From Rhizodiscina lignyota (Eukaryota): a DNA stretch of 64,000 nucleotides. Within the stretch, counting starts at the first letter, position 1, and every line of letters starts with the position of its first letter. The notes beneath the pieces were generated by a model. The model was not told the origin of the DNA. It worked only from the letters and a program-made list of their open reading frames with translations, and searched no databases. Both the position numbers and the translations under genes were made by a program. Location of the stretch: NCBI GenBank assembly GCA_010015805.1, contig ML978143.1:186001-250000 (forward strand). Reading direction: 5' to 3'. Below are positions 1 to 64,000 of this stretch, piece by piece.

Positions 1-930
1 AACAGTTCCAGGATCAGATCAGCGAGGCAACGAGGAGAATATTGCAAGGGGACCGCGGTTATCGAAACACCATGCACCGACCGATTCGGCTGAATTTAGA
101 GCGGATGCAAATAGAGACGGAAGAGGAACCGGCACTGCACGCAAATCGAAACGTATTCGAGACGCTGAAGAAGCACGCCAGGCAGAGGAGCGACTAGAGC
201 CTCTTGAGCGTAGCCCTGAGTTAGGGACTACACCAGTTCCTCCAACTCCGGATACAACGCAAGCTAATAGTCTCCAAGAAACCTTTCACCGACCAAAAGA
301 ACTTTTAAGCGAGAAAGAAGGAGGCCCTCCGCTAGCTGAATCGCCACACCACACTGAATTCCCGGCACCTGCGGCGAACCTATCTGTGCGAAAAAGTCGG
401 AAGAATGGGAAACGCTTAAAAAAGAAGCGCCGAGCTACTCAGTCAACTCCCGATTGCAAGCCCACCCCTGGTAGACGCAATTGCCAGCATGAACTGCCCC
501 TTACCAACGTCGCCGAGGACGAACAACCTCCATTGAAACGCAGAAAGCTTCCAGCATCGCGGGAGTACAAGTGTCCAACTTGCGACCTACGACTTCATGT
601 GTACGTCGGCCAGCAAACTTTCCGAGGAGGCTTATATCATCCCGGTGCGTTCGCGCGTATGGATAGAGAATGACACATTTAGAAGTTGAATGCTAATACC
701 TGATAGGGCATCTTGAAAGAGACCTGGATCACTCGTGGTGGACTGGAGATGGCGTTGATACGTACAATGTGGGCAAGCGACCACCCGAAGAAGCGTACAA
801 ATGGACTTGTTGCGGGGAGGTAGAAAACTGGCCCGCATGCAAACTACATGTGCACGAGTCGGAGATGTTTGATAGATCTGTCTTACCAGATAATTTTGAG
901 GACTCTGACGTCGATGAAAATAGACCTTGA
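1..930 (+). CDS. Zn-finger cluster paralog A (5'-truncated by window edge); exons <1..644, 707..930
   Basis: Frame 2 is open from base 2. KCPTC...LYHPG, then phase-1 intron 645..706 (GTGCGT..GCTAAT..TAG), then GHLERDLDHSWW..AYKWTCCGEVENWPACKLHVH; stop at 928-930. Confidence 0.75.
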
Positions 931-1323
931 AGTCCTGCCAAGCCGCCACGCAGAATGCTCGGTTCCGTTCGAGGAATCGAGCAAGGCTCATGCGCCTTTG
1001 TGTACTATGGGAACGACTCCCACACCTCCATGTAAAATGTTTGGCCTAAACACAAAAAGCATATTATTCTCACTCGATATCCAAGTCCGGAAATATTCGT
1101 GCGATCCTTGGTAAAGTTCACTGTGGCACTCGCTCGTCTCAAAAGCCCCCGTACTATATATCGGAATGGACGGTAAATTCTATTTAAAGATACATACTGT
1201 ACAGAACCTAGCCCTTGTCCATGGCAAGATATCTTAACTTCGGCACACCCCAAGAGCACGGTCTCGTTTCCCGCGCCAGCTCTCCTGAAAATCATATTTC
1301 ACGGCGGGACGTGGCGCGGGTCA

Positions 1324-1340
1324 ACGCGTCACGCGTCGCG
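1324..1340. promoter_or_regulatory. Tandem ACGCGT (MCB-type) boxes about 150 nt upstream of paralog B
   Basis: ACGCGTcACGCGTCGCG at 1324-1340; ACGCGT is the MBF (Mbp1/Res) binding core in ascomycetes. Confidence 0.5.
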
Positions 1341-1484
1341 ATGAATGAATTCCGTCCAAGCACCACTATATGTATCTTCCCCTCTGTAAACTTGATTTTA
1401 CGTTATGAGATCTAGCCCTTCAAATCCATGATTTAAGATATACTCGTCTCTAGTCACGCCCAGCAATCAAAGGGAAAATCCACA

Positions 1485-2503
1485 ATGCCACGAACATGGA
1501 GGGCTTGGTGCCCAAGACTTCAGCACAAGATTGATAACGCAAAACCTCGAAAAAGACGCAGAGCGCTGCGAAAACTACTGCGTCAAATGCCCCATCTTTC
1601 AGAGATCCTTTCTGAACTCTTGAAGCAGAAGGTGCCATTTGTGCAGAGCCTGAGAGTGGGGTATTCATTGCAACTTTTCCAAATACCTTACAGTCTACTC
1701 ACTAACAACAATACCCAGAGATAATATCTATTCGGCAGAGAACCGTAACCTAGCTGGATCAGGCGTTGGACATACTGCAGAAGAGGAGGACGAAGAGCCT
1801 GTAACATCTCCTTTCTCAGATCGCACGCCGAATTCAGGTCAAGCCGCCAGTGGAGTGTCAGAGAATGAAAGTCTCCTCGCGCAAGATGAAAGCGACCTCA
1901 CGTTCATGGATACTCAATCTGGGCCTGCTTCAAACCACACCCAGAGCCATAATAATACCCGTGCTTCTACATCTAAGCGCAATCACTATCCTTTTATTGG
2001 TACGCCATCCAATCGCTCAACAGTGCCAGGACTAAATACGCCGAGATCAAGCACAAAGAAGATTCGGTGGAAGGCCGTAAATGTCAGAACTCCAAAATCC
2101 GGTCATTCGGAGAGGACAGGCAACACCGGGCAAGTCACAGCAGTTGTCATTGTTCCTCCGAAAGATGCATCCGCACCAAGTTCCACAGCCGCAGGGGAGC
2201 CAGAAATTCGAAGATGCAGGTATTGTTGGAATTATATGCCCGACCACCTTTTCGACGGCGCAGAGGAGTGTCACTATCATGAAGGCACAACTTTCTCGCA
2301 TGTTTTGCTACATCCAGATCGCTGACTTATTCCCAGGTAAAAAAGTCAAGGCAGAAACAGGGAGGATATGGAATTGCTGCAGTGTCAAAGCAGGTCGTAA
2401 AATCAAAGGATGCAAGACAAGATGGGCTCATGAGAGGTGTAAACCTAAGAAGGGAAAGCGTAAGTTGACGAATACAGATACAACTGGGGAGGGCGCTGCG
2501 TAA
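1485..2503 (+). CDS. Zn-finger cluster paralog B; exons 1485..1660, 1719..2284, 2337..2503
   Basis: Intron 1661..1718 (GTATTC..ACTAAC..CAG) joins two ORFs in frame. CRYC..ECHYHE, then probable GC-AG intron 2285..2336, then GKKVKAETGRIWNCC..KGCKTRWAH. Confidence 0.7.
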
Positions 2504-2946
2504 CAACAACGAATCTGAGAATGCAAGATCTTCCGGAGCAGGGGGGTAACTAGCAATATGTTTGACAATGTCACAATGTTCAGCAAAACAAGTTGTTGTA
2601 CAAAATTATTATTCTGAACAGTTATCGCACCCCTGCTGATCCCAGGTCAAAGATCGATGTGCGCGGTCAGGGGTAGCTCTGTAAATCTCCGATAGAGTAT
2701 GAGCGTCCGAGCGGTCGGGAGGTGGCTGGGCTTTTGCTGCTCGAGCCATCAAATGTGACAGAGCACATACCAAATTGTGATTCACCCCAGCACCTGAGAC
2801 ATCCATTAACGCGCAACAAACGCGTCGCGGGTAGCATGATGGCGTCGTGGCCGGAGCCTCAAGACATCATCTTGCTAGGCACCGGATTCCCCTGATATAC
2901 CCCTGGCTCGAGTTCTCGCCGTTTCGTGCACCTTCCTCTCGGCTCT

Positions 2947-3593
2947 ATGTCAAACCAAATGGGGAGACGCACTACATATATTATCTAATTAATAATTTTA
3001 GTTTCAATCTCACTATGCGGTGTGGCGCGTTGCCGTTGATGATTTACGGAATCTTTCGGGCATCGTCGATTACACATCTCGCGCAGAAGCAAAATGTTCA
3101 ATGCTCGAATCCAAAAAGGGTAATATTTGGCCATTTGCGGGAGACAAGTACCTTTCAGGAACGTATTTGAATTTTTAATTCTGACTGGTTCCTACAGTTA
3201 CGATGCACCTATTGCGAGGAGTACAAATAGCAGCATACGGAGCAGTCATCTCCAAACTCCATCCATCCCAATTCTAAGAAGCGGATACCGTAGAATTTAT
3301 TGTACAACCCTAATCACTCCGATATTCTCTTTCGCGATGCCAAAATGCAATCTAGAATTAGATACCGGATACACCAAAGGAGATGCTTCCTAGGATCTCG
3401 AGCTCGAGCTCTGATTGGAGGGAGTCATGTGATTCTTTCCCAAACTGGGCTTTATTTGAATGATTGTCCGCGTTGGCAAACAGGAGTGCTCCGAGACATG
3501 CTTTGCTGTACTCGTTGCGAACCGGAGTTTACTACTCAGGAACGTCCTGCGCCGTCTCTCCAGCCGCTCCTTTGTGGATGCAGTAACTTGTAA
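2947..3593 (+). pseudogene. Probable degenerate sixth copy of the Zn-finger family
   Basis: Fragments in shifting frames, in family order: AVWRVAVDDLRNL (~3017), C-x-KCNLELDTGYTKG (3338-3381), LEL-DWRES (~3403), SAPRHALLYS-C (~3485-3518), GCSNL (3576). An ACGCGT cluster sits at 2809-2830. Confidence 0.35.
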
Positions 3594-4657
3594 TGTGTCG
3601 TCTCCCTGCAGAATCCCAGGGCAATCCTGCCTTGACAAGTGCCTGCCCAATCTGCATCCAGCGTTGAGACCCGTGCGAAAGCAGCATGGATATTGGTATG
3701 TGTTCAACGGGCCGTAGCGATCTGATGCATAATATTTGCCACAAGCATCTGACTCAAGTTGCGCTTCGCCTGCGATTACTGGTCAGCACCGAGGCATAAA
3801 AAAAGACGAAATGCACCAGTCTTACGCGGATGGAACAAACAGCACTTGCTCTCTTGAGGCTGATTGGGAAAGAACATGTGAAAGCAACGGACACATTCAA
3901 CACGTCTCTCTGTGTTCTCGTCGGCAGACTCCTCAGCCCCGTCTTCTTCGATCTCGATCACAGGATTAACAGCAGCTTCAGGGCGTCGCTCAACGCTGAA
4001 TCTGGGCAGAAGTTCAGAGGTGGTTTCGTCTGTTCGCTTTTGCTCGAGCTGCAGTTTTAATTTTCGTCGCTTTTCTTTTCTCTTCTCCTTCTCCTTCGCA
4101 GGACGAGAGGAATTCTTTGTGGAGTTCTCTCCTAACTGAGTAGAACTTCCCTGAGTAGTACCGCTTTCTCGAGTTGAGATTGTTTCCTCCATCAAGATTG
4201 GCGCAAACCGAACAGATTTTGGAGCTCGGGGCCAGATATGCCTGGGGCCATTCACAGCGCGGGGAGGAGATGCCAATGTATTGAGCGCATCGTCGATTTT
4301 TGCAGGGGATCCGGAGGAGGCTAATATGTTGAGCGCTTCATTTATCTCCGCATTTTCTTCTACTTCCCATTGCGCTTTTCTTACATGCCTTAAACTGTGA
4401 TCTTTATCAGCTACACACGGCTTGATCTCTGTAGAAATGTCTTACCGGAAGTCTCGCCAGTCACAAGAAGGCAGCTCTTCTAAACCGAGAGGCAGACTTT
4501 TTGTGACATACCGGCGAATGTCAGCTCGCGGAGTTGATTCAAACCAGTTGATCATGCTCAGTGCATAACGCAACTGAGAATTGGTCGCCCGTTCGATCTC
4601 TTCTTGAACAGCTTCGCGCTCAGCAATATCGTCAATATCCGCGTTTGTGGTGTCCAT
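3390..4657 (-). CDS. Zn-finger cluster paralog C; exons 4657..4446, 4394..3826, 3769..3390
   Basis: Introns 4445..4395 and 3825..3770 (GTAAGA donors, GCTGAY branch, CAG) restore one frame: ECVRC..KCCLFHP|REAQLE..YQYPCCFRTGLNAGCRLGRH. Confidence 0.75.
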
Positions 4658-4764
4658 GTCAGAGCCCAGTTCAGAGTCCCTTGCGTCAATTGATTAAACG
4701 TCTACAGAGTACAAAAAAATAAGGCTTGTCTTTGCAGCGGGAGTTGGACGTTGAAATGGAAGAG

Positions 4765-5052
4765 ACGCGTATGACCCGCGTCTATCATTATCGCGTGGCT
4801 TACTCGCACGGTCGTATGGAAATAGGGGGATTCCGCCACCTCCACACCCTGGTTCATGAACAAGTCAGCCCATCACTGTGGAACCTGCAGCCCGGTAGAC
4901 GCGGTTGATCGATTCTTGATCGGGTCACATTATTGGAGGCGCGTGCTTAGAGTTGTTTCATAAGCTTGACATCAAGAGCGCCAGGCTGTGTCCGCAGCAA
5001 GAAAAGGTAACAAACGCATCGGGAGCACTCCGTACGAAGTAATGTGCCGCGT
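4765..5052. promoter_or_regulatory. CGCG/ACGCGT (MCB-type) cluster in the divergent promoter of paralogs C and D
   Basis: ACGCGT 4765, CCGCGT 4776, TCGCGT 4791, ACGCGG 4899, GCGCGT 4939, CCGCGT 5047. Confidence 0.45.
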
Positions 5053-5312
5053 GCATTTCTTGTGAGAACGCCTATCAAGAGCAAAAGCAAATCCCTCATC
5101 TCGGCCGTGTCTCTGCTCCAAACTTTCTCTCCAAATTGCATCACCTCAACTTGAAACCCTTCGCATCTGACATTATCAGCAGCAGGCCCAATTTTCTTTG
5201 ATCGGGTGCGCTTCCATTGCAGGTCTATCAGCTCTGCCTCAATTTTTCGACTCCACAGAGCAGGGCCTCTGTAGTATTGTTACATTGTCTTCCGCAGCAT
5301 TGAATTAACAAG

Positions 5313-6071
5313 ATGTCACGGAGTCAAACAGAGAAGTGCTTACCAGACGACTTGCATCACAAAAAGACAATCGAATTATTCAAAGCTATCAATAGTGCGT
5401 CTCTCGACGACCTCAGACTTGCGCTTTTCAATTCGAGAAGCCAGTGTCTCAATCACGAGCCCATCGAATTCATCCAGGATGTTCAGGGTCGTGACAAAGA
5501 GGTGGACAACTGGGCCGTGATTCAGCACGCGTTCGAGAATTTGGACCTGTCTGGATCGTTGAGAGAGCAAAGAAGCCCGGGGAAGAGGTAAGCTGGGGGA
5601 ATTTCGCTTTTTGCATCAGTTGAGTTATTGAACTGATCAGTGGCTTAGACAAAGCAAAAGAAGCGCAAATTTGCGCACACATATATCTGTTCGAAGTGCG
5701 ACAAAGAGTTCGATCTTATGCATGCTGAAGAAGGGGAGTGCAAGAGGCATTCCGGTATATACGAACACATCTCCCGCTAATCCAGATTGTAGCACTAATT
5801 GTGGATCGTAGGTCAACTCGAAATTGACTGGGAGTATGAATACTGGTATAACATAGAGCCAGAAAGCATAGAGGATGAGTCTCCAGAAGGCACTGGTGCT
5901 CCCATAGAAGCCTACATCTGGTCGTGTTGTATGACAGATGGTACCAACGAAGGTTGCATAGCATCAATACATGAAGCAAAGGGCTACGCTTGGAAGAAAT
6001 CAAAAAACGAAAGCGCACTGCCTATTGAAACTGCCACAGACTTGTACATACTTATTTTCCTTCTGGGTTGA
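5313..6071 (+). pseudogene. Zn-finger cluster paralog D, apparently frameshifted near intron 1; exons 5313..5587, ~5649..5754, 5812..6071
   Basis: ICSKCDKEFD..ECKRHS, phase-1 intron 5755..5811, then GQLEIDWEYEYW..AYIWSCC..EGCIASIH. The GTAAGC donor at 5588 is phase 2 and no nearby AG joins it to the finger frame. Confidence 0.6.
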
Positions 6072-6335
6072 GTGCAGCGTGCCATCCTCGCAATCCTTGA
6101 GAACTTCGAAAAGAAAGTGCGCATCAATCACCTTAGAGTAACAATTTTTCCTCTCTGATAGAGATGTATTACAGTTTATATTATATCAATCCATTCACGA
6201 TTCTGAAGAATATTGCTCTCACGTGGATGGCGGGGTGGTCTTGTCCAGTGTTTTGGATGCACCTCGCGATCTCACTCTTTCGGCTCATTTCCTCAAATCA
6301 CTGGTCACAACTCTTTTTAACAACGAATACAAGAA

Positions 6336-8342
6336 ATGGAAGGATTTGCAGATCCTGAGGAGATTCAGAGGTCCCTAGACAGCCAGTTAGGAATCGAGCG
6401 TCCACTACACTGGGGAAGGGACGCGTTCGAGCTGGTGTTGCGGCACGAAGAAGTACTCCAGACGTATATTGACCCGACGAATATCATTCAGCTGAAATAT
6501 GCGATCTTAAAGACAATTGATCGGAGCAAGAAATCATACAACGCGTTCATAAAGGCCGTGACCGAAGATGTACCACTCGATCTCCGAAAACGTTGGAAAG
6601 ACGCGTCGCAACGCGTCGAATCTGAGCGCGTCAAGGTTATTTCGACCGCCTCACAGGACAGCTACGGACCAGACGATGACAAACTGTTCGATGATTTTAT
6701 AGGCTTCGATGAAGCTTTTCCAGAACCGTTCCAAAGTACGAACGACAAAGATTCTGAATATGACTCCAACTATGGCAGCTCTATCTCATCAACAGCAGCC
6801 GAGGACAAGGATTCCTCATCGTCTGTCTCCTCAACAGAGTCACGAAATTCGCCAACCAAGCGGAAAAGGTCCTCTAAAGAGCAAACAATTTCGAGAGGTC
6901 GTGATCCGTCACCACAGACAGTCACTATCGATCTATCAAATGTCACGGCTCTTGGCGAAAACAGCAAGTACATTCAGCTTGCGTACTGCACAAACTGCGG
7001 AAAGCACTTTGACCCGGATAAGCCCGTTCTAGATGAATGCAGATACCATCCATGTGAGTGTCACGGCGTCAACTGAGGCAGTTCGTTAGCTAACTATCCC
7101 ACTCCAGATAAAGCAGAGCTTGATAAGCGGACTGCGTATATGAAAGAATACAACACGGGAATGCACGATGACTATGTCAAGAAGCATGGAATGCCGCCAT
7201 ATGCCCATCATCACCCTTGCTGCGAGAAGCCAATGGGTGGGAGAGGCTGTGTGGCGGGATATCATGTCCCCAGGCTATGGATGAAAATCTACATCGGCGG
7301 TGACTGCGATGAAAAGCAGACATCGTTCTGTAAGTCTTGCGTCTCCTTGGGACCTGAGAACCTGAACATCCCTGAACTGAAGGTTCTGAAGCGTCTGGAG
7401 AGACGCATGACTCCATTTGAGAAACTCCCGGACAAGACGCAAGATCAGCGGGTTACCTCCGAATTGATTCGTACGCCCCACAACAAAGTTGACAAGACCA
7501 TATCAGCTGCTGTACGGCTGGGAGATAGGCCAAGAGCGAACCCGGACCGTGCAATACATACCTCGAATAACAAGATTCCCACTCCTCCGGCATCCTCTCC
7601 CCCGAAACGTTCGGGAGGCAAGCGAAAATGGGCGGACTCGAATCGCGCGACAGATCAGAACACTCCCTCCAGCTCTGGTTCTACTGCAAAATCAGTCGAC
7701 AAGGATATGAGAGCAGGTTCGATTTATTCAATACGCCCTGAGCAGCACAAGGTCCTTTCCACTCCTGCTCCAGCTAAACAATCTGGCGAGAAACGAAGAA
7801 GAACAGATTCGGAGCAATCGATACATGCTGAAGAGAAGAGAGCACCTGCCAAACGTCTCATCGACAATCTGAAGTCAGTGAACTCGGAAACTTCGAAACG
7901 GAGAGAGACCACGGGCGTTACATCTAGCTCACGTCCAACCGGAGGTTCAGCACGAGAATTCAAAACACCTCAAGCACAGCACAGTCTTCCTTTGGTATCA
8001 TCCGGTGGCCGATCGATCGTCTCAACGATTGAAGCAGGACCATCGTCGAATCGTTCGGTGGGGACGTCAGTGAAGCAAACGACAACGCCTTCGGCTGCGT
8101 ATCCAGTTGGAAATACGGCGCGAGTCTTCAAAACACCTCAAGTACAGCGCACCCTTTCTTTGACATCCTCCAGTGACCGGTCGAACACATCAACAGCCGT
8201 AGCCGGACCATCCTCGAATCATTCAAAAGGTCCCTCGGCAGGGCAAGTCCGGCAGCAGACGCTACCGTTTACAACGGTCAGACAGTCGTCAAACGTGGCC
8301 ACACCATATCAGGGCAAAGGAAAACGGAAAGCGGGATTTTGA
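6336..8342 (+). CDS. Zn-finger cluster paralog E with long S/T/K-rich C-terminus; exons 6336..7053, 7108..8342
   Basis: YCTNCGKHFD..ECRYHP, phase-1 intron 7054..7107 (GTGAGT..GCTAAC..CAG), then YKAELD..HPCCEKPMGGRGCVAGYH. Basic NLS-like stretches (KRKR, GKRK). Confidence 0.8.
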
Positions 8343-8830
8343 TTCCAGAAGAGGCCCAGTGGCTGCGGGTTGGCGGTTTTAAGGTAGTGGTAATTGGCGT
8401 TCGGCATCATAAGGGAAGTGTACGCGTTGCATTGTTAGTTAGTAGTTGATATCCTGTATCATAATTCATTACTCTTGAGTTTTAGGGTCTTCAAATGTTT
8501 TGACGCGAGCGGCTCAGGATGTCGAATATACGTATGCGATGGGTTCGTTGTATCGTACAGTTGTATTAATTCTCTGTTGATGAAGTGGCAGCGAAAACGG
8601 GATCGCTCCGGTTGGCCGATTGAGGCTGCTCGGCAATCTCCGCTGACGCATCGTCGTTAAATTTTGAAGAGTAATCTGATTTAAAGCACCCTCAACCCCC
8701 CACCTTTTCAATATCTTTGTTCCCTTGAGCCACCATATATTGGACACGGGTTTGGAGAGTTGGCGCCTTTGCGCCGGCGCAACAATCATTGACATTCGCG
8801 GCATCTCGTCGATTTACCGCCCTTGCAAAA

Positions 8831-10602
8831 ATGACATCCATCGAGGCGACAGCGACCGGCAGTCCAAGTCCAAAACGTACTCTGACGGACGAAGTGAGTG
8901 AGCGAAATGGAAAGCGGCGTAAACTTCATGGCCGGGCATTCTATGAGAGCTTGGGAAGCCCAAAGATTATCCTTGCACCAATGGTCGACCAGTCAGAATT
9001 TGTATGAGCCTGTATTCATTCTTTTATCAGCACGTAGAGACTGACATCTTATAGGCATGGCGCATGCTTACTCGCTCATTCCTCCCTCCCGAGTCCTCCA
9101 AAAGCCTCCTTGCCTATTCGCCCATGTTCCATTCGCGCCTCTTCAACGAAGACCGAAAGTACCGCGACCAACACTTCCAGCCAGTACGCGGCCCCTTACC
9201 TTCTCCGCCAGACTCCTATCACCAGGACGAGTTCAATGAAGGCAATTGTTACCTTGATGGCAACCCCACAATAGACCGGCCACTCTTCGTACAGTTCTGT
9301 ACGAATTCACCAAACGATTTCTACGAGGCCGCGCGATACGTGCAGGGTTGGTGCGATGCAGTGGACTTGAATCTGGGTTGTCCGCAAGGAATCGCAAAGA
9401 AAGGACACTATGGAGCATTCCTGCAGGAGGACCAAGATCTCATATGCAGACTGATCAGGAAGCTGCACGATGAGCTAGATGTTCCAGTGACGGCGAAGAT
9501 GCGGATACTTGATACGAAGGAGAGGAGTCTAGCATATGCTAAGAGGATTCTAGATGCTGGCGCAAGCATAATTACAGTGCATGGGCGACAGCGAGACCAG
9601 AAAGGCCACAACACTGGGCTGGCGGACTGGTCTGCGATCCGATATCTGAGGAACAATCTTCCACCTGAGACTGTCATCTTCGCGAATGGGAATATTCTGC
9701 AGCATGGAGACATAGAACGCTGTTTGGAAGAGACTGGTGTTGACGGAGTGATGAGCGCGGAAGGGAATCTTCATGATCCATCCATCTTTGCGGAGCCGCC
9801 ACCTGTCGGCCAGGAAGGTCGTGAATATTGGCGTGGCGGAGATGGGAAAGGTGGTTATCGGGTTGATGCGGTCATGAGACGGTATATGGACATCATCTAC
9901 AAATACGTACTGGAACGGCCGCCGCCGCCTCGTGGACCTCTTTTCATACCTAGCGACGAACAACCGACAGATGATGCGCAAAAGACCAATGGAGAAAAGC
10001 GCTCAGCTGAGGCGAATGGTGAATGTGAAGATAACACGCCGCTGCGCAAAAAGAGGAAGAAGGATAAAAACAATGGAAAGCAACAACAGCGGGAGACGAA
10101 CCCAAATTTGTGCGCAATGCAGCCGCACCTGTTTTCATTGCTACGACACTTCATCTCAGTGCGTCACGAGGTTCGCGACGCACTAGCTCACAGTCGTGCT
10201 GGGGACATTGAAGGATTTGAAAACGTTCTGCGGTTGGTCGAGATTGCTGTGAAAGAAGGAATCCTCGAGTACGAGCGATCTGCCAAAGCTGAATCAGCTA
10301 CCACGAACGGAGAGCAGGAGACGGCGAAAGACGCGCACAAACCCGAGAGCGAGTCTTCGGAGGCTGCAATTGCGCGATGCCAGAGACCGTTTTGGATTTG
10401 CCAGCCATACGTCAGACCACTGCCAAAGGAAGCCTTCGAGAAAGGCAGTATGCAGCTATCCAAGAAAGACAAGGCGAGGCTGGCGAAGGAAGCGGAACTT
10501 GCAAAGAGCACTGGATTGAATCCCGAGGGCAGGGTAGAGGTCAAAGACATTGGGCGTGATACCCAGGTTGAGATACCGAAGGAAGGAGTTGTTTGTGGAT
10601 AG
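8831..10602 (+). CDS. DUS1: tRNA-dihydrouridine(16/17) synthase; exons 8831..9001, 9055..10602
   Basis: LAPMVDQSEF|AWRML, DRPLFVQF, DLNLGCPQGIAKKGHYGAFL, ITVHGR, ANGNI, GVMSAEG. Confidence 0.93.
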
Positions 10603-12075
10603 CTTGACAACAGACGAATCTAAATTATCACTTTTCCACGTTCTCGACATGATATGCTCTGGTGCCTCTCTAAAGTGAGGCGGTTCTTCCATCGAGCCTG
10701 CCTAGGTGCTGTTGCATAACTACAATCGGAGACAATTGTTCTTCAACATCTTAGCACCAATCGCACCACGACCACTTTGGTTCCTGGCAGTACTTACTCT
10801 GTCGCTTAGACGCAGCCACTCCAGCGTTGCTTGGATTGCAGATGACCATTCTTGCCTCCAGCGCACACTTCGTATCTAGTATCGCTCTAGCCATGTAGGA
10901 AATCTCTTTACACATAATATGAGTGTTGATACGGGTTCTATTAAAATCACTGTCTGCCTATCGTACCTGATCGAGCATTTAAGACCCCATGTAGTTCCTG
11001 TTTCCTCAGGGATTTATATATATAACTGCTACAACTGGGGAGATGCCTTCAAACAATTTCCAGATGTGGCCCAGACCAAGATGTCTAAGTAATGATGCAG
11101 CACGTCTCCTTTTCCCGCGGTATCCGGTCTGAGCAAAATGTTCATCAACTTTTTGGCACTTTTCGATTATCAACCCTCACCCAAAACGTCTTCGCAACAT
11201 TCGCTGCTGCTAACGGTGCATGTGATGGCAGGTAGCACTAGGTGATACTAGCTAAGTATAAGTTTTAGTTCTTATAGCTTGTTCGAATTCAATCTTAGTT
11301 CATGTGGCATCGTTCAGCTACTTTAGATTATTCATTATATATTTCTATACGTACGGTTGATATAATATCCCCTTATAACCGATATGGATATTCCGGTAAC
11401 ATCATTTGGTAGCTTTAATGGCCGTGTCGCTCCATCGTGTCGAAAAACCAAGGTGGCCGGCTAAGCATAGTCTCTATAGAGTTTTTGGATGCTCATCTGT
11501 GTGAACTGGGAGCATGCATAGACAGGCGAAAACCATTTCGCATAGACAAGCATATTTCCGGCGATATTATTGTATCAATAAGATATGTACACGAACGCTT
11601 TCCTGGCGATCTTCTAGGCGAGAAGTTAGAACGAACGGAAGGGAACGCTAATTCGGTGGTACAGAATTGTCCAGAACAGAAAGTAGAAGCAGAAGGATAG
11701 GAATTGAAGTGCTCCGCTTTAACCGTATAAATTATATCGAAGTGATGCTCCCCCAGATAACTAAACAACTGAAATCCCAGAGTGGTTCAGGTTTAGGTGC
11801 GCCCCTCGATTCAAATATGACCTAGCCGACTCATAATTCGAGAAGACACCGGTTATGCTGAACACTTTTTGTTGATGATGATGCACTTCAAATGCCAAAA
11901 GACAAGCTACAGTACTTGGCCGCAGAGAGTAGAGCCATCATTCCCTGCAAAACTCACCCGGTATGGAGTAGTTCCCATCCGGACATGTGTTTACATAGAT
12001 CACCAGAGGACTCCGGAGCACATGATAGACCCATCAGTTTGCTCAGACGCACAAGTTCAACACAATCATTCACAT

Positions 12076-13157
12076 TCAAGCTAATTGGCCCTTCTTATAT
12101 GGAAACGTCGCCGCAAAATGCTCCGCAATCTGTGTCCTCGTGGCAATCCATACACCCGGCTTCGCGGTGATATACTCGACAAACTTCTTCAGTGCCATCA
12201 ACCTGGCCGGCTTGCCCGTGCATCTGCAGTGCAGCGCGACCGTCATCATCTTCGGCATACCCGCCACACCCTCCTCATACAGCACATCGAACGCGCTTTT
12301 GATGTGATCATAAAAGTCGTTCGGCGCACTGAAGCCCTGGGCGACGTAGTACTTGAAGTCGTTGCAGTCGTAGCTGTAGGGTACCATAAGCATGCCCTTG
12401 GGGTTAGGGTCATCCTTCTCGGCGGGGACGTCCTGCCAGTAAGGCACGTCGTCGGCGTAGGAGTCCGAGTTCCAGACAAGCGGGACGCCCTTTTCCTTGT
12501 ATACATCCCACACGAGAGCGTGCGAGCGGGGGGAGAGGCGCCCATAGTACCAGCCCTTGGGGTAAGAGCCCGTGAGATTTTTGATTGAATCCATGCCCTT
12601 GCGGATGTACTCCTTCTCCTCCTCGGGGCCGACGGTGTGGTAGTCGATCCAGCGGTAGGCGTGCGAGGCGATGTCATGGCCGTTCTCAACTGAGGATTTG
12701 GCGACCTCGGGGTTGTCTTCTAGTGCTTTGCCTACTGCGTATCTATATCGCACTCGTTAGAAAACGCCGAAAGAAAGAAAGAGCTCGTGAAAGTTTCATA
12801 CAGCGTATATTTGATGTTGTACTTGTTAAACAGGCGAAATATGCGCCACACGCCCGCTCGCGAGCCATAATCGTACTCCGACTCTATGTTAATCGCACGC
12901 TCTTGAATGTATGGTTCGCCACCGGGCTTCTCCCACAGGCCAGTCTCGCTGTGCAGATCGCCGTTCAGCACGCAGTTCTCTGCGCCCTCCTCGTAGTTGA
13001 TGACGAATGAGACTGCGATTTTGGCGTTGTTCGGCCACTCTGGATTGTGTGATTTGGACCCGTAACCGATGAGGTTGCGAGGGAAGTCGTAGTGATCATC
13101 CCACTTCCATGGCTTCACCTTTAGGTCGTCTGACTTTGGGAGGTAGAGAGTCGTCAT
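12076..13157 (-). CDS. Polysaccharide-deacetylase-fold protein of the PuuE (metal-independent allantoinase)/S. pombe Cda1 type; exons 13157..12802, 12742..12076
   Basis: PRNLIGYG, WPNNAKIAVSFVINYEEG, ESEYDYGSRAGVWR, ASHAYRW, DSYADDVP, KMMTVALHCR; no signal peptide. Confidence 0.88.
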
Positions 13158-13439
13158 TTTGGAAGACTTGAGAAGGAGGTTTCACGGCAAGATACAGGTG
13201 ACAGCCAAGAATATGAGAGGTGCGAAAAGAACGCGAGACAGGACTGACGCTACATTAAAGTTATATGCTCATATGCAGGGCACTGATAACCATTATTCAA
13301 ACGCGTCCAAGAAGGATCGTCAGCACCCGTTTATCTCATGCTAGCCTCCCGAGTTAGCCGGCCTGATACCTTACTTCCACTTGAATGGCGGCCAATTCCC
13401 GCATTGGTGTGAGAAGAATTGGATGGAGGATGAGCGAAG

Positions 13440-13453
13440 TCGGCGTAGACCGA
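13440..13453. promoter_or_regulatory. UaY/Ppr1-type site TCGG-N6-CCGA, with flanking GATA sites
   Basis: TCGGcgtagaCCGA, 283 nt upstream of the PuuE-like ATG. GATA/TATC motifs near 13286, 13332, 13366 and 13464. Confidence 0.6.
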
Positions 13454-14381
13454 GGGCAAGAGAGATAGCGGACGCTCAGGTCCGCAGCTTGTCTAATTGA
13501 ACAGAGGGGTGTGAAGAGAACAGTCCGTGGAAGAGAGGACCTCGAGGGACTCAGGCTACATCGAGAAGCTTCTTCGAGAACCACAGTTATGTTCAAAATA
13601 TTGGGGCAGGGCTGATCACGGTTATGTATGGGGGAGGAGAGGAAGACGCGAAAACGCGTCGTTCCGCCGGAAGTCGGTACCCTATTTGGTTAGCTCAAAC
13701 GCTAACCACTTTAGGGAAATCGCCGAAGATGGGGGATATCGATATCTCTCCATGAACTACCTGACTAATGGCGAGCAGCTCTCGCACTTCAACGCAAGCG
13801 AGACTGTCTCTGAAAGCTTGATTTTATAGTCTTCGGAGTGCATGTCACAAGAACGCACCGTGGAAACATCGCCTACGAACAACGATCAGGCGACATGAAA
13901 TATTTGGCCACCGAGCAGATGTAGTAGCGTCTAACTATGACTAGCTCCTCCTATTCTATCGGAGTAAGAGTATGTCAGGCCTGAGTCTACCCCCCTTGAT
14001 ATAAAGATAATCCAGCTGCCGGGGAAGCTGTAGCGTCTAAGAGTGAGCAGCTTTTGTAATCTTACTTCAAGGTTAGCGAGACTACATCTGAAAGCTGTGC
14101 GAACTCTGCCTTGAGGGTCCCTTTCAGTCCATTAGCTTGTCTCCGCAGCTCTGCCTCTGCGGCCACTTTCAGTTCGTTGAGCTGTCTCTGCAACTGCGAG
14201 AAGACCCAACAAGCGTGGCTGAAGAGTGGCGAGAAGATTCGGAAGGCGTGTCTGAGCGTGTTGTAGTTCTTTATGTGAACGTTGAAAGGAGGGCGTCTAG
14301 GTGAATGGGAATGAACTCTCCCATGAATTCTGTCCTTAAAGCTTCATCAATTCATACAAGTTCCTTTTCGATGACCAGTCT

Positions 14382-15863
14382 CTACCTAGGATGGAACCAC
14401 ACTCCCACACCCTCAAGCTTAGAAAGAAACGCTGCAGGCGTAAACGCACTCTTATCCCATTCAACCTCAACGTCATACTTCGTGAATACGGTAGCAAGCA
14501 TCTTCAGCAGAATAAATTGAGCTAGATACTGCCCAGGACACGATCTCGACGGACCACCCCATATCAACAGCGCTCGTTGCATCGCCCTTACATGCTCCGC
14601 ATCGCCCACGAGCCATCGATCGGGATTGTACGTCTCTGCATCCGCGCCGTAGACGTCTGGATTGCGGTGTGCTACATAAGGACAGCATCCAACGGTCGTG
14701 CCCCCGGGGAGGTAGTATCCATCGACTGTGGTTCCGCGTCGAGGAACCTTGCGTCCCAATTGTACCCAGATGACTGGGATAATGCGCATTGCTTCTTTGA
14801 GGCATGCGTCGAAGTACGGTAGGACGGCGACTTCGCTGTATTTTGGCGGATCACTTAAATTCGCGCCGTCGAGCTCTGCGACCAAGCGAGCTTTAATATC
14901 CGGGTTTGTTCCAACGTTGGCAAAGAAAGAGAGCATCGAGACGAGGGTTGTGTCATGCCCCGCGCCCAGGTTTGTCAGAAGCATATTCTTCGACCACAGG
15001 AGTCTCCAATTCGGACGGCGGTGGTGTAGCAGAATCAAATCCTTCGCCATGTCATTTCGCGGATCGTCCTCGGGCGCCTTGTTCGCATCATCGATGCGCG
15101 CCTGCGCGTGAGCCCCTAGCCACTTGCTGAGATGGCTTTGATGCGGCGGCTTTATCAGGAATGCATAGCACACCAGCGGTCTCAGAGCTTTGAGTTTCTG
15201 GGAGATGTACGTGCCGATCTTGCTAAGCCCGATGACGCTGTAGTACTTCCATACCAGGTCATGCCCCCTGATAGCTCCGTGGTCATGGCCGTCTTTGATA
15301 TAGCCAGGACGGTCTGAGAATGAGACTTCTGCGAGCGCGTCGCACATGAAGGCGTGTAGTTTGATGTCTATGTCAAGCCCTTGTCCATTACCAGTACGCA
15401 GATTCTCCTCCAAGTCTACCAGCACCCTGTTCACGCTGTCCTCGTACTTTTGCACACTTGCTGTGGAGTAGACTGGGCCCACGATCCGTCGCTGCAGGCG
15501 GCGCTTTTCGTCGTTCATCTCTCCGAGGAAATCCAAACCGTCTGGTGTGTCATCAGAGCGAGTTATCCAGTACCAATCCGCCTTTACGAATCCGCTTCCC
15601 GCTCCGTAGACTGTCTTGAGTGACGATGCCGACCATACGCTCACTTCATTAGGGGATATGCGAACGACAGGCCCGTACCTCTTGTGTAGGTCAAGTGCAG
15701 CATGCTGGAAGTTCCCTCGGTGATATTTGTGGATGAGCCATAGTCTGGATATCCGTGCAAAGAATGGACCTGGAACGTTTGCCAGTGGGTGGAGGTAGAG
15801 GTTGTAGATGGCGTTTATCAACGGAAGAATGATAACTATAGCTGCTATCCAACCGACATCCAT
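14382..15863 (-). CDS. Cytochrome P450 (intronless, about 493 aa)
   Basis: N-terminal TM anchor, HPLANVPGP, YGPVVRISPNEV, I-helix AGHDTT, EAMR (ExxR), YNPDRW, heme loop WGGPSRSCPG. Confidence 0.93.
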   Translation of the reverse strand: MDVGWIAAIVIILPLINAIYNLYLHPLANVPGPFFARISRLWLIHKYHRGNFQHAALDLHKRYGPVVRISPNEVSVWSASSLKTVYGAGSGFVKADWYWITRSDDTPDGLDFLGEMNDEKRRLQRRIVGPVYSTASVQKYEDSVNRVLVDLEENLRTGNGQGLDIDIKLHAFMCDALAEVSFSDRPGYIKDGHDHGAIRGHDLVWKYYSVIGLSKIGTYISQKLKALRPLVCYAFLIKPPHQSHLSKWLGAHAQARIDDANKAPEDDPRNDMAKDLILLHHRRPNWRLLWSKNMLLTNLGAGHDTTLVSMLSFFANVGTNPDIKARLVAELDGANLSDPPKYSEVAVLPYFDACLKEAMRIIPVIWVQLGRKVPRRGTTVDGYYLPGGTTVGCCPYVAHRNPDVYGADAETYNPDRWLVGDAEHVRAMQRALLIWGGPSRSCPGQYLAQFILLKMLATVFTKYDVEVEWDKSAFTPAAFLSKLEGVGVWFHPR

Positions 15864-16501
15864 CTTGCTGGTTTCAAGGAGTTTGCTATGTTTCGAGAGC
15901 TCTTGGTGCAGTGTTGGCTGGATAGCGGACAAGCCGGAGTAATCAGCTCCCAGAAGCTTATGATAATGAAATTGCCTCAGTTGGTTCCGAGGTTACATGC
16001 CGTGAACACCCCAACCCCGTTCGGAATATTGATCTACTCATTCAGCGTTGCGAATGAAGTCGTCGAAAAAACAAGAACGAAAGATAAAATCCACTTTATT
16101 AGGAAGCATTGAAATGAAAGCTGCACTTGGATAGGTGATCAAGATCGGGACAATAATAAGTCAAAGCAGGTCGCCGCTCGTCTTACATTGCCACCAGTAT
16201 CACAGTGTCAGCAAGATATCCAAACCGAGCAGGTGTCACTGGTGACAGGACGTTGCATGGGCAGCATGGCGTATCACCGGTATGGTGAATGAGGGAATGG
16301 CTGCGAGAGGTTAGCGGTCAAGAGCGATGCACCAGCCGGGATTTTAAATACAACCGATCGTGTCCTGTATGGCTATACAATAGCTCTCAAAGCGGTAATT
16401 GGTGCATCCAAACAGGAAGGAGCGATGTCCTGATACAATACTAGACTCGGTCGAGAACTGTGGAGGAGCATGTGTGGTAAGAAAATTCAAGAGCATTCAT
16501 T

Positions 16502-16536
16502 TCCTTCGGAAATACATCCTTCGGAAATACATCCTT
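16502..16536. repeat. Exact 15-bp tandem duplication TCCTTCGGAAATACA x2.3
   Basis: Direct reading; lies in the divergent P450/amidase intergenic region. Confidence 0.85.
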
Positions 16537-16992
16537 GTGCGTGATGTCTACTCGCAAGATCGTAGCACTGCAGAAACCGATATTGTTCAGATGGATAAAG
16601 GGAACGGGTACCTCGTACAGTGCCTGAAGCGAGTCGTACTGTGATAAGAAAAAGGTCAGGAGTCGTCAAGCTGAAGCTGCTGGTAATGATCAGTCACCCA
16701 CACGATACGAGCAATGCTCGGTACTACCATGATAATGAAAGTATGCTGTGGAAATGAGATTAACGATATGGAAGAGGATGGTGGCCCTATGGGTCACTGT
16801 CTTGGACAGTGGGATATACCGTGTGAAGGCGCGTCGCTGCTTGTAAAAGGATCAGTCGGCCTCCCAGTTGGCTTTCCCCGAACCAACCTCGGGAGGTTCC
16901 CTTACGAGTACGACTCCGCATCTCTGCAGCTTCCTAAATCCTAAGGCTCAACATGTCATGCGTATCGCTCGCAATTGCTTCCATTCTTCACA

Positions 16993-18847
16993 ATGGAGCC
17001 CGCATACATATCGATCGCCCGCCGTAAGCAAGAGGAGCAGCGTAGTAAGATTCCCAAGGAATGGCTGCTGCCAGACCGTTTCCTGCCAACCCCGAGCACG
17101 AAGAATGTTCTTGATGTGATACCGCGGAGCGGACTCTTGACGGATCAGGAGAGGAGGATCACCGAGGATTATGATGCCACTGCCCTGCTTGAGGCGCTGA
17201 AGACTGGAAAGTTGAAGAGTGTGGATGTAACGAGGGCGTTTTGTAAGGTAGGATATGCCCCTCTGCTCGCGATAAGAGAAATGGAGACGCAGAGCTGACA
17301 CGCCTTCTCGAACAGAGAGCAGCAATTGCGCATCAATTGGTAACAGGAACCCTATGCCTCCTCTCAATTCAACTCTAACCATTCACCTAGACAAACTGCC
17401 TCACAGAAATCAACTTCGCCGCCGCCCTCTCCCGCGCCGCTTCCCTCGATGCACACCTCGCGCGCCATGGCAGCCCCACCGGACCCCTTCACGGCCTACC
17501 CATGTCCATCAAGGACAGCTTCCAGATTCCTGGACTCGATGCAACCGTTGGCCTCACCGCGCTGGCTTTCAAGCCATCCACCATCGCCTCCGACCTGACC
17601 GCGCTCCTCCTCGATGCCGGTGCTGTGATCCACTGTAAAACGAACATCCCTCAAACCCTCTCCGCGCTAGACTCGCACAACTACACCTTCGGGCGCGTGC
17701 TAAACCCCTACAACAGGCTTGTCACTGCGGGCGGAAGCTCCGGCGGCGAAGGCGCCTTAATCGGCCTACGAGGTAGTCCGCTCGGTGTAGGGACGGACGT
17801 CGGCGGGAGCATCCGCGTGCCTGCGATGTGCAATGGGATCTACGGGATCAAGCCGAGCTGCGGGCGTGTGCCGTACGGTGCGCAGCAGGACGGGCGGCCA
17901 GAGGCCAATGGACGGATGGGGATTCAGGCGTGCGCGGGGCCGTTGGCGGGCAGTTTGAGGGACTGTGAGACGTTTTTGAAGGCAATTGGTGAGATGAAGC
18001 CGTGGGAGAGGAGTCAGGATGTGTTGTATGGGTCTTGGGAAGAGCAGGGAAGATGTTCGCGGAAGATGCGGATTGGGGTTGTGAGGAGGGATGGGCTGAT
18101 TGAGCCGCTGCCGCCGGTGCAGAAGTTGATTGATGAGGTGGCTCAGGCTATGGGGAAGAGCGGGAGTATTGAGGTCGTGGAAATGGATATTAGCGAGGTA
18201 TTCTCGAAGGCACAGTCACTCTCCAATGCCCTGCTGGGCATTGAGGGCGGGAATTCGGTGTTCGATCTTATCGAATCAACTGGGGAACCGCTCAGTCCGT
18301 GGCTGCAGACAAGGATGAAGAGGAAAGCTTCTTCTACTTTGGAGCAGGCGAGAGTGTTGCAGGCCAGGAGGCTACAGCTGGAGAATAAGTTCCTCCAGAT
18401 CTGGAAGGACGCGCAGGGCGACATTGACTCGTTCATATGTCCGATTGCACCGCATCCCGTGCCGCCCATCGATCGGTGGAACGGAGTGAGCTATACCATA
18501 ACGTTTAACTTGATCGATCTGCCGGCTGGGGTGAGCTGCTGTTCTTTCACTTCCTCTTTCCACTAGCTGACGTCGTTCTCCAGGTAATACCCATACGCAC
18601 ATTCACGAGCGAAGACATGCGTGATGGCAAGTTCGCATTGCCTCCGGGAAAGCCCATAGGTTCATGGGATGCAAGGAATCGAGAGCTGTGGACAGACGTG
18701 GACAAGTCTGTGTATCTTGACACGCCAATGTGCATTCAAGTCGTAGCGCCGAAGCTGCAGGAGAAGCGGCTCTATGAGGCGATGCAGGCCATTGACGAGG
18801 CTGTAAAGCCGCTGCGCAAGACGTCTGGGCTAAAAGCGAATCTCTAA
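16993..18847 (+). CDS. Amidase-signature family enzyme (acetamidase/general amidase-like); exons 16993..17247, 17316..17339, 17391..18530, 18584..18847
   Basis: HGLPMSIKD, KTNIPQT, AGGSSGGEG, GTDVGGSIRVPA; three canonical introns keep the frame. Confidence 0.92.
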
Positions 18848-19765
18848 GAGAATGTGTGGCAGTAAATATGAGGTTATACCGAACCGCTCCATATAAGTTT
18901 GAGGATCTGCTGTGGTTGTACCCATTCCACAGCCGATCTATGTCGTAAGATATCGTAGTACGATGCATTACGTTAATGCACAGGATGGTAGATCAGTCGC
19001 TGCTGGACGCCACGATAGTGGCACCTGCAGTCGTTTCCGATTTAGAATTTCGATACGGAGTACTCCGTATCAGCCTTGCCTTTGAGCCTTGCCATACAGC
19101 CTTAGCCTTACTAGGACGTTGGAGTCTATATCTACAACTTACTCGAATTTGATGTGACAAACTCTTTGTCGTCTTCTGCCCGTTCCTACGATGAATGAAA
19201 CTAGGACGATGCCATGAATCGAGTCGAACTTCCGAAAAATCAACCTTAATCGTCGCAAGATACAAAGAGAGTTGAAAGCTCACAAAACTTTCCAGATATC
19301 GAAAATCCAACTGATATAGAAGGCAAAATTGGGGAGCGGCGCCGAGCTTTCCCTCCATTTGAGCTCACTTACTAAGCCTGTTCGGAAGATGGAAATTCCC
19401 TTTGTTGGTCTCCTGACAAAGCTGGGGAAGACTTATCACATTATCTCGTTGGGGCGGAGTGGGGCAAGATCAAACTTGGTTCATATATGGTGGAGACAGA
19501 CGGCATGGGATTTCATTTGTTCATGGCTGTAAACACCTCAGTTAGTCACATCAGGAGAGACTGTCAAGCTGAATTGAACCGATTTTCATTCCATCGTTTA
19601 TCATAGGTGTGAGCTGTGTCCTGCACCAAGCCACCGACTCCCAAGAGTGCATCCATGCCTTTTCTCTACCCGCTGCTTTTTCTTTTTGGTATCCCTCGCC
19701 AGACTCCAAATCCAGATTGTGATTCCACAATACCGTCATCATCAACCCCAGCTATACATGCTAGC

Positions 19766-21770
19766 TTAGCAGACAGCATGCGTCTTGCCATGCTTCCCCT
19801 GCAAGCTATGATCATCCTGGTCCTTATACGCCGCATTCGGGCCGCCCAGGACGCTCAGCTTGCGCCACTTGTTCGCTGCCTGCTGCACCATATGCTGGCG
19901 ATGGTCCTCGATCTTCCTCTCATCCATCTTATCCAGAGTCTCAAGCGCAAACTTGAAATCCTGGAGGAGGGCGTCGCAACGCGACTTGCTGAAGTCTTCG
20001 CGCACCACAACGCGCATCATCTTTAGGTTCTCGCTGTGCGGCGCCATGGTGTACGCGGGCACGACCCAGCCGCGCTCACGCAGCTGATGCGCGACGGCGA
20101 ACTCGTCGTACTTGGCACCCTTGCGGGGGTCGAGGCGGACGGCCACAAGCGGGAGGCCAGCACCGCTGAGCTTGGACATGATGATGAAGCCAAGCTCGGA
20201 GAGGTTCATGGCAAGGTAGTCGGCGGTGCGGGTGAGGTTGCTGTATTGCGCACGTGATCAGTCAGGGATCGCTTCCACATCATTATGCAAGCAAGTTGGG
20301 GTGATTAGGAAGCCTCCACACTAGCGGGACCTGCAGGAACCCTGCTTGGACAGGTAAGCAGAACTGAGCACTTACCACATAATCTTCCTGTAGCCACGCT
20401 TGCCCAGGCGAATGAGCTGGTAGTACTGGCCGATGATCTGGCTGGCGCCTCGTGAAAAGTTGAGCGTGAACGAGGCCTGGTCGGCGCCAAGGTAGTTGAT
20501 ATTGAAGATAAGCTCCTTGGGCAGGAACTCCGGGTCGCGCCAGATGACCCAGCCGACACCAGGGTACACGAGCCCGTACTTGTGTCCGGACACGTTGATG
20601 CTGACGACCTTGGGCAGGCGGAAATCCCACACGATGTCGGGCTTGGTGAAGGGAGCGACGAAACCACCGGATGCGGCGTCGACTAAATCATTATGATTAG
20701 ATTTCATTTTGATTTGAGCATTGGAGGAAATGAGCTCACCATGGATGCCGCAGTCAATGTCCTTCTCGACGAGGAGATCGTTGATCGCCTTAACATCCTC
20801 GTACTCTCCAGTGTACGTTGTGCCGAGAATAGCACAGATACCAATGGTGTTCTCATCCACGAGGTCGACTGCCTCCTCTGGGTCAATGACATAGCGGTCT
20901 GCTGTGCAGTAGACATATCTCTCCTCCACGTCAAAATATCTGGCCGCCTTCTCCCAGCACACCTGTACGGCGGAGTTCATGACGATGTTGGGTTTGTCGG
21001 TGGACTTGCCCTCCGCCTTGCGCTTATTCTGCCAGAGCTTCTTCATCGCAAGGACGGCCAACATGATGGCCTCGGAGGAGCCGATGGTGGAGGTTCCCAT
21101 GGCATTGGTCTTCTCGTCGTGCGCGGGGATGTTGAAGAGGCGAGCGATCATGGACACGCAGCGGTTCTGGATGTCGGCGGAGACGGGGTATTCCTCGTAG
21201 TCTGTTTGTACCGTGTCAATTAGCTTAAAATACGTTGGTTTTGATTTACAAATTGCTCTTACCGATGAAGTTCTTAGCGAAACCATCGACCATGAGCTTC
21301 TCGGCTTCCTCTTCCTGTGGGGTTGTAAGCCGATGAAAGGCACTCTCAGTTCACGACGCAAAATTACCATGTACGTCGTAACGAAAGATGCCAAGCTAAC
21401 ATTGTCGTCAGTACGTCATCTCCACTCATAATTGCCGTGTTTCCTTACTTGAGAGTTGGGTTTCCGTCAAGAGTGAGATCATCCCTTGGTGCCGGTACGT
21501 TAGCAGAAAATTTTCGACAAGCTCATTGCATGCCACTCACTTGATCATTCTGTACACAACCTCTCTGGGCATCTCCTTCTCGGGCATCTCGATCTTTGGA
21601 AGGTCTTGAGCGGCATACTTGGAGCCGTAGACGGAGATGACGGCTGGGTCCTCGTCTTCGAGGTCCTCGTCAGGAAAGATGGACGGGACACGCTCGAACT
21701 TGAATTTCTTCAGGCCGTCGACGACGGGGTCAACCTGAGCATCAGTTGGAATGCTAGCGAGGTGGACCAT
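19766..21770 (-). CDS. GAD1: Glutamate decarboxylase (about 7 exons)
   Basis: [60 protein letters not shown] (PLP lysine), [11 protein letters not shown]. Confidence 0.95.
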
Positions 21771-22706
21771 GTTGTGCTAAGCTTGCTGTGGTGGAAAGAA
21801 GATTTGTGTTGTGAGAGTAAGGGGTCAGAACAAGCAAGTGGAGGGGTAGATGTGGGACGTGCGAGCTTCTTGTAGAGCTCCAGAAGATGTGGATGGGGTG
21901 TCGTGCGATCAAAAGCAAAGGGTGGAAGTTCTGATGGCGGGACGTAGCGAGGCTTAAGAGGCAGAGGGTGCGCGAATTGGAGGAGGGAGAGTGGGAGCGT
22001 GGCGATGGGAATTACGGTGACGACGAGCTGTGGATGAGCTGTGCTCGCTGAGCGGGCAGGGATTGGAGCAAGCTTCACGCCTAAAACATGCAAGCATCAC
22101 CCACATCCCGGGCCATGATGCGGCAGGAGGCCTCGGCCAATCAGCAGCCGTACCAGTCCGATTTAAGTGGCATACCAAGCTTTTCCTTCCCGCCTTCCGA
22201 GCCGGTTAGGGTTCTGTGGTGGCTCTTGGATGTCTTGGGTGAAGCTTCGCTTCCATGTGCCACCGTCGGCCGCATAGGGAGCAGTCTGCAGCCACTCTCG
22301 TTCAGCTGGAGGAGAGAGAATCGCGTCGTTCCTTCAGGTCAATGGTACGAAGACTGTTGCATTAGCCGTAAATGCTCCGCTTCCAGCGTGAGAGACGATG
22401 GGCCTAAAGGGGTTGGAATTGAGCGTTGTGTGCATAGTTCACGGCGGTGAATATATGAGTTACAAATGGCTACAAGAGGCAAGGCCAAGAGCTGCTAGGG
22501 CAAATCGTCCTCACAGCCAAATGAGCTCCTGTTGTTGGTAAACAAACGCTCCGCGGACCCGATTTCCAAAGCGTTGTTGTTGTTGTGTTGCTCCAGCCTA
22601 CGACGTCACCGCGTCTGGCGTATATACAACACCTCTTCTATTTTCTTTCCCTTCCATCTTACTCCACCTTTCTCCTTCAATCAAACACAATTCAAGGCCC
22701 GAGCTC

Positions 22707-23942
22707 ATGGCGGGTCTCCTCTCGCTCCCAGACGAGCTCCTCCTCCAGATTAATGAAGATATCAAACAGCTTCATGGAGTGCACGTTGCACCTCCCACAC
22801 CTCCTATCGAGAACTTTGTTAACTGGTCGGCAGATATACCGGTCGAATCTGCCAACCTACAGAAGTATGCACGAGACCTCATCCACCTTAGCAACGCTTG
22901 CCAAAAGTTGCGTCACGTCTTCCATCCTCTTGCATGGGAATACTTCAGTCCACCCGCCGTTAAGAAACACAATCGCAAACAGTATCTGACGACGCACCCG
23001 AATCAAGGCCTCATCAAAAACATCACGTATATGGAGCTCGAGAATGGGGAGTGTTTCGAGCTTGCGGCATGTCACACTCTCACTCTCTATATCGCCTCAT
23101 CAACCTTTCCTGGCGCTATGGAGGCCGGCCTCATGGATGGAAAGTCTTCTGTAGAGCATCTCCGCATCATCGGCGGCGACTTCGAGCCCTACGAACTGCA
23201 CCTAATTACTTGGGTGCCGCGGGCACTCAAAAGCCTCTTCATCAACTTCGCGGACCCGGCATTCAGGCACGAGTTAATTCCTTACATATTGAAGAAGCAG
23301 CGCCACACGCTCAACACCATCATAATGACGCTGAATAGCTGGATGCCGCTACCGCTGCTCAGCACCTTGGACTTTGGCTCCTTCACGGCACTGAGGAAGT
23401 TATGTCTATGTGAAAGGCACCTCTTGCGACCGGACGAGACATACGGCCCGATCTTGGATGTTCCCCTCCCGCTGTCTTTGGAAGAGCTTGGTGTTCACTT
23501 CAGCTTCGAGCTACACCGGTTTGCCTTCTGGGCTACAGATGTGTTATTCGATATGGAGCCAGGTGATTCGCGTCGGGAGTTTGAGGTGGTGCACACCGAT
23601 GTGTCGTTCTAGTGGGTGGGAGGATGGCCGACGTGGCTCCGAGAGCTGGTGCTCCGCAAGAACGAGGGGCGTGTGCTGAAGCTGAAGGAGGTGGCCATCA
23701 GAGAGAACGCTTGGGATGAGGAATGGTTGGGGGAGATTCGGGAGCTTGTAGGGGTGATGGCAAGGAGGAGGGCACTCTGTCCGTTCAGCCCTGCGGACGT
23801 GGTGCTAGAGGCACCTAGGGAGATCAAAGATGCGTTCGAAGGTGCCGATATTGCGCTGATGGTGACTGTCAACACGGCAACGCGGCCGCCGATACCCGCA
23901 CTTGAGGAGGATGAAGGTGATGAGAGCGGGATTGAGGAGTAG
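22707..23942 (+). pseudogene. F-box/LRR-like protein with a single in-frame TAG at 23610-23612
   Basis: N-terminal LLSLPDELLLQI F-box-like motif and LRR-like segments. ORFs 22707..23612 and 23616..23942 are in the same frame. Confidence 0.65.
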
Positions 23943-25551
23943 GGCGTGCTTATGTAGAGCAGTGAAGCCATGAAATGACAATCGGCTTGCGAATAACCTC
24001 ACAACTTGATCGAATAGCCATGACCTTGAATTGCATTGAAGCTCGAACGGTGTTCGATTTTCAATGGATGAACGGCACTGTTCCCAGATCATCGAGATAC
24101 ACGGAGTGTCCGAGCCCTTGCTGCAGCTGCGGCAGAAGTTAACCCAGGCCACTTTGATATTGTTACACTTGGCGCTGCAGAAACCGCCGGCCGCAAACAG
24201 TGTACCTGAAAATGGGACATCGCCTGCAGTTGGCGGGCCATCAACAGTCGATGGATCTCTCAGTCATATCCGCACACCACCTCCATCAGCCACAGCTATC
24301 CTGAGCGAGGATACGACTCCTACTGTGCAACCGAAGACGTCTTAACGCCCATGGCCCCTTTATGGCCAGAAAGGAGGTGCCATGGACTTGCAGATTAGGC
24401 GGAATAAGCTAGTTGGTATCGCTGCGGGAGTGGAGAAAGAAACGTGAGAATGGCGTCTCAGGGCTCCTATTTGAGGACGGCAGGCGATCCAAGAATTTCC
24501 GTTCCAGCAAAAAAAGCCGACAGCAGAGGCCGGCCATATTCTTTCTTTTCTTCCAGAGATGCACCCCATTGCGTCAGCGAGCACAACTCGTTTACAATGT
24601 GCTTGTTCGGCTTCAGCAAGTTCAACTACTTTTCAACTCTCAAACCAAGCTATCTATCAGAGTTTCCATCCAAATGCCCGAGTCCCTTTCACAGATTCCG
24701 CGCAACATCGCCTGGTAGCTCTACATCCACCGATTTTGTCTTTTCTCCGTCGAATAAGTGAGATTTATGTTTCACACCACAGCCGAGATAGTGATATTGA
24801 CTTTAGGGGTGGCAACTCGCAGGACAGCTGTGATGTTGCCCTCGGCAAGGTTGGGAGCAAGACTGCCAAGCATTTCATTCGTGGGACAGAGGGCTAGGAA
24901 ATGTAAAGGTGTGTGCATACATACCCAAGCCTGACAGAGTACGATTGTTGAATGAGTTGATAAGGGGGAGAGAGAGAGAGATTTTCTCATTCGCCCTTTT
25001 AGGCCATTTCTGGTCCACGTGGGGGTTTCTGCCTGACTAATATACAAGATGCCTTATAGTTCATTAAAATAAGTGCTTTTTGAAGGTCTCAATATCTCCC
25101 TGGCATTCAGGCTTGAACAGTGTATCCTGAAGCCGAGAGTTGATAAGGTCCGCGGTCTGAGCTGGCAGAGCCGAGATTCAGCCGGAATTACGTAGTTTAG
25201 CCAGCTGAGCTGCCCTCGATCTCGATACATGTCAGCTTTGCAAACGTACAACCTGATTCTGCTTTCGGAAATACTCAGCTTGACGATTGAAGTATCTCAG
25301 GTCTGGCCGTAAACTGCAAGCTGCACGACGAGCGGCTGGGAAGTCCACTTTCCAGATTCACGCGAAATACGCAGGAACCTTTTACGTAGCTCAAAGGCGA
25401 TGCAACATCCAATTGATGAATCGGCCCATATCTTTTCTAGAGTCCTTTCACTAAGTGGTTCCCTATTCATGTTTTATTGATCGCGGCCGTCTCTGTGTTG
25501 TCAAGCCGACATATCAATGTCCTCAGCCAGCTCTCGGCCTTGCCGTTCAAC

Positions 25552-27871
25552 ATGTCTCCGTGGAGCGACCTAGGAGCGAATTTCAAGTTTCAGGATCTTG
25601 AAAGAGTTTCTCTCCCAATGCAAAAAGAATGGATGCCCGCTTTCCGGCGTAGTGAACGGCTGATACGCGCGTCGGAGGAGCCGGGGCAGCCCTCTGACTG
25701 CTGTCAGAATTATTACAAAGGTCATATCTCAAAGCTAGTAAGCACTGAAAACAACGCCAGAAGGCTAGTACGCGTCTGTTGATATCAATTAGGAAAATTG
25801 TGATGAAATGTACACCGAAGTATTAGACGACATGATTGGCGACTCTCCACCTGCCTTATACGAGGTGTTTCGCTTTTGTTTATACTCTGGGATTATAGAT
25901 TGTCGCAACTTGAAATGTAGAGAACTTAAGGCCAAGATGTCGAGTTTTTTCCCGGAGGAAGAGTCAGAATGGCCAGCTTTTCGAGAATGGGCAATAGTGC
26001 GAACATCTTGCCTAGTCGCATCAGAAATAACTGGATCTGACCCTGAATCTCAAGATGACTCGGTCAGTGGTTTGGAACGTGGATTGCTCGAGCCCAGTCA
26101 AATGCCCGTTGAATATTTCGAGCTCATGGAGTGGATGATGGATATCGACTATTTCTTGGCCCACCCCAATGAAAAACGCAATCCGTTTCGCTTGACTTCA
26201 TCCTTTTACTTTGCGTCACAACCCGGGGATAGAATTCAACCGCCTTATCGTGTCTACGAAGCGAAATCGCGGGAAGCTCTGGAACAGGGAAAGAGCTTGG
26301 GGATCTGTCCAAATCGCTTGTGGAATGTTGTATCAGGGAGTCCGCGCCTGGAATTCGACTTGGTGGGCCTAATGACGGCTATAAATAATGTCCCTGCGCG
26401 GACCAAGTTCGGTCATAAGGAATCGAAATCGCAAATCGCCGCTGCGGCGCCCATTATTCCAACGACATCCAGTGGAAATCATACCGCGTGCGCTCCGGAT
26501 CTTTGCCACTTTGCGTTTATCGACAGCACTGGTGTCAAAATTCTGCATAAATGCCCTGGACAGAATTGCACAAGGCTGGATTTCACTCCACTGGTCACTG
26601 GGCAACCTCCATACATCTGGTCAATTGATGACGCCAAATTCACCCATCCAGGCAAGAATAAATATGTCGCTATTTCTCATGTCTGGTCCGATGGCACAGG
26701 AGCTGAAAATGGGGTTGTTAATAAATGCATGCTCGAATACTTCCAGGACATCGCTGTCGCTGCCGGATGCAGAGCTCTATGGTGGGATGCAATATCTATT
26801 CTTATCGACCCGACGCTTCGCAGCGAAGCCATAAAAAACATGCATACCAATTTTTCAGACGCCAGATGCACCGTAGTACACAACCAGTATACCGTAGGAT
26901 ATCCGTGGAGGGAGGACGGTAGCCCATGCATTGCCCTCGCTCTTTCTCCCTGGTTTACACGTGGCTGGACGGCGTTGGAGTTGCTCGTCTCAGAACAGGT
27001 CAAGGTCATCTTCAGGCATCCCATGGACGAGAACAGATACGAATTGAAAGATCTGAAAACAGAGATCCTTGCGTCCAATCCAGTATGTAGTCGCGGCCAC
27101 TGGATTGCATCAACAGTTATTAGACGGCTCTGCGATTCAAAAGTTGAGAGCCTATCGGACGTTCTGCATATCCTGGGGACGAGAAGCACATCATGGCCAC
27201 GCGATCGCCTTACTATCGCATCTCTCATTTCCGGTCTGAAGCCTGATGACAAAGATCCGGAAATGCAAGCGATAATTACACAGGATCTTATTATTCACTT
27301 TGGCAAAGTAGATCCCAAATTTCTTCTGCATGGAGGCCCTACAGAAGGACAAGGAGTATTTTCATGGTGCCCCTCAACGCTCGTGATTGGAGCCAAACCC
27401 AACATACCCTCGGGCTTTACGCCCTCAGAATGGCTGTCTGTTCACTCGGATGGTACTCTGACCGGTCAATTCATAACAAGGGTGCTGGAAAGCCAGGATA
27501 TAGAACGACTAATGCCATTTACAACCCACCCTTCTGGTAGCTGGAAAGTGCAGTGCGCTTTGAATAACTGGCAGCAGTGCATGCTAATATGGCCGGAAGC
27601 AAACGACGGGTTAATCGGGACCCCCGCTATCCTAGTAACGGTGCTGGGTTTGGACATACTTACTATCGATACTGGTAACAAATCCGTTCTTAGACCGAGA
27701 GCATTTCTGGACTGTCGCATGGAAGGCCTCTGCTATGGACAGCAAGGTTCCGAACGCGCCTGCGTCCGCCTCGGGAAGAAAATCGACAATCCTTCAGCAC
27801 AAAGCGCGAAAGACCTCTATGACCAATGGCAGCAGAGAGACATGGATTGTATATACGACATGCGCGAATAG
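25552..27871 (+). CDS. HET-domain (heterokaryon incompatibility) protein; exons 25552..25737, 25793..27871
   Basis: YVAISHVWSDG, LWWDAISI, AIKNMHTNFSDA, SPWFTRGWTALEL, RSTSWPRD; phase-0 intron 25738..25792 (GTAAGC..TAG). Confidence 0.85.
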
Positions 27872-28671
27872 GATCTGAAACATCAGATCATTTGGACTGG
27901 CCCTCAGAGGAGCGAAATGTTGGAGCGTTCGAACTCTACCCCTGCGAGTCTAGCAAGATGCCACGAGCGAAAAAGCCAATTGGCACGCTCCAAAATCAGC
28001 GGCGAATCACCATACTTGAAGTCTATCTTTATACTTGAGCTTGAACTGGATTTGGACGAGGTGGATTGGACATCTCCGAAGCACAAAGGGGATTGATATT
28101 ACCAATCACCGAATTCAATGCCGAGATGAGGACTGAAGTCGCCTAAGAGTATTGGGCAACTGATGGAAGAAGCGAATATCGGCCTGAAGGTACTCAAAAA
28201 CGTGCACGCGTGGCAGGAGTTGAAGGGGCGGTGAGTTCGGTGTGACGGAAGTTCCGAACTATGCTTTAATTGTACCTTTACATAAAACCGAACCCATCGC
28301 AACGAACTGTGACGTGTTTCTCCCAATCTTTGACATCTTTCAGAACTGGTAATCTGATGGAAGCCTCCTCCATTACTCGGGCAATGTGCTCAGGCGCATC
28401 CACCATCACATATTGAAGAAATTTCGGCCAACAACGTCTCCGACGAACGTCGTTGGCAAGTATATTTACAGCATAGCGGTCTATTTAACGATCACCCACG
28501 GTTCGCACAGACGAACGCGTAACCTTTGATTCGACGCGTCCCACCGCGTCAGCGCTAAGCCATATTAGGAACCCCTTTAATTCCGAGGCAGCGGCATTTT
28601 TGGTCTTCTCTCGAACCTCCAACGACCTATCCTTCCCGATTGAAGACGCTGGGCATATAGCTCAGCTGAAC

Positions 28672-29295
28672 ATGCCCCATCTTCTTGATCTTCCCAACGA
28701 AATCCTTGAGCAGATCATCCAATTTGTCCGTGTCCTGCCCAGAACTCGCTCGGCGTGCAGTGGTCCTTGGCCATTGCCGGAACATTTTCATGCTTGGGTT
28801 GGACAAGCTTTGCTCGAAGACTCGCAAAACGACTGGAGTAAAAGAGAGGGACTAATATCTCTTGCCTCGACCTGCAAGCAACTCTACGTGGAGACGTTAC
28901 GAGTCTACTACCAGGAGGCGCCAGCCATCAACTGTCAACATCCGAAGACTTTGAGACAGAAGTTCGAGAGCCCTCTCCCGTATCAAAAACTTCAGTTGAT
29001 CAAGGAAACCTGGCTGCAAGAAATTTGGCATGAACGGGTGACCAACCTAGCTCACGCCAAACTCTGCGGGGAGCTGCCTCACTTGAAGTCGATCACAGTC
29101 TATGAGCTCCAGTGGAAGAAGAGGGCGTTTGATTATGAGGCTAATGGTTTATACGACAGGCAAGACAGGATGATACCTCGAGAGCCTCTGCCTACTACGT
29201 CTGTAGAGCCTCCAGACAAGATTGCTCAAGCAATGCGAGATGCAGCCATCGACCTGCAGTTTTTGAAGTATGTTCCAGACTATCGACCGGCATAG
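28672..29295 (+). CDS. Small F-box-like protein
   Basis: MPHLLDLPNEILEQII and LISLASTCKQLY motifs; ACGCGT x2 at 28515 and 28534 upstream. Confidence 0.65.
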   Translation: MPHLLDLPNEILEQIIQFVRVLPRTRSACSGPWPLPEHFHAWVGQALLEDSQNDWSKREGLISLASTCKQLYVETLRVYYQEAPAINCQHPKTLRQKFESPLPYQKLQLIKETWLQEIWHERVTNLAHAKLCGELPHLKSITVYELQWKKRAFDYEANGLYDRQDRMIPREPLPTTSVEPPDKIAQAMRDAAIDLQFLKYVPDYRPA

Positions 29296-30171
29296 TGAAA
29301 TCCGGAAGTGCCGTCAAGCACGAAGAGGGGAGCCTGGTAGGTGAATCAAACTCTTTTCAAATCACACAATGGACGAGCGCGGCCACAGAAGAGCAGCTGG
29401 GATCTGGGCCGACTCCAAACGCCGAATCGTTCAAGTGCGATCTATTTGAGTTGGTGATGATTCATCTTTTCTAATTGATATGAACTGGCTCCAGATTAAT
29501 CTGGATTATTTCTATGTAATACCCAATTGCCGTTGATCTGCGGAGGCGCTATTTTGAGCCGTGTGCGGATTAAATTTGGATACTTTTGATAAGCACTGGA
29601 TTCGCATATGGATCGTATTGAGCTTTTAGCAGCACTCTCGCATAAGCTGAACATCAAGCCACCATTGTGCTGCACGCCATCAGAGCCGGCTATTTCATCA
29701 CCTGATTCAGTATCTAGGCGGTGAACAAAAGTCGAACCGTGAGTCATTGACGGTGAGCGACGGAAAAGAAACACCGTCAAGCAAGAAACGCCGAGGCAGC
29801 TGCAACTTTTCATATTGCATCTTAAAGCCGAATATGCAGTCAGTATCTATAGTACAAGTTCCATCCTCGTCCTTTCTGAGAGCACTATGTATCAATCGTC
29901 CATATCATGCACACACGCACTGATACACCCAGAACACCCATGTGTGAAGACTGTGGCCGCCAAAACAGAGTGCCCAAGCAAAATGAATCTTTTCCTCCCT
30001 TTCCCATTGCGCTTTCCATTCCAGTGACTGGGATATCATCGTACAAGCCCGAAAAACCATTCCAGCGCTGTGGCTACTGTCGCTGGTATAGCCATGGCAG
30101 TCTTCCTATCAAAACAATCTCTTCCATTCCATTCCATGTTGACATTGACGCTTTCCTGCCGAATGCTTGTC

Positions 30172-33116
30172 TCAGATAATATTCGCAATGCTAATCCGAC
30201 TCGCGCCCTCGCTCCTCTCCCTCGGATCCTGACTCCTCTCTCTCTGCGCCCGCGCTCCCGCGCCCTGTGGCGGATGCGGAGGGGGCGGCGTCCTAGACAG
30301 TCTCCCCGGCGGTTCAGGATCGGGCGGCGCGAGTTGTAATCTCTTCCCCGTATTATGCGCCGGCTGGTGATAGTGGTGGAAGCCTCTTGCTCCCCGCTCG
30401 GGCTCCGTAATGTGATTCTGACCCCTCTGGTCGGCGGCAGACCCGTATTCGTACTCGAAGCCCCGCGACTGGCGCTGCTGCTCTTCCATCAGTTCGTGTA
30501 GTAGGCGCTCGATATGATCCCACCCGCCCCAGTCAACCTTCTCCCGGCGCGAAAGCAGCGTAGACGCCGGATCTTGCGCCGCGCGCTCTGGCACAGCAGC
30601 CGCAGTCTCGTTGAACTCGGCCGGCGGATTCTCGCCATTAATATGCGCCGCACCGCCGTAACCCCCCGCGCGCGCGGTATGCGGCGCCTCAATCTTGACG
30701 CCAGGTTCGACTTCGGACTGCGCGTTCAACTTCAAGCCAGTCTCCGAGCCCGTCCAGACCCAGCCCATCTCCGGTGAGCCCTGCAGATCCGCGCTTAAGT
30801 ACGCGATCATCTCCTCGTCGATCTGCAGCAGATCCTGCCGCCCTCTGCCGGCTCTCCACCGACCGAGCAGCGTGTCGAGGAAGAAAGCGAGGTGGCGCCC
30901 GCACGACATGTTGTAGTTGCGCAGTTCGCCGACGGTGGCGGAAACGCGCACGCACGTGAGTGCAGACTGGAAGTCGCCGCGGAAAGCGAGGATGAGGGTG
31001 CAGCGCCAGAGGTGCGCGCAGCCGATGTTGAGGGCTGTGGATTTGATGGCTGATTGCCAGCGATCGGTTCGTGTGACATTGATGTCGGGTTCGGTGTAAG
31101 GGCGCGGTGAGGGGCGGTGGCTTGCAGGTTGTGGAGATGAGGGAGGCGTCTGTAACGTTCGATTAACGTATCGTACAGTGTCTTTGGCGACGGCTAGACA
31201 TCGATTCATTGCTTCGATGCGCTCGTTCGCTGGAACCAAGATTGACAGATTATGCCTGTAGAGATGGAAGCGTGCAGTTTGGAGAAAGAAGGCAATCGTC
31301 AGATTATGCGGTTCGAGGTATGTTGAAGAATGTATTTGGAATGTTTCGGTGAATGTTGACATGACTGCGTTGAAGTAGTCGTCGTATGTCCGGAGCGTCT
31401 GCGGGGATATTGTCCTAGATTTGAGAGTCGTCTTAAGTTGCGAGATGAAGCGCACGACAGGTATGACGGTTGCGAGCGAAGAATGCGAGTTAGAGCCCGG
31501 CGGCTGCTTGAGGATGATACCTGGCTGAATCATGTCATCATCCACAGGACATGGCCAGCCAACTTGGCAGTCTTCGTCATTGATTAATGGTGGACGACCA
31601 CCTTCGAGTGAGAGAAAGCTGTGCTTGTCAGACTAAACATGTTCTCGCCGCCCTAAGCATGGGCATATCTGGAAAATCGCATCTTACCGGTCGGTTGCAT
31701 AGATACACCACCATAACCGTCTTCTCATCTCTTCTTCAAGCATCCCCCAAGGCCCAGTCTCGATGTGCAGGCCAATATCTTGTGCCATTCGCACGGCAGA
31801 ACCTAGCCATACCCAACCTGCGGATTTCATATTCATCTCGACGAGATAGTGGCTGAGAAGTAGTGATGCACGAGCATGGTCCATGGTCATCTCGTCTGTC
31901 CATGTGTTGACAGTCCGTGTTGAGGCTCTCAGAAAGTCGACGCCTTCAACTGTTGGACGAGCTTTCAACTCTGGAGATTCCGGTTGTGCCGACTCTAGAG
32001 TTTGTAATGTTCCGCACGCCAAGACAGCGTAGAACATTGAAGCCCAAACCTGAGGCATTCCATCAAATGAACCTTTCGCGTACATGTCTTCGACCTGTTT
32101 GTGGAATGTAGGCCAGTGAATGATCGGGAAGAGTCTGTGAACAGAGTAGTAGTACTGGGACAGTAGTCTGTCCACCAACGGCTTTGCTGGTAATTGCCGC
32201 TCAGGGTTGACCATGACTGCAGGTTTGACAAGCTGCCTATACAGTGGGGGCACCTTGAAAATGCCTTTACCATAGTCTCGGATGTTCTGACGAACGCCCT
32301 CGAAATCTTTAAGGACTGGTAGATCTACCCTTCTCTCCGTTGACGGACGGATGTCTGGCAGCTTCAAGATGGGGCTTTCTGACTCGCGCATCGATGATTG
32401 CAATTGAGCAATCTCTTGCTTCGCGTCGGCCAGTTGGCTTTGGAGGTCCTGGACCTGCCTGGAAGAATGTCTTCAGCGTTACTCTTCTTGTTCGAAAATG
32501 AAAGCGATGGCCTTACTTTATGGACGACATCCTTCGATTGGTCTCTTTGGTGAACTGGCACTTTACGCTTCTGGTCGCGCACTCGGAGCAGCTCTGCGTC
32601 TCCGTCGCATCGCACTGAGCCAATATGAGCAAGGCGGTACTTTAAGGATACCAAATGTGTTTAATGGTGACGCACTTTCACCTTTCTTTCACGGCATGCA
32701 TCGCAACTTGGGTCCTTCCGCCGCTGACGGTAAGCTCGTTTCTGGGCTGCAGCCAAACCTGGAGACATGTGTGTGGGTGAGATTCCAGCCGCAGCGTAGC
32801 CATTGTCGCTGGGCCCCACGGGGTCTTGAAAAACACCGGCGGAAGCGCTTTGCGACGCCGATTGATTGCCATATGGGTGGCCGTACACACTCAACGAAGC
32901 AGTTCCGGGTGATCGTGTGACGGAGTGAATTTGAGGAAGCGGGCCAGGCTGCGGCTGAGTTCGCGGAGGTCCAGGTGGGCCAGCTGCGAACATTCCTGAT
33001 GGCGGAGGGACCAGAGTCTGCGACGATGCTGACGAGGAGACTGAAGAGTCGTGACTTCCAACGGAGTGTGGCCGATGTGGGTGGCGTCCATAAGACGATT
33101 GGAGGGATGAGTTCAT
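30172..33116 (-). CDS. Zn(II)2Cys6 transcription factor with fungal-specific TF domain (multi-exon)
   Basis: RQRRKDPSCDACRERKVK|CDATETQSCSECATRSVKC, FPIIHWPTF, AVRMAQDIGLH, EMRRRLWWCIYATDR, ISIANII C-terminus. Confidence 0.92.
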
Positions 33117-34305
33117 GGTTCTCAAGTGATCGACGCTCCCCGCTCTCGTTAGGCTTTCGTGACTCGAAGAGCAGCCATCAAAACAATTACAGGAAGTGAG
33201 CGATATGAGACAGCAAAGAGTGTTTGGCTGCTTAGTCGGGCAAACTCCAGATTTTGATGACACTAAAGGTCAAGTGTCAGAAAGGCAGAGCGAGCACCGG
33301 GGATCCGAAACTAGGCCGTGATCGGGACGAACCGATACCTTTTAAAGCGCGAGTCAGACGCAATAGGAAAGATCCTGGGGAGGGTGGAGGAGAAGGAGTA
33401 TGCAGACGCAGGAGCAAAATCGCGTGCGCTCCAGGAATCCGGTAGGCGGTCAGGCTGGTCTCTCGCGCAGTGTTCCTTGGTCAATAGTGGTGCGCAGAAG
33501 GTTCCGCGAGAATCAGAGTGGCCGAAAGTGGAAGGCTTCTCGTCCGTGCGACAGTGGTGCTTCGCGAGGTCAGCCGAGCTCTCCGAGTTTTGAGTGGACG
33601 ATAGGAAGACGCGATAATACAGGAGCAGGGAAGGGGCGGGAGATGGCAGTGAGATGTACGGTAGCAGTGTTCTAGTGTCGCCGTCGAGAGCTCGAGCATA
33701 GCCGAGTTGGGCACTCTGACATGAGAAGGAGTACGTAAAGCGCAGGGCAGATGGGAGACGGGATCAGATTAGAGAAAGAATCAGATACGGCGACGACGGA
33801 TGAGCGGCATGAATAGGCGCGAGCGGCATATGGACATTGGATGCGGTGCAGGCAGGCGTGTGGCAGCGGCGAATGTGGTGTAGCAGCGGCTCGAGGACAA
33901 TGTGATGGATGGGATTTGTCGCGCGCAATAAGGTAGGAGAGGAAGCAAAAAGCAAGCGCAAGAGCAATCAGCGAGTGTGCTTACCTGTCACAATAACGGA
34001 CCGCCGCAAAGGTGGTGCAACAGGGATGCAGACGATCGGAGGAAACGGCCTTGGTGGCTGTCTGCGCGCCCTGCTTTGACCAGGCCAGCGACACTTCCGA
34101 ACGGCTGATGGAGCGAGCGCGCTGGCGTCGTTCCTGGCGCGGTGGCGAGTCCGCTCGGAGCAGATGGCAGAGGGCGCGGCCAGTCGGCAGCGCAGGCTAA
34201 AGGGCGCGGAACGGTTTTGGATGGCGCGCCGTTGCGCAGGTGTAGGCCGGATCTAGGATTCAGTTAGATGGCGAGGGCTCGAGGGAGCGATGCGATGCGA
34301 TGCCC

Positions 34306-34332
34306 AGGGCAGGCAGGGCAGGGCAGGGCAGG
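34306..34332 (+). repeat. (GGGCA)n pentanucleotide run, G-quadruplex-capable
   Basis: GGGcaggcaGGGcaGGGcaGGG, preceded by (GCGAT)x3. Confidence 0.6.
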
Positions 34333-37299
34333 CGGCAGGTCACCGCCACAGCAGCGCTCAACGCACCGGACAGACAGGCATGCAATGCCCAGGAGCGTGT
34401 CTGGACGAGCAGCACGACCATAAGAGTCGCAGCAGCAGCAGGTCGCGCGCTCCTGTATTTGGCTTCGGTGCGTCAGCGTCAGCAAATCAATCACTCTCGC
34501 TCGCTGAATGATGATGCACGGAGACAGGGCCCACGGCAGACGTGGAGCCCTGACTCCGGGATCCAAGCGGATGGGAGTGCGCTGGGTGCTGTGCTAACGA
34601 CGGCCCCAATGGAGAATGATTAGGTGGATGGATGAGTGGATGTGGTGGAACACAGGCAGAGCGTCGACTAGCAGGCCGGCATGCAGGATCCAGACTCGGT
34701 CGGCGGTGGCATTGACGTGCTGCTGGAAGCATGAAGACGAGGGCAATAGCCAGAGCAGTAGCCGCGGACGATGCCGCTGTGGGACAGCGACGGGGACGGA
34801 GGATTGTGAGAGGAGATGGCACGGCAGGCAGGAGGCTCTCGCTGCTCGGCGCGAGTGATGCGAGCGACTTCTGGACGCTCCTTCCCCACACACCGAGCGT
34901 TAGGGTTGTTCGGTTGGATGAAGCGGGCAGCGGCGCTTGGATCGGCGGCCAGACTGAGGGCCAACGGGGCGCCTTCCAGTTCCTTCCAAAACGCAGCGCC
35001 ATCGACCAGCCCCCTTGCTGCCGACCCCCAGTTTCCCGCGTGCTGGCGTCAGCGCCGAGAAGAACGAGATGGACGTCCAGCGGCGCTCCGTCTGCTGCGG
35101 CGCGGAGAGCTCGCATGTCGAGGCCAGGCAGAGGGCAGGCGGACGGCGGGCAGGTGGCATGCAGACCGGTCGCGTTGCTGAGGCAAGAGGCAGGGACGGC
35201 ATGTCAGGGGAGCGCGGTGATGGGCGATCTTGGGCGGTTGAGATCCCGTCTCAGCGCTGCGCTTCAACCTTCCGAGCACTCGCCATCGCACATGGATTAG
35301 GACATGCCCTGTGAGAACTCCCGAACTCGCCGCACCTCCACGGCCTCCCGCGCCGCAACCCTGCTGCGTCCATCGTGTGAGTGTCCAGCGGTCACCGCCG
35401 TGCCATGCCCCTTCCGGCCTGCCGCCATAAGGCCCGCCAATCGCGCCAGCCGGAACGCGCCCGCGACTCCTTCTGCTTCTCTTCCGGAGAGCGCACTCCA
35501 TGTCGTGTGTGCTGGAGATGCTCGAGAGATAGCCTACTTCTATCCTAAGTATAGCCCCCCGCACCCTGGCCACGCCTCAATTTAACTTCCATCGCCGCCG
35601 CCCATTGATGACAGTGACAATGCCATTGCCATATTCGTTCTGTCGGAAACGGCGCGAGCTCCACCTGCTGATCGTCCCGCATCTGACACTCCACCTCCCA
35701 ATATCAGGGACGCTGGGCCGGCACCGACAATTCGGAAGCTTGGCCGCGCTCTGAGGTCACGATACAGACGACGTTCACTCAGAGTTGCCGCGCTGTATAC
35801 GCTGCACGCGTGGGCCACGTTCTTGTGTCGCCCGCCTAACCGCAAGGGCTCGATGTTTAAGACATGCCATGTAGCCTCAATCGACCACCAGTCGATCTCG
35901 GGGCATCCGAGCACTTCATCAGCCCTGTCGCCCGCGCCTCTCGCTTGACAGCGCGGCCAAGACACAAATTAAAGCGCATTCATGCAACGGCGCAGCAGGC
36001 GAGCAGAGCCTCACGTTAGCTGCGCGCCGGATAAAAGGGCCAGACATTCTGGCGTGCAGGAGACTTTCTCGCCAAACGCTCCGAGCCGTGCACGCCCAAG
36101 GTTGGCACTGCAGGCGCTTAGGGTATTGTTCATCATCTCGTGCGTCTATGCGAATACGAAGGCGCGAAAAACCGGGCGCCCCATCCCCATCTCAATGCAT
36201 GCGAATCACCCTCCCTTTCGCCCTCGCCCGCACGCCGCCAACGCCCTCGCCGCCCACTAGCGCCCTGCTTCTCGAAAGTCGAAACAAACGCCGGCCGGCA
36301 ATCCTCCGAGAGCGCGAGCCTGCTCAGCCGCGCTGTGGTGCGTGCGGATTGGGGGCACGCCCGGCCACATCAAGCAGATGACTGGCATGCTTCTGCTGCC
36401 CGTATTCTCGCCGCCATGGGCATGAAATTATCTTGCATGAAGCGCCGCCCACCTGGATCGATGAAAATCCTCTTTCCCCGCTGACTGTGTCTTCTCACAC
36501 GCCCACTCACCACCGCTCGTCCAACCGGAATTCCAGAAATGCTGCATACGCCGCCCAAACGCACCTCTGCACCTCTGCAGAACCTGGCACATGGGCCTTC
36601 CAAAACAGCGCGCAAATGCCGTTGCTTCCACGGCCGCGGTGCGTCGCCGACCGGGCTCATGCTGGCCGCCGCGCTCCAATTCTGCTATTCGCTACGCCCG
36701 CCAGTCACTCCTCACTGACTACCGTCTCTCTCCAAATAGGCCGCGGTGCGTCATCTTCGTGTTCGCATATTTAGGGCACGGTAGCGATGAGACTCTCTGC
36801 GGCCTGCAGGGCTGTGTAAGGCAGGTCGTCGGCAGCACGCGAGAGCGAGCATAGGCGTTGAAACATCTTTCACGCCTTCCGAAGGGGTAAGGAAGGCCAT
36901 CGTCTCCCATCTCACGTGACTTCGGAACTCGCCGGTCGGCCAGCCTGTGACTGCCAGAAGCGGCAGGCTTCTTGAACGTCGACCTCCGCACGCTCCACTT
37001 CGCTCCACCCTCAATTCCATCGCACACTCATTTGCACAATTTTCACTGCACTGAGCCGCCGCCACTATCTGAGAAAAATCAATACGTAGATGCTGCGCTA
37101 CTTTCGCTAAAGTATAAGTACAACAAGAGCAAGTATTACGCTGTCATTATCTCATTGGCCTGCAACCCCTTGATAAGCCTGCCACTCTTTTTTCGTCTTG
37201 AAGGATCGATTTTCGATCTTCTCAAATTCATAATTCGCATTTTTAGAACTCGCATTGTCATCATACTCTCTGCGCCAAAACCATTGGCCACATTCGAAG

Positions 37300-38364
37300 A
37301 TGTGCAAATCATCGATCCATTCGTTCCTTCAGGCCCTTCCCAAGGTGGAGCATCACATGCACATCGAAGGTGCTCTGTCGCCTTCTCTGATCTTCAAACT
37401 GGCCGCGAAAAATGGCATCGAGCTCCCCAAGGATGATTCAGCATTCTCTTCTGTCGAATCCCTGGTCGAGCGGTACAAGCACTTTACCTCCCTGGACGAT
37501 TTCCTCCACTACTACTACATCGGCATGTCTGTCCTCCTTTCTGCCGGTGATTTCGAGGCTCTTGCATGGGACTACTTCCAACACGCCGCGGCTGACGGTG
37601 TTGTCCACGCTGAGCTATTCTACGACCCGCAGGCGCACACTTCCCGAGGAGTATCCTACTCAACAATCGTCTCGGGTATATCTGCCGCGCGGAAACGAGC
37701 AGAGTCCGAGTTTGGCATTACGACAGAGCTCATATGCTGCTTCCTGCGGCATCTCCCTGTGTCCGACTCGCTGATGGCATTTGACTCCTCAGAAATCCAG
37801 GCTTCTTTCAAGGATGGTTCGGTAATCGGCATCGGTCTCGACTCTACCGAGCTCGACAAGCCTCCGCATCTTTGGAAAGAACTCTACGCAAAAGCAGCAA
37901 CACAGGAGCTTAATCTTACCGCGCATGCTGGCGAAGAGGGACCGGCAGAGTACATCACGGACGCTCTGGCATCGTTACACATCTCAAGAATAGATCATGG
38001 CGTTCATCTAATCGACGACCCGGAACTGATGGCGAGTGTGGCGAAGGAAGGCATCATGCTGACAGTTTGTCCAATCAGCAATGTCGTGCTGAAATGCTTC
38101 CCGAGCATCAAAGACGTACCGATTCGGAAGTTTTTGGACGCGGGCGTCAGGTTCAGTATCAACAGCGACGATCCGGCATATTTCGGTGGTTATATTCTAG
38201 ACAACTACTGTGCTGTAGATGATGCTTTTCAACTAAGCGCGGAGGAATGGAAAAGTGTCTGCAGGGCGGCAATTGAGGGCAGTTGGTGCTCCGAGGAGAG
38301 GAAAGCGGAACTATTGGAGCGGCTTCACAGCGTAATGGAGCATTGGAGAAGCAAAGTTGCATAG
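37300..38364 (+). CDS. AAH1: Adenine deaminase (adenosine-deaminase fold), intronless
   Basis: LPKVEHHMHIEG, FLHYYYIG, ELFYDPQAH, TAHAGEEG, RIDHG, TVCPISN, INSDDPAYFGGY. Confidence 0.92.
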   Translation: MCKSSIHSFLQALPKVEHHMHIEGALSPSLIFKLAAKNGIELPKDDSAFSSVESLVERYKHFTSLDDFLHYYYIGMSVLLSAGDFEALAWDYFQHAAADGVVHAELFYDPQAHTSRGVSYSTIVSGISAARKRAESEFGITTELICCFLRHLPVSDSLMAFDSSEIQASFKDGSVIGIGLDSTELDKPPHLWKELYAKAATQELNLTAHAGEEGPAEYITDALASLHISRIDHGVHLIDDPELMASVAKEGIMLTVCPISNVVLKCFPSIKDVPIRKFLDAGVRFSINSDDPAYFGGYILDNYCAVDDAFQLSAEEWKSVCRAAIEGSWCSEERKAELLERLHSVMEHWRSKVA

Positions 38365-38975
38365 CTAAAATATTTCTGGAAATGAAGAAAATATCTCAAA
38401 GGACTTCTACCGTTAGTCACATTGGGATATGAAGCCACAGAAGGGTGCCTTTTAGTCTTCGGGTGCTACATCGCGTATTTGGCGGGATCGTGCATTGACC
38501 ACCGCGTTCAACTTGCAATTGCACGCGATGGAACGTATATGCCGTTTCCCTTATCACAATCCCAAATTCTAACCGAAATGCTGTGTCATTTCCATCGCAC
38601 GTGGTTCTTGTGTTCCAGCATGTAGTGCAGTTACATAAGAGCTCCGATATCGTTTGATAAAGCAGCAAAGCTCCTCCGCTCCGCTGCAAATGCGCGCTCG
38701 TGAGATCCATTCCTTAAGCAGTATATCTTTCCGTTTCCATGTCTCCATACATATTACCTCTCAGCATTTCTGTTCCTTCAAGGTTGCAACGGTTTCGTTA
38801 AGGCCCACAAAGTCATAAGAAAGAGACGGGACAGAGCGAGACTCGACAGTCTCACACGATCAAGTCCGACCCGAAGACGAGCCCCAATCGCGCGAGAGAA
38901 AGAACCAAACCAACATCGAACTAGAACATAGCATCAAATTGAACCAATACGACTATCCACTAAGGTCAATTCAAC

Positions 38976-39908
38976 ATGGTCGCCCCGTGGTCAGCCAGCA
39001 ACCCCCTCCAACCAACCTACTCCGCACCCCCAATCGACAAAGAGCTCTACAACCGCATCGCCATCAACACGCAATCCCGCCACCTCACCCAGTCTTTCAC
39101 CATCCCGCCCCGCTCCGGGCTCGCCTGGCGCGCTCCCGCCGGCTCCATCATCCGCCTGTCGACGCCCGAAGGACCGCAAGTCGGCGACCTCAACCTCTGG
39201 AACCTGCACAACCCGCGCGAGCGCTTCTGGGCGACGCGCACGCGGCAACTCCAGCGCTCGCATGCCCGCGTCGGCGACCGCCTGTGGAGCTGCCTGCCGT
39301 ACCTGCGGCCCCTGGTGACCGTCGTGGCCGACAGCCTCGACGGATGGAACAAGGACGCGCGCGGCGTGCCCGTCGAAGACGAGTTCGGCGTGCGCTGGGG
39401 CGTGCACGACCTCCTCGGCACGCGCTGCGACCCGTACGTCAACCGGCTGATCAGCGGCGAGAGCTACGACTTCCAGTGCCACAGCAACCTCACGCGCGCC
39501 GTGCTGCCGTGGGGCCTGGCCGAGAGCGACGTGCACGACGTGATCAACGTCTTCCAGGCGACTGGCTTCGACCGCGAGGGCCGCTACTGCATGGCCGCCA
39601 GCCCCGCGACGGCCGGCACGTATCTGGAGCTGTTTGCTGAGCAGGACCTGCTGTGCGCGCTGAGCACGTGTCCGGGCGGGGACCTGTCGAATTATGGGTG
39701 GGGGGAGGGCACGGAGGGGCGGAGCATGAAGGATTGCTGTCGGCCGATTAAGGTGGAGGTGTTTGAGATTGAGGGGGGTGCGAAGGGGGAGGTGTTGATG
39801 GGGTGGAAGGAGCCGGAGGTGCCGGCGTATAGGGGGTTACATTCTATTAAGGTGCCAGTTGGGGAGGATGGGTTGGAGGTTGAAGGGGTGGAAAGAGTGA
39901 ACGCGTAG
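38976..39908 (+). CDS. DUF1989 (urea-carboxylase-associated family) protein, intronless
   Basis: EGPQVGDLNLWN, ERFWATRTRQL, HDLLGTRCDPY, CHSNL, VHDVINVFQ, LCALSTCPGGDLS; strong GC3 bias. Confidence 0.85.
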   Translation: MVAPWSASNPLQPTYSAPPIDKELYNRIAINTQSRHLTQSFTIPPRSGLAWRAPAGSIIRLSTPEGPQVGDLNLWNLHNPRERFWATRTRQLQRSHARVGDRLWSCLPYLRPLVTVVADSLDGWNKDARGVPVEDEFGVRWGVHDLLGTRCDPYVNRLISGESYDFQCHSNLTRAVLPWGLAESDVHDVINVFQATGFDREGRYCMAASPATAGTYLELFAEQDLLCALSTCPGGDLSNYGWGEGTEGRSMKDCCRPIKVEVFEIEGGAKGEVLMGWKEPEVPAYRGLHSIKVPVGEDGLEVEGVERVNA

Positions 39909-40427
39909 TGACTGAGCTTGTGGAGTGCTCAAGGCATGGCGTATGGAGACGAAGCATTTTGAATGTGCTGTAGAGAACGAGTGAATTCGAGGGACTGGAG
40001 TAGAGGTATGTAGTATGACCGCACCCATATCTTCGTTCACAAATGCACCGTTTACTTAGTCACACGCAAGCTGTGCTTGTCTTGTGCCATCCAGATCTCT
40101 TAATGGATACATTAACTTGTTTAGGGTGTACCAAAGGCAAGCACGCAAGAATCCAATGCTACAACGTGTATTCATGGCGTGTTTGGTTATATCCGGAGTT
40201 CTAGTCAGCACATTGGGGGAGACTCGGCAGTACTGGCAGAGTTAAATGCAGAGAGTAGACGGATTCTTGTATTCAGCGTCTACAGAATCCAGAAGGGTAA
40301 GCCAAAAGGCCCAACCGGCCAAGCGAACCTGCCATTGAAGGCCTCTACTGATCGTGACAGATCACTCCTTCCAGCACGTCATCCTCACAACTTCCTTCTC
40401 CTTCCCCCACACCTTGGCGTCCCTGCC

Positions 40428-41257
40428 TCATGGCTCCGGTATCTGCGCACGTAAGATCTGTATGGTCTCATCTCTACTCGCCAGTTGCTTGCGGAGGTCC
40501 GCAATTACCTCGTCATCTCATCTTCGGCCTCCTCATCTTCCTCGGTCGGGGCGCCTGGGGGTGCGTCTTGCGCAGCGATGGGAGCTGCTTCGGTGGCCGC
40601 CTCGCGCACCGCAGTCGCGCGTTTAGGGGCTGGGAGCTGTGGTCCCTCGCTCTTCTCGCACCTCTTGCAGCCAGCCGCTGGGTCGGCGTCGGGGTCGTTC
40701 AGGAGCGTCGCGAAGTATCCGCTGGGATTCTTATTAACGTCCTCGAAGGCACAGACGAGAAGCTTCACTGCGGTTCTGTAGCACCAGTCGGGGCGGCTGC
40801 TGAGGTACTGCGCGAAGGGAGAGACCGAGTCGGCATTGGCTGGCTCGTGGATGATTGTGTCGGCAGTGAGGCCCCACATCTGCACGAAGAAGTTGATGTC
40901 CACGGCGGGACTGTCTGGCTCTGGGTCTTGTGAGGCGACGAGCTGGTCTTCTGAGTGTTCTGGGTCCGTGATGTAGCTGACGACAGTGTCGATGAAGCGC
41001 GTGAACTGGTGTTCGTGCAAGTCGGTTCTTGCCTGGCTCAGCAACTCCTTGACCCAGCCACCATGGCCCTCATCCTTGAGGCAGGCGTTGTACCAGTCCC
41101 GTAGATGGGAGGCAACGCGGTCGGACTGAATCCACCGTTTTTCTAGGTCGGACGCCAGGAAGCTGGAAGAGTTGTGGAGATCGGTCAAGAGAGACGCGTC
41201 GAAATGGAAATGGCTTGCATTGCTACGCCTCGCCGAACGTGTGCTGGTAGCAGCCAT
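40428..41257 (-). CDS. Hypothetical protein, probable 1-nt frameshift near the C-terminus
   Basis: 250-aa ORF with coding-like codon usage. The adjacent frame continues DDEVIADLRKQLASRDETIQILRAQIPEP* to about 40428. Confidence 0.55.
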
Positions 41258-41316
41258 GGTAACTTTGTGGGTGGTGGAGAGGTAGTATTGTAATGTGGGA
41301 AGTGGTTATAGAAAGC

Positions 41317-41386
41317 AAGGTGTGGAAGTTATGGTGTGGAAGTCAAGGTGTAGAAGTCAGGTTGTAGAAGCCAGGTTGTAGAGAAT
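41317..41386. repeat. Degenerate 14-bp minisatellite (about 5 units, AAGGTGTRGAAGTC-like)
   Basis: aaggtgtggaagtt/atggtgtggaagtc/aaggtgtagaagtc/aggttgtagaagcc/aggttgtagagaat. Confidence 0.7.
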
Positions 41387-41686
41387 GAAGAAAATTTTTG
41401 GTAGGTGCCTGCGGCAAAACATTCACAATGATGTTGCCCGTGCGTGGCGCGTCAGTGTTGTCATGTTGTTGTGTTATACCGCGTAACCGTGACTTTTGCT
41501 TTGCTTAGCGTGGATGTTAACACAGGTGAATAAGCGCTTCACCTTTCACATCTCATGCGTATCTGGATTAAATCATAGCGGGAGATGAAGGGACTGTTAT
41601 GAGACCGAGTGAGCTCAGGAGGTGGATTGCCATCGCACACAATTTGGTGTTCGGCGAATGCCCCATCAAATCTCAACCTACTCTGC

Positions 41687-44160
41687 TCATCGTCTACCAC
41701 GCGTCTTCCCCGCTCTCTGTATTGGTTTTGGCTTCGACTTGGACTTGGGCTTTGACTTCGAATTACCCTTCGCCCCATTCATTGCATCACCCTTCCCCTT
41801 CTTCCACATCGTCTTTTCCTTCCTCTCGTCTCTCATATCAAGCCTCTTCTTCTCCTTATTACTAAGCTTCTTCTTTGCCTTCCCATTGGCCACACCATCT
41901 ACCGGACCATTCAATTCCGAGTATCCCTTCGACCTCGCCTCCTTCTTGTCCTTCTCGCTCTCGAACCAAGTCCTCTTTGGCCGGCTCATAATCTCGTTCT
42001 CATGCTCGACCAGATTCTCGCCCTTCCTCACATCTCTCTCCGCCTGGTTGAGCACTTTCTCTTCCTTCTCCTCCTTCAACACGGCATCGACCTCTTCCTC
42101 CAGGTCATCGATTTTTTTTGCCCAAGCGTCTGCCTCCGCAGGTGGCACTACTCTGGAAGCAATCTTGGCGCCTTGCGCCCGGGCTGCCTTGACAGCGGCT
42201 TTGACAACTTTCCGATCGGGCTCAGCGGCAATCGTACACGACCGGCCAGATCGTCCAGCACGCGCTGTTCTACCCACACGATGAAGATAGATTTCGTGAG
42301 ATTGAGGAGCTTCGTAATTGATAACGGTATCGACGCCTTTGATGTCGAGACCACGCGAGGCAAGGTCGGTCGCAAGAAGGAATGAGACTTTTCCTGAACG
42401 GAAGGCTTCTACACTGTTTATTCTCTGCATGTGCAATTCAAAGATTAGCAACAACATTATGCAATTTTGAGCGCAATTCCGTCACATACCTGTTCCTGGC
42501 TCATGCTTCCATGAAGCTCGCCAGCTTTCAGCCCGCATAAGCCAAATAGCACTCTTACTCTATGGGCGTCCTTCTTCTGCCTGAAAAACACAATAACCTT
42601 CTCCGTGTATACATTTTCGCATAGCCACATGAGGCATGCCAGTCGTTTGTTCTCTCTGCCTGGCCTCAGCCTTACAAATTCCTGCACCAAGCCTTGCACC
42701 GTCTGGCGCTTCGCATCCACCATCAACCTCACTGGTCGATTTAGTCCGACGCGAATGAGCTTGTCGACTGAGTCGGTCATCGTTGCTGAGAAGAGCATCG
42801 TTTGGCGTGACTTTGGAATGGTCGTGAGAATCTCATTAAGCTCGTCTGCGAAACCATCCTCCAGCATGCGATCGGCTTCATCGAGAATGAGGATCTCAAT
42901 AGCATCAACAGCAAAGCTCGGGGAATTGCGCATGTGGTCGATGAATCTACCTGGCGTAGCAATGACTATGTCTGGACGGCTCTTTAGAACATTCTCCTGC
43001 TCGCGTAGACTGAAGCCGCCGACAATGAGGGCGGATGTGACATCGGTGAAACTAGCGAGCTTCTTTGTGACGTTGAAGCATTGAACTGCTAATTCTCTTG
43101 TCGGCATGAGGATCGCGACACGAGTTGTTGCAACTTTCTTTGGCCTGTACAGTAGACGTTCGAGGATCGGAATGATGAAAGCGGCAGTTTTGCCGGATCC
43201 AGTAACTGCTCCACCCACAACATCTTTGCCTAGTAATGCAACGGGGATGGTCTTTGATTGAATTGGAGTGGGAGTGCTGAAGCTCACCGAGGAGAGCCCT
43301 TTGAGGATCGGACGGGAGAGGGACATTGACTGGAAGGAGCCAGAGCCGGACGGGATTGGCTTTTTAGATCCGTTCAGATTTTCCTCGGGCGCGAAGAATG
43401 CTGCTCGACGCTCTGCCTCGACTGGATCTTCCTCATCTTCCTCGTCTGATGTCTGAGAAGCGAAGTCGTCTGGATGAGATACGGGCACTGCTTCTGAGCC
43501 TGAATCGGAAGCATCATCTGCATCTGCACTGTCTAGCTCTACCCCAGAATCTTCATCTTCCTCATCCGCATTTTCTTCATCCATCGCAGCCATTCCAAAT
43601 CCATCCTCTGCCAGGGTCTCATCTTCATCATCCCCAAAACTGTGGAAGACATCCTCATCGCTATCTTCCTCAGCATCCTCAGCGTTAGAGTCCGCATTGT
43701 CTTCTCCACTGGTTCCATTAGTCTTGCCCTTCCGCCTGCGAGCAATAATGTCATCAATGTCCACGCCTTTCTTGTTCCCTCCCACGACCTGTTCTTTCGG
43801 AACCGTGGCCATGCCCCAGCCATCGAAGTCTTCCAGACCGTCTACATCTCCTCCGCCAATCTGAAACTCAAAGTCCGATGCGAGTGCCCCATCATCTTCA
43901 CCAGCATCTGCCCATGTGTGGTTCGGGGTGTCGTCGTTGTCGTCTGAATCTTGCCCGCCGCCTCTCTCGACTTCACTCTTTTTCTGCTTCTTTGCTTTGG
44001 CTTTGACTTTAGAACTGTCTGCATTGTCCCGCTTGCGCTTTGTGCCGACTTGAGCACGATTGTCGTCAGAGGCGCCTTCGAGGTTGGGGAAGTCGTCGTT
44101 GTCGGAGATGGTTAGAACGAAGTCATCTTCAGGAAGATGTTGAAGCCCCTGCAGAGCCAT
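41687..44160 (-). CDS. DRS1: DEAD-box RNA helicase for 60S biogenesis (DDX27 ortholog); exons 44160..42490, 42424..41687
   Basis: [10 protein letters not shown]-terminus, [50 protein letters not shown]. Confidence 0.95.
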
Positions 44161-44614
44161 AACCTCACAACTGTATTGGCATATGGGCTGTGCTTTGACA
44201 GAGATGTTCTTGATGTAGTGGATATAATTTTTGGTGAAGGATGATTTTCATACGCTAAAAGTTTGGCGCTCGGGCCCTTGTCTTGCAGGGGTGCGATGCG
44301 CCGATTATGTCACACATCGTGGCCTCCAGTCGCGTGAGCTTTCAATCCCATCTCGCCGGAGATTGAATTCACGATTCATACACTCTGTTAATCATATGAC
44401 CTGCAATGCTTCGAAATCGATAACGGCTGTGGTGTTGTATGCCAGTATCTGCCCCGCGACCACCCCGTAAGAGGACCAAGGCTGTGAATGTGGCTATGTT
44501 CGCAACGCCAACTGCCTGACGTAGCGCGTGGCTTTATATCTCCTCCTCTCTTTTCCTAGATCCCATATTTGTCTCTTCTTCAGCTTTCCACGTCCTATAG
44601 CTTAACGCTGAACA

Positions 44615-45766
44615 ATGGAAGCCCTCAAACGATTCAGCAGCAAGCTCCGTCGTCGGTCTCACGTCCCTTCGAAGCCTTCACATCTCGATGAAAAACAGCC
44701 GCCCGAGTCCACCCCCGCGCCTACTCGTTCCGAATCCAGCTTAAGTGCTCGCCCGAAGCCTCTCAGAACTGTAACATTCCCGAAGATTGCAGAATATGAT
44801 CAGTACCTTCTCCCAGACCAAGGCTGGGCGCCAATAACATTCCCTCCGAATGACCCGGTACAAGAATCGCTCAAGATGCTCTTCCGCTCCAGCAAGACAT
44901 TCTTCGACCTGCCGTTGGAAGAGAAAGACAAATACAAGACGAGTTTCGGCAGTGAGGAGGGATGGTCTAAAGTCGAGGGCGAGAAGGAGATGATCACGCT
45001 TCGAACCATCGACAATACACCAGAACAGCTTAAGGAGGCGGCAGAGAGGTGCTGGTCCTTGGCTGGACGATATGTCAATGAATTACTGGAATGTGTTGCC
45101 ACGAGCCTAGACTTGCCGGAGGAGGCGCTCTGCAAGTTCTCAACGCCATGCCTCAGCCTGGACGACGTGAAGAGAGCGACAATGTTGCGCCTCTTCCGCT
45201 ACGAAGTGCACGAGGACAAGGTCGTGGCAGAAGCGCATAATGACTTGGGTTTGTTGTCGCTCGTCATGAGCGATACTCCTGGGCTGGAGGTTTGGGACCG
45301 ATCGGTACAAGGCTGGTGCGATTTGGAGCGGCAATGTGGAAAGCCCATCGTCATGAGTGGACGACAGCTCCAGCGGCTAAGCAACGGTCACTACGGACCA
45401 GGTGGTCACCTCGTGCGCTCCTATGGCCAGAGTGCATGGACTGAGACGCGCAATCCATTGGCTATTGACGGTGTCTCCAATCCGAGGTACAGATACAGCA
45501 TTGTGTTCATTTTGAGAGCGCATTGGCCTGTGCCAATTGACTCAGATGAGCTCTCGAGCGAAGTCACTGGCAAATTCACAACTCCCATGAAAGCGATCAC
45601 AGCCAAGGATCTGTTCTTTCAAATCAAGAAGAATCACTACAACATTAATGCAAATCTAGAAGACCGGAATGAACAGCGAAAAAACATTGATTCGTTGAAA
45701 AAGGCGCAACAAGAAAGAGGAGAGGCCAATGAGCAGCCAGAGTTGCAAATAGAAGCTAGTGGGTAG
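44615..45766 (+). CDS. 2-oxoglutarate/Fe(II)-dependent dioxygenase (IPNS/DIOX-like)
   Basis: FFDLPLEEK, LRLFRY, HxD (EAHNDLGLLSL), PGLEV, distal His (GHLVR), RYSIVF. Confidence 0.85.
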   Translation: MEALKRFSSKLRRRSHVPSKPSHLDEKQPPESTPAPTRSESSLSARPKPLRTVTFPKIAEYDQYLLPDQGWAPITFPPNDPVQESLKMLFRSSKTFFDLPLEEKDKYKTSFGSEEGWSKVEGEKEMITLRTIDNTPEQLKEAAERCWSLAGRYVNELLECVATSLDLPEEALCKFSTPCLSLDDVKRATMLRLFRYEVHEDKVVAEAHNDLGLLSLVMSDTPGLEVWDRSVQGWCDLERQCGKPIVMSGRQLQRLSNGHYGPGGHLVRSYGQSAWTETRNPLAIDGVSNPRYRYSIVFILRAHWPVPIDSDELSSEVTGKFTTPMKAITAKDLFFQIKKNHYNINANLEDRNEQRKNIDSLKKAQQERGEANEQPELQIEASG

Positions 45767-45881
45767 GATATACAACGTTGCTGCCCGCGTGTCTCGCCCT
45801 CATCATCATTTTATTTCAACGGTGAATTTTCCCATCCTATAAAGCCTTCCCCTTTCCTTGTCCTCCAACCTTCTTCAACAC

Positions 45882-46043
45882 TGCACTCAGAAACGCTCAG
45901 AACCATTACCCTCAGAAACATCACATCACCTTCAGAACCATCGCACTCAGAATCTCATCATGAGCATCATGAGCATTTGTAAGCATCACAACCAGAAGCA
46001 CGGCACTCGGAAGCATCGCACCCATAAACGTGGCATTCAGAAG
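45882..46043 (+). repeat. Degenerate 15-bp repeat (CATCGCACTCAGAAR-like)
   Basis: CTCAGAA/CAGAAG core recurring at about 15-nt spacing; translates as H-x-T-Q-K-like pentads. Confidence 0.55.
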
Positions 46044-47162
46044 TTCCCCATGAGCCTCACTCTCAAACGCCGTCTGAGAGTCCCTGCACCATTCGGGAGA
46101 GATGAAGAAGGCTATGCCATCTTCGGACCTATCCGTAGGCCTCCAATAATCCACCGACCGAGTGACTACTTTACTCAGGCGGCCGAACACCGCATGGCTC
46201 GCTATGAAACGCACTATCCTCGCCTCTGTAAATGGAAGTTGTCTCTATCAACAAATCCTCAAACGCGAAGCAGGCTCTTCACGAAGCTCCCTCCAGAAAT
46301 CCGACTCATGATTTACGAATATGCGCTTTGCCAGCCGGACGGCATTCCACTCTGGCGTGGACCTTCATCTGCGAACGTTGAAAAACGTCAAAACCCAAAC
46401 GTCTACTATAAAAGGAGACACGAGAACCATTTACAGAGAGCGAAGAGCTACGAGCAAATGAGCCAAGACGTCGGTTCCATTCTCTGCACCTGCAAGCGCC
46501 TTTACATGGAAGCAAGAGATCTATTATTCACGACAAACACATTCAAGGTTCTCTTTCTCATGGGAGGTGATGAAAATCACATCTCACGACCTCTTCGAAA
46601 GATTGCCCCACTAATACAACATTTGGAGATCGAATTGAGTCCCGATGTCTATTGCACCTGGCATTTGGACGGGAACTCCATGCTTATGGAACTCTGCAGA
46701 CTCATCGACGACTTCCATTACGGCGAGATGCTTCGTTCGCTGAGAATATATATTAATTGCAATGAGAAGCAACTCGGGCAAACAAAGTCAGCATTCGGCA
46801 TAAGTTGCTTAAGAGCATGGATCGCAGGGACTAAGGCGTGCCTGAAGCAATTGAGCAACTTCCACGTCGCAGGATCCGTCCTCGTTGGGGATAACTTTTC
46901 CGAATTGCTCTCGTTCCCTGACCTCGGATGCACCCAGGGGCAAATCGACGATTTCAAATTGGAGGACGTGCAAGCTGCTATACGGAACAAAATGCCTCTG
47001 ACAGTCCCACCATCGGACTTTGAAGAGAGACAACGACAATACACGAAGGGTAACTTTAGTATGCACTATCTTGGTTTTCCAGTCTACCGCCTAGGCCCTG
47101 TCCAAGAGTGGTACGACGGCACTTGGGATGTTGTAGACAGTAAGACTCAAATTTTTGGATAG
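45960..47162 (+). CDS. Hypothetical protein with an F-box-like motif; start uncertain (45960 or 46050)
   Basis: SRLFTKLPPEIRLMIYEYAL and SILCTCKRLYMEARDLLFTTNTF, typical of fungal F-box-like accessory proteins. Confidence 0.7.
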   Translation: MSIMSICKHHNQKHGTRKHRTHKRGIQKFPMSLTLKRRLRVPAPFGRDEEGYAIFGPIRRPPIIHRPSDYFTQAAEHRMARYETHYPRLCKWKLSLSTNPQTRSRLFTKLPPEIRLMIYEYALCQPDGIPLWRGPSSANVEKRQNPNVYYKRRHENHLQRAKSYEQMSQDVGSILCTCKRLYMEARDLLFTTNTFKVLFLMGGDENHISRPLRKIAPLIQHLEIELSPDVYCTWHLDGNSMLMELCRLIDDFHYGEMLRSLRIYINCNEKQLGQTKSAFGISCLRAWIAGTKACLKQLSNFHVAGSVLVGDNFSELLSFPDLGCTQGQIDDFKLEDVQAAIRNKMPLTVPPSDFEERQRQYTKGNFSMHYLGFPVYRLGPVQEWYDGTWDVVDSKTQIFG

Positions 47163-48318
47163 GGGAATATTCCTAGCGCGTCTTTCAGGAATTCAGACGT
47201 CGTTCGCACACGCTGGAGAGCAAATCTTGACTCTGAGTAATCTTCAGAAATGTATTGCTTCTGGGCGCCATCTCCTGTTCAAAAATCGTATTCATGGCTG
47301 TGATTGAAGTGATATTCCGAATAAATGTTCTAATTAATGACGGACTCGATAGAGGTAAAGCGAGCGATTCTAGCGTGTCCAACTCGACAAACCGCCATGC
47401 TACCTCCTAGAGATTATAGATAGCGGAATGTCTGTTCATGAGACTGATGTTTGAACCTTGGATAGGGCAAACGGAAAATCTAACACTCACCTCGGCAATC
47501 TCTTCGTCGCCTGTCATGCACCGCGTCGCCCACGGAGTCGTCATCGCTGGTCGTGGTAGCGTATTTAGGCGTTGTGCGGACATCGCTGGTCCCGCATAGG
47601 TCGCCGTACCACAGAGTTTGTTCCTCATCAAATAGTCCACTAGTATACGTGGTGACCTAGCGTAAGTTTCTTAGTATATTGCTGAGGAAGGGTTTTATAA
47701 ATACGGTGTCCTGCTAGGTGGCGCCTGGGGCCACGAGAAGCCGCCGATGTATCCGTTCACCTTGAAATGTGCCTTCGGTGGTGGAGCTGTCGCCATCCCA
47801 GCATAGCTGTTACACTGAGTGTCAGAGTAGTAGTTGATTGGGATGCGACTGACGCCAACGCAGGAGAGAATCACGGTAAGGCGGAGGCGAGCACGACTGG
47901 AGACCTTCTCGCAAAGAGTCAACGCTTTCAGTCGCTTGAACGATACCACGAGGGCTGAATGGAAGTCTCGTGTTGGCTAGAGTCTTTGCAGTGGGCTGAT
48001 ATTGCTTCTTTCCGCCGCATTATGTATACTTTCGTACTGTCTCTGTCCAAACTTCCGCCTGATGACAGGCAACCCAGCAAATTCCCACGATTATTCCCCA
48101 AGTGACAAGCTAGAGCCACCGTGTGCGGATATCGCGTGCCGCACAATAAAGTACACAAAGCACCTGTCCCAATTTTTGCCCTTGCGGTAGACCCAGAAAG
48201 AAGAACCTCTTGTTTCGTTGCGAAACGAAACCCCAAATGCGAGTCAAAATACACACAAGAAGTCCTCCGCAAAACCACTCTTCGTCTGCTCATAGTATCT
48301 ATTCGGCGTTACTCTTGC

Positions 48319-51300
48319 CTACCGCCTCGCCATCGCTGCAGCAATCGCAGCATCCAGCCCCACTACCCTCAAGCTCTTTCCCCTCTTCATGTTGTCTCCA
48401 CCGTTCGCCCCCGTTCCCGCAGCAGCCATCGCAGCATTAAGGCCCGCCGTACCCGTCATGGCGCTCCACTTCGAATCATCCCAGTGCCTAAAGCACGCCT
48501 TCATATCACGTGGCGCTCCCTCGACTACGACCGTGCTCACGGGGACGAACGGCCTATCTTCCATCGAGGCGGCGAGGATACCATAGTCCTGCGCGAAGAG
48601 CAGGGCGGTGGTGAACGCGGCGGGGAAGTTGCGGGAGGAGGGGGTGAGGATTCTGGTTTTGGTATGTCAGGAAAGCTCTACGGTCGTAGGAGACGGGAGC
48701 GTGTTGTAGCGTTTTATGTGGGAGCACAAATAAAGATGGAAAGAGGAAGGATTAGGGGGTGGTGAGACGGGATAGGAGGCGTGAGAGGGAAGGGAAGGCG
48801 TGACATACATATATATCTCAAAGAACGCATCCAACACAAACACTCCCTCCACGCCCTCGACGTCCGTCTGCGCATACGGCGCAACCTCCGTGACCTTCGG
48901 CGGGCTCGATGGCGCCGCAGCTGCGCCGGCACTAAGTGGCGTCTTTGGTGTCTGCGGAGGAGAAGATGAGCGATCCGAGCTGCCAGTCGCACTAGTCGCC
49001 GACCACGACGGCCGCCGCCCCATGAACGGCGGCCAGAGCGAGCTCACCTGGAAGCCTCCCAGCGACAGAGATGCCGCCGGTTTGGCGTCGTTAGAAATCT
49101 TAAACAGTCTGGTGCGATAGCGCTCGCAGCTCGCCTTGCGGGCCCAGTGGTCCGCACTGGCGAAGATCTTCTTCGGCCCCCTTTCCGGCTGCGGGAAGAG
49201 GTCGATGAAAGACTGCGGCTCCTTGCCCTCGGCGACTTCGGCGACGTCCGGGCTGAGCCCGATGTCCATTGCGATAAGGCGTGCGCAGCCAACTTCTTCG
49301 GCAGTGCAACCGACGCCCTTCCAGAGGTTGAGCTTCCCACCTGCGAAGACGAGGAAGGGGAAGCCGGAGCAGAAGCTGCGGAGAGAGAAGTCGACTTCGT
49401 CGAAGGCAATATGGCCGACGTGTTTTCGGCCGCAGAGCATGAATTTTTGCGAGGGGTTTGGCTGGCTGTGTGAACCACGGCGGGTGACGACGATGCCGCC
49501 GAGAGCTTGGAAGAAGGCTGGACTCTCCTTGCCTTGTTGTACAATGTCCAGCTTTGCACTATTGTCCTTTGCGACTCGGCGGCCGAATAGTTGGGCGTCT
49601 TCGGCCGCAGAAGGGGAGACATTTGAGCCTGTCCACAAATAGACTTCCGTTGCCTTGCTGCCATTTGCGCGCTCGAATGAATGGCTGATGATGTACATTG
49701 AATCCTCGAATAGAATGTATTCCTCATTCGGCGGTAAGCTGATCATCTTACCGTCGCTTGAGATCTCATGTATCTGTTTGCGAGTTGTCCGAATCTTGCT
49801 GGTATCCAGCGGATATTCCTTCAACAGCGCCTGTGTATCGATGTCCACACTGGTCGGCATGACAGGTGTCTCGGTGAAGAAGTCAGAGAACAGCTTTGTA
49901 GCTTCGGAAGTCTGAGGAACAGGTGATTCAGGAAGTGGTTTTAGAGTGATGCTGTTTCGTGACCTCTTGGAAGTATCTGGTTGAGGACTTGTTGGGTTGC
50001 GTCCGCCAGATACCATTGGTGACTTCGGTCGACTGCTCGACTTGGGTAGCAGCCCAGCACTTGAGGGAGGTGATATGGGTAACTGGCTACGATGTTGCGG
50101 TTCTTCCGTCTTCTTGATAATTGGAACACCTGTCTTTTCCTGTCGAGGCTCCACCACTGCTGTCCTCTTTGGCGACTCGAATGGAGCACCAAGACCAGCT
50201 TCTCGCATCGCATCCTCCTCGTCATTCTTCGTAGGCAGCTTTATAGGCGAGCTAGGTCCCGATGTCGACGTTGGGGAGTTTGCCGGTTTGCCCCAAAGCG
50301 AAGCTGCACTCTTCACAGACACGCTCGGCTCTATCTTTTCCGGTGAGCCTGGCCGGGACTGTGGCTTTGTGGGACTGGGGACACTGGTCTTCTGCAGGTC
50401 ATTGATGGTCGGGGATTTGGTCAATGTTGAAGTGTTTGGCAGTGGGTTGACCTTATTTGCAATTTGACTTGCAAAGACGCCTGTTCCGGTTTTCGGAATT
50501 GGAGCTGGCTTTGGCACATTTTGAGCTGGAATCACTGGTACATCCTTCGCATCTTCGGATGGAGTTACATCCCTAGATGAAGTGGGGATTGATGGAAGTT
50601 GCCTCGGAGAGCCACTGGGCTGACCACCAACTCGACGAGCTATTTGATCTGCGAAGGATGCAGTGCCTCCCTTTGAAATTGAAGAATACGGCTTCTTCGG
50701 CTCCTCCACCGGCGGCTCATTTAGAGTAACTGGCTCAACCTTTGCTGGCTCAGCCTTTGCTGGCTCAGGAGTTCTACCGGCGGCAGGCAAGGCTTTAGAA
50801 AACTGCAACGGCTTCGGCTTCTCGATCCTCTCAGGCGACGGCTCTTCAGTTGTGATAGCATTGACAGAATCTTGGTTACCTCGAAGTGGCGACGCTCTGA
50901 TGTCGTTTTGTGCATCGCCGAAACCAAAGTCAAAGCCACCAAGGCTCACATCCGGAGTTTGCAATGTCACCTTTGGTGGTTCGTCGCTTCCAAGCACCAA
51001 CTCTTCTTTAACAAGAGATATCGATCTGGGAGCTACCTCTTTCGGCTTCTCTTGCACTGGCTCTGCCCTGGGCTGTGCCTCAGTCTTGCCGGGTGCTCGT
51101 CGCTTTGGTCCCCTCGCTCGAGCTTTGGTCATATGCGTCAGCGGCTCTCCTTCTTTCGGCGGTTCAGATGAAGTGTTTCGGGCAGTGGAGAAAGTTGATG
51201 CATTGTCGGTGGAGGCATTGCTCTTAGCACCGCCTGCAGGAGGAGGTCCGCGAGCTAACATGCCCACCAGGCCAGGATTGAATCGTTCTGCGAGCTTGCT

Positions 51301-53626
51301 CGATACGCCACTTCTCAATGGATTCAAAGCAGGTGATTGTGAAGGTGTAGAAGAACTCTGTAAAGGAGCTGGTTTTGGAGTTGAAGGTTGTGAGAGACCT
51401 TCATTTGCCCTTGCAGGGCCCGATTCGCGCAGTCCGGAAGGTGTACGATCGTGCAGAGACGATGAAGGTTTACTCCACGTTGCTGGACTCGTGCGTGCTG
51501 CGAAGGGATATTCAGAGGGTCCGTCAGTGGTTGAAGGCTTCGGCTTATCAACCACCGGTGGCTTCTCGGTCATTCTCCTTCTCGCAGCCAGAGCCTCAGG
51601 GACGTCCGTCTTCTTCTCTGGCAGAGGTGGAGAAGCAGGTTTATCATCTGTTTCTTCAGCTTCCTTTTTCACGCGCATAGCCTCCTTTTGTTTCATGATG
51701 CTCTCCTTAAGCTCATCTCGCTTCACGCGTGGTGCCGGACCGCCGGTGATGTTCAGAGCAGCCTTTCCCCGCGTGATATTGGCCTTGAACATATCTGGAG
51801 CGACATAATTCTTCGTCTCTGTCCGGCGCAGTTTGCCCAGGGCGTTCTTGAACTCTGGCTCCGTATTTGATGTGTTGTCATCGGAGGTTTGTCTAGTCCG
51901 AAGGGTGGCGCGGAAGTCTGTCTTGGGCGGCGTTTGCGGTTTTGGTTTGATTTCGGGAGGAGGGCTCTTGGCTTTGGTCGAGATGGATGATACTGTAGAG
52001 GTAGATGTACGACTGAGATCTTTAGTCGGATTCGACTCTGTTCGCTCTAGAGTAGGAGTAGGCTCTGGCGATGTCGACACCTCTTTTGAGGCTTCAGGGG
52101 CGACCTCCGCAGTTGGTGAAGTAGCAGCACTCTTCGTTGGGCTTGTAGAAGGCTTCTCCATAGCAGAGATATCAACAGAGCTCCGATTAGACCGCTGCTG
52201 CTTTGCTTTGTTCAGCTCTGCCATCCAACTTGGCTGATTTGAAACCTTTGGTTTCGGCGACTCCGGCTTGTTGATTGCACTCTCCAACCAACTCGATTTT
52301 GTTGGGCTCCAACGCTTCGAAGGACTTGGAGGAGTGGCCGCGTCGGTATTGCCATCAAAATCGGATCGCAATGATAGCGTCGACTTGGACCGAGTGTGTG
52401 AGGGTAGTGCTGGTTTCACAAAGACATCCGGTGGTGCTGCATCGACATCTGGAGTGATCGTTTGATTGCTGTAACTCGAGGTTGGACGCGAACCTGCTTC
52501 CTGAGAGCCCTCGCGGCTTAGAGAAGAGCCAGACGCATTGTCCAGACGTGGCATGCTGGAGGAACCAGACGCTCCTCCCTTTGCTCCAGCGTGTGAATTC
52601 TGTCTGCTCAATCCTTGGGCTGCTTGCGCACTCCATCTCTTGTTGACACTATCTGAACGCTTCATCATTGCGCTTTGTACGAAGCCACCTGCTCCCTTTG
52701 TAGGTGATGGGGGCCTCATGGGAGTTGCATTGTCAGGTGTGGATGGGCTAAGTTGTTTCGGAGGATCGAGTGGTTTTTCAGCAGTGCTATATGCCGAGCT
52801 GGAAGTTGCCGTAGAGAACCGATTGCTCCACGATGTGCTTTCGCGTACCGAGCTGCCCCGAGAAGGAGAGCTAGACCGCAGACTATCCGGTGGAGGGCTC
52901 GTGGCACCTTCTACGGGTGAAGATGCAGATTCAGCACGCGACATACCGGGCAGACCAAATCTACGTGGTGCCTCTCCATCTACTACTGGGTCCTCCTGAT
53001 TCCGTCTGTATGCTGCTGATCCAGTCCCCCTATCTGCCGTCTGTTTGAACCATGATGGATCTTTCGAGCCGAGAGATTGAGCGATCTGAGTGCGTGTAGG
53101 CTCTGCTGTCTCCTCCGATGCTCTGCTCCCAACCCCGGAAAACGGCCTTCGTCCACCAGACGAGCCTGGCCTCTGCTGCCATGAAAGCGTTCCTGACCGT
53201 GCCAATGCCGAAGCTGACTTTGTCGGCGATTCCGGTCTCGACGGTTCGGGTGCACTTGTGAGCTTGGTCATCGTCTCTCCAATCGCGTCTGCACGAGGTG
53301 CACTTGGTGAGAGAGCCTCCATCGCCGCGTTGCTGTCAAGGTCGAGAGTCTTCGTCGCGGTGGAAGGTGGGGTGGCAGTCTTTTCCGGACTCAATGAACG
53401 CGCGCGCTCTGGACGTACACTAGTCAGCACTATATGGACGCGGTTGAAAACAACGCGTCCGGGTCTTACCAGCTCTCCGTGCAGCGCGTTCACTTCGGCC
53501 TTTCTCGATGTCGGCCTCAATGGACGAGAGCCTCAGCGCATCCTCCTGCTCATGCTTCTCGCTCAATTCCCGGATGCGCTTCACGAAGGCCGACGGGTCC
53601 AAGTCGTCTTGCGGACTGGCCGACAT
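48319..53626 (-). CDS. DUF4045-containing protein with C-terminal gelsolin-like repeats; exons 53626..53470, 53408..48809, 48652..48319
   Basis: FVKRIREL..ERAARRA|ERARSLSPEK, PSPTKGAGGFVQSAMMKRSDSVNKRW, WSPTKSSWLESA; gelsolin-like VYLWTG, QGKESPAFFQALGG, VLDAFFEIYI, AQDYGILAAS. Confidence 0.88.
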
Positions 53627-54233
53627 GTCAAAACAAAACTTGGAATCTCACGCGCAGCGGACTCCTGGGCACAGCATGTGTGGATTGGGATTTGCAGGTG
53701 TGGTGTGAAGGGTGCAGTCGAGCGCCCTGGAAAAGCGGGATCCCCTGTTGCTCAAAAGCTTGACATGGTGCAGGCGCTGGGGCATTCCTACACCTATTTT
53801 GGGACGCTCAACACAACCAATATTTAGATTTCACGAATTACTTGGTGGTCGTGTCTAATCTGTTCTATCCTATTGCTCGTCTAAGCCTCGGGTTCTACTA
53901 TTTTTCCTATCCATGTCGGTGTCGAACGACGCGCTTTGTCTATCCGCTCGCGTGTCTTCCACGAGTGCTCGACCGGAATGAGTGTCAGTGTGAGACTAAG
54001 CCGCTTTGGGCGTGAGAACTTGTGACGCGTGTTTGAGAAGCCACAGTCCGATTCCCGAAGGTGTTTCGGCGGTCGATCAAGCACAGACGCCTTGCGGCAT
54101 CGAGCTCGAGGAGAGGGACTGCCGGACTGCTTGAAATCGTCGTGCAGAATTATGTACCTGCATGAGCAACGATGGACTGAAGAAAAGCTGGTACCGACGC
54201 GTCTCAAGCGCGTTTATATATGGAGAGGGCGCA

Positions 54234-55101
54234 TTAGAACAGAAACAAACGGTTCTTTGCGTCCTCAACAACCCACGCTAGGCCTTCCTGCAGATTGAGT
54301 CCCGTCATAGCCGAACAGGACATGATCTTCCAAAGATGTGTCTTGATGTTGTCCAATTGCAGTGCCTCAGGCAGACGTTAGATCTGCACTGCTCGCGGAC
54401 ATTGAGAGTGCTGTGGCTCAGCTCACCTTGCGGACTTCGTCCTCGCTCATCGCCCCTGAGACGTCGCTTTTGTTTTTGAACACCAGCAGACTAGCCCCCG
54501 AAAGCCTCTATGCACCTGTCAGCATTTAATATGTAGATTCGGAACAGCGATGATTGTTGTACTTCTTCCAATAAAAGTGAGCCGAGCTCTTGGCGGCAGT
54601 CGTCCATCCGTTCTCTGTCCGTGGAGTCGACCACCCATATCAACTGTGGAAGTGAGCAAATGCGTCTACAACGAGTGGCTAGATTCGTACTGTGTCAGTA
54701 CGCTCAAAGTAATTCTTCCAATATGTGCGTAACGTCTTCTGGCCCCCGACATCCCCTGACAAGAGAGAATTAGGCATTGATAAAGTTTAGTGCAATCGGG
54801 CATAGTACAGATATTCAGCTTATACCTGAGGCCATCAGTATCAGTGGCGCAAGAAGACAGTGTATTCGGCCTTACCCTTCATAATCAATTGTCTTGATGA
54901 TGAAGCCGAGGGTAGGACTGACGGTGTGGACGTCTTCGCCCATAATGCGCTTCACGATCGTCGTCTTTCCAGCATTATCAAGGCCTCTTTAACCGCTGCA
55001 TAAGTATGAAGAGCGTTAAAATTCGTGCAGGGTGTTACTCACAGCATCAAAATCCTCATCTCCTTGTCCTTCAGTCTCGCTTTGCGCAGGATCGACAGCA
55101 T
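54234..55101 (-). CDS. ARL2: ADP-ribosylation factor-like GTPase 2 (Cin4/Alp41 type), about 7 short exons
   Basis: Manual splicing: [35 protein letters not shown]..|[23 protein letters not shown]..|LIWVVDS..|..FKNKSD..|..[14 protein letters not shown]. Absent from the ORF track. Confidence 0.93.
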
Positions 55102-55788
55102 GTCGGCGTTGGGTGAAGGAGAGAGCGTGCCTTCACTGCCTTCTGGATGCGGAAAACCCTTGGCGCATGAGATGCTACGCAAGCGAGCAGTCACCACCCT
55201 CCCACAATAAGCTGCCACTCCTCAATAGAACAATAGTAGCATGCGACAATAGCAATTTCTGACTGGCCATCCGAATTTGGTTGCAGCTCTCCGCGTTGCT
55301 CTCTTTTACTTCTACAATACACCTCCTTTCTTCCTTCTTCCCAGAAGTACACCCTCTCACTTACCTCTACCTCTCCACCCTGTGCTCTTTCATCAACCCT
55401 CCAAGTACCCTTCACAACCCTCTCCACCCTTCACATCCAACTCCTGGCCATTCAGGCCCTCAGAGGTTGAAAGTGCGATGCTAATTGCGTTCATCACACG
55501 GGCGCCGTCTTGACGACGTGAGTCTACTTGGTGATCACACTCTTATTCTCATCCATCTCATGTTAACCAATGGAGCAGTCAGCCTCATCAACACCGACTT
55601 CTCTGGTCAGCCTGTGATCGCGTCCAGCTTTGCTTCGCCAAGCAGCATTCGACTCATCACTTGACTTTCTTCGCTTAAGAATAGCTGCAACTTCACGGCT
55701 TCTCGATCACTTCAATTCCGGCGCGACAGGATCGCACCGCGTACACCCAAGGCTTTGCAGTCACATCTCAAAAAGTGGACACGTCGAC

Positions 55789-57948
55789 ATGGCCAGCGCA
55801 GCTGCAGGACCTTCGACGCCGGCCTTCGTGCCTCCTCATCTCCGCACAAGATACGCTAGGAACTCTCAGAATAGCAGCAATAACAACAGTACAGCTGCCA
55901 ACGGTGATCCACCTGCCGAAAAAGACGCCACCTCAGACCTAACGACGAATGGGACAGCGACGAACGGTTCCCACCAGGCCAACGGAACTTCACAAAATCT
56001 GAATCCTTCCAAATGGGCTAATAACACCAACAATAACGGCCGGGTGAATGAGGGCAGTCATAAGCACAGAAGCTCGAGACGGATTCAAAACAATGCTGCT
56101 CCTGCCAAAGTGCAACGCGCAGACTCGCCTCAAGAGATGCCACAACAACAGCCTGTGCAAGTCGAGAACACCTCGGAACATGTTGCGCCGCAAGGCAAAT
56201 CTCAAGAGCCTTCCGCTCAAAAACCCACACAAGTCGAGACCAACGGACGACAGACCGCTCCTCAGGACAAGGTTCCAAGTCAAGACGGCGAGGCCAAAAT
56301 GGCGATGGCTAAGGTTACTGCCGGCACCACGAGTGCTCCTCAAGACAAAAACCCAACTCAGAAATGTGAGGTCAAGCTGGTGACAGCAAAGATCACTGCC
56401 GCTTCAACAACAGAGTGGCCTAGGACTGCAGAGACGGCTCACACAAACGCCTGGTATCAGAAGCAGGCACTCCATCAGCAACCTAAAAAATTGACCATGC
56501 GCGAGGCGATGAAAAAGAGCAAGTCGCCATCTGGCACTCCACAGCTTCGCAACGCTTCACCTGATAGCAACGCTTGGGCGTCCCCGGACACAGAAGGCAA
56601 CACAAGACCGCTTGCGGACCATGAAGACCCATACCAAGCTGTCCGTCACATGGTGGACTGGGAGGGCAACCTTCTCCCACCACCGGTCGAGTGGGTCGAG
56701 AGGAGCACATTCCATGATCCGCGATTCTACGAAACCATCAACAGGTGGGTCTTGAAAGTTAGCAATGCCGGCCAACATCTGATTAAGGTTGACACGGAGC
56801 CGACCTTCCAGTAAGTGATTCCTGTGAGATTTCCTGAAGCACACTTGCTAACATGAGATATCAACACAGCGATGAGACTAACGGCGAGCTTGCTCCCCGC
56901 TCATGGGTACCAACTACCATCGATTTAAGGTCTGCGCAAGAACACTGGGCCCATACCTACAAGATTTTCTTAGAGGATGAGGACCCGTCAGCCAGACCCT
57001 TCTGGCATCTGTACCAGACTAATCGATCGAACTGTCTCAACCCTCTGATAGTTCCCGATGCCCGTGTTGACCCCACCGACGAGGGCTTCAAGGCCTACAA
57101 CAAGGACAACGGCAGCCATGCCAAGTCGATCCTCTACCAGCAAAAGTTGGCAAAGAAGCGCAATGGCTTGGCCAAATTCCGTGAGGAAGAACGCCGTTTC
57201 AAGGCGCGGCCTAACCCCATCGCGCCTCCACCCAACCGTCTTCGTCCCAAGGTCAACATGTTCGTTCGACCAGCTGAAGCGCGTGACCTCGACCAGATCA
57301 CCGCCATCTACAACTGGTACGTCAACAATTCGGTACTTGTCCCAGAGCAAGAGGACATCTCGTCAAGCACCATGCGCAGCCGCCTCCGCACCATGGCAGA
57401 CGCCCGCCTCCCCTTCCTCGTCGCCGTTGCCAAAGCGTCGAACTACAACGCGCGCAGTCCCGACGAGACAATCATCGGCTTCGGCCACGCCGACGAAATG
57501 GGCGATATGAAGAACATGTGGTGGTTTACAGTCGACATGGAGATCTACGTGCACCACGACTTCCTGACCAAGGGTGTGGGCAAGAACCTTCTCGGCCGCC
57601 TGCTCTTCTGTCTCGACCCAAACTTCCAAGTCGATGGAGGCTGCGACTGGGATGGTGGTGAAGACTGGATGTACGGCAACAGGAGGCTGGTTGGTAACGT
57701 GCTGTGCCACGTGCCGTATGCTACGACGGATGTGGCGCGTGCGGCGTGGGTTGGAGGTCTGCTGGAGCGATCCCACTTCGAGAAGTGCGGTGAGATGAAG
57801 GACATCGGTGTCAAGCTTGGGGTTAAGTAAGTGGATAATCATGATTTTGGTATTAACAATATGCTGACTATAGTTTTGTAGTGTCAGCCAGGCGATCTAC
57901 AAGCTCAAGACTGCGCACCGGATCGATCCGAAGAATCCTTTCGCTTGA
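55789..57948 (+). CDS. GNAT-family acetyltransferase with long low-complexity N-terminus; exons 55789..56810, 56870..57826, 57882..57948
   Basis: VRPAEARDLDQITAIYNWYV, LPFLVAV, EIYVHHDFLTKGVGKNLL (acetyl-CoA motif), IGVKLG; upstream DWEGNLLPPPVEW motif. Confidence 0.85.
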
Positions 57949-59319
57949 AGTACACATGAATGGCACGAGACCCCTGACTTGCGCTGGAGGGTGGTTTGGT
58001 CGATACTTTTCTTTCTTCTGACGATTTTCTGAACTTGCGAGTTGGCTTCTCATGGCGTGGGGGTCGTAATGGCTGCAAGACAGTGGTTTGGTTCACAACA
58101 AGCATCATGGCGAAGGATAATCGATGTGGCATATCTCCAAAACCCAGTAAATGCCTGAGACCGCGGTGCGGTAAATTGCATAAAATGGACTTGTTTTCTC
58201 TTCTCTACGGAGTACTCTATGCTCTTTGCTCTCTTGGCTCTGCACATACAATGCGGGCTATGGCCATACTCTGCGCTTAGCGCAAACCATCAATTCAATA
58301 GGCGTTAGTACACTCCTCTCGGATTCCACTATTATAGTGATGGCTTACCTCGACAGTGACAGATATTCCATGCTACACAGATGCAGGGAAATATTATAAC
58401 TTACAGTCTCTTCTGATATGATATACGATATTTATTGAAGCTGTGTAAACTTGATCAATAAGGCCACATCTATTTCAAACCAAGCATTTATTGATACTCA
58501 TTGAATTGAAGGAAAAAATTCTGTGAAGTCGGCAATATAGTTGTGAAAACCCATACGCTAACCACGTAAGTTAGGCAATTAAAAAAATATCAATGTCTGA
58601 CCTTCTTCAGACATTAGAATCTGTATTTATACTATTAACTCTCTGGTCGGTTCCTGGTCAATCAAAGAACCGTTGCATTACCAGCTGCAGGTAGTATGCT
58701 GTGGGGTGTGGCGAGAGGTCACCTTTTAGCCCCCGCCGTGTTGATTCTCTTCTCTATCAAAAGCACACTAAACCGAACGTTTAGAGACGCTTCCTCCTCC
58801 GTTGAAGAGCAGAAGCTGGCAATGTTACATCATCTTGACCTCCACGGAGCCAACCTGTGTCATTCATCTGAAGTCAATTAAAGTGAGCATTCGGGCATGC
58901 TATCTCTTGTATGGAAGAGCAGACCTCCTTTTTACTATACACCTTCGACGTATGCTGAGTGAGGGTTCTTTATCCACCGAAGGGATACTACGTTGAGCCT
59001 CCGAGACGCTCACCCTTTTGTTGAACAGCAAAGGTCGTTAATGCCACGTTCTTTCGACACTCAATGAAGAAAGCTATTTCAGCTGTCCAAAGCATATTAA
59101 TTCCAAAGCACATTAAATTGAGCTTTCGGACATGATTTGATTTGTATCGGAGAGCAAGATTGATTTATGCTACAAGCTTTCAACCTTAGCGGAGCTGAGC
59201 AACTTCATCACTCTCCATCCTTACCCAAGCAGACACTGTTCTTTCAACGCCAGAACCAATGCACTCTTTCTTCTCTCACTACCAACACCTTCCCTTCGCT
59301 TTTATTGATTCGTTGATGA

Positions 59320-62306
59320 TCACTCCGCCCAAAGCGGAGCCACACACTCCACTGCCCTCTCCACCACCGCCCTAACCCGATCCCTCAAAACCCCACTCGC
59401 ACACTCAACGCTCAGATCTTCCAGCCACACCTTGGCAACCTGCTTATCCACCTTGATCTCTACTCCGGGGACGGGAATGCCCATGGCATGCAGGCGTGCC
59501 ATTTCCTTCTTTTCCCACTCCATGTCCACATCTGTGGTTTCAGTGGACTCGGCTTCGGGTGTTGGGGGAGAAGCGGGAGGACGCGGGGCGGTGATGGGGG
59601 TGATGGAGGGACCAAATTGTGCTTCAAGGAAGAGGCAAAGGCGGTCGAAGCGGGCTTTCGGGTCGGACTTGGCGTGTGGGTTTGGGCGGGAGGTGGTGTG
59701 AGCGTGGGTGTGAGCGTGAGCTTGGGAGGACTCTGATAAGATTATTAGCATAAAGCGCATCAAAAAAGAAAAAGGAAATGAAATGGCCAAGTAAAGGGAA
59801 TAGGGGAATGAAAGCACATACGTCTCACAGCAGCGGGACTGCTCTCCACCGTAAACAGCACCGCGAGGACCGCATCCGCGATGCCATCGTTGATCATATT
59901 GCCTTCCCACTCAACCTCTACTTCACCTTTTGCACCGCACTTGACGATAACGCAGTCCATGACCTGGAAGGCGGCGATGGCGTCGTCTCGGCCGATTTCC
60001 TCATCGGGTTGGTCTTCGCCCTTGACGCCGTTTACGTGGCCTGCCTTGCCGTTCACGCCATTCTTGCCAGGCTGGAGATCCTTGAGACTGCCGAACGTGC
60101 CCTCTAACGCCCAACGGATGAGATCCACACCAGCTGTGCTGAGTCTCAGGCGTTGACGACACGTGATCGTAGTGGTCGTGAGACCGGCGTACTCGCGCAG
60201 GTCCTCAGGTGCCATGAGGCTCATCTTGAAATCGTTCTGGACAAGCACGCCAGTGATGAGTTGGTTGTCGGTTGTAAGCGTGGTCTCCTCGGTTTCAGAT
60301 TTGGTGCGAACGGCAAGGGAAGGTGGAGGAATCTGCGCGAGCTTGCCAACGACCTTGGCAACCTTGTCCTGCTTGAAGGGGATGCGAAGTTCTTCGGTGT
60401 TGGCGGGGGAGAAGACTTTCATAGGCCGGGCGCGGTCGGCGTTCAGGGAGAGGAGCTTGGACTTGAAACGCGTCATTAGGTGTTTCTCGCCGTGGACCAG
60501 GATCTGCAGAACCGTCAATGTTTTTGATATCTCCCTCTGGGATATGAGACTTGAGGGTAATAGCGGGACTTACAACGACCTGGGGATTGACCTCTTCAAC
60601 GAATTCACGGTTCTCTTGGCCATCGACGTGAGCAGCAAATGCAAACTCTTGCACGCTACATCTCCTTGGAATCTGTACTTGATCTGGCTCCTTCCCCAGC
60701 GGTCCTCTGCCTCTTGCTCCGCCGGCTGTACTTCGAGTCATGACGGCATTGATGAATTCTGGCTCATTCACAATGAGCTTGGCCATTGTCCCTTCGACTG
60801 AGTAGCCGGTAATTATGACTCCGTTTCTCTCGTCTGGTGCCCATCTTTCGAGCAGCTCTCGGGAAACGCCGTTCTGCAGCATACCTGGCGAAGCAAGCAT
60901 GACGCAGCTCCCAACATCATCGAATCTCTCCAAGTTCTTCAGACTTCTGATATAACGAAAGTCCCAAGGTCCGGCTTTTGTGATATCTCCTGCCGCTTCA
61001 GCTTCTGCCATGCGCTCCCGGAATAGCCTTTTTATATTGGCATTCATCGCAGAGATGTATGTCTGATACACCACCATACATTTTCGCGCCAGACTACTCG
61101 CGTAGTATATGGGAATTTTCTGGTACTCGGGGTGTTTGCCCCAGTACTCGTCGAGAATAAGCAACAGCTCCTGCGCTCGTCCCAATGCAAAAACTGGAAG
61201 CAGAGCACGACCACCACGGTTGAGAATAGACGTGATTGATTTCATCAAAGCGGCCTCCTTCTCCAATCTCGGTACATGGCTGGCTGTGCCGTACGTAGAC
61301 TCCGTGATCAGGACGTCCACTTTCGTGTTCTTCGGCGCCTCCGCTGTGATAAGATGCCTGTCCTCTTCTCTTGAGTAGTCTCCTGTGAACAATATCTTCA
61401 AGCCCGCAATCTCTATGAGGAACATTGCTGCGCCGAGGACGTGGCCAGCAGGGTATGGTGTGATTCGGATTGAAGATATGGTATGTGTAGTGTAGTAGTC
61501 GATCGCTTCGATTTGAGGGAAAGTGGAAAGGTGATCTGCTTCGTTGTAGAGCTGTATCCGCTGTTCTGATGATGACGACATGTTGCCGACACGGACAGAA
61601 TCTTGGATAAGCCATTTGTAGATGGCCTTTGTGGGGTGGGTCATAAAGACTCGGCCCTTGAAGTTGGTTTTGGCGAGGACGTAGGGAAGAGATGCCGCGT
61701 GGTCGATGTGAAAACTGGTGTCGACTAATCAGTAGATTCATCCTATCGAGATGTAGACAGATACGTCTGTATACGCAGGCAGGAGCACGGAGAAGGGAAG
61801 AGGACGGTTGGAGAACGAATTATATTTGTTTCTCAGTACAGGATGGTCAAACAACCATGGCGACAGAAGGCATGTTACAAGGATCCTCAGTCTGCTGCGT
61901 GGGCATTCTGTGAGGCGGGAAGAGATTGCTGTCCATCCCGCGATACCAAGTGTGTCCATGCCATGCCATGCGAGATATGCAGCTTCGAGGAAAGCACACT
62001 TACTGGCTTACGAGTAACACGTCGACGGTGCTAAGATCGAACTCATCGTAGAAGGGCATGGCAGCGAAACCATCGTAAGCTGGATGCATTCCAGCGTCGA
62101 GCTATGGGGAGAGTCAGAGTCTAGTCCGCCAAAAACTCATTTGCTAAAGGACATACCATTACTGTCTTCCCCTTGTACTGAATGATGTGACACGACCTTC
62201 CAACTTCATTTCCGCCTCCCAAGCAGAGGAACATGAGCTCATCGCTTGGATCTACGACTTCCTCCTCTGGTTTCGCCATATCGGCGAGCTTCCGCTTGGC
62301 CGCCAT
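59320..62306 (-). CDS. YSH1: CPSF73 pre-mRNA 3'-end endoribonuclease; exons 62306..62157, 62101..62004, 61714..60574, 60503..59822, 59732..59320
   Basis: [70 protein letters not shown]. Confidence 0.96.
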
Positions 62307-62800
62307 CGCGTCGTGAATCCACTGAAGACAGCGCTATGACAGTTGGTCATGAGAGAAGGTCTGGTGACAGCATCAGCGCAGCAAATGAGTCGCGGTAGAT
62401 GCTTTGTCGAGCGCGGAACTTAGAAGGCGTGATGCTGGGGAAAGGTGAAGTTGCGCGCTAATGCGGAAGATTGAATGGCTCCGGAAGCGGCTCTGCCGAG
62501 GTTTTGCCGCACAATAGCTCCATTCTCGCGACATCGCGACTCTCACTTTCTCCAACCCCAACTCCATCTCAACCCACGCAACACAGCACCGCCTCACCAC
62601 ACAGCTCAACGTCAACCGACTATATACACTCCACCTTCCAGCCTCTCGGGGCAGCAGCCACACTTCCCCGACGCTCCAGAGCATGATAACAACGTCATAG
62701 CGTGTGAATCACAGACCGAACGCCGGCAGCCCTTGCCGCGCCTTCTGTTCTGTGCTTCCCACCACATCTCACATCTGCTCCGTCACATTTAATCACGAGC

Positions 62801-64000
62801 ATGGCACAACCTTTCGAGTATCCTCCGACCAAGAGGGTCCGGATGGATGAAGCTGGCTCGCCGCATCCTGTCACGCCTTACGCATCATCACCATCTCCCA
62901 TAACTCCGCAGATCCAGACTCCGCAAATCCAGCTACCGATAGCGCCGAATCCGTACTCTTTCAATACTCCACAGCCAATACACATGCCTGGTGAGATGGC
63001 TCCGCCTATTGGCACTCCAGGAGGTGTGATGGGTCCGCCGCAGCGTCCAGCCGACAAACCAGTAGAGAAACAGGGTCGCGATCAGGGCACGGACATGAAT
63101 GCGCTCACCGATGTCATGTTTGGTACTGGTGTGAATCTCAAAGACGAAGAGGCTGCGATGCAAGCCAGCTATCGCGACAGCCTCTCTCAGTCTTTCGGTT
63201 CATTCAATACCCAAACAACAGGTACCATCACACCTAGTGGTAGCTTTGGTGCTTCACAGCCCTACTCCTTTCCTTCATCAGGTCTTTCAAGCCAGCGACC
63301 AGTATCACAGCAATCGATTGATGATGAACTAGCTGCAAGACACAAGCAGGTAGCACGACAGTACAACGAGCGAAAGTCCGCACCTCTCTACGACCCTTTC
63401 CTGCAGATGAACACGCTGCGGATCAAGGTGCAGGACAAGGCATACGATAATGGCGTGAAGACAGACCTTGGAGGTGTCTACTACAAGAACCCAGACCCTG
63501 GTACAACTTCTTCAGGCGTCGCCGGCGTGGGCCCAGATGGTATTGGAGTCATTGCCGCTGCTGCACATCATTCACCAAGTTCATGGCTTGCAGCTAATGC
63601 GCAATTGACAGAGTTGCTCTCCCTTCTTTCTCTTGCTGCGAATGAGCGCCTTCGAAACATCACCGAAGACGCGTATGAGCTGGCTAGAAACCGTCAGGCG
63701 AACAGTCATGGTGTCGTGGACCCAAACTGGACGTCATTGGCAACTGGAGGTGGAAAGGCAAGCAACACCTCTGCGGTGCCTCTTTCGGTCACGAAGACAG
63801 CGTGGGACCGACAGCCTGGTACAGTTGTGCCTTCGAAGCGGCCGTTAGAGGATTCCTTGCAAAACCACAACCGACTTCCTACCCCTCCATCTGAACCATC
63901 GCCGACGCCGAAGCCAACAGTGTCCTATGCCAACAACCTCGCCACGGTTCTTCGAGGTCTCTCTCAGGAGGATCATCAGGCAGAAGAAGCTCGTATTGCG
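62801..64000 (+). CDS. TAF4: TFIID subunit 4 (3'-truncated by window edge)
   Basis: Manual translation: MAQPFEYPPTKRVR..MGPPQRPADK..TDMNALTDVMFGTGVNLKDEE..LYDPFL..LSLLSLAANERLRNITEDAYELARNRQ (histone-fold region); frame appears open to the window end. Confidence 0.8.
   Translation, partial: MAQPFEYPPTKRVRMDEAGSPHPVTPYASSPSPITPQIQTPQIQLPIAPNPYSFNTPQPIHMPGEMAPPIGTPGGVMGPPQRPADKPVEKQGRDQGTDMNALTDVMFGTGVNLKDEEAAMQASYRDSLSQSFGSFNTQTTGTITPSGSFGASQPYSFPSSGLSSQRPVSQQSIDDELAARHKQVARQYNERKSAPLYDPFLQMNTLRIKVQDKAYDNGVKTDLGGVYYKNPDPGTTSSGVAGVGPDGIGVIAAAAHHSPSSWLAANAQLTELLSLLSLAANERLRNITEDAYELARNRQANSHGVVDPNWTSLATGGGKASNTSAVPLSVTKTAWDRQPGTVVPSKRPLEDSLQNHNRLPTPPSEPSPTPKPTVSYANNLATVLRGLSQEDHQAEEARIA

What the first reader, a model, noticed from the sequence alone, without database searches (positions are those of the whole stretch)
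1..8342. Tandem cluster of five highly divergent Zn-finger genes sharing one intron position inside a CHORD/Btk/REXO1-like module
Seen: five adjacent ORFs that look unrelated each splice into CxxC-x13-15-(C)-xx-H-x|x ... (W/Y/H)xCC-x8-10-(G/A)C-x4-5-H. A: CPTC..LYHP|G..WTCC..AC..H. B: CRYC..CHYHE|G..WNCC..GC..H. C: CVRC..CLFHP|R..YPCC..GC..H. D: CSKC..CKRHS|G..WSCC..GC..H. E: CTNC..CRYHP|Y..HPCC..GC..H. All five have a phase-1 intron in the second codon after the His. B-E also share an N-terminal helix (IDNAKPRKRRRALRKL / IERATNSQLRYALSMI / INSASLDDLRLAL / IDPTNIIQLKYAILKTI), and all carry basic NLS-like tracts. Knowledge: the ligand pattern resembles CHORD, the Btk motif and the REXO1/Rex3 N-terminal zinc module. 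Inference: an old, rapidly diversifying local family of nuclear zinc-binding adaptors under birth-and-death evolution, as seen in genome-defence or conflict loci. I know of no described function.
Basis: partly seen in the sequence, partly recalled or inferred. Interest (0 to 1): 0.85.

Follow-up and report, generated by a model that had tools for sequence, protein, structure and literature searches.

The report
Fast-diverging array of CHORD-like zinc genes
Five neighbouring genes of the wood fungus Rhizodiscina lignyota are very divergent copies of a widespread but unstudied fungal gene family whose two-zinc module is a stretched relative of the CHORD protein-binding domain.

Summary
Window 1-8342 carries five genes (A, B, D, E on +, C on -). 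Each is split by a phase-1 intron one base into the second codon after the first His of a CxxC...CxxH...[W/Y/H]xCC...C...H module. The second-half motif occurs 5 times in 64 kb, only here, against 0.055 expected.

The genome is Rhizodiscina lignyota. The deposited model of E confirms its junction exactly. The deposited models of B and C splice the module out, and B needs a GC donor to keep it.

The intron is ancestral. It sits at the same base in 15 of 16 distinct relatives on metagenome contigs.

What is special is the local array. The copies share a median 14% non-ligand identity, against 38% among relatives from other fungi, yet keep the eight zinc ligands (A lacks one).

Function is unknown. 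My best reading is zinc-scaffolded protein-binding adaptors with relaxed or diversifying surfaces, some copies decaying. The conflict-locus idea is untested.

The parts
1..930 (+). Gene A, cut at the window start. Exons are 2-644 and 707-930 (stop 928-930), with the module intron at 645-706 (GT..AG, phase 1). The module spans about 572-855. The third zinc ligand is Gly instead of Cys (ligand string CCGHCCCH).
   Evidence: ORFs; junction; 31.3 bits (E 1.7e-8) against the independent family HMM; ligand string. No deposited model was found.
1485..2503 (+). Gene B. Exons are 1485-1660, 1719-2284 and 2337-2503, giving 302 aa if the module intron 2285-2336 is removed. That intron needs a GC donor (GCACAA). 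The module is 2215-2431. It has no family insert: the His-to-CC spacing is 14, as in canonical CHORD.
   Evidence: The deposited model P0027 (NA57DRAFT_62248, 226 aa) confirms the first intron but uses a GT donor at 2220 to the same acceptor at 2336 and stops one codon later. The family HMM gives only 9.9 bits (E 0.08).
3390..4657 (-). Gene C. Exons are 4657-4446, 4394-3826 and 3748-3390, giving 379 aa. The module intron is 3825-3749 (GTAAGA..AG, phase 1). The module is 3895-3639.
Evidence: The deposited model P0026 (NA57DRAFT_82089, 259 aa) shares the first 238 residues but removes 3892-3770 and ends in another frame. HMM score is 19.2 bits (E 1e-4).
5313..6071 (+). Gene D. The module exons are 5649-5754 and 5812-6071, with the module intron at 5755-5811 (GTATAT..AG, phase 1). 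The module is 5688-5972. It is the copy closest to the family consensus. The putative first exon 5313-5587 carries the N-terminal helix, but its best donor (GTAAGC, phase 2) and the acceptor at 5648 (phase 0) join out of frame.
   Evidence: 64.0 bits (E 1e-18). Junction enumeration shows that only weaker donors, such as GTGATT at 5517, keep the frame. No deposited model was found.
6336..8342 (+). Gene E. Exons are 6336-7053 and 7108-8342, giving 650 aa. The module intron is 7054-7107 (GTGAGT..AG, phase 1). The module is 6987-7265. A long Ser/Thr/Pro/Lys-rich tail follows.
   Evidence: Identical to the deposited protein P0001 = NA57DRAFT_62250. HMM score 51.7 bits. A partial orthologue, P0002, is 67% identical over the second half.

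Best explanation
The region is a lineage-specific tandem array of five paralogues. A sixth, P0006, has two modules and lies on the same 259-kb contig outside the window. All belong to an uncharacterised family of small proteins found across the Pezizomycotina.

Shown:
- The family's hallmark is a 77-residue module, C-x2-C-x13-C-x2-H-x40-CC-x8-C-x4-H.
- Its profile and predicted fold relate it to the two-zinc CHORD domain. It differs by a 26-residue acidic insert and a shorter last loop.
- The phase-1 intron after 'YH-x' is ancestral to the family.
- The local copies have diverged several-fold faster than relatives in other fungi, while keeping the eight Cys/His ligands.

Inferred:
- Each module binds two zinc ions through two C3H sites, as CHORD does.
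- The zinc sites hold a small rigid scaffold, and the variable surface and insert mediate protein-protein contacts.
- The K/R patch just upstream of the module directs the proteins to the nucleus.
- After duplication the copies were free to change partners or to decay. D, and perhaps E, keep the ancestral role. A (lost Cys3), B (lost insert, GC donor) and D's 5' junction show erosion.
For: Homology of the five:
- Motif statistics and the independent HMM.
- The same HMM position (about 35-38) is interrupted in A, D and E.

The family:
- A profile search of 1.84 billion representatives gave 22 proteins at E<=0.001.
- Named members come from Candelina, Xanthoria, Diplogelasinospora, Rhypophila, Colletotrichum and Rhizodiscina.
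- 24 of the 30 nearest ESM Atlas clusters are ascomycete clusters with no common Pfam family, or with DUF8254 on 14% of members.

CHORD link:
- The family profile matches 2yrt at E 1e-5 with both halves aligned, and 2xcm at E 0.13.
- E's module alone matches 2yrt at E 0.018.
- 13 of 20 relatives give sub-threshold Pfam CHORD hits.

Ancestral intron:
- 15 of 16 distinct modules on metagenome contigs have a GT (14) or GC (1) donor exactly 4 nt after the His codon. Removing that intron restores the conserved linker.
- 25 of 33 loci are split at the same HMM position, 2 are contiguous, and in 6 only the second half was seen.

Fast divergence with ligand retention:
- Non-ligand identity has a median of 14% among 21 Rhizodiscina pairs, against 38% among 496 pairs of 32 other modules.
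- Ligands read CCCHCCCH in 38 of 39 rows.
- Terminal branches are 1.25-3.3 against a median of 0.37.
Against: - No expression data. Deposited gene models keep the module only in E and P0006; those of B and C remove it.
- B scores only 9.9 bits on the family HMM.
- No member reaches Pfam's CHORD cut-off: best 16.9 bits against 24.6.
- The model of E's own module is mediocre (pLDDT 70.4) and found no significant fold match.
- Zinc binding, nuclear location and protein binding are all inferred.
- The tree has few columns (77) and long branches, so it neither shows nor excludes a single local origin: the Rhizodiscina label needs 4 changes, and starred branches force at least 2.
- Fast divergence may be plain relaxation of constraint.
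Confidence: 0.7

Rival explanations
1. The array is mostly decaying. One or two copies (D and/or E, plus P0006) do the family's job. A, B and C are redundant duplicates drifting towards pseudogenes, and the extreme divergence is relaxed constraint with no new function.
For: - A has lost zinc ligand Cys3.
- B has lost the family insert and needs a non-canonical GC donor.
- D's first exon joins out of frame at the best sites.
- The deposited models of B and C omit the module.
- No deposited model was found for A or D.
Against: - All exons stay open over long stretches: 223, 223, 221 and 421 aa stop-free frames.
- 7 or 8 of 8 ligands survive even though non-ligand identity is near saturation at a median of 14%. 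Long neutral decay would not allow this.
- An unrelated family member (L016/L018) also has a GC donor at this intron, so GC may be tolerated.
- C's second half is still 65% identical to P0006 over 26 residues.
Confidence: 0.25
2. The array is a conflict or defence locus. The copies would be under diversifying selection because they bind fast-evolving partners such as selfish elements, NLR-type receptors or pathogen proteins.
For: - The scaffold is conserved while surfaces are hyper-divergent, and terminal branches are 3-9 times the family median.
- The copies are arranged in tandem.
- CHORD protein RAR1 is described as an Hsp90 cochaperone that acts with Sgt1 (PMC12129344, passages read). That it chaperones plant immune receptors is recalled.
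Against: - The flanks hold housekeeping genes: Dus, P450, amidase, PLP decarboxylase, adenosine deaminase, a DEAD helicase and TAF4.
- There are no repeats or transposon traces between the copies, and RIP indices are ordinary.
- No selection test was possible.
- Elsewhere the family is single-copy within 20 kb on the five contigs that have full 10-kb flanks on both sides (L001, L002, L007, L009, L022).
Confidence: 0.12
3. The proteins are Hsp90/Sgt1-type co-chaperone adaptors that use the CHORD-like module as RAR1 and CHORDC1 do.
For: Sequence and fold similarity to the CHORD domains of CHORDC1 and RAR1. CHORD domains mediate Hsp90-Sgt1 contacts (PMC12129344, passages read).
Against: - There is a single module, no CS domain, a 26-residue insert and a shortened last loop.
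- Rex3's CHORD shows that the fold is also used outside Hsp90 biology (PMC12129344).
- No binding was tested here.
Confidence: 0.1
4. The proteins are nucleic-acid-binding zinc fingers or transcription factors, as the automatic UniProt name 'C2H2-type domain-containing protein' suggests.
For: The source name carried by two relatives, and the basic tracts next to the module.
Against: No C2H2 or other DNA-binding Pfam family was hit at E<=1 in 20 relatives, or at E<=10 in E and the exon translations. The ligand pattern and fold point to CHORD, a protein-binding module.
Confidence: 0.08

Closest known systems
CHORD domain (Pfam PF04968; RAR1, CHORDC1/morgana, melusin)
   Same: - Eight ligands in the same order (C, C, C, H, then C, C, C, H).
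- x13 between Cys2 and Cys3, the 'C-x-YHPG' and 'WxCC...GC-x4-H' signatures, and x4 before the last His. These can be read from the alignments to 2yrt.
- The family profile matches 2yrt at E 1e-5.
- The best fold hit is 2xcm.
- B even has the canonical 14-residue His-to-CC spacing.
   Different: - The first pair is C-x2-C, not C-x4-C.
- There are 40 instead of 14 residues between His1 and CC, an acidic 'ExDxDxDxWADHDE..HGxID..PEGF' insert.
- There are 8 instead of 15 residues between CC and Cys.
- The module is single rather than tandem, and there is no CS domain.
- All scores are below Pfam's gathering cut-off.
Single CHORD domain of Rex3/REXO1 exonucleases (PMC12129344; Pfam REXO3_N named in the ESM Atlas output)
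   Different: No KIX domain and no DEDDh exonuclease domain follow the module here (no RNase_T hit). The paper calls Rex3 the only CHORD protein of S. cerevisiae and S. pombe and does not mention this family.
Btk motif (Pfam PF00779)
   Same: The 'HP..-x-CC-x8-10-GC' half resembles it. One ESM Atlas neighbour cluster carries BTK on 13% of its members.
   Different: No Pfam BTK hit in any protein scanned. There is no PH domain. The Btk motif binds one zinc, while this module has two C3H sets.
Unnamed ascomycete family. Examples: Colletotrichum graminicola GLRG_00888 (P0023), Diplogelasinospora grovesii QBC46DRAFT_358212 (P0004), Rhypophila decipiens V8F06_012028 (P0008). Labelled 'hypothetical' or 'C2H2-type domain-containing'. 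Pfam DUF8254 sits on 14% of one Atlas cluster.
   Same: The module, the intron position, the K/R patch before the module and, for C, D and E, the N-terminal helix pattern. D scores 64 bits on its HMM.
   Different: The window's copies are arrayed in tandem. They are far more divergent, vary in module length (55-76 residues against 77), and E has a 350-residue tail.

Membership tests
CHORD (PF04968) | Six Cys and two His in the order C,C,C,H / C,C,C,H | tested here: met
   38 of 39 aligned modules read CCCHCCCH. A reads CCGHCCCH.
CHORD (PF04968) | Score at or above Pfam's gathering cut-off (24.6 bits) | tested here: not met
   There were no CHORD hits for the 13 exon translations or for E at E<=10. 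13 of 20 relatives hit at 11.2-16.9 bits (E 0.0097-0.59), all below the cut-off.
CHORD (PF04968) | Significant sequence-profile match to a solved CHORD domain | tested here: met
   Family profile A5 matches 2yrt_A at E 1e-5 (28.9 bits, both halves aligned) and 2xcm_E at E 0.13. Only 3 chains were listed at E<=10.
CHORD (PF04968) | CHORD fold | tested here: inconclusive
   [not shown]
CHORD (PF04968) | Canonical spacing (C-x4-C; 14 residues from His to CC; about 15 from CC to Cys) and tandem CHORD plus CS architecture | tested here: not met
   The family has C-x2-C, x40 and x8. Only B has x14. The modules are single, or repeated without a CS domain.
CHORD (PF04968) | Binds two zinc ions; binds Hsp90 or Sgt1 | not testable with these tools
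   Needs metal analysis and binding assays.
Btk motif (PF00779) | Pfam match, directly after a PH domain | tested here: not met
   No BTK or PH hit.
Rex3/REXO1 | CHORD followed by a DEDDh exonuclease domain, with an upstream KIX domain | tested here: not met
   No RNase_T or EloA-BP1 hit in the exon translations, in E or in 20 relatives.
Unnamed ascomycete CHORD-like family | Module matches an HMM built from members of other fungi | tested here: met
   D scores 64.0 bits, E 51.7, A 31.3 and C 19.2 (E 1e-4). B scores 9.9 bits (E 0.08) and is inconclusive alone. Shuffled controls scored at most 6.4 bits.
Unnamed ascomycete CHORD-like family | Phase-1 intron 4 nt after the first His codon | tested here: met
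   All five window genes have it, as do 15 of 16 distinct metagenome-locus modules.
Unnamed ascomycete CHORD-like family | N-terminal helix 'I-x-x-A-x4-[LI]R-x-[AI]L' and helical bundle | tested here: inconclusive
   The pattern is present in C, D and E and in 7 relatives by regex. C against P0006 gives E 6e-9. Two HMMs of the relatives' N-termini gave no significant hit in the window.
C2H2 zinc finger (source label) | Pfam zf-C2H2 match | tested here: not met
   The only hit is one sub-threshold ZNF451-type match in P0011 (17.1 bits against a cut-off of 30). Nothing in the window's proteins.

The most novel reading that the evidence does not exclude
The array is a fungal counterpart of the plant RAR1 idea. 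It would be a set of rapidly diversifying single-CHORD adaptors, each tuned to a different fast-evolving client (for example fungal NLR-like receptors or selfish-element proteins). The zinc scaffold would be fixed and the 40-residue insert and surface would be under positive selection. That would make the family a previously unrecognised, Pezizomycotina-wide component of client-specific chaperoning or genome conflict.
Probability: 0.07. Interest if true: 0.8.

Novelty: new variant of a known kind. Interest (0 to 1): 0.45.

Why it matters
CHORD domains are known from a handful of co-chaperones and, since 2025, from Rex3/REXO1. That paper calls Rex3 the only CHORD protein of two model yeasts (S. 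cerevisiae and S. pombe).

This work points to a separate, large family of filamentous ascomycetes built on a stretched CHORD-like module. Current Pfam thresholds miss it, automatic naming mislabels it as C2H2, and I found no paper on it.

The Rhizodiscina array is a natural experiment on that scaffold: seven modules in one genome, saturated at every position except the zinc ligands. It shows which residues are structurally indispensable, and it offers material for asking whether the surfaces are drifting or being selected.

It also flags two probably wrong deposited gene models (B and C) and a conserved intron that can be used to repair models of this family.

Tried and rejected
- Pfam on the 13 exon translations and on E found nothing relevant at E<=10.
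- No whole genome is held for this window. The sequence upstream of base 1 and the place of P0006 could therefore not be inspected. That P0006 lies just upstream is only suggested by its record number and the shared contig length.
- Exon fragments of A-D could not be aligned reliably to E's first half. The search profile A3 therefore carried only E's first half plus six second halves.
- Two HMMs of the relatives' N-terminal helices did not pick up the window's N-termini.
- RIP indices in the cluster (TpA/ApT 0.62; (CpA+TpG)/(ApC+GpT) 1.27) are like the rest of the window.
- There are no nucleotide repeats between the paralogues.
- Chance resemblance of unrelated Cys-rich ORFs is rejected.
A 5-row alignment worked.
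- Earlier findings of this scan held nothing relevant.
- Literature searches found no paper on DUF8254, PF26782 or this family. Only the Rex3 CHORD paper was relevant.
- P0013, P0020 (long proteins with partial or 21-fold repeated matches) and P0010 (three insert-less modules, unknown taxon) were left out of the alignments and the tree.
- No complex prediction was run, because I claim no specific partner.


Full report
**What is there.**
- The window comes from Rhizodiscina lignyota (Dothideomycetes, Aulographales). Its gene E is letter for letter the deposited protein NA57DRAFT_62250.
- Stop-to-stop frames and junction inspection show five genes in 1-8342.
  - A: 2-644 / 707-930, cut by the window start.
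  - B: 1485-1660 / 1719-2284 / 2337-2503.
  - C, on the minus strand: 4657-4446 / 4394-3826 / 3748-3390.
  - D: module exons 5649-5754 / 5812-6071.
  - E: 6336-7053 / 7108-8342.
- Each carries CxxC-x13-19-(C)xxH, then an intron, then [W/Y/H]xCC-x8-10-C-x4-5-H.
- The five introns are 52-77 nt and phase 1, and all start 4 nt after the His codon.

**Is it more than chance?**
- The second-half pattern occurs five times in the six-frame translation of the 64-kb window, all in this region. 200 shuffles gave a mean of 0.055 and a maximum of 2.
- The first-half pattern with three Cys occurs six times. Four are here. Two are elsewhere with no second half. The shuffle mean was 0.47.
- An HMM built only from 17 relatives of other fungi, with no Rhizodiscina row, scores the spliced modules D 64.0 bits (E 1e-18), E 51.7, A 31.3, C 19.2 (E 1e-4) and B 9.9 (E 0.08). 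The database held 1,438 sequences. The best of 100 shuffled controls scored 6.4 bits.
- One unrelated antisense ORF reached 11.5 bits (E 0.025).
- So four of the five are family members on statistics alone. B rests on the ligand pattern, the shared acceptor and its position.

- B's module-preserving donor is GCACAA, a GC-AG intron.
- C's split codon is C|AT = His.
- A has Gly where the third Cys should be.
- D's helix-bearing first exon (5313-5587) has a strong GTAAGC donor in phase 2, but the strong acceptor at 5648 is in phase 0. The best sites therefore join out of frame, and only weaker donors keep the frame.

**Deposited gene models.**
- The deposited models confirm only part of the picture.
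- P0027 (B, 226 aa) confirms B's first intron. It then uses a GT donor at 2220 with the same acceptor at 2336 and stops one codon later.
- P0026 (C, 259 aa) confirms C's first intron. It then removes 3892-3770 and ends in another frame.
- No model of A or D turned up in two word-based searches. Those searches use at most 100 words, so absence is weak evidence.
The deposited C-terminus has no relative.

**What the module is.**
- Pfam finds nothing in the exon translations or in E.
- I built a profile from E's module, its partial orthologue P0002 and the second halves of A-D (A3). Searched against 1.84 billion representatives, it gave 22 proteins at E<=0.001.
- The 18 that I read are small proteins sharing ICxxCxxxFDxxxNxxxxCxYHPGxLExDxDxDxWADHDExxHGxIDxxxxRxxxPEGFxWxCCxxxGxxxGCxxGxH.
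- Named members come from Candelina, Xanthoria, Diplogelasinospora, Rhypophila and Colletotrichum. One is from Rhizodiscina itself: P0006 (NA57DRAFT_62246, 491 aa, two modules, on the same 259,274-bp contig).
- From first Cys to last His the module is 77 residues in most members: C-x2-C-x13-C-x2-H-x40-CC-x8-C-x4-H.
- In the ESM Atlas, 24 of the 30 nearest clusters to P0008 are ascomycete clusters with no common Pfam family, or with DUF8254 on 14% of members.

**Relation to CHORD.**
- 13 of 20 relatives give Pfam CHORD hits at E 0.0097-0.59. All are below the 24.6-bit cut-off.
- E's module alone finds the CHORD domain of human CHORDC1 (2yrt) as its best solved relative, at E 0.018.
- The 19-row family profile finds 2yrt at E 1e-5 with both halves aligned, and RAR1 CHORD2 (2xcm) at E 0.13.
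- The AlphaFold model of P0008 (pLDDT 80.6, module blocks 80-94) has 2xcm as its top hit in Foldseek (E 0.075, prob 0.95, TM 0.55 by target, next row E 3.6).
- The model of E's own module was poorer and matched nothing significantly.
- I conclude that the module is a divergent relative of CHORD, not a member of Pfam's family. The first pair is C-x2-C. A 26-residue acidic insert sits between His1 and CC. The last loop is 8 rather than 15 residues. The module is single and has no CS domain. B alone has the canonical 14-residue spacing.

**The intron is ancestral.**
- A scan of metagenome contigs with five typical members returned 33 loci.
- By HMM, 25 loci are split at the same model position (about 31-43), 2 are contiguous, and in 6 only the second half was seen.
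- Among the 16 distinct modules in which both halves were recognised, 15 have a donor exactly 4 nt after the His codon in phase 1. Fourteen are GT and one (L016/L018) is GC. Removing that intron restores the conserved linker. One module (L002/L003) is intronless.
- The shared intron therefore dates from the family's origin and is not special to this cluster. It also supports the five junctions by comparison.

**What is special here.**
- On the five contigs with full 10-kb flanks on both sides (L001, L002, L007, L009, L022) the family is single-copy. L005 has a tandem pair, and L030 has an extra half-module.
- Rhizodiscina has five genes in 8.3 kb, plus P0006.
- Their non-ligand identity has a median of 14% (3-37%, 21 pairs). 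Among 32 modules from other fungi the median is 38% (14-77%, 496 pairs).
- Even so, 38 of 39 rows keep CCCHCCCH.
- In a quick maximum-likelihood tree (39 rows, 77 columns) the terminal branches are A 3.32, B 3.24, E 3.04, P0006-m1 1.99, C 1.82, D 1.25 and P0006-m2 0.99. The median is 0.37.
- C, E and both P0006 modules group together with P0018 (SH-aLRT 95). A and B sit with another long row. D sits with the mainstream family. A single local origin is neither shown nor excluded.
- There is no nucleotide similarity between the copies and no RIP signature.
- The neighbours are ordinary genes.

**How it most likely works.**
- Shown: homology to CHORD, conserved ligands, a conserved intron, and fast local divergence.
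- Inferred:
  - Two C3H sites bind two zinc ions and hold a small scaffold.
  - The variable surface and acidic insert make protein contacts, as CHORD domains do.
  - The K/R patch 5-12 residues before the module (KKRKA-like in relatives; KQKKRK in D, KRKR in E) acts as a nuclear signal.
  - A helical N-terminal bundle is a second interaction surface. The P0008 model has four helices. The helix motif is present in C, D and E, but HMMs of it were not significant.
- After duplication, D stayed close to the consensus. The others changed partners or are eroding.
- I put about 0.7 on this overall reading. I put 0.25 on 'mostly decaying copies', and about 0.1 each on the conflict-locus and Hsp90-adaptor versions.

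**Novelty.**
- The family exists in databases as hypothetical or mislabelled proteins.
- I found no paper on it in four full-text searches.
- It is a new variant of a known kind of domain, and the array is a new, moderately interesting case of scaffold-constrained hyper-divergence.

Noticed in passing
window 7934-8056 and 8102-8224: E's C-terminal tail holds two copies of a 123-nt unit (73% identical, 168 nt apart). They encode the repeated '...AR[EV]FKTPQ[AV]Q...' segment of a Ser/Thr-rich, probably disordered tail.
   Followed up: no
window 1485-2503 and 3390-4657: The deposited gene models of B (NA57DRAFT_62248) and C (NA57DRAFT_82089) splice out the zinc module. Comparison with the family suggests both are mis-modelled at their last intron.
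   Followed up: partly
L016 2088-2378, L018 1203-1493: An unrelated family member on metagenome contigs has a GC donor (GCGCGT) at exactly the conserved intron position. This parallels B's GC donor.
   Followed up: partly
P0015 (608 aa): One relative is annotated as a cytochrome P450 fused to the helix-plus-module unit. This is probably two neighbouring genes merged in a gene model. A P450 gene also lies about 6 kb from the array in this window (14385-15992, minus strand).
   Followed up: no
L005 5-317 and 809-1156; L030 1935-2627: Small tandem duplications of the family also occur elsewhere. L005 has two modules 0.8 kb apart, and L030 has an extra second half.
   Followed up: partly
P0010 (321 aa, JGI/IMG metagenome): A protein of unknown taxon carries insert-less modules (CxxC..CSYHP..FPCC..GC..H) plus an extra CxxC pair. 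It may represent a compact, B-like form of the module outside the named ascomycetes.
   Followed up: no
window 9055-64000: The flanking genes are ordinary. They include dihydrouridine synthase (9055-10602), P450, amidase, PLP decarboxylase, adenosine deaminase, a DEAD-box helicase, a DUF7730/2EXR protein (45843-47162), a 1621-aa DUF4045/gelsolin-repeat protein, a beta-CASP metallo-beta-lactamase and a TAF4-like protein.
   Followed up: partly
[not shown]
   Followed up: no
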